Shown here: in pieces, positions 1 to 13,234 of the stretch | Layout: every line of letters begins with the position of its first letter | Numbering within the stretch: position 1 is the first letter of the stretch | IMG/VR virus record: IMGVR_UViG_2850778813_000008 | Reading direction: 5' to 3' (one strand) | Length of the DNA stretch: 13,234 bases | Origin: a virus | Taxonomy: Duplodnaviria; Heunggongvirae; Uroviricota; Caudoviricetes | Position numbers and translations under genes: made by a program | Notes under the pieces: generated by a model | Database searches by the model: none | What the model saw: the letters and a program-made list of their open reading frames with translations, nothing else | Told to the model about the DNA's origin: nothing

Positions 1-846
1 CTACGATAACCGCGCATTCAACATGGCTATCTGTTCGTCGTTCATGTCATCAATCCACATACCGTAAATTTCATACACCATTTGCGCAGTTTCATGCCCC
101 ATCTGGCTGGCTATAAATGCCGGGTTCGCTCCTGCCGTCAACAGCCAGCAGGCAAAAGTATGTCGCGTATGGTACGGATTACGGCGGCGAATACCAGCAC
201 GTTTTACTGCTGCATTCCATCTTGCACCCAAACTGCTTACCGAGTAATAAGGTTTCTGTTTTTCGTTACACACCCTGGGCATGAAAACAAAATGCAGTTT
301 TTGCTTTTCAGTTCTGCCGTACTCCCGATGATAAAAAGTGATTTCGCTTTTGCGATGATGCCCGGTCAGTTTGTATTGCTCCTTCAGTGCTTCAAGAGCC
401 GGCTGCAGTAATGTTACCGTCCGGATCCCGGCATTTGTTTTTGGGGGACCGAACATATCAAGTATCGTCAGGTTTCTTCTGACATTCACAATTCCCTTCT
501 CGAAATCCACATCCTCCCACGCCAGAGCTGCCAGTTCCCCGTGACGAAGCCCGGAGTAAACGGCAAATTTCCACAAGTTTTGGCTCTGTCCTTTTTCACT
601 TTCCATTAATGCATTGAATTCTGTTTTAGATAACGGGTCAGGTTTTATTCTGTTTCGCTGTAATTTTTTTACTCCTTCAAATGGTTTGGTTGATATAAAT
701 CCCGACTGATACGCAAAACGTAACAACGAACAGAGCAGGGCGATATAGTTATCAACTGTGCGCACGATTCTTCCTTTTTTGTTGGATCTTGGATTATCTA
801 GGTAAAGCGTTTCTCCATGCAGCAGTTCATTCCGGTAGTTTAAGAT
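1..846 (-). pseudogene. Phage-type tyrosine recombinase (integrase), 5'-truncated by IS600; C-terminal catalytic domain intact
   Basis: Minus-strand frame open from the IS600 boundary (846) to a stop at 1-3; C-terminal region has tyrosine-recombinase box II signature HTRHTFACWLL...MGHETAQMVYEIYGMW and upstream RHGELAALAWEDVD. Track ORF 1..765 starts at an internal GTG; the frame continues upstream without stops to the IS600 left end, so the N-terminal part is missing. Confidence 0.7.
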
Positions 847-1241
847 TGAGGTAGCCTGAGTTTAACGGACACTCCTTCCTGAAATAGAATGGCATCAGAA
901 GGAGCTAATAATGAGCAGAAAAAACCAACGTTACTCTAAAGAGTTCAAAGCCGAAGCTGTCAGAACGGTTCTTGAAAATCAACTTTCGATCAGTGAAGGC
1001 GCTTCCCGATTATCCCTTCCTGAAGGCACTTTAGGACAATGGGTTACCGCCGCCAGAAAAGGGCTCGGTACTCCTGGTTCCCGCACGGTGGCTGAACTGG
1101 AATCTGAAATTCTGCAACTGCGTAAGGCGTTAAATGAAGCTCGCCTTGAGCGAGATATATTAAAAAAAGCAACAGCGTATTTTGCACAGGAGTCGCTGAA
1201 AAATACGCGTTAATCGAACAATGGCGACAACAATTTCCCAT
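847..1241 (+). mobile_element. IS600 (IS3 family), 5' fragment only (left IR plus orfA); interrupted by IS629
   Basis: Starts TGAGGTAGCCTGAGTTTAACGGACAC, identical to the left end of the complete copy at 6035; sequence follows the complete copy until ~1241, then IS629 left IR begins. Junction ambiguous over 4 nt (TGAA shared). Confidence 0.8.
911..1213 (+). CDS. IS600 OrfA (IS3-family transposase N-terminal HTH protein)
   Basis: 100-aa ORF MSRKNQRYSKEFKAEAVRTVLENQ... recalled as IS600 orfA; differs from copy at 6099-6401 at two residues (R/C, A/V). Confidence 0.85.
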   Translation: MSRKNQRYSKEFKAEAVRTVLENQLSISEGASRLSLPEGTLGQWVTAARKGLGTPGSRTVAELESEILQLRKALNEARLERDILKKATAYFAQESLKNTR

Positions 1242-1295
1242 TGAACCGCCCCGGGAATCCTGGAGACTAAACTCCCTGAGAAAGAGGTAAACAGG

Positions 1296-1622
1296 ATGAC
1301 TAAAAATACTCGTTTTTCCCCCGAAGTCCGTCAGAGGGCGATTCGTATGGTTCTGGAAAGTCAGGGCGAATATGACTCACAGTGGGCGGCAATTTGTTCC
1401 ATTGCCCCAAAGATTGGCTGTACACCGGAGACTCTGCGTGTCTGGGTACGCCAGCATGAGCGGGATACCGGAGGCGGTGATGGCGGGCTCACCACCGCTG
1501 AACGTCAGCGTCTGAAAGAGCTGGAACGTGAAAATCGTGAACTGCGCCGCAGTAACGATATCCTTCGCCAGGCTTCCGCTTATTTTGCGAAGGCGAAGTT
1601 CGACCGCCTCTGGAAAAAGTGA
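1296..1622 (+). CDS. IS629 OrfA
   Basis: 108-aa [36 protein letters not shown]..., HTH-type IS3-family orfA; ends W-K-K-stop over an A-rich run just before orfB. Confidence 0.8.
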
Positions 1623-2509
1623 TGCCACTGCTGGATAAGCTGCGTAAGCTGTACGGGGTCGGACCGGTATGCAGTGAACTACATATTGCCCCGTCAACGT
1701 ATTACCACTGTCAGCAACAGCGACATCATCCTGATAAACGCAGTGCCCGTGCGCAGCGCGATGACTGGCTGAAGAAAGAGATACTGCGTGTATACGATGG
1801 GAATCATCAGGTATACGGTGTGCGTAAAGTCTGGCGTCAGTTGTTACGGGAAGGTATCAGAGTGGCCAGATGCACTGTGGCACGTCTCATGGCGGTTATG
1901 GGACTTGCCGGTGTTCTCCGGGGTAAAAAGGTCCGTACGACCATCAGCCGGAAAGCCGTTGCCGCAGGCGACCGCGTAAACCGTCAGTTCGTGGCAGAAC
2001 GACCTGACCAGCTGTGGGTGGCTGATTTTACTTACGTCAGCACATGGCAGGGCTTCGTCTATGTGGCGTTCATCATTGATGTGTTTGCCGGATACATCGT
2101 GGGGTGGCGGGTCTCATCGTCCATGGAAACGACATTCGTGCTGGATGCTCTGGAGCAGGCGTTATGGGCCCGTCGACCGTCCGGCACGGTCCATCACAGT
2201 GATAAAGGTTCTCAGTATGTATCGCTGGCCTACACACAGCGGCTTAAGGAAGCCGGATTACTGGCATCAACAGGAAGTACAGGCGACTCGTATGACAACG
2301 CGATGGCGGAGAGCATCAATGGTCTTTACAAAGCGGAGGTAATACACCGTAAGAGCTGGAAAAACCGTGCAGAAGTGGAACTGGCCACACTCACGTGGGT
2401 GGACTGGTATAATAATCGACGATTGCTGGAAAGGCTGGGCCATACTCCTCCGGCAGAAGCAGAAAAAGCTTATTATGCTTCCATCGGAAACGATGATCTG
2501 GCAGCCTGA
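1619..2509 (+). CDS. IS629 OrfB (DDE transposase catalytic domain; normally expressed as OrfAB by -1 frameshift)
   Basis: 296-aa ORF in -1 frame relative to orfA, overlapping its stop; contains DDE-type region (...WVADFTYV..., ...HHSDKGSQY..., ...YDNAMAES...). Confidence 0.85.
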
Positions 2510-2551
2510 GTTCACAGATAAAACACTCTCCAGGAAACCCGGGGCGGTTCA

Positions 2552-3449
<898 letters not shown>

Positions 3450-3596
3450 TGGAGCACCTGTGTTGTTCTGAGGTGAGCATATCACCTCTGTTCAGGTGGC
3501 CAAATTCAGTGTGCCACTTCAGCCCGAAAGGGCGGGGAGCAGTCACACATCTGTTTCCGATAGCCCCGTTCTAATGCTACACTCTTTGATATTTTT

Positions 3597-4283
3597 ATGA
3601 CCCCAATAAACATATTTATGACAGTTGCTGATTTCAAACGGCCCAAATTGGAGCTCCCAAACGGGGCAAACAAACTACTACTGCACTCTTGCTGTGCTCC
3701 ATGTTCCGGTGAGGTGATGGAGGCGCTTCAGGCCTCGGGAATCGACTACACCATCTTTTTCTACAACCCGAACATTCATCCTCAGAAAGAGTATTTAATT
3801 CGTAAGGATGAGAATATTCGCTTTGCTGAACAACACGGCGTGCCGTTTATTGATGCTGATTACGACACAGACAACTGGTTTGAACGAGCCAAAGGAATGG
3901 AATGGGAGCCCGAACGAGGGATCCGTTGCACCATGTGTTTTGACATGCGTTTTGAGCGGACAGCGCTGTACGCCGCTGAAAATGGTTTCAGTGTGATCAG
4001 CAGTTCACTGGGCATTTCACGCTGGAAAAATATGCAGCAGGTTAACGACTGTGGGCGGCGAGCCGTCGCGCATTATCCGGGCATGGTGTACTGGGATTAT
4101 AACTGGCGCAAGCAGGGAGGCTCGTCCCGTATGATTGAAATCAGCAAGCGCGAAAAATTCTATCAGCAGGAATATTGTGGCTGTGTGTATTCTCTGCGCG
4201 ATACCAATCTACACCGCAAATCTCAGGGACGCCCTCTTATCAAAATTGGTCAACTCCACTACGGTAAAGAAGAGAAGGAGTGA
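3597..4283 (+). CDS. QueH-like protein (DUF208 / epoxyqueuosine reductase family), tentative
   Basis: 228-aa ORF with [11 protein letters not shown] motif near N-terminus plus downstream CTMCF and EYCGCVY cysteine motifs, as recalled for the QueH/DUF208 family. Start uncertain (ATG 3597 or 3618); no strong SD at either. Confidence 0.5.
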
Positions 4284-4304
4284 TTTTATGGGGCACCTTT
4301 CTGA

Positions 4305-4334
4305 TTGATTTCATATTGGCGAGGTAAGTAGAAT
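4305..4334 (+). promoter_or_regulatory. Candidate sigma70 promoter for the hok transcript (TTGATT-N18-TAGAAT)
   Basis: TTGATT at 4305-4310 and TAGAAT at 4329-4334; would place transcript start ~4340, just at the 5' fold-back element and ~170 nt upstream of hok. Confidence 0.35.
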
Positions 4335-4338
4335 GACT

Positions 4339-4352
4339 GCGGGTGCTTGAGG
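4339..4352 (+). promoter_or_regulatory. hok mRNA 5' element complementary to the 3' end (fold-back inhibition-type pairing partner)
   Basis: GCGGGTGCTTGAGG (4339-4352) is near-perfectly complementary to CCTCAACGCACCCGC at 4723-4737 (one extra G), ~385 nt apart, flanking the hok ORF. Confidence 0.45.
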
Positions 4353-4510
4353 CTATCTGCTTCAGGCATGAACACTAAAAGGCAGATAGAGAAAAGCCCC
4401 AGTTAACATTACGCGTCCGGCAAGACGCTTAACATTAATCTGAGGCCAATTTCATGCTTTGCACATGTAGGTTAGCCTCTTACATGCCGAAAGGCAAGGA
4501 GAAGCAGGCT

Positions 4511-4666
4511 ATGAAGCAGCAAAAGGCGATGTTAATCGCCCTGATCGTCATCTGTTTAACCGTCATAGTGACGGCACTGGTAACGAGGAAAGACCTCTGT
4601 GAGGTACGAATCCGAACCGGCCAGACGGAGGTCGCTGTCTTCGTAGACTACGAATCCAGGAAGTAA
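4511..4666 (+). CDS. hok: Hok/Gef-family type I toxin (HokD/RelF-like)
   Basis: MKQQKAMLIALIVICLTVIVTALVTRKDLCEVRIRTGQTEVAVFVDYESRK: N-terminal TM helix and conserved LCE..R.G..EVA.F..YE tail; from memory matches E. coli HokD/RelF except the last ~7 residues. AGGAGA SD-like sequence 9 nt upstream. An in-frame upstream ATG at 4454 gives the 70-codon track ORF (mok-like position). Confidence 0.8.
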   Translation: MKQQKAMLIALIVICLTVIVTALVTRKDLCEVRIRTGQTEVAVFVDYESRK

Positions 4667-4722
4667 GAGTGACCGGGCGGGGAGCTGATCCCATCCCCGC
4701 CCACCTCTGATGTGTCAGGCAT

Positions 4723-4737
4723 CCTCAACGCACCCGC
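4723..4737 (+). promoter_or_regulatory. hok mRNA 3' element complementary to 5' element at 4339-4352
   Basis: CCTCAACGCACCCGC pairs with GCGGGTGCTTGAGG; position just upstream of the terminator matches hok-family mRNA architecture. Confidence 0.45.
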
Positions 4738-4743
4738 ACTTAA

Positions 4744-4786
4744 CCCGCCCATCGCTGTGATCTCTCAGCGTTTCGGCGGGTTTTTT
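4744..4786 (+). terminator. Rho-independent terminator-like structure downstream of hok
   Basis: CCCGCC (4744-4749) pairs GGCGGG (4775-4780) with inner CGCTG/CAGCG helix, followed by TTTTTT (4781-4786). Confidence 0.45.
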
Positions 4787-4806
4787 GTTGTTTATTTCCG
4801 GTGAAT

Positions 4807-4834
4807 TTGATTCGCGCACCTTCGCAGATAGAAT
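4807..4834 (+). promoter_or_regulatory. Candidate sigma70 promoter (TTGATT-N16-TAGAAT) upstream of the 4916 operon
   Basis: TTGATT 4807-4812, TAGAAT 4829-4834; same hexamer pair as the candidate at 4305. Confidence 0.3.
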
Positions 4835-4915
4835 CGACTCACTTAAGTAGCGCGCAGGGAGAAGAGGGATGGACCCCGAACAGGGGAGAGCTATTTATCT
4901 GGAAGGATTCTGAAG

Positions 4916-5203
4916 ATGAAAATCGAAGAATTGCGTGAAATTTTTAGTGAAAATGGCCTCTATGCTGTGCGCGTTGAGAATGGAGCGATTGTCAGCCATT
5001 GCCGCATTAGATGTTTGCAATCTCAACAAAGGAAGAGCGGTGCTGTGTTATTTTATTTTTGTAATGGACTTCTGACGGACGGTTTTATTTTGCGTGAGGA
5101 CGAATTTGTCACATCATTACGGGTTTTGAAAGAGATTGGTTTTAAGGCTGGTTTTCTGCTTTTGCTGAAGAATAAACTCATCTACAATCTTGAGCAGGAT
5201 TGA
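4916..5203 (+). CDS. Hypothetical small prophage protein (95 aa)
   Basis: ORF with GAAGA upstream, overlapping the next ORF by 14 nt (translational coupling); occupies the position of rem in Qin-type prophages (positional inference only). Confidence 0.4.
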   Translation: MKIEELREIFSENGLYAVRVENGAIVSHCRIRCLQSQQRKSGAVLFYFCNGLLTDGFILREDEFVTSLRVLKEIGFKAGFLLLLKNKLIYNLEQD

Positions 5204-5840
5204 ACTCCTGCTGTGTAACACCGTGCCACCGGAGAAAGCCGATGGCCATATACAACTGATCAAACAAACCTCTTCCGGATTACTTCTCCCGGCGACGCCG
5301 GAGAGTTGCGATTTTCTGCATCAAATCAAAACAGGTGAGTGGATACACGCAGACTTTAAGCGTGTGCGTAACTACGCATTCCACAAGCGTTTTTTCAAAC
5401 TCCTGCAACTGGGATTCGATTACTGGACTCCGATCGGTGGGGCGATTACGCCTCGCGAACGAGAACTGGTATCAGGCTTCGTTGAGTACCTGTGCGAATC
5501 AGTAGGCCGGGAACATACGCCAGCTCTGAGCGAAGCCGCAGAGCAATATCTGAATACAGTTGCGACACGCAGAACCCGAGATACAGCATTGCTAAAGTCG
5601 TTTGAGGCTTTCCGCGAGTGGGTAACCATTCAGGCCGGATTTTACACCGAGCATATTTATCCGGACGGTAGCCGTGGGCGCAGGGCGAAATCCATCTCGT
5701 TTGCGAATATGGACGAAACCGAGTTTCAGCAGGTTTATAAATCTGTGCTGAATGTACTGTTGAACTGGATCCTGTTCCGTAAATTTTCCTCTCCGGAACA
5801 AGTCGAAAATGTGGCCGCGCAGCTACTGGAGTTTGCGTAA
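5190..5840 (+). CDS. Prophage nin-region protein, possibly DUF1367 family (tentative)
   Basis: 216-aa ORF, stop overlaps next start (TAATG at 5838-5842); family assignment from weak recollection and gene order, not verified. Confidence 0.45.
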   Translation: MSRIELLLCNTVPPEKADGHIQLIKQTSSGLLLPATPESCDFLHQIKTGEWIHADFKRVRNYAFHKRFFKLLQLGFDYWTPIGGAITPRERELVSGFVEYLCESVGREHTPALSEAAEQYLNTVATRRTRDTALLKSFEAFREWVTIQAGFYTEHIYPDGSRGRRAKSISFANMDETEFQQVYKSVLNVLLNWILFRKFSSPEQVENVAAQLLEFA

Positions 5841-6034
5841 TGGTGGATTTACGTAAAGCGGCGCGGGGGCAGATGTGCACCGTCAGAATTCCTGGCTACT
5901 GCAATCACGATCCGGAAACGTCTGTGCTGGCGCATTACCGACTGGCGGGTAAAAACAAGCGATTACACCAAAGAAGAATTACGCCTGATGCATGCAGAAG
6001 GTGTTTTTCGCACGCAAGAAATCTGGAGAAAGGA
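5840..6034 (+). pseudogene. ybcO-like (DUF1364) gene remnant: internal ~100-bp deletion/frameshift, then interrupted near its 3' end by IS600
   Basis: N-terminus MVDLRKAARGQMCTVRIPGYCNHDPETSVLAHYRLAG resembles recalled YbcO N-terminus; after RLAG homology moves to another frame (...EGVFRTQEIWRKEGYL-stop resembles the YbcO C-terminal tail) and that frame's TGA overlaps the Q-like ATG once IS600 is removed. Stop of track ORF 5840..6037 is the TGA of the IS600 left IR. Confidence 0.45.
6032..6034. repeat. Target-site duplication GGA (left) of IS600 copy 2
   Basis: GGA immediately left of IS600 IRL; identical GGA at 7299-7301 right of IRR. Confidence 0.6.
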
Positions 6035-6098
6035 TGAGGTAGCCTGAGTTTAACGGACACTCCTTCCTGAAATAGAATGGCATCAGAAGGAGCTAATA

Positions 6099-6401
6099 AT
6101 GAGCAGAAAAAACCAACGTTACTCTAAAGAGTTCAAAGCCGAAGCTGTCAGAACGGTTCTTGAAAATCAACTTTCGATCAGTGAAGGCGCTTCCCGATTA
6201 TCCCTTCCTGAAGGCACTTTAGGACAATGGGTTACCGCCGCCAGAAAAGGGCTCGGTACTCCTGGTTCCCGCACGGTGGCTGAACTGGAATCTGAAATTC
6301 TGCAACTGCGTAAGGCGTTAAATGAAGCTTGCCTTGAGCGAGATATATTAAAAAAAGCAACCGTGTATTTTGCACAGGAGTCGCTGAAAAATACGCGTTA
6401 A
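6099..6401 (+). CDS. IS600 OrfA
   Basis: 100-aa ORF, near-identical to 911-1213; A-rich slippery run (ATTAAAAAAAG) near 6350-6357. Confidence 0.85.
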   Translation: MSRKNQRYSKEFKAEAVRTVLENQLSISEGASRLSLPEGTLGQWVTAARKGLGTPGSRTVAELESEILQLRKALNEACLERDILKKATVYFAQESLKNTR

Positions 6402-6436
6402 TCGAACAATGGCGACAACAATTTCCCATTGAAGCG

Positions 6437-7255
6437 ATGTGTCAGGTATTTGGTGTATCCAGGAGCGGTTATTACAACTGGGTACAGCATGAACCCTCAG
6501 ACAGAAAACAAAGTGATGAGCGGCTAAAACTGGAGATTAAGGTGGCACATATCCGCACTCGCGAAACATATGGAACCCGGCGGCTCCAGACGGAGCTGGC
6601 AGAGAATGGCATCATCGTTGGTCGTGACCGACTGGCACGTCTTCGTAAGGAGCTAAGGCTACGCTGTAAGCAGAAACGCAAGTTCAGAGCGACTACGAAC
6701 CCGAACCACAATCTGCCAGTTGCGCCAAATCTGCTGAACCAGACGTTCGCTCCTACAGCACCAAATCAGGTCTGGGTGGCGGACCTGACGTATGTTGCCA
6801 CACAGGAGGGATGGTTGTACCTCGCTGGCATCAAAGATGTTTATACGTGCGAAATTGTCGGCTACGCCATGGGAGAGCGCATGACAAAAGAGCTGACAGG
6901 TAAAGCCCTGTTTATGGCGCTCAGGAGCCAGCGCCCACCTGCCGGGCTAATCCACCACTCTGATCGAGGTTCACAGTACTGCGCATACGATTACCGGGTC
7001 ATACAGGAGCAGTCTGGTCTGAAAACATCAATGTCGCGTAAAGGTCACTGTTACGACAACGCTCCGATGGAAAGCTTCTGGGGAACGCTGAAAAATGAGA
7101 GCCTGAGCCACTATCGTTTTAATAACCGGAATGAAGCCATCTCAGTAATACGGGAATACATTGAGATTTTCTACAATCGTCAGCGTCGTCACTCTCGTCT
7201 GGGGAATATCTCCCCGGCAGCCTTCAGGGAAAAATATCATCAGATGGCTGCTTAA
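6437..7255 (+). CDS. IS600 OrfB (DDE transposase domain)
   Basis: 272-aa ORF with ...WVADLTYV..., ...HHSDRGSQY..., ...YDNAPMESF... motifs. Confidence 0.85.
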   Translation: MCQVFGVSRSGYYNWVQHEPSDRKQSDERLKLEIKVAHIRTRETYGTRRLQTELAENGIIVGRDRLARLRKELRLRCKQKRKFRATTNPNHNLPVAPNLLNQTFAPTAPNQVWVADLTYVATQEGWLYLAGIKDVYTCEIVGYAMGERMTKELTGKALFMALRSQRPPAGLIHHSDRGSQYCAYDYRVIQEQSGLKTSMSRKGHCYDNAPMESFWGTLKNESLSHYRFNNRNEAISVIREYIEIFYNRQRRHSRLGNISPAAFREKYHQMAA

Positions 7256-7298
7256 AAAAAGAACAAATGGTAGTGTCCGCTATTGCCAGTACACCTCA

Positions 7299-7301
7299 GG
7301 A
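7299..7301. repeat. Target-site duplication GGA (right) of IS600 copy 2
   Basis: See 6032-6034. Confidence 0.6.
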
Positions 7302-7310
7302 AGGTTATTT

Positions 7311-7865
7311 ATGATTTACCCAACAAATACAGGCAAAAGCGGGGAACACCTTCGTCTCACCACGCTGGAAAGTGTCTGGATTCAGGGAAAACTGCGCATG
7401 TGGGGGCGCTGGTCGTATATTGGCGGCGGTAAGACGGGGAATATGTTCAACCAGTTGTTGGCCTCTAAAAAGCTGACAAAAACGGCAATTAACGAGGCGC
7501 TCCGGAGGATGAAAAAAGCAGGTCTGAACAAGTCTGAACTTGAGGCTTTTTTGCGGGATATGATTAACGGTAAGCAAAAGAGCTGGCTGGCGCATTGTAC
7601 TGATGCAGAGGCGTTATGTATTGATCGGGTCATAAGTGAGGTGCTGGCAGAGCATCCAGGATTGATTAGCGTCCTTCGGCAACGGTATGAGGGGCGGGGG
7701 ATGACCAAACGCAAAATGGCTGAACTGCTGAATGATGCACACCCGAAATGGAGTTTAAGAACCTGTGAAAGACGCATTGAGCATTGGCTAAAGGTGGCAG
7801 AATTTATTTTGTACAAACCAATGGTTATGGCTTTTGGTATAGAGAAAAAAGTTATTGCTTTTTGA
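7311..7865 (+). CDS. Putative late-gene antitermination protein Q-like (184 aa)
   Basis: ORF from ATG 7311 containing LESVW...WGRW, resembling the LE.WG.W motif recalled for Q-family proteins; followed by terminator and tRNA cluster as in lambdoid Q-PR'-tR' regions. Track ORF 7161..7865 starts inside IS600 and is rejected as the native start. Confidence 0.5.
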   Translation: MIYPTNTGKSGEHLRLTTLESVWIQGKLRMWGRWSYIGGGKTGNMFNQLLASKKLTKTAINEALRRMKKAGLNKSELEAFLRDMINGKQKSWLAHCTDAEALCIDRVISEVLAEHPGLISVLRQRYEGRGMTKRKMAELLNDAHPKWSLRTCERRIEHWLKVAEFILYKPMVMAFGIEKKVIAF

Positions 7866-7942
7866 CGTAAAAACTGCTTCAATTCTTGTACGCTTCGCAA
7901 AGCTGTACCGCGAGGCGAATAGCAGACATGGACATTTGAAAG

Positions 7943-7966
7943 AGCCCGCTTTATGCGGGTTTTTTT
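7943..7966 (+). terminator. Rho-independent terminator (tR'-like) downstream of Q-like gene
   Basis: AGCCCGC-TTTAT-GCGGGT hairpin followed by T7 run (7960-7966). Confidence 0.6.
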
Positions 7967-8054
7967 ATACCTGAAAAACGGCACAGGACGTTAAACGTGC
8001 TGGTGGTCAGATGAGTTTGCAGATGTGATGACATATGGTTATTATTCTGCCTCC

Positions 8055-8131
8055 GGCCCTTTAGCTCAGTTGGTCAGAGCGAGCGACTCATAATCGCCAG
8101 GTCGCTGGTTCAAGTCCAGCAAGGGCCACCA
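8055..8131 (+). tRNA. tRNA with CAU anticodon, Ile2 (ileX/ileZ-like) by similarity; Met not excluded
   Basis: Hand-folded cloverleaf: acceptor GGCCCTT/AAGGGCC, anticodon loop CTCATAA (CAT at 8089-8091), T-loop TTCAAGT, 3' CCA encoded; resembles recalled E. coli ileX. Confidence 0.75.
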
Positions 8132-8132
8132 A

Positions 8133-8209
8133 CCACCACTAGCTCATCCGGATAGAGCATCAACCTTCTAAGTTGACGGTGCGAGGTTCGAGTCCTCGGT
8201 GGTGGGCCA
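8133..8209 (+). tRNA. tRNA-Arg (UCU)
   Basis: Acceptor CCACCAC/GTGGTGG, anticodon loop CTTCTAA (TCT at 8167-8169), T-loop TTCGAGT, CCA encoded; unusual C1-G72. Confidence 0.7.
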
Positions 8210-8211
8210 GC

Positions 8212-8287
<76 letters not shown>

Positions 8288-8290
8288 TAT

Positions 8291-8351
<61 letters not shown>

Positions 8352-8423
8352 TGAAGTGGCACACTGAATTTGGCCACCTGAACAGAGGTGATATGCTCAC
8401 CTCAGAACAACACAGGTGCTCCA

Positions 8424-9592
<1,169 letters not shown>

Positions 9593-9600
9593 CCACTTCA

Positions 9601-10843
9601 GGGCGTATGCGAACGCTTTCGCCAGTTCTGAGTGTCGCGACAGGGTTTTCATCTTTTCACGCAGCCAGCTTTCCAGGGATTTCAGCAGCGGTTTCGTTTT
9701 CAACTGACGTTCGGCAAGGCGCTGCTCCGCCGTCATTCCCCTTATCTCTGCCTCGATGGCGTACAGTTCGCCGATCCGTTTCAGCGCTTCCTCCGTCAGG
9801 GCTGACGGGGTGCGAACGTGCACATCGTGGATTTTACGGCGGGCGTGAGCCCAACAGGCGGCTTCCGTTATCCGGCCATCCCGGTACAGCTCGTTGAACC
9901 CGGCGTATGCATCCGCCTGCAGTACACCACTGAACCCCGCAAGATGGGTCTGCGGATGGATGCCTTTTCTGTCCGGGCTGTAAGCGAACCACACCGCCGG
10001 CGCCAGCGTTGACCCGGCGTTACGGTCGTCACGAACGTAGGTCCATAACCGCCCGGTCTTCGTTTTCTTATTGCCTGGCAACAGCACCGGGACAGGCGTG
10101 TCATCAGCATGGAGCTTACCGTCAGTCAGCACATAGTCCTGAAGCGCTTCTTCCAGCGGTGACAGTAGCCGGCAGCATGCATCCACCCAGCCCGACAGCA
10201 GTGAACGACTCAGCTCCACGCCCTGGCGGCCGTACATTTCAGACTGGCGGTACAGCGGGGTGTGCTCTGCATACTTTGAGATCAGCACGCGGGCCAGCAG
10301 CCCCGGTCCTGCGATACCCCGCTCGATGGGCCGTGAAGGCGTGGGGGCCTGCACGATGGCATCGCACTGAGTACAGGCATGCTTTTCACGTACAGTCCGG
10401 ATAACCCGGAAGACGCTGCGCATCAACTCCAGCTGTTCGGCGGCATCCTCACCCAGATAGCTCAGTGAGCCTCCACATTCCGGGCAGCATGACGCTGCCG
10501 GCAGCAGCCGTTTTTCATCGCGGGGGAGTGATTCGGGGAACGGTTTGCGGGTGCGGGTTTGACGCAGCGGGCGCTGCACGGCCGGGTCGTCAACCCGACC
10601 GGTAAGGGTATCACTTTCTTTCTGAAGTGCCTTCAGGTCAGCTTCCATCTGTGCGATACGACGGGAGACTTTTTCGGAGCGGCTGCCGAAGTTCATCCGG
10701 CGCAGCTTATCCAGCTGTGCCTGCAGATGGTCTATTTCGCGTTCACGCTCGTTCAGCTTTTCCAGCAGGGCACGGTTCAGCGCCTCCTGTTCGGCAAGGA
10801 GACGTTTCAGTGCATTGATATCGTCAGGAAGTGAGCTGCTCAT
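9601..10843 (-). pseudogene. IS66-family transposase TnpC, C-terminally truncated by IS911
   Basis: 414 native codons with CxxC...CxxC zinc-finger-like region (CCPECG...CTQCD) and DDE-type core; last native residues ...[11 protein letters not shown], then the frame runs into IS911 (track ORF 9527..10843). Confidence 0.75.
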
Positions 10844-10891
10844 ACCGGGTATATTACCAGGCTCATTCAGCGTCGACCAGGATAAAGAGGC

Positions 10892-11239
10892 TTACAACAT
10901 AGTCAGGGACGTAAGCAGTCTTTTAGGCTGCCGCCAGTCGATACCTTCAAGGAGCATCGCCAGCTGTGCCGGTGTGAGGAACACTTTGCCATCCCGGGCT
11001 GACGGCCAGGCGAAGCGGCCGCGCTCCAGCCGTTTGGTCAGCAGACACAGTCCATCGCCGGTAGACCAGAGGAGCTTTACCTGACTGCCATTACGCCCAC
11101 GGAAGATAAAAACGTGACCTGACATCGGATCGTCTTTCAGCGTCGTCTGCACCTTTGCCGCCAGGCCGTTGAAGCCATTTCTCATATCGGTGATACCGGC
11201 AACCAGCCAAATTTTGGTCCCGGAAGGTAACGGGATCAT
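10892..11239 (-). CDS. IS66-family TnpB (Orf2)
   Basis: 115-aa [29 protein letters not shown]... typical of IS66 orf2; start overlaps tnpA stop. Confidence 0.75.
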   Translation of the reverse strand: MIPLPSGTKIWLVAGITDMRNGFNGLAAKVQTTLKDDPMSGHVFIFRGRNGSQVKLLWSTGDGLCLLTKRLERGRFAWPSARDGKVFLTPAQLAMLLEGIDWRQPKRLLTSLTML

Positions 11240-11637
11240 CGCTTCAGTTCCTGTATCAGCAGAGTCAGGAGCTTTTCGCTGACATTGCCATTGAAGCGGA
11301 GCGTCCCGTGCCGGAACGTTACCTCACAGCTGATACTGAGGGTTTCCGGATCCTCTGCGAGCGATTCTGGCTGTTCGGCAGCTGCATCGAGAGTCACAGG
11401 AAGTAGCTGGGGGCTCTCTGAAGAAGGTAATAGCAGCTTTCCCTCGCGCCATTGTTGTCGCCATTTGAACAACAGATTGGCGTTAATGCCATTTTCAAGA
11501 GCAAGTTTTGAGATGGATATCCCGGGTTCACAGGAGGCAGCAACGAGCTGCTGTTTAAATTCGGGAGGATAATTAGGGCAGCCTTTTCGCCTGCCGGGAT
11601 TCACATTTTTCTGCATATCTGACACTTTGGTTCCCAC
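11236..11637 (-). CDS. IS66-family TnpA (Orf1)
   Basis: 133-aa ORF immediately upstream of and overlapping tnpB, HTH-like N-terminus. Confidence 0.7.
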
Positions 11638-11708
11638 TACTTATTTGGTGGACACCACTTTGTCTAATTCGTCAGATTCTGACCAGACGGTTCAGGCTGT
11701 ACGCTTAC

Positions 11709-12091
11709 AGTTGATGCAGTCGTTGTACGACTGGATACAGTTGCAGAGGAAAACGCTGTCGAAACATGCGGAGATGGCGAAGGCGTTCGACTATATCCTG
11801 AATCACTGGAATGCGCTGAACGAGTTCTGTCGTGACGGCTGGGTGGAAATAGACAACAACATCGGTGAAAACGCGTTACGATCGGTGGCGGTTGGAAGAA
11901 AAAATTATCTTTTTTTCGGCTCAGACAAGGGAGGAGAAAGTGCGGCGATCATCTACAGTCTGCTGGTCACCTGCAAACAGAACGAAGTGGAGCCGGAGGA
12001 CTGGTTGCGCGAAGTGATCGAGAAGCTCAATGACTGGCCGTCGAACCAAGTGCATGAACTGCTGCCCTGGAACTTCTCGTCTGTAAAATAA
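11709..12091 (+). pseudogene. IS66-family TnpC C-terminal fragment
   Basis: See element 11709-12123; track ORF 11627..12091 includes non-homologous upstream codons. Confidence 0.55.
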
Positions 12092-12123
12092 TCCTTACGC
12101 TACGTACTTCTCGGGGCGCTTAC
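11709..12123 (+). mobile_element. Second, diverged IS66-family remnant: 3' end of a tnpC plus right terminal repeat
   Basis: Plus-strand ORF tail ...[58 protein letters not shown]...ELLPWN resembles an IS66 TnpC C-terminus and is diverged from the neighbouring element; ends ...CTCGGGGCGCTTAC (reverse complement GTAAGCGCCCCGAG) at 12123. Left boundary approximate. Confidence 0.55.
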
Positions 12124-12304
12124 GATTTATCGCCGTCAGCGGGAGCTGAAGGAAGAGCTGAATAGTCTGAAGGATTTGAATTCGGTTAGGAATTTTATCG
12201 TGGAATAACAGAAGCTGCGGCACGTCGTATGCAGGAACGTGCCGCGGTTGGCTGGTAAACTTTCGATAGTGCGAGTATTGAATGATTTCTAGGCGTTATC
12301 GATT

Positions 12305-13234
12305 TGAACCGCCCCGGGTTTCCTGGAGAGTGTTTTATCTGTGAACTCAGGCTGCCAGATCATCGTTTCCGATGGAAGCATAATAAGCTTTTTCTGCTTC
12401 TGCCGGAGGAGTATGGCCCAGCCTTTCCAGCAATCGTCGATTGTTATACCAGTCCACCCACGTGAGTGTGGCCAGTTCCACTTCTGCACGGTTTTTCCAG
12501 CTCTTACGGTGTATTACCTCCGCTTTGTAAAGACCATTGATGCTCTCCGCCATCGCGTTGTCATACGAGTCGCCTGTACTTCCTGTTGATGCCAGTAATC
12601 CGGCTTCCTTAAGCCGCTGTGTGTAGGCCAGCGATACATACTGAGAACCTTTATCACTGTGATGGACCGTGCCGGACGGTCGACGGGCCCATAACGCCTG
12701 CTCCAGAGCATCCAGCACGAATGTCGTTTCCATGGACGATGAGACCCGCCACCCCACGATGTATCCGGCAAACACATCAATGATGAACGCCACATAGACG
12801 AAGCCCTGCCATGTGCTGACGTAAGTAAAATCAGCCACCCACAGCTGGTCAGGTCGTTCTGCCACGAACTGACGGTTTACGCGGTCGCCTGCGGCAACGG
12901 CTTTCCGGCTGATGGTCGTACGGACCTTTTTACCCCGGAGAACACCGGCAAGTCCCATAACCGCCATGAGACGTGCCACAGTGCATCTGGCCACTCTGAT
13001 GCCTTCCCGTAACAACTGACGCCAGACTTTACGCACACCGTATACCTTGTGATTTTCATCGTATACGCGCTGTATCTCTTTCTTCAGCCAGTCATCGCGC
13101 TGCGCACGGGCACTGCGTTTATCCGGATGATGTCGCTGTTGCTGACAGTGGTAATACGTTGACGGGGCAATATGCAGTTCGCTGCATAGCGGTCCGACCC
13201 CGTACTGCTCACGCAGCTTATCCAGCAGTGGCAT
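12305..13234 (-). mobile_element. IS629-like element, inverted, running off the window end
   Basis: Right end TGAACCGCCCCGGGTTTCCTGGAGAGTG... at 12305; orfB on minus strand to 13234. Protein differs from copy 1 at several positions (REQ vs RKL, PLC vs PVC, IQRVYDENHK vs [10 protein letters not shown]). Confidence 0.85.
12347..13234 (-). CDS. IS629 OrfB (DDE transposase domain), copy 2
   Basis: 295-aa ORF, ATG at the last three bases of the window (minus strand); orfA lies beyond the window. Confidence 0.8.
   Translation of the reverse strand: MPLLDKLREQYGVGPLCSELHIAPSTYYHCQQQRHHPDKRSARAQRDDWLKKEIQRVYDENHKVYGVRKVWRQLLREGIRVARCTVARLMAVMGLAGVLRGKKVRTTISRKAVAAGDRVNRQFVAERPDQLWVADFTYVSTWQGFVYVAFIIDVFAGYIVGWRVSSSMETTFVLDALEQALWARRPSGTVHHSDKGSQYVSLAYTQRLKEAGLLASTGSTGDSYDNAMAESINGLYKAEVIHRKSWKNRAEVELATLTWVDWYNNRRLLERLGHTPPAEAEKAYYASIGNDDLAA

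Follow-up and report, generated by a model that had tools for sequence, protein, structure and literature searches.

Epoxyqueuosine (oQ) is converted to queuosine (Q) on tRNA by two kinds of reductase. QueG carries out the reaction oQ-tRNA to Q-tRNA, as set out in PMC5372724 and PMC4646009; it is cobalamin-dependent, and the last Q step needs a cobamide in E. coli (so stated in PMC4646009, with reference to Frey et al. 1988). Statements in PMC5372724 restrict Q to tRNAs with GUN anticodons (Tyr, His, Asn and Asp), and the same paper, together with PMC9508795, describes the full Q pathway in E. coli and Shigella. QueH, a cobalamin-independent iron-sulfur reductase, makes the same conversion on nucleotide 34 of the Tyr, His, Asn and Asp tRNAs. 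QueG, by contrast, is unrelated to it in sequence and fold and needs B12. As queG is present in every E. coli genome, queH is in this species a non-orthologous duplicate of queG and not its replacement. Both enzymes coexist in S. aureus and in S. pyogenes/S. suis, where they have been read as cofactor-supply-dependent alternatives (PMC13443448, PMC12632869).

On the phage side, the closest parallel to the gene described here is offered by the moron and nin-region genes of lambdoid phages, which occupy a variable slot between the replication and Q modules, have their own short upstream block and differ in their neighbours. The relBE-hokD arrangement of the K-12 Qin prophage is an example of such nin-region accessory genes. 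The queH gene in the window (the whole stretch of 13,234 nucleotides that was analysed) resembles these genes in all three respects, but its product is a housekeeping tRNA-modification enzyme and not a toxin, defence or virulence factor, and its own promoter is putative. Judging from sequence comparison and structural modelling, we consider it highly probable that this gene encodes a functional QueH, captured by a phage from an Enterobacterales chromosome and carried as accessory cargo, which would act as a redundant, B12-independent second reductase.

The window holds an intact open reading frame of 228 codons on the + strand (3597-4283). Several comparisons place the start of the gene further downstream: in E. 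coli A10 (L019) the reading frame is closed by a stop codon after the first ATG and before the one equivalent to 3618, and in strain AR_0085 (L022) a 1-nt insertion falls within the region equivalent to 3597-3617. For E. coli 042 and FDAARGOS_944, PGAP places the queH start at the position matching 3618, where the chromosomal QueH orthologues of Erwinia, Providencia and Photorhabdus begin as well, and this start is kept in all compared prophage copies and chromosomal orthologues. The queH product is therefore most likely 221 aa long, read from the ATG at 3618 (3618-4283, + strand, 221 codons plus stop; also supported by the Pfam match and dN/dS values given below), and the 228-aa maximal ORF was dropped as the product. 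Amino-acid changes among the queH copies cluster in the first seven codons of the maximal ORF, and this variable in-frame 5' extension (3597-3617, +) is probably untranslated. Direct reading of the sequence found no Shine-Dalgarno motif ahead of either candidate ATG.

The protein matches the Pfam family PF02677 QueH (formerly DUF208) with 220.6 bits (cut-off 23.5, E 1.9e-65) over profile positions 1-174 of 175, a similarity that chance could not produce. It also matches the sequence of T. maritima QueH (7lc5) with an E value of 5e-22, residues 27-203 being aligned to residues 4-178 at ~31% identity. The family is large, with 4754 clusters retrieved at E <= 0.001, and conservation was assessed by aligning 86 sequences, each representing a cluster at 50% identity. 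No NCBIfam model matched the protein at E <= 0.01, though its PGAP name is QueH; PGAP naming must use another rule, so this blank is not evidence against QueH membership.

Three cysteine motifs are conserved in the family (residues are given in the 228-aa numbering). The HSCCAPCS motif (3684-3707, +), with C32, C33 and C36, aligns with H7-V-C9-C10-A-P-D13 of T. maritima QueH. Further downstream lie a CxxC motif (RCTMC; 3927-3938, +) with C111 and C114, and a CGC motif (YCGC; 4176-4184, +) with C194 and C196, which is kept in T. maritima QueH and most representatives. Among the 86 representatives, cysteine occupies the columns of C32, C33 and C36 in 71, 72 and 70 sequences, those of C111 and C114 in 84 and 83 (T. 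maritima has both as well), and those of C194 and C196 in 60 and 67. Six ligand cysteines are thus conserved, and the seventh position, Asp13 in T. maritima, is a cysteine (C36) in the window protein. As this column holds cysteine in 70 of the ~75 representatives having a residue there, CCAPC is the family norm and T. maritima the exception. The T. maritima mutants C9S and D13N have been deposited in the PDB (9d86, 9dco), which points to a functional importance of the leading Cys and of the Asp in the CCAPD motif. C152, another downstream cysteine, was considered as a conserved ligand and rejected, since most relatives have Ala in its place and E. coli A10 has Ser.

The predicted structure, with the adenine-nucleotide-alpha-hydrolase-like Rossmann core of the QueH fold, is in agreement with the sequence matches. 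An AlphaFold2 model built from 26 sequences (pLDDT 80.5, pTM 0.81) has as its five best PDB matches the five QueH entries, with probability 1.00, TM scores on the target of 0.78-0.80 and rmsd values of 3.2-4.1; the matches that follow are distant adenine-nucleotide-alpha-hydrolase folds, such as TtuA. The residues of the CC(AP)C/D, CxxC and CxC motifs presumably bind a [4Fe-4S] cluster and an adjacent iron. T. maritima QueH (7lc5, 7lc7, 9deu; COG1636) and the window protein thus share the full-length domain, the fold, the CC, CxxC and CxC cysteines and conserved Asn/Arg positions. They differ at Asp13 (CCAPC in the window protein) and in one further trait: the window QueH and its gammaproteobacterial orthologues have a basic tail of ~25 residues, whereas the T. 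maritima enzyme has none. An earlier note on this DNA had described a 228-aa ORF with HSCCAPCS and downstream Cys motifs, all of which can be read directly in the sequence, and had assigned it by these motifs to the QueH family. That assignment was right, as the strong profile match to Pfam DUF208/QueH, the conserved arrangement of the cysteine ligands on alignment and the fit of the predicted fold to the QueH crystal structures all agree. The window ORF is a genuine, intact QueH.

The identity of the gene is already known in the sense that publications cover the QueH family with its reaction and structure and that RefSeq names the exact 221-aa protein 'epoxyqueuosine reductase QueH'; our literature search brought up no article dealing with QueH carried by prophages of E. 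coli or Shigella. The protein matches PHROGs family phrog_3217 at 459.7 bits, which is listed as 'unknown function' and whose profile starts at residue 34, after CCAPC. From this late-starting profile it would seem that the start has been called too far downstream in many phage annotations, which also miss the QueH assignment, and carrying the QueH name over to phage databases would be a small practical gain.

The gene is cargo in the nin region of a decayed Rac/Qin-like lambdoid prophage that has been broken up by IS elements. Prophage markers in the window include hok/sok, rem, DUF1367 and YbcO, a DUF1133 Q-like antiterminator, part of an integrase gene and tRNAs. Alignment with the intact prophage of E. 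coli FDAARGOS_944 is confined to 3522-5949 and 7298-8351, which represent the native phage DNA. The 3' part of the integrase gene (1-846, -; Pfam Phage_integrase) is cut by an IS at 847: it is collinear with the S. boydii Sb227 integrase, which is full length (411 aa), only to 846, and the prophage remnant therefore cannot excise. In the surviving phage segment queH is followed by a hokD/sok type I toxin-antitoxin locus (4341-4666, +; Rfam sok 116 bits, Pfam HOK_GEF, PGAP hokD in relatives), a rem-like gene (4916-5203, +; phrog_340, with identical copies at other loci matching PF27490 Rem), a DUF1367/NinB-like gene (maximal ORF 5190-5840, +; Pfam DUF1367 313 bits, phrog_319 NinB/Orf) and a 5' fragment of a YbcO/DUF1364 gene (5840-5949, +). 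The latter keeps its first ~37 codons (Pfam YbcO matches residues 3-39 only), homology to the intact prophage ends at 5949, and the rest has been lost beside the IS at 6035-7298; the ~85 nt in between (5950-6034) had no match among the sequences compared.

Beyond this IS lie the DUF1133 Q-like antiterminator gene (7311-7865, +, 184 aa; Pfam DUF1133 361 bits, phrog_753, with coordinates obtained by alignment with locus L017) and a phage tRNA cluster. The maximal DUF1133 ORF (7161-7865, 234 aa from TTG) runs 50 codons into the upstream IS, and the native gene is 7311-7865. The cluster comprises three complete tRNAs (8055-8287, +), with anticodon CAU (Ile2-type), Arg-UCU and Thr-UGU, identified by ARAGORN, Rfam and PGAP names (the CAU tRNA being named tRNA-Ile), and a tRNA-Gly(UCC) (8291-8351, +) that has lost its 3' end to the IS at 8352. 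This last tRNA is intact in relatives, which carry an Ile-Arg-Thr-Gly set; in the window it is cut ~14 nt short of its 3' end, gives a partial Rfam match (8300-8354, model positions 10-63) and is missed by ARAGORN. IS elements have interrupted the integrase, YbcO and tRNA-Gly genes, no lysis or structural genes are left, and the prophage in the window is dead. The exact QueH protein is also found in S. boydii Sb227, in S. sonnei Ss046 and in numerous draft genomes of Shigella, and the window and the Sb227 locus share segments that are 99-100% identical and differently arranged; the DNA thus probably comes from a Shigella chromosome.

Outside the window, the same queH slot is found in seven annotated prophage contexts and in the isolated temperate phage HannyBb, 3' of replication/DUF977 genes and 5' of variable cargo (hokD, a KwaB-like Kiwa protein, or an NgoMIV-type restriction-modification pair). 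The gene lies between conserved modules, and its presence or absence is polymorphic among related phages. Its DNA was detected in 995 of 5426 complete E. coli genomes (18%), almost always at full length and annotated as QueH. The cobalamin-dependent queG is present in all 5426, and queH is therefore an accessory gene, for a predicted redundant second reductase. Roughly one in five complete E. coli genomes, along with several Shigella lineages, would thus carry a phage-delivered, predicted B12-independent back-up for the last Q step. In IMG/VR at least 191 viral contigs encode a QueH relative. Among 50,697 GenBank phage records, HannyBb is the only convincing isolated phage with queH: 78 of the 79 phage records matching the region match the hok part only, and HannyBb is the only isolated coliphage among 25 'phage' records with protein-level matches. 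The other 24 are short unannotated metagenome fragments or very large records resembling bacterial contigs, and were set aside.

The slot adjoining queH is a defence hotspot whose cargo differs between prophages. Just 3' of queH, one E. coli prophage carries a KwaB-like Kiwa protein and a partner ORF (L020, 6896-8535), and another a cytosine methyltransferase with an NgoMIV-family endonuclease (L021, 6872-8882).

The nearest relatives outside phages point to the source of the gene. Chromosomal, non-phage QueH proteins of Enterobacter (88% identity), Erwinia (86%), Providencia (83%) and Photorhabdus (80%) are encoded in neighbourhoods devoid of phage genes, in Erwinia between purL and a two-component system and in Providencia near tmcA. 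These near-orthologues have the same length, start position and motifs as the window copy; they differ in lying among housekeeping genes, whereas the window copy lies in a lambdoid nin region and shows presence/absence polymorphism. With orthologues of 80-88% identity at chromosomal loci, the phage appears to have captured a housekeeping gene: a lambdoid phage would have taken queH from an Enterobacterales chromosome, and the gene now opens the nin region, preceded by the replication genes and followed by hokD. Among the prophage copies, pairwise dS reaches 0.48 with dN not exceeding 0.018, and dN/dS ranges from 0.016 to 0.041; such strong purifying selection indicates a working protein. The rem and NinB-like genes, which have no obvious host benefit, also survive in the window, so an intact queH at this locus does not by itself argue for selection in Shigella.

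A native block of ~96 nt (3522-3617, +) travels with queH: it is conserved in eight prophage copies, and sequence further 5' differs among them. It contains a candidate promoter, TTCCGA (3555-3560) separated by a 17-nt spacer from the extended -10-like TGcTACACT (3575-3583), which may be the extended -10 promoter of queH. A scan for consensus promoters and terminators returned nothing usable upstream of queH and did not report this candidate, and when 3400-8400 was scanned with Rfam, sok and the tRNAs were the sole matches, with no preQ1 or other riboswitch upstream of the gene. The predicted fold of the upstream RNA is unremarkable (z = -1.7).

What the gene does for its carriers can be weighed against these observations. 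E. coli and Shigella are not known to synthesize B12 de novo; as QueG needs B12, a queH prophage should free the last step from scavenged B12. In E. coli and Shigella, QueH would then be a redundant second reductase beside QueG, making the last Q step independent of external cobalamin. Our observations show that the protein belongs to the QueH family, keeps its ligands and fold and has been under purifying selection, and that the gene is prophage-borne, variably present, accompanied by queG and matched by chromosomal orthologues elsewhere; from them we infer enzymatic activity in vivo, expression from the gene's own promoter in lysogens and a benefit under B12 limitation. Any host benefit of queH is conjecture, and we know of no phenotype that separates oQ from Q. 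The stronger proposal that prophage queH is a lysogenic-conversion gene, which frees E. coli or Shigella from scavenged cobalamin for finishing Q, is possible but rather doubtful. If it is true, mature Q-tRNA would be kept in B12-poor niches (aerobic sites, the inflamed gut, the host-cell cytosol). Q synthesis (tgt/vacC) has been linked to Shigella virulence (Durand et al. 1994, as cited in PMC10570037), and this link could explain intact queH in otherwise dismantled Shigella prophages. Should queH shift the oQ/Q balance when cobalamin is scarce, it would offer a clean example of a prophage rewiring the tRNA modification state of its host.

The same survival could also reflect nothing but lack of time, the window queH being a silent relic in an IS-dismantled remnant, with an ORF that is merely not yet mutated. 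The truncated integrase, YbcO and tRNA-Gly genes, the at least four IS copies in the window, an IS 96 nt upstream of the gene, the blank promoter scan and a queG that makes queH dispensable all fit this account, but we regard it as unlikely, given that several lineages of Shigella and an intact prophage of E. coli share the QueH protein at 100% identity, and that the upstream block is retained. The very low family-wide dN/dS also speaks against it, though that value measures history and not the present state of the locus. It is likewise conceivable that queH serves the phage, being transcribed from the pR operon after induction and completing Q on host tRNAs, so that the decoding of NAU/NAC codons would be tuned for late genes. 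In all prophages examined and in HannyBb, the gene forms part of the replication-nin-Q unit and shares its orientation, and strong purifying selection fits selection on the phage as well as on the host. Yet tRNA pools turn over slowly compared with a lytic cycle, the conserved private upstream block suggests independent expression, and the dead prophage remnants of S. boydii and S. sonnei, which are incapable of lytic growth, still hold an intact queH of identical sequence; a benefit to the phage itself thus seems quite improbable to us. Recruitment to another job, be it 7-deazaguanine in DNA or an anticodon-loop change that evades or triggers anticodon nucleases or defence systems, is brought to mind by the defence-type cargo directly 3' of the gene (KwaB-like Kiwa, the NgoMIV-type pair, hok/sok). 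But a protein with full-length identity of 80-88% to chromosomal housekeeping QueH and with all catalytic residues unchanged hardly looks repurposed, and no other deazaguanine or Dpd genes occur near the prophage queH loci examined. PADLOC gave no match either, and identity as a known defence protein was rejected for that reason; we give this possibility next to no credence. The reading we prefer is still that of a captured, functional reductase carried as accessory cargo.

The earlier note had further raised the possibility of a phage-borne tRNA-modification function connected with the rare-codon tRNA cluster in the same prophage block. Its more general part holds, since the gene for this predicted tRNA-modification enzyme is indeed carried in prophages and in phage HannyBb; the functional tie to the cluster does not, because the tRNAs of the cluster are not queuosine substrates and the co-occurrence is inconsistent. 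None of the anticodons in the window (CAU, UCU, UGU) is of the GUN type, nor is that of any of the 134 tRNAs found in 80 QueH-bearing viral or prophage loci. Thirty-six of these 80 loci, some of them on short contigs, are without any tRNA. In three E. coli prophages (L020-L022) queH is accompanied by another type of Q module, and the 6 kb around it contain no annotated tRNA; HannyBb has queH and no tRNA. Since the tRNAs are not GUN and do not consistently accompany queH, the two adjoin only as separate cargo slots of the nin-Q region.

IS DNA (847-3521, 6035-7298 and 8352-13234) makes up more than half of the window and belongs to at least four IS families, nested and repeated. Next to the queH upstream region lies a truncated IS3-family element (2552-3521, -), which we take to be IS911-like; homology to intact prophages begins immediately after it, at 3522. 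This element separates queH from the phage replication genes and the early-right operon, its edge lying 96 nt 5' of the start of the 221-codon gene, and is itself truncated at 2551 by another IS. An inverted copy is present at 8352-9602 (+), with the IS terminal repeat starting at 8352. The two inverted copies enclose all the phage DNA that remains, with queH at one end and the tRNAs at the other, in a layout reminiscent of a composite transposon, which may be a coincidence in an IS-rich Shigella genome. Other repeated elements in the window include a 100-aa orfA that occurs twice in near-identical form (911-1213 and 6099-6401), inverted IS copies at 1242-2551 and 12305-13234, and IS66-family genes at ~9527-12091.

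Follow-up and report, generated by a model that had tools for sequence, protein, structure and literature searches.

Several described systems are close to the locus reported here. First, the hok/mok/sok (parB) locus of plasmid R1 carries, in this order, a promoter, tac, ucb, the SD of mok, mok overlapping hok, and dcb; it also has an antisense Sok RNA with its promoter over the dcb region, a 3′ hairpin, fbi and a terminator. Second, the chromosome of Escherichia coli K-12 contains hokC/mokC/sokC (gef), where IS186, 20 nt downstream, removes fbi (PMC3562002), and relBE-hokD (relF), which lies in the Qin prophage. Third, hokD loci are present in the lambdoid prophages of other E. coli, for example IHE3034 (ECOK1_RS11080), and mok/hok are found in phages Rac and Rac-SA53. 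More generally, hok genes show an enrichment in prophages, and 42 of 45 diverse Hok peptides tested were toxic (bioRxiv 10.1101/2025.08.07.668861). According to those passages of the same preprint that refer to Pedersen & Gerdes 1999, the chromosomal loci hokA (E. coli C), hokB (K-12) and hokC (ECOR24) showed neither post-segregational killing nor activation by rifampicin. Thus, an intact sequence is no guarantee of R1-like activity.

The window, i.e. the whole stretch of 13,234 nt that was analysed, contains at positions 4284-4800 what is very probably a complete and canonical type I toxin-antitoxin cassette, hok/mok/Sok with a toxin of the HokD type. The cassette lies in a cryptic lambdoid prophage, riddled with IS elements, of a Shigella-like genome, where it belongs to the nin region. 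All the R1 elements listed above are recognised here in the same order, and the alternative pairings, in this case predicted, are common to both. The R1 locus differs in that it resides on a plasmid, whereas the window locus belongs to a chromosomal prophage and its toxin is of the HokD type. The cassette is an ordinary, known kind of element, and its hokD annotation is already public: at least 1000 contigs have the same protein sequence under the name HokD (Shigella sonnei / Enterobacteriaceae). An earlier note on this stretch had described a hok-type locus with fold-back (tac/fbi) geometry, a Hok-like ORF between a promoter and a terminator, a HokD-like toxin with a differing C-terminal tail, and a QueH-like gene in place of relE upstream; on these points our analysis agrees with it. 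The note had also found no clear sok and considered that the locus might be a decayed chromosomal hok, and in both respects the evidence below points the other way.

The toxin gene hok occupies 4511-4666 on the plus strand, behind an SD (AAGGAG, 4496-4501), and encodes a protein of 51 aa, MKQQKAMLIALIVICLTVIVTALVTRKDLCEVRIRTGQTEVAVFVDYESRK. The protein matches the Pfam profile HOK_GEF (PF01848) with 81.1 bits (cut-off 22) over profile positions 1-42 of 42, and in near-identical genomes the gene bears the PGAP name hokD. It is 90% identical to HokD-type relatives, the toxin of K-12 relBE-hokD included, with all mismatches confined to the last 7 residues, where the E. coli prophage proteins end in TAYEPEE and the window protein in VDYESRK. 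In the NCBIfam search, the Hok subfamily HMM NF007279 scores 55 (cut-off 73) and no HokD-specific HMM matches the 51-aa protein. This speaks against the placement in the HokD subgroup, which is only probable, although the sub-cut-off scores were treated as uninformative because Pfam, Rfam and the 90% identity to HokD agree. At the nucleotide level, the tail differs in hok codons 44-50 (4639-4659), with ACA GCT replaced by GTA GAC and CCT GAG GAG by TCC AGG AAG. These substitutions lie on either side of the invariant UACGAA at the Tyr codon. TadA-dependent A-to-I editing, changing Tyr to Cys, has been reported for hokB and likewise for hokC, hokD and hokE (bioRxiv 10.1101/2025.08.07.668861). 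The GUA change also gives a perfect 8 bp between 4639-4646 and the hok start region (4509-4516), two segments that are paired in the closed full-length fold.

A second reading frame, mok (4454-4666, plus strand), was recognised from the ORF list and from the K-12 mokC/hokC geometry. It has 70 codons and its own ribosome-binding site (GAGG, 4442-4445), is in frame with hok and shares its stop codon. The arrangement is identical to that annotated in K-12, where mokC is an in-frame N-terminal extension and ends together with hokC at one stop codon. The mok ATG is aligned in 21 of 24 related loci; the remaining three (L017, L040 and L047) differ or are mis-registered there. Both the 24-locus alignment and the Pfam match indicate that the hok coding frame and its invariant residues are retained.

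On the minus strand, a Sok gene, the very element that had appeared to be missing, can be located by homology to the annotated sokC of K-12; it extends from about 4462 to 4386. The 5′ end of SokC aligns opposite G4462; Sok would accordingly be expected to start near G4462 and to end near 4386, giving a predicted antisense RNA of about 77 nt (4386-4462). This predicted RNA folds at -30.2 kcal/mol into the same architecture as SokC, with a single-stranded 5′ tail of 9 nt and a long terminator hairpin, and closes with CUUUUCUCU. The SD and start of mok lie within the region to which it is complementary. The Sok RNA of plasmid R1 is about 64 nt long and SokC is annotated at 59 nt. The leader hairpin of the window locus is 18-20 nt longer than that of R1, hence the length of about 77 nt predicted for its Sok.

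The Sok promoter was located at 4469-4497 (minus strand) by alignment to the region upstream of K-12 sokC, and consists of a -35 TTGCCT (4497-4492), a 17-nt spacer and a -10 TAACCT (4474-4469). Although this -10 shares no more than 3 of 6 positions with TATAAT, it conforms to TANNNT, the functional -10 core noted for the R1 locus. The low match to TATAAT explains why the promoter fell below the threshold of our consensus scan of 4150-4950, and is probably also the reason why it was overlooked previously. The promoter is conserved (-35 TTGCC or TTGAC, spacer, -10 mostly TAAyCT) across 23 related loci belonging to Escherichia, Shigella, Kluyvera, Photorhabdus, Pantoea, Citrobacter and other genera, as are the Sok terminator and tail, while the 5′ segment differs from locus to locus. 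Such variability is what would be expected if the 5′ segment determined specificity.

The sense transcript has its own signals. A consensus scan identified a promoter-like site for the hok/mok mRNA at 4305-4334 (plus strand; -35 TTGATT at 4305-4310, 18-nt spacer, -10 TAGAAT at 4329-4334), which aligns with TATAAT upstream of the K-12 hokC leader, and transcription would start at about 4339-4342. Two sites were called in the scan of 4150-4950, against 0.7 ± 0.9 expected; this is the only one upstream of hok, the second (4807-4834) lying past the hok terminator. The second site has the same hexamers with a shorter spacer (TTGATT-16 nt-TAGAAT) and precedes a 95-aa ORF (4916-5203). This ORF has no Pfam or NCBIfam match, and sits where K-12 Qin and Rac-type phages have rem.

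The intrinsic terminator of the hok mRNA was found at 4742-4786 (plus strand) by folding and by comparison with other hokD loci. Its 8-bp stem pairs AACCCGCC (4742-4749) with GGCGGGUU (4775-4782) at -22.8 kcal/mol, encloses an inner hairpin of 5 bp (4753-4770) and is followed by U6. It escaped a simple terminator scan, whose loop limit of 8 nt is exceeded by the 25-nt loop with its inner hairpin; this miss and that of the Sok promoter are threshold effects and no evidence of absence. Related hokD loci have a plain terminator instead (AACCCGC-TTCG-GCGGGTT), and the inner 5-bp hairpin of the window allele arises from about 20 nt inserted into the terminator loop (4750-4774). Between hok and the terminator there is a 9-bp G+C hairpin (4675-4702, plus strand; -20.9 kcal/mol), conserved with compensatory changes (RNAalifold columns 348-374). 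By analogy with R1 (PMC9841398), it is presumed to protect the 3′ end of the processed mRNA. Its loop in the window allele carries a 7-nt insertion relative to other hokD loci; 3′ processing is governed by the stretch of the mRNA in which both insertions fall.

The leader of the hok mRNA (4341-4516, plus strand) matches Rfam RF01794 ("sok") over the full length of the model (positions 1-157) with 116 bits (gathering score 59, E = 2e-26). In spite of its name, RF01794 is a model of the hok leader containing the segment complementary to Sok: in K-12 it matches the sense strand of hokC and hokB, opposite the annotated sokC and sokB. The match to K-12 hokC reaches 118 bits, and the two loci have in common the in-frame mok, the position of Sok and its terminator tail, GGGGCUUUUCUCUAU. 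The K-12 hokC locus differs in the loss of fbi mentioned above, whereas fbi is intact in the window.

Within and beyond this leader, the elements that would govern translation are predicted from the folds and from the alignment. The tac element, GCGGGUGCUUGAGG (4339-4352, plus strand), has three alternative partners: fbi, ucb and a downstream segment in a metastable hairpin. The first partner, fbi, is CCUCAACGCACCCGC (4723-4737, plus strand), and the duplex comprises 14 bp and one bulged C (-25.1 kcal/mol), in accordance with the near-complementarity previously pointed out between these two segments. Folding of 4335-4790 gives a minimum-free-energy structure of -194.9 kcal/mol (z = -7.6 versus shuffles) that includes tac/fbi. 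The ucb or anti-SD box, AAAAGCCCC (4392-4400, plus strand), was recognised from folds, from the Rfam consensus structure and by RNAalifold. Its partner is the mok SD region when the full-length mRNA is folded (helices 4396-4398/4444-4446 and 4400-4402/4440-4442), and tac in the truncated form (stem of -24.5 kcal/mol). The third partner of tac, 4359-4369 (plus strand), comes from a local fold and from the concept of a metastable 5′ hairpin of the nascent transcript (PMC9841398); it pairs with 4343-4353 in a hairpin of 11 bp and -16.9 kcal/mol. Finally, a Sok-target hairpin of the processed mRNA is predicted at 4442-4479 (plus strand) by a local fold (-13.6 kcal/mol), by the constrained fold of the truncated mRNA and by the Rfam structure. 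In it, the mok SD GAGG (4442-4445) pairs with dcb (about 4469-4479), and the 5′ end of Sok finds its complement in the loop (4457-4463) and in the neighbouring 5′ arm of the stem.

RNAalifold, applied to 24 aligned full-length mRNAs, recovers the helix between ucb and the mok SD (columns 62-72 with 101-113), where G-C pairs are exchanged for A-U, a long-range helix between CUCUUAC (4477-4483) and GUAAGAG (4663-4669), and the 3′ G+C hairpin. Local and constrained folds together yield every conformer of the published R1 model (PMC9841398), as predictions only. The unconstrained fold of the truncated mRNA contains the metastable 5′ hairpin instead of the tac/ucb stem, and forcing tac/ucb costs about 4 kcal/mol (-140.5 versus -144.3). 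With so small a gap, thermodynamic prediction cannot choose between the two conformers of the truncated mRNA.

By homology with R1 hok/sok, the locus may work as follows, the transcript ends, the 3′ processing, the expression of Sok, the toxicity and the biological role all being suggested by that analogy. A full-length hok mRNA of about 450 nt would start near 4341 and end at the terminator (4742-4786). During transcription, tac would be kept in the metastable hairpin with 4359-4369. In the finished transcript, tac would pair with fbi, and ucb would mask the mok ribosome-binding site; as a consequence, the mRNA is proposed to be neither translated nor bound by Sok. Slow trimming of the 3′ end, up to the hairpin at 4675-4702, would then take off fbi, whereupon tac would move to ucb, and the mok SD and dcb would form the Sok-target hairpin. 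Two outcomes may follow. Either Sok would bind the processed mRNA and the duplex would be cleaved by RNase III and degraded or, if the unstable Sok has decayed, mok would be translated and, by coupling, hok as well, producing the membrane toxin.

It is possible, although we consider it doubtful, that the cassette is intact and nevertheless functionally quiet: transcribed and regulated by Sok, but causing no killing when Sok is lost and not stabilising the element that carries it, i.e. a drifting passenger of a decaying prophage. The behaviour of the chromosomal hokA, hokB and hokC, as far as the passages cited above go (no post-segregational killing, no rifampicin activation), is consistent with this possibility, as is the heavy degradation of the surrounding prophage by IS elements, and the insertions in the 3′ hairpin and the terminator loop could change 3′ processing. 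However, all the regulatory elements are intact, structural constraint is visible as compensatory changes, and the hok frame and its invariant residues are retained; moreover, the great majority of diverse Hok peptides were toxic elsewhere (42/45).

The opposite extreme, a decayed hok remnant with no working antitoxin or regulation, is very improbable for the complete cassette described here. Apart from the Sok promoter and a terminator lying under the thresholds of simple consensus scans, little speaks for it. The leader matches the Rfam model in full length, mok is intact, and Sok is mapped by homology with its promoter and terminator conserved. What a genuinely truncated locus looks like is illustrated by K-12 hokD, which has no leader and whose region gives no match to RF01794. 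There, the alignment with the window begins about 16 nt upstream of the hok ATG and runs through fbi and the terminator stem, so that fbi and the downstream region are homologous in the two loci. The K-12 locus is without promoter, tac, ucb, mok start and Sok, and the 3′ end of relE lies in their place.

The gene upstream of hok is thus relE in K-12 Qin, while in the window it is a QueH gene (3597-4283; Pfam PF02677, 220 bits), directly upstream of hok. No relBE is present at the window locus, as the earlier note had stated; the absence was correctly seen, and it is no anomaly, because the K-12 relBE-hokD is the truncated copy and QueH-hokD is common in lambdoid prophages. Judging from the alignment, the relBE-hokD arrangement of K-12 is the derived, truncated form, and the window carries the complete cassette.

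The long-range 5′/3′ pairing can be judged best from its evolution. The tac core, GGGUGCUUGAGG, is nearly invariant in 24 loci, and the RNAalifold consensus includes the tac/fbi helix with compensatory changes. In per-sequence duplexes of the 24 loci, tac column 10 pairs as U-A in 12, C-G in 10 and U-G in 2; the pairs at column 18 are G-C (14), A-U (9) and G-U (1); columns 16 and 17 show swaps in single lineages. That the complementarity is a chance match between G+C-rich untranslated regions has a negligible probability: 16 of 2000 dinucleotide shuffles of the 3′ UTR equal the -30.9 kcal/mol observed with the 5′ 26 nt, but the positions of tac and fbi are conserved across genera, fbi is the best non-self partner of the 5′ element on either strand of the whole 13-kb window, and the compensatory changes at two well-populated and two single-lineage positions effectively refute chance. 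The covariation is a stronger argument for tac/fbi than the shuffle statistic, which is itself only moderate. A clade-swap control contributes little over the pair counts: U-type tac binds C-clade 3′ ends about equally well via G-U pairs, and the reverse swap alone is weaker. As the +1 was placed by inference, the first one or two positions of tac (4339-4340) may lie upstream of the transcript.

The prophage hokD loci of E. coli are 90-92% identical to the window over the promoter, leader, mok/hok and fbi. They share their neighbours with the window locus: QueH on the upstream side and, downstream, a rem-like gene, DUF1367 or DUF968, a Q-like antiterminator and tRNAs. The annotation of two E. 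coli prophages, those of FDAARGOS_943 and IHE3034, was inspected, and in each of them QueH is followed by hokD, a small ORF, DUF1367 or DUF968, the Q-like antiterminator and tRNAs; mok, hok and rem are annotated at the corresponding place in related phages. In the window, the DUF1367 gene (5190-5840) is the gene after next downstream of hok. The gene order of the two inspected prophages is that of a lambdoid nin region.

The prophage itself is badly degraded. Of the phage integrase a fragment is present (1-765, minus strand), and IS3-family copies, four to five in number, share the window with an IS66 element and a tRNA cluster. IS3-family elements are found at 1296-2509 (+), 2512-3485 (-, transposase shortened), 6099-7255 (+), 8388-9592 (+) and 12347-13234 (-), and an IS66-family element at about 9527-11637 (-); two of the elements contain an ALIL frameshift pseudoknot (1577-1693 and 13163-13234). 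Missing from the window is the region for replication and immunity that precedes QueH in the two inspected E. coli prophages. A DUF1364 (ybcO-like) gene, located between DUF1367 and DUF1133 in an intact relative, is cut to a fragment of about 96 bp (5939-6034), and an IS3-family insertion separates this fragment from the DUF1133/Q-like gene (7161-7865). In the tRNA cluster (8055-8354), ARAGORN calls tRNA-Met(CAT), tRNA-Arg(TCT) and tRNA-Thr(TGT); the Met(CAT) gene is annotated as Ile by PGAP in a related genome. A fourth tRNA is matched by Rfam but not by ARAGORN, and only weakly and in part (8300-8354, model positions 10-63). As related genomes continue with a tRNA-Gly here, this fourth gene has probably been cut short by the IS beginning near 8388. 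QueH, an epoxyqueuosine reductase, is directly upstream of hokD in FDAARGOS_943 and IHE3034 too, and a tRNA-modification gene carried as prophage cargo near a prophage tRNA cluster may merit separate attention.

In the current dataset, a similar locus is present in 4713 of 5426 complete E. coli genomes, and is annotated as hokD in all the matches listed. Most of these matches are 90-95% identical to the window, and only 2 of the 5426 genomes have one with at least 99% identity. The window allele is present in Shigella: the exact protein occurs in Shigella flexneri, and a Shigella flexneri locus (L007) is 99% identical over window positions 3522-5610. The genomes of Shigella flexneri SFBU1023 and "E. 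coli" ECMA0423 (loci L006, L007, L009, L010, L012 and L014) carry at least three hokD-type copies with differing Sok 5′ segments; one of them, L010, has no tac-containing leader, as in K-12. At 4.44 Mb, the ECMA0423 genome resembles Shigella both in its size and in what it contains.

The allele differs from the common hokD loci in four respects: the sequence by which Sok and its target recognise each other, i.e. a different Sok 5′ segment, the C-terminal tail of Hok, the enlarged 3′ hairpin and the enlarged terminator loop. Theoretically, this Shigella-associated allele could represent a hok/Sok paralog with a function of its own and no cross-reaction with the others. Altered kinetics of 3′ processing might then allow it to serve, for example, as an addiction module that keeps the prophage remnant or as an abortive-infection defence, next to the two other hokD-type copies of that Shigella genome (L012 and L014). 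We regard this as unlikely. This copy of hok/Sok may serve in prophage addiction or in phage defence, or it may have no role.

Past its correct annotation, the locus is of little importance in itself. It displays a complete hokD-type cassette, with mok, Sok, tac, ucb, dcb and fbi. Genome annotations give the hok coding sequence alone, without mok and Sok, and the coordinates reported here could be transferred to many prophages of E. coli and Shigella. If it is true that the differences in the Sok segment block cross-talk among the hokD copies, this would be of modest interest for how specific type I toxin-antitoxin systems are.

Follow-up and report, generated by a model that had tools for sequence, protein, structure and literature searches.

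What interrupts the path between the ybcO-family gene and the Q-like gene of this prophage, how many separate events were involved, and what do they leave of Q? The window, i.e., the whole stretch of 13,234 nt that was analyzed (IMG/VR record IMGVR_UViG_2850778813_000008), was 100% identical to CP026814.1 (Shigella boydii / S. flexneri serotype 6 group), in which dbpA, ttcA, and int lie upstream of the locus and ABC-3 transporter genes lie downstream. The element is a lambdoid prophage in decay, and it occupies the Rac site (dbpA-ttcA-int) of a Shigella chromosome in this group. Only positions 3523-8350 of the window were prophage DNA, and inverted IS911 copies bracketed this segment. The early region and nearly all late genes were gone, with other insertion sequences in their place: IS fragments filled the interval from the integrase fragment to queH, where the intact Escherichia coli relative L001 has its repressor, cro, and replication genes. 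A second, truncated IS600 lay at 847-1240, and none of the four minus-strand ORFs of the region (144, 96, 200, and 79 aa) had a Pfam match. The locus is a case of IS-driven genome decay of the ordinary kind, without a new system. We hold the account as a whole (a decaying lambdoid prophage, an IS600 insertion with a GGA target-site duplication, a separate 83-bp loss from ybcO, and the consequences of both) to be highly probable, and nothing in the present analysis contradicted its structural part. The features on which it is built are listed below.

Coordinates of the features of the locus (positions of the window; L001 and L002 are intact relatives)
Feature	Positions	Strand	Details
DUF1367 / NinB-like gene, intact	5190-5840	+	Pfam PF07105, E 7.6e-94; PHROG 319; same order in L001 and L002
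ybcO-family (DUF1364) gene, first 37 codons, original frame	5840-5950	+	identical to intact YbcO through ...HYRLAG
65-aa chimeric ORF	5840-6037	+	37 YbcO codons, 28 out-of-frame codons, stop
Scar of 83-bp deletion	5939-5949	+	11-bp imperfect direct repeat of which one copy, CGACTGGCGGG, is left
ybcO-family C-terminal part, +2 frame (RVKTSDYTKEELRLMHAEGVFRTQEIWRK)	5946-6034	+	matches residues 64-92 of 96 in the intact protein
Target-site duplication, left copy	6032-6034		GGA
IS600 (IS3 family), complete	6035-7298	+	1264 bp, TGAGGT to ACCTCA
Promoter-like site, left inverted repeat	6050-6078	+	TTAACG-17-TAGAAT, consensus match only
IS600 orfA	6099-6401	+	100 aa, HTH_Tnp_1, open
IS600 orfB	6437-7255	+	272 aa, rve integrase core, open, -1 frame relative to orfA
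Target-site duplication, right copy	7299-7301		GGA
Spacer GGAAGGTTATTT, IS600 to Q ATG	7299-7310	+	12 bp, compared with L002
Q-like gene (DUF1133 family), intact	7311-7865	+	184 aa, PF06576, PHROG 753
Hairpin plus T7 run	7944-7966	+	GCCCGC-TTTAT-GCGGGT-TTTTTT, approximately 80 bp past Q stop, fold -18.4 kcal/mol
Promoter-like site	8016-8045		directly 5' of first tRNA gene; from scan
Three phage tRNA genes	8055-8287	+	anticodons CAT, TCT, TGT
Fourth tRNA gene, 3' end lost	8300-8350	+	IS911-family element begins at 8351

The order DUF1367-DUF1364-DUF1133-tRNAs-holin-lysozyme was conserved in intact relatives, and in four of them (L001, L002, L015, and L023) DUF1133 was followed by the hairpin with its T7 run, the tRNA genes, holin, lysozyme, and spanin. 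Of this arrangement from DUF1133 to the lysis genes, the window keeps only the leader and the tRNAs. Intact E. coli modules (CFSAN029787 and FDAARGOS_944) were 96-99.7% identical in nucleotide sequence over the matching segments and had the same gene order, ATGA overlap between the ybcO stop and the Q start, terminator, and tRNA cluster, but they lacked both IS600 and the 83-bp deletion and retained holin, lysozyme, spanin, and structural genes.

The earlier note had described a complete IS600, and its coordinates agreed with ours. The termini were imperfect inverted repeats, with TGAGGT...CGGACACT at either end in inverted orientation; the element starts with TG and finishes with CA. An A7G slippery run was found within orfA (6350-6357), and the -1 frame was open across it. 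The copy shares with annotated E. coli and Shigella IS600 its length of 1264 bp, its termini, orfA and orfB, the A7G run, and the 3-bp target-site duplication. Compared with the annotated E. coli copy L011, it was of equal length and 99.4% identical, with eight substitutions and no indels; it differs from the known element in nothing essential. Seven of the eight altered amino acids, one of them changing N to H within the conserved GNCYDN stretch, and transposition activity of the copy is therefore uncertain. At least 80% of the IS600 query was covered in 2124 E. coli records, the annotation among the matches listed being IS600-family transposase. Some BLAST hits and the second IS600 copy extended the match by 5-19 bases to the left of position 6035; on inspection the extensions proved to be unrelated A/G-rich flanks, and the boundary was thus kept at 6035.

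When IS600 and one GGA were removed, the flanks rejoined to ...GAAATCTGGAGAAAGGAAGGTTATTTATGATT..., which was identical to the uninterrupted site of E. coli CFSAN029787. Among complete E. coli genomes, 370 matched the 62-base rejoined site, 91 with an identity of ≥99%, and each of the matches listed spanned the DUF1364/DUF1133 gene junction. Because the rejoined site occurs in E. coli genomes with a single GGA, the GGA repeat is a true target duplication, and the reading of the locus as a simple IS600 insertion is borne out by this exact empty site. The possibility that the flanking GGA copies were native sequence, which the earlier note had raised against itself, was checked on intact loci; one GGA was present at the site, and the claim survived. 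The element lies in the final four codons of the ybcO-family gene and, as previously stated, ends 12 bp 5' of the Q-like ATG. One IS600 copy transposed into these last four codons, duplicating GGA and putting 1264 bp of IS between the ybcO-family gene and the Q-like gene.

The ybcO-family gene carries a lesion of its own. Alignment against the intact locus L001 showed one 83-bp gap, which lay between CGACTGGCGGG and CGACGGGCGGG, with the deletion junction somewhere in GGCGGG (5944-5949); of the 37 codons in the original frame, 35 are unambiguous and 2 lie within the repeat. The tail, RVKTSDYTKEELRLMHAEGVFRTQEIWRK(EGYL*), has shifted to the +2 frame, and its last four codons and stop resume after IS600 at 7302-7314. 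These results agree with the earlier observation that the first 35 codons are in one frame and the tail is in another, with the TGA at 7312-7314 overlapping the Q ATG. The note had deduced an internal deletion of approximately 100 bp; a separate, out-of-frame deletion was indeed found, but its size was 83 bp by alignment. It had also allowed that homologues might have no ybcO tail, but in the intact loci N-terminus and tail were both present and shared one frame, so that this objection failed as well. The 83 bp were lost separately from the insertion, through misalignment of two 11-bp imperfect direct repeats, which takes out residues 38-65 and shifts the frame. In the absence of IS600, the deletion would have made one continuous frame of the ybcO start and Q, with a predicted fusion product of 252 aa.

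The frameshift makes a chimera of the 65-aa ORF, as had been proposed. The Pfam YbcO profile (PF07102, 92 positions) matched it over residues 3-39 and profile positions 2-38 only, compared with positions 2-91 for the intact relative, and its stop codon (TGA, 6035-6037) consists of bases 1-3 of IS600. The ORF was present on 14 contigs and has been deposited as 'bacteriophage protein [Shigella boydii].' Two reconstructed intact YbcO sequences had exact matches in the protein collection, on at least 1000 contigs each. In this locus ybcO is a pseudogene and does not provide a functional DUF1364 member.

The left junction and the deletion junction were identical in eight independent Shigella assemblies. 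The right junction was present in all five of these whose contig extends that far, including complete chromosomes, and in four more Shigella chromosomes (L014, L017, L019, and L020). Such identity of junctions across independent assemblies rules out an assembly artefact. Neither lesion was found in 5426 complete E. coli genomes, and neither junction had a match in JGI metagenomes. A search of species-representative genomes with the deletion junction returned one match, in a Coxiellaceae MAG, which was a chance 21-mer in dissimilar surroundings. The earlier note had called the ybcO-like gene already defective when IS600 arrived; that it was broken independently held up, but the order did not, given that all left-junction carriers have both lesions. 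No single-lesion allele was found. There was likewise no exact protein match for a YbcO'-Q fusion (the deletion-only form) or for an intact YbcO ending in IS-encoded ...KDEVA (the insertion-only form), and these two negatives are weak because an exact-sequence match was required. The flank to the left of IS600 was deleted or rearranged in three of seven Shigella chromosomes, whereas the right junction was kept in all seven. The IS600 insertion is old in this Shigella lineage, and its left side is still eroding by IS-mediated deletions.

By sequence comparison, the downstream gene is a member of the DUF1133 family, distantly related to the antiterminator Q of phage 21. We know of no activity or binding site for this family, and no experimental work on DUF1133 was found in the literature. 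Its protein matched PF06576 with 362 bits (E 4e-109; cut-off 23.1) and PHROG 753, 'anti-termination protein Q-like' (E 3e-81), whereas the match to PF06530 (Phage_antitermQ) was marginal (29.3 bits; cut-off 26). Phage 21 Q (PDB 6JNX/6P18; PF06530) gave a weak collinear match (E 3.6e-4 when a single sequence was used and 7e-5 when a profile was), with similarity at both protein ends, and its gene has a like position, directly 5' of the late promoter/terminator and the lysis genes; the relation is nevertheless very distant, and DUF1133 is the primary family of the window gene. An AlphaFold2 model from a 20-sequence alignment (mean pLDDT 55, pTM 0.40) was too poor for fold comparison. DUF1133 has been placed with Q through HHpred only (PMC8136144). 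The designation Q-like was retained, with the Pfam and PHROG matches, the phage 21 Q similarity, and PMC8136144 in its favor; the quuD and quuQ loci suggested as comparators were not, the gene being a DUF1133 member. The exact protein was found on 510 contigs.

What the insertion does to Q can be stated in part. The Q-like ATG natively overlaps the ybcO stop (ATGA), and Q is now uncoupled from ybcO in translation and physically cut off from the operon upstream. The Q reading frame and the terminator/tRNA block are intact, as is the native Shine-Dalgarno-like GGAAGG, which stays in place thanks to the GGA duplication. The earlier note had Q cut off from upstream prophage transcription. The loss of continuity was confirmed, but the prophage early region has been replaced by insertion sequences and fragments of them, so that upstream prophage transcription hardly exists. 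Q would be silent, or would be expressed at a low level by read-through of IS600 from the transposase promoter or from farther upstream. That Q expression would require read-out from IS600 is a reasonable supposition, and such read-through is plausible. The site at 6050-6078 is likely the transposase promoter, and within IS600 it is the sole candidate promoter for read-through into Q. Promoter and terminator scans report consensus matches, with the number of sites near the shuffled expectation; on the plus strand from 6035 to 7311, the scan listed no terminator-like sites. Because the lysis and structural genes under Q have already been deleted, the insertion would have had a small effect. An RNA hairpin between the IS600 right repeat (7276-7292) and early Q codons (7328-7344), enclosing the ribosome site, was predicted but was rejected as no better than shuffled sequence (z = -1.6; 12 of 200 shuffles folded equally well).

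Downstream of Q, the hairpin at 7944-7966 was 100% conserved in L001 and L002, and it was not among the sites of the simple scan. It is probably the terminator that Q would override. The three tRNA genes are all that is left 3' of Q; in L001 and L002 this cluster is again present, with DUF1133 on one side and the lysis genes on the other.

Three other explanations were weighed against insertion followed by ordinary decay. The junctions could stem from recombination between IS600 copies of different loci, or from misassembly, and in either case the GGA match would be a coincidence (1 in 64). IS600 copies are numerous in Shigella genomes, the E. coli copies L011 and L012 have no matching flanks, and the window itself holds the truncated copy at 847-1240; yet the flanks directly adjoin each other, with one GGA, in the 370 E. 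coli genomes and are identical in sequence to the rejoined window, and the left and deletion junctions recur in the eight assemblies, as does the right junction in each of the five long enough to include it, which makes this origin extremely unlikely. Insertion might also have switched Q on rather than off, through a hybrid promoter with an outward -35 in the IS600 right inverted repeat and the remainder in the flank. Other IS3-family elements are known to form junction promoters with an outward -35 from their right repeat, and TTGCCA at 7283-7288 does face outward. The scan gave no promoter at the IS600 right end, however, and the -10 candidates spaced by 16-18 bp (TTATTT, TATTTA, and ATTTAT) match TATAAT at only two or three of six positions. 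A transcript begun approximately 7 nt past such a -10 would start at approximately 7318, beyond the ATG at 7311, and could not encode full-length Q. With no acceptable -10 and the implied start past the ATG, this promoter was rejected as very unlikely.

The remaining explanation concerns what has been kept rather than how the junctions arose: a trickle of Q, made by IS600 read-through, would antiterminate past 7944-7966 into the phage tRNAs, and selection would keep the block. If so, selection for the tRNAs would account for an intact right junction and Q while the left side erodes. In keeping with this, seven of seven Shigella chromosomes had the right junction together with the tRNA block and an identical Q protein, and three of these had an altered left flank; positions 7298-8351 were 99.7% identical to an E. 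coli relative; the plus strand of IS600 had no terminator-like site in the scan; and the Q-like protein was strictly conserved, being identical to the allele on the 510 contigs. The loci were, however, picked by exact identity of the Q protein, so that conservation of Q among them was built into the search, and truncated forms of this Q allele (P0005, 130 aa, on a 4.68-Mb contig) occur in S. flexneri records. Moreover, the promoter-like site at 8016-8045 could serve the tRNAs without Q, and because it lies directly 5' of the first of them, they need not depend on Q; the fourth tRNA gene has already been destroyed by IS911. We regard selective maintenance of the block as very unlikely, and ordinary decay is the reading that we retain.

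Two published cases resemble parts of this history. Strain B44 of E. coli O26:H11 carries an Stx1 phage in which IS600 lies upstream of q, an arrangement associated with the loss of inducible Stx1 production; the authors of that study proposed that IS600, together with a cI/cro replacement, may abolish prophage-induction-dependent toxin production (PMC10042803). The same element thus likewise lies just 5' of a prophage late-gene antiterminator gene, but in another prophage and probably with another Q family. The B44 insertion has a measurable phenotype because the late genes are still present there, whereas the late region of the window prophage is gone. At the speG locus of Shigella boydii, nested IS911/IS600 insertions were followed by progressive strain-specific deletions (PMC3213128), a pattern that matches the variable left flank of IS600 in the window. 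It is a different locus, and its loss is of known benefit to the pathogen, whereas at the locus in the window no benefit is evident.

The practical value of these results lies mostly in annotation. The 65-aa 'bacteriophage protein' is a three-part artefact, made of the YbcO start, an out-of-frame YbcO tail, and a stop supplied by the IS, and pseudogene annotation is therefore due. The common right junction, combined with a variable left flank, is a possible marker of the lineage formed by the S. boydii / S. flexneri 6 group. The locus provides a clean, fully reconstructible case of insertion sequences dismantling a Shigella prophage; if the Q-tRNA block were expressed and useful, it would mean that an IS is able to sustain a piece of a phage regulatory circuit, which would be new.

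The element upstream of the Q-like gene was a complete IS600, as the earlier note had held: its ends, both frames and the E. coli matches agreed. Its termini were imperfect inverted repeats, with TGAGGT and CGGACACT as their common parts. At least 80% of the query was covered in 2124 records (complete E. coli genomes, BLAST), and every one of the IS600 matches listed was annotated as "IS3-like element IS600 family transposase". An annotated E. coli copy (L011) was of equal length and showed eight substitutions and no new stops. Some BLAST matches extended 5-19 bases to the left; the boundary was kept at 6035 because the flanks of four inspected copies were unlike, merely A/G-rich.

A match between three flanking bases has a chance of 1 in 64 and alone means little. 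Removal of IS600 and one GGA gave GAAATCTGGAGAAAGGAAGGTTATTTATGATTTACCC, the same as the uninterrupted sequence of E. coli CFSAN029787 (L002), which carries one GGA. A 62-base version of this empty site matched 370 complete E. coli genomes (91 at ≥99%), and all matches listed bridged the junction between the DUF1364 (ybcO-family) and DUF1133 (Q-like) genes. The empty site in E. coli thus settles the GGA question: the insertion was simple, with a GGA duplication, as had been proposed. The proposed distance of 12 bases between the right end of IS600 and the Q-like ATG (7311) was also found. In intact-gene terms, the insertion point was within codon 93 of 96, and the predicted effect on an intact YbcO alone would be a change of four terminal residues (EGYL to DEVA).

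When the rejoined window was aligned to an intact E. coli relative (L001), a single gap of 83 bp appeared, whose edges in the intact sequence were CGACTGGCGGG and CGACGGGCGGG (10 of 11 bases identical). The internal ybcO deletion suspected earlier is therefore real and separate from the IS, but shorter than the approximately 100 bp assumed. Edges of this kind are the mark of slipped misalignment or of recombination at short homologies, and the deletion is not IS-adjacent because approximately 85 bp separate it from the IS600 end. As 83 cannot be divided by three, the loss puts the tail in a different frame from the first 37 codons; the original frame was kept as had been described, over 35-37 codons rather than 35. 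Translation also bore out the tail in a second frame: the last codons and TGA (7302-7314) overlapped the Q start codon, just as they do in intact loci. The Pfam YbcO model matched only residues 3-39 of the 65-aa ORF but covered an intact 96-aa relative end to end. When the missing stretch was restored from either E. coli relative, both 96-aa proteins were found exactly in the protein collection, each in at least 1000 contigs. The 65-aa ORF was rightly called a chimera, and it has three parts because IS600 supplies its TGA (6035-6037, the initial three bases of the element). With IS600 removed, the frameshifted ORF continued in frame into Q (...NLEKG-RLF-MIYPTN...). The predicted product of an allele with only the deletion is thus a YbcO'-Q fusion of 252 aa, a point absent from the earlier note. 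The chimera and the Q-like protein were reported in one 90%-identity cluster (327 members, 40 of them inspected) though they have no common sequence, which may be no more than a clustering artefact or may point to such a fusion (deletion without IS) among the members.

Features of the locus, in window coordinates.
Feature	Position	Strand	Remarks
Second IS600, truncated	847-1240		same orientation as first; 300 nt reported at 99% identity; ends after 394 bp
IS3-family element	1241-2552		ALIL pseudoknot 1577-1693; cuts second IS600
IS911-family copies, inverted orientation	2552-3522 and 8351-9321		971 nt, 100% complementary; bracket 3523-8350
Epoxyqueuosine reductase QueH homologue	3597-4283		E 1.9e-65; adjoins IS911 end
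hok/sok type I toxin-antitoxin	4341-4666		apparently intact; Hok/Gef ORF 70 aa, 4454-4666; Rfam sok RNA 4341-4516, 116 bits
ybcO-family first 37 codons	5840-5950	+	original frame
Deletion scar	5939-5949		single leftover repeat copy
ybcO-family tail (RVKTSD...EIWRK)	5946-6034	+	+2 frame
GGA target duplication, left copy	6032-6034
IS600	6035-7298	+	1264 bp; start TGAGGTAGCC, end GTACACCTCA
Promoter-like site in left repeat	6050-6078	+	scan
IS600 orfA	6099-6401	+	100-aa HTH_Tnp_1 protein (Pfam)
IS600 A7G run	6350-6357	+
IS600 orfB	6437-7255	+	272-aa rve-domain protein (Pfam); -1 frame
GGA target duplication, right copy	7299-7301
Q-like gene	7311-7865	+	184 aa; full-length DUF1133, 362 bits
Hairpin and T7 run	7944-7966	+	absent from simple terminator scan list
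Promoter-like site TTTGCA-18-TATTAT	8016-8045	+	just ahead of first tRNA; consensus scan
Fourth phage tRNA gene	8300-8354		T-arm cut by IS911 at 8351; Rfam 31.5 bits

Besides DUF1133, the Q-like protein matched PHROG 753 "anti-termination protein Q-like" (E 3e-81) and, narrowly, Pfam Phage_antitermQ (29.3 bits, curated threshold 26). Among proteins of solved structure, its only relative was phage 21 Q (6P18 and 6JNX), at E 3.6e-4 in a single-sequence search and 7e-5 once a 20-sequence profile was used; the similarity was collinear at the two ends of the protein. The predicted structure (pLDDT 55) was too uncertain for fold comparison. In intact relatives, the DUF1133 gene was followed by the hairpin and T7 run, four tRNA genes, and then holin, lysozyme and spanin genes, which is the classical position of Q. 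These matches and the gene position justify the "Q-like" label, and a survey of Stx phages assigns DUF1133 as "Q antiterminator HHPred" (PMC8136144). The K-12 genes quuD and quuQ, suggested earlier as comparators, are of the wrong family. The leader after Q (7866-8054) was 100% identical in E. coli relatives, and nothing in it could be recognised by eye as a convincing late promoter or Q-binding site. The fourth tRNA in these relatives was Gly or Val.

The window was 100% identical to CP026814.1, and the locus was also present in CP000036.1, which we take to be S. boydii Sb227, and in CP026811.1. The latter is listed in a paper as S. flexneri 64-5500, serotype 6. The 65-aa ORF was deposited under S. 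boydii. The locus was flanked upstream by dbpA, ttcA and an integrase gene, presumably the Rac attachment region as in K-12, and downstream by ABC-3 transporter genes. Phage-derived DNA (queH, hok/sok, rem, DUF1367, the ybcO remnant, Q and tRNAs) was found only between the IS911-family copies, both of which point their left ends inward; the left copy is cut by another IS at 2552. From integrase to queH, L001 carried repressor, cro and replication genes; from the integrase fragment to queH, the window carried only the truncated second IS600, the IS3-family element and an IS911 fragment, so the early promoters normally driving Q are gone. The integrase gene adjoining the left end of the second IS600 was truncated in the window and full length in locus L007; approximately 400 bp were therefore lost there too. 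Beyond the truncated fourth tRNA were IS911, then IS66-family and more IS3-family elements, and thus the lysis and structural genes normally activated by Q are also gone. The hok/sok pair may help explain the persistence of the fragment. The QueH homologue was prophage cargo, found also in L001.

Neither IS600 at this site nor the 83-bp deletion junction was found in 5426 complete E. coli genomes. The left junction and the scar were identical in eight Shigella assemblies retrieved via the 65-aa ORF, and the five whose contig extends far enough had the right junction in common. Seven Shigella chromosomes were retrieved with the exact Q protein, and the right junction was identical in every one; the left flank was as in the window in four and differed in three. 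CP026807.1 lacked 922 bp directly at the left end of IS600, reaching into rem; CP162048.1 had the order int-IS600-Q, expected from recombination of the two direct IS600 copies; and in CP000036.1 another IS3-family element abutted the left end. Because the right junction is invariant and the left flanks vary, the IS600 insertion is a single old event in the lineage, with leftward erosion continuing. No allele with just one lesion was found by exact protein look-ups or in species-representative genomes and JGI metagenomes, and the order of events implied by "already-defective" in the earlier note found no support in these searches.

With IS600 between them, ybcO and Q are no longer translationally coupled through ATGA and no longer form a continuous operon; the GGA duplication preserves a ribosome-binding-like GGAAGG six bases ahead of the Q ATG. 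Terminator-like sites on the + strand were absent from the scan's list for IS600. Transcription of Q would come solely from read-through, from the IS600 promoter or the few upstream genes, and would thus be weak, if any. A hybrid promoter facing outward, with TTGCCA (7283-7288) as its -35, is unlikely to drive Q, given that no acceptable -10 follows and the implied start is downstream of the Q ATG. A predicted hairpin pairing the right repeat with early Q codons was no better than shuffled controls. In an O26 Stx1 phage, IS600 upstream of q was associated with loss of inducible toxin production (PMC10042803), which by analogy fits a polar, silencing effect on Q.

Novelty is confined to reading the IS600-Q-tRNA block as retained because read-through Q helps phage tRNA expression. 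We consider this very improbable: retrieval by the exact Q protein accounts for part of the conservation of Q, some alleles of the same Q are truncated, and the tRNAs come with a promoter-like site of their own. The earlier observation was confirmed, with corrections to the deletion size, the extent of the first frame and the source of the stop, and the accompanying interpretation was partly supported. The locus is a known element with known behaviour in a published genome, an instance of routine IS-driven prophage decay in Shigella.

Follow-up and report, generated by a model that had tools for sequence, protein, structure and literature searches.

Nucleotides 9601-12123 of the virus record IMGVR_UViG_2850778813_000008 (13,234 nt, Caudoviricetes; the whole stretch is called the window here) carry parts of two IS66-family transposases on opposite strands. 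This raises the question of whether one insertion sequence (IS) was inserted into the other or whether two relics merely lie side by side, both of which had been suggested in a first-pass annotation. Our analysis indicates, with a probability of about 0.92, that the region is the remnant of a three-layer IS nest that arose by stepwise events in a decayed lambdoid prophage by sitABCD, on a Shigella boydii-type chromosome. The features concerned are the following.

8351-9600, plus strand: IS911 (IS3 family), complete at 1250 bp, 99.9% identical to annotated IS911 copies over 1-1250
9601-11708, minus strand: ISEc22 (IS66 family), its own nt 1-2108 of 2441 bp (pairwise BLAST)
9601-10843, minus strand: ISEc22 tnpC, truncated; NF033517, E 2.2e-105, profile positions 4-312 of 387
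10892-11239, minus strand: ISEc22 tnpB, intact, 115 aa; NF033819 IS66_TnpB, E 3.2e-35; PF05717
11236-11637, minus strand: ISEc22 tnpA, intact, 133 aa; NF047595, E 7.5e-28; PF01527
11687-11708, minus strand: ISEc22 left inverted repeat, GTAAGCGTACAGCCTGAACCGT on the element strand, with the terminus CGCTTAC at 11702-11708
11709-12123, plus strand: ISSfl3 3' remnant (IS66 family), nt 2340-2754 of 2754 bp (pairwise BLAST)
11709-11716, plus strand: AGTTGATG, the surviving copy of the 8-bp ISEc22 target duplication, ISSfl3 nt 2340-2347
12100-12123, plus strand: ISSfl3 right inverted repeat, ...GGGGCGCTTAC, which pairs with the left end GTAAGCGCCCC... of the intact copy L002
12124-12304, plus strand: original ISSfl3 target, comprising the 3' end of a prophage DUF4376 (tail-fibre region) gene and the spacer towards sitD
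12305-13234, minus strand: IS629, running off the window; inverted repeat of 1622-2553

The names ISEc22 and ISSfl3 were taken from the PGAP labels of near-identical copies, with a naming threshold of at least about 95% nucleotide identity to the reference (the ISfinder convention). Megablast of 9601-12123 against complete E. coli genomes returned thousands of matches, the best of which were annotated as 'IS66-like element ISEc22 family transposase', with tnpA and tnpB. Both assignments rest on near-identical matches with E = 0 and are not due to chance. The window ISEc22 was 99.6-99.8% identical to PGAP-labelled copies, was matched at ≥99% by more than 280 E. coli records, and showed 99.76% identity to the intact copy of E. 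coli AL.H8 (L001; window 9597-11709 against L001 1497-3609). That intact copy is 2441 bp long, has GTAAGCG...CGCTTAC ends and is flanked by the 8-bp duplication AAATCAAT.

Within the window, tnpA, tnpB and tnpC are consecutive and the tnpA stop overlaps the tnpB start, which is the gene order of the IS66 family. The length of tnpA equals that of the CDS annotated in L001. The truncated tnpC matched LZ_Tnp_IS66, zf-IS66 and DDE_Tnp_IS66, the last over positions 1-241 of 284, and DDE_Tnp_IS66_C (PF13817) was absent. It retains codons 1 to ~415 of the 512 that encode intact ISEc22 TnpC, so that no full-length IS66 TnpC is encoded; the C-terminal ~97 residues are gone, and the reading frame, cut at 9601 by IS911, continues into that element to a stop at 9527. 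The proposal of a minus-strand tnpA-tnpB-tnpC element with tnpC cut by IS911 was therefore borne out by the profile matches and by the complete IS911 abutting position 9601. As tnpC has lost its 3' end, ISEc22 here is a truncated IS66 member and not an active one. The loss comprises the last 333 bp of the element, including the right inverted repeat. The left repeat is retained and matches the opposite end of the L001 copy (GTAAGCGTGCAGCAAGAACCGT); the right GTAAGCG-type repeat, deleted in the window, is present in L001 and at the locus L017 described below.

On the other side, the best megablast matches in complete E. coli genomes all ended at window 11708-11723, those to independent ISEc22 copies stopping at 11708-11712. 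The adjoining plus-strand segment was assigned to ISSfl3. In a megablast search, 11710-12290 was 99.3-99.8% identical to copies labelled 'IS66-like element ISSfl3 family transposase' in EIEC-type E. coli and on many Shigella flexneri and S. boydii plasmids, and these matches ended at window 12123-12136, with 12123 as the end point of independent ISSfl3 copies. The remnant was 99.76% identical to the intact ISSfl3 of S. flexneri pAR-0425-2 (L002; 2754 bp, GTAAGCGCCCC... ends) and 100% identical to the copies in L007 and L017, so that its identity exceeds the naming threshold over 415 bp, with the same terminal base, 12123. It holds tnpC codons 407-533 (127 codons) with a stop at 12089-12091, together with the right inverted repeat, which is the GTAAGCG-type terminal repeat that had been noticed at 12123. 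A complete ISSfl3 (2754 bp, both ends, three genes) is not present, as the remnant consists of nt 2340-2754 only and lacks tnpA, tnpB and the left end.

The IS66 homology of this fragment is strong. It covers positions 271-386 of 387 (the last 116) of profile NF033517 with E 6.7e-39 and also matches PF13817, in agreement with the earlier description of a C-terminal fragment from a different IS66-type transposase. The tail-to-tail motif alignment of the two transposases is likewise present. As the ISEc22 and ISSfl3 transposases are 55% identical overall, the label 'diverged IS66-family' is accurate.

The boundary between the two elements lies at 11708/11709, and 11640-12123 is accordingly not one contiguous element. 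The motif CGCTTAC near 11700 had been regarded as either a terminus or coding sequence; pairwise BLAST placement on both elements identifies it, at 11702-11708, as the ISEc22 terminus, and the coding interpretation falls. The first ~27 codons of the 154-aa ORF at 11627-12091 are thus a read-through of the ISEc22 end rather than transposase coding sequence, and the ORFs at 9527-10843 and 11627/11660-12091 are junction chimeras, not genes.

Two other features of these elements were considered and set aside. Some ISSfl3 matches extended 8-13 nt past 12123 (H26, H27, H31-H55), as if the element end were longer or a site were shared; H27 (L014), which was inspected, proved to be a weak gapped extension. 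The two tnpC pieces also appear complementary, with ISEc22 interrupted near aa 415 and the ISSfl3 remnant beginning at the homologous aa 407. We treated this as coincidence, because the pieces are on opposite strands and tnpA and tnpB separate them. Judging from their orientation, the two remaining element ends cannot pair as transposon ends, since the left end of ISEc22 and the right end of ISSfl3 have their outer tips pointing the same way, rightwards. Neither IS66-family relic can transpose alone, and what is left of them is inert. No function is expected of ISEc22 without its right end and the TnpC C-terminus, or of ISSfl3 with one end and 127 codons.

Because the window retains only one side of ISEc22, insertion and target duplication cannot be judged there. 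The protein predicted for the reciprocal junction has 417 aa: residues 1-409 of ISSfl3 TnpC, extending across the duplicated AGTTGATG, and then VSVQQEPY, which is read from the right end of ISEc22. Eight variants of this protein were made, covering three polymorphic residues, and one of the eight was found exactly in a 15-billion-protein collection, on a single 4.68-Mb NCBI contig, CP026866.1. The gene lies at the same chromosomal locus as the window (L017). This find came from the exact-protein look-up only; as DNA, the reciprocal junction had no match in GTDB representatives, JGI metagenomes, plasmids or E. coli.

In L017, the order is IS911 (8594-9842), ISSfl3 nt 963-2347, a full ISEc22 in minus orientation, and ISSfl3 nt 2340-2754. 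AGTTGATG is present on both sides of ISEc22 (...gcgtccAGTTGATG/GTAAGCGTGCAG... and ...CTTAC/AGTTGATGcagtcg). A 1517-bp ISSso6 (IS110 family) interrupts this ISEc22 at a point 5 nt inside the left tip. Relative to L001, this ISEc22 and the window copy have four substitutions in common (429G, 2079C, 2083A, 2333T). The AGTTGATG duplication and the common SNPs indicate that L017 and the window carry one insertion event. An 8-bp target duplication is typical of the IS66 family, and those around intact ISEc22 copies were AGTTGATG in L017, for this same insertion, as well as AAATCAAT in L001 and AGAGATGC in L015. On this comparison of sequences, the insertion of ISEc22 into ISSfl3, both of the IS66 family, is demonstrated, and of the two readings originally suggested it is that of one IS66-family element inserted into another that holds. 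A 409-aa ISSfl3-like TnpC (P0003) that ends at the ISEc22 insertion codon was considered as a sign of an insertion hot spot and rejected, as it reflects a nonsense mutation in an unrelated decayed copy.

The view that the relics are merely adjacent, an unrelated deletion or recombination having joined an ISEc22 end to an ISSfl3 tail, agrees with the window itself, where a single ISEc22 side and hence no target duplication is visible. However, it does not account for a complete ISEc22 lying between ISSfl3 nt 2347 and 2340 in L017, with the target duplicated and the SNPs in common, and we consider it very improbable. That the junctions might be assembly artefacts from collapsed IS repeats is a natural concern in a region made almost wholly of repeats. 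Against this, the block occurs at 99.7-100% identity in ten loci from separate assemblies, several of them closed chromosomes of more than 4.2 Mb, and each junction joins unique internal element positions rather than shared repeat sequence, which leaves an artefact with a negligible probability.

The third element of the nest, IS911, is full-length in the window (its reference label is 'IS3-like element IS911 family transposase'), and its right end (IRR) adjoins the truncated ISEc22 at 9601. The flanking triplets are TCC on the left versus GGG on the right, with no 3-bp duplication, so the two sides were not originally contiguous; a difference of this kind is expected once a flank has been rearranged. 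The left junction, which disrupts a tRNA-like sequence located downstream of prophage gene Q, is identical in the window and L017. On the right, IS911 adjoins ISSfl3 nt 963 in L017; the window has ISEc22 there instead, at 333 bp from the right end of ISEc22. The window state is therefore that of L017 lacking one continuous stretch of 1718 bp next to the right end of IS911. The IS911 triplets of L017 are also unequal (TCC versus CCT), which suggests that L017 is already a deletion derivative without the prophage late region and ISSfl3 nt 1-962.

From these states, four steps may be proposed. ISSfl3 would first have inserted into the DUF4376 gene of the prophage tail-fibre region, where the predicted target duplication is GATTTATC. 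Neither the left end of ISSfl3 nor a target duplication of this element turned up in the sequences reached, so a simple insertion at this site is inferred from one junction only. ISEc22 then entered ISSfl3 tnpC at codons 407-409, oriented opposite to ISSfl3, and duplicated AGTTGATG. Thereafter, DNA by the IS911 right end was presumably lost in stages, the first loss comprising the prophage late region and ISSfl3 nt 1-962; the product of this third step is preserved in the strain of CP026866.1. Lastly, the window lineage lost the further 1718 bp, namely ISSfl3 nt 963-2347 and the last 333 bp of ISEc22, after which IS911 adjoined ISEc22 tnpC. The second step and the loss in the fourth are shown by comparing the window with L017.

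The deletion may have arisen through one-ended intramolecular transposition of IS911, or a transient second IS911 may have recombined with the resident one. Both IS-adjacent (one-ended) deletion and recombination between IS copies are widely described in the IS-rich genomes of Shigella and E. coli. The present case resembles these in that one IS end stays fixed, loss progresses at the other side (from L017 to the window), and the flanks lack a target duplication; it differs in that the end products alone are observed, and the mechanism can only be proposed. Nested losses anchored at one IS end are the pattern expected from one-ended adjacent deletion, and two-copy recombination gives an identical product. 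In the latter case, a second IS911, oriented like the resident one, would have entered ISEc22 tnpC, and homologous recombination between the direct copies would have removed the last 1718 bp. IS911 is abundant and mobile at the locus: the window has two copies and L017 has three. Furthermore, two loci (L008 and L010) keep the IS911-ISEc22 junction with different DNA to the left of IS911, from the mpaA side, which requires IS911-IS911 recombination and indicates that such recombination occurs here. On the other hand, no strain with two flanking IS911 copies was seen, and otherwise nothing speaks directly against this route, as its product is the same. We regard it as possible but tentative; the two routes are indistinguishable from sequence.

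Two further possibilities were rejected. An inversion between the IS911 copies at 2552-3522 and 8351-9600 would not restore a target duplication, since the triplets would be GGC and GGG, nor does it reveal the missing ISEc22 end, as no ISEc22 sequence is found at 3523. The left flank of IS911 in L008 and L010, which ends in GGG as the right flank does, was considered as the missing piece of ISEc22 and is actually the mpaA-side DNA.

The block is located between prophage genes (queH, hok, rem, DUF1367, ybcO, the Q antiterminator and tRNAs) and sitDCBA-uspF-ompN-ydbK. For the 181 bp at 12124-12304, E. coli CFSAN029787 (L013 7001-7181) has the uninterrupted site at 100% identity, inside the DUF4376 CDS and upstream of sitDCBA. 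The arrangement of IS911, ISEc22 remnant, ISSfl3 tail and flank was 99.7-100% conserved in the nine other loci compared. Identity to the window is 100% for CP026814.1 (GCA_002949535.1), the one record that encodes the chimeric 438-aa ORF. The 143-aa junction ORF (11660-12091) was found on 12 contigs, including CP001063.1, and its only named source is Shigella boydii (CDC 3083-94). The ISEc22/ISSfl3 junction had no match in E. coli complete genomes, PLSDB plasmids, GTDB representative genomes or JGI metagenomes, so all support comes from one Shigella lineage. IS629 is present in L006 and L010 and absent from L004, L005, L007, L009, L011 and L012, and comparison with the empty site of L007 reveals a 3-bp duplication (ATT). 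It is a recent, strain-polymorphic simple insertion outside the nest.

Both elements are already named and the arrangement is present in published Shigella boydii genomes; it is ordinary mobile-element debris. The window ISEc22 resembles the PGAP-labelled element in identity (99.8%), tnpA-tnpB-tnpC order and GTAAGCG terminus, and intact copies, L017 included, are surrounded by 8-bp target duplications; it differs in missing the last 333 bp (right repeat and ~97 C-terminal tnpC codons), and it cannot transpose unaided. ISSfl3 is common on Shigella virulence plasmids. The remnant shares 99.8-100% identity with it over nt 2340-2754, the right inverted repeat and the TnpC C-terminus (the end of DDE_Tnp_IS66 and the IS66 C-terminal element), but comprises only the last 415 of 2754 bp and is chromosomal, in a prophage remnant.

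A related arrangement occurs on plasmid pCE0007a (L015), where tnpA of another IS66-family element is interrupted by an intact ISEc22, flanked by a perfect duplication of 8 bp, AGAGATGC. The host element in turn splits the ISEc23 transposase gene, giving a triple nest of ISEc23, an unnamed IS66 element and ISEc22. It differs from the window in host elements, in site and in having no later clipping by IS911. A literature search on ISSfl3, ISEc22 and nested IS66 elements found nothing specific to the nest studied here.

Besides this nest and that of pCE0007a, other IS66 neighbours were met in passing, namely ISSfl3 abutting another IS66 element in FDAARGOS_943 and ISEc22 adjoining an ISCro1-family transposase gene. 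Whether IS66-family elements enter one another beyond chance or neutral survival, so that self-targeting builds nests, is a separate matter, and we consider this unlikely. Survival bias is the default reading of such nests, since an element that lands in a dead IS does no harm.

The importance of these results lies mainly in annotation: the window carries a complete IS911, a 3'-truncated ISEc22 and a 3' remnant of ISSfl3. The strain series also provides a clean, datable case in which a prophage and an IS nest were eroded step by step next to one end of IS911, at a locus that adjoins the sitABCD iron/manganese transporter. The states can be ordered from CP026866.1 through the window to the L008/L010 rearrangement, with the polymorphic IS629 besides, and the junctions could act as lineage markers for this Shigella boydii group.

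The window as a whole is the remnant of a lambdoid prophage, heavily ridden with insertion sequences, lying between ttcA and uspF, the position of Rac in K-12. The phage genes retained in window 1-8350 are an integrase fragment, queH, hok, rem, a DUF1367 gene, ybcO and Q, and IS911 is also among the insertion sequences of the remnant. The sitABCD genes lie immediately outside the window. The features relevant here, in window coordinates, are as follows.

From about 842: 5' part of IS600, cut by IS629 near 1240
1241-2551: IS629
2552-3522 and 8351-9321: pair of IS911 copies, inverted relative to each other, with 100% identity across 971 nt
From about 6030: second copy of IS600
8055-8350: phage-type tRNA cluster downstream of the Q antiterminator gene
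12305-13234: IS629 that separates the ISSfl3 remnant from sitD

The tRNA cluster comprises tRNA-Met(CAT), tRNA-Arg(TCT) and tRNA-Thr(TGT), together with a fourth tRNA-like sequence at 8289-8350 that resembles Gly-TCC by eye and received no ARAGORN call. Its 3' end appears to be cut by the left end of IS911.

The first IS911 copy is cut by IS629 at 2552. Inverted copies of this kind could flip the 4.8-kb prophage segment lying between them; we looked for a past inversion between these two copies and found no evidence of one. In two related loci (L008 and L010, about 6100-6695), the IS911/ISEc22 junction is kept, but IS911 is bordered on its left by the mpaA-ycjG-tpx-tyrR side instead of by prophage, pointing to a subsequent inversion or deletion mediated by IS911. 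In these loci the left flank of IS911 terminates in the triplet GGG, which the right flank also has, probably by chance. The IS629 near sitD varies by strain, being present in L006 and L010 and absent from six other related loci (L004, L005, L007, L009, L011 and L012). This insertion is bordered by a 3-bp duplication, ATT, and the corresponding empty site is found in S. boydii CDC 3083-94.

IS66-family elements are also nested or adjoining elsewhere, and one ISEc22 copy itself carries an insertion.

E. coli plasmid pCE0007a (L015), 198-6881: triple IS66-family nest
E. coli FDAARGOS_943 chromosome (L014), 2661-7990: complete ISSfl3 directly adjoining a second IS66-family element
CP026866.1 (L017, the same locus with full-length ISEc22), 13666-15182: ISSso6 (IS110 family, 1517 bp), 5 nt inside the left terminal repeat of ISEc22

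In pCE0007a, an ISEc23 transposase gene is interrupted by another IS66-family element. An intact ISEc22 in turn sits within the tnpA of that second element, bordered by a perfect duplication of 8 bp, AGAGATGC. In FDAARGOS_943, a split yiaA/yiaB gene houses both elements, and the neighbour of ISSfl3 is apparently without its 5' end; this arrangement may stem from insertion plus deletion or from recombination.

The ISEc22 tnpC is called as 372 aa, rather than 438 or 512 aa, in L017 (11685-12803) and L005 (8066-9184). Relative to the intact copy of E. coli AL.H8 (L001), nt 460 (plus orientation) of the L017 ISEc22 is changed from C to A, which may create the stop giving the 372-aa product. A decayed ISSfl3-like element in E. 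coli STEC_MHI813 and others (L024-L027) has a tnpC stop after residue 409, the exact point at which ISEc22 inserted in Shigella ISSfl3. These loci show only a nonsense mutation there, with the frame resuming downstream, and we judged the shared position to be a coincidence.

The flanks of ISSso6 read (A/G)CGCT and CTTAC in six of seven independent copies (L017 and L018-L023), the variants being TCACT in L020 and ACGCC in L023. Taking the empty site of the window as reference, CT was duplicated at the L017 insertion. Because the apparent target, RCGCTTAC, includes CGCTTAC, the conserved terminal heptamer of the IS66 family, the ends of IS66-family elements are natural places for ISSso6 to land.
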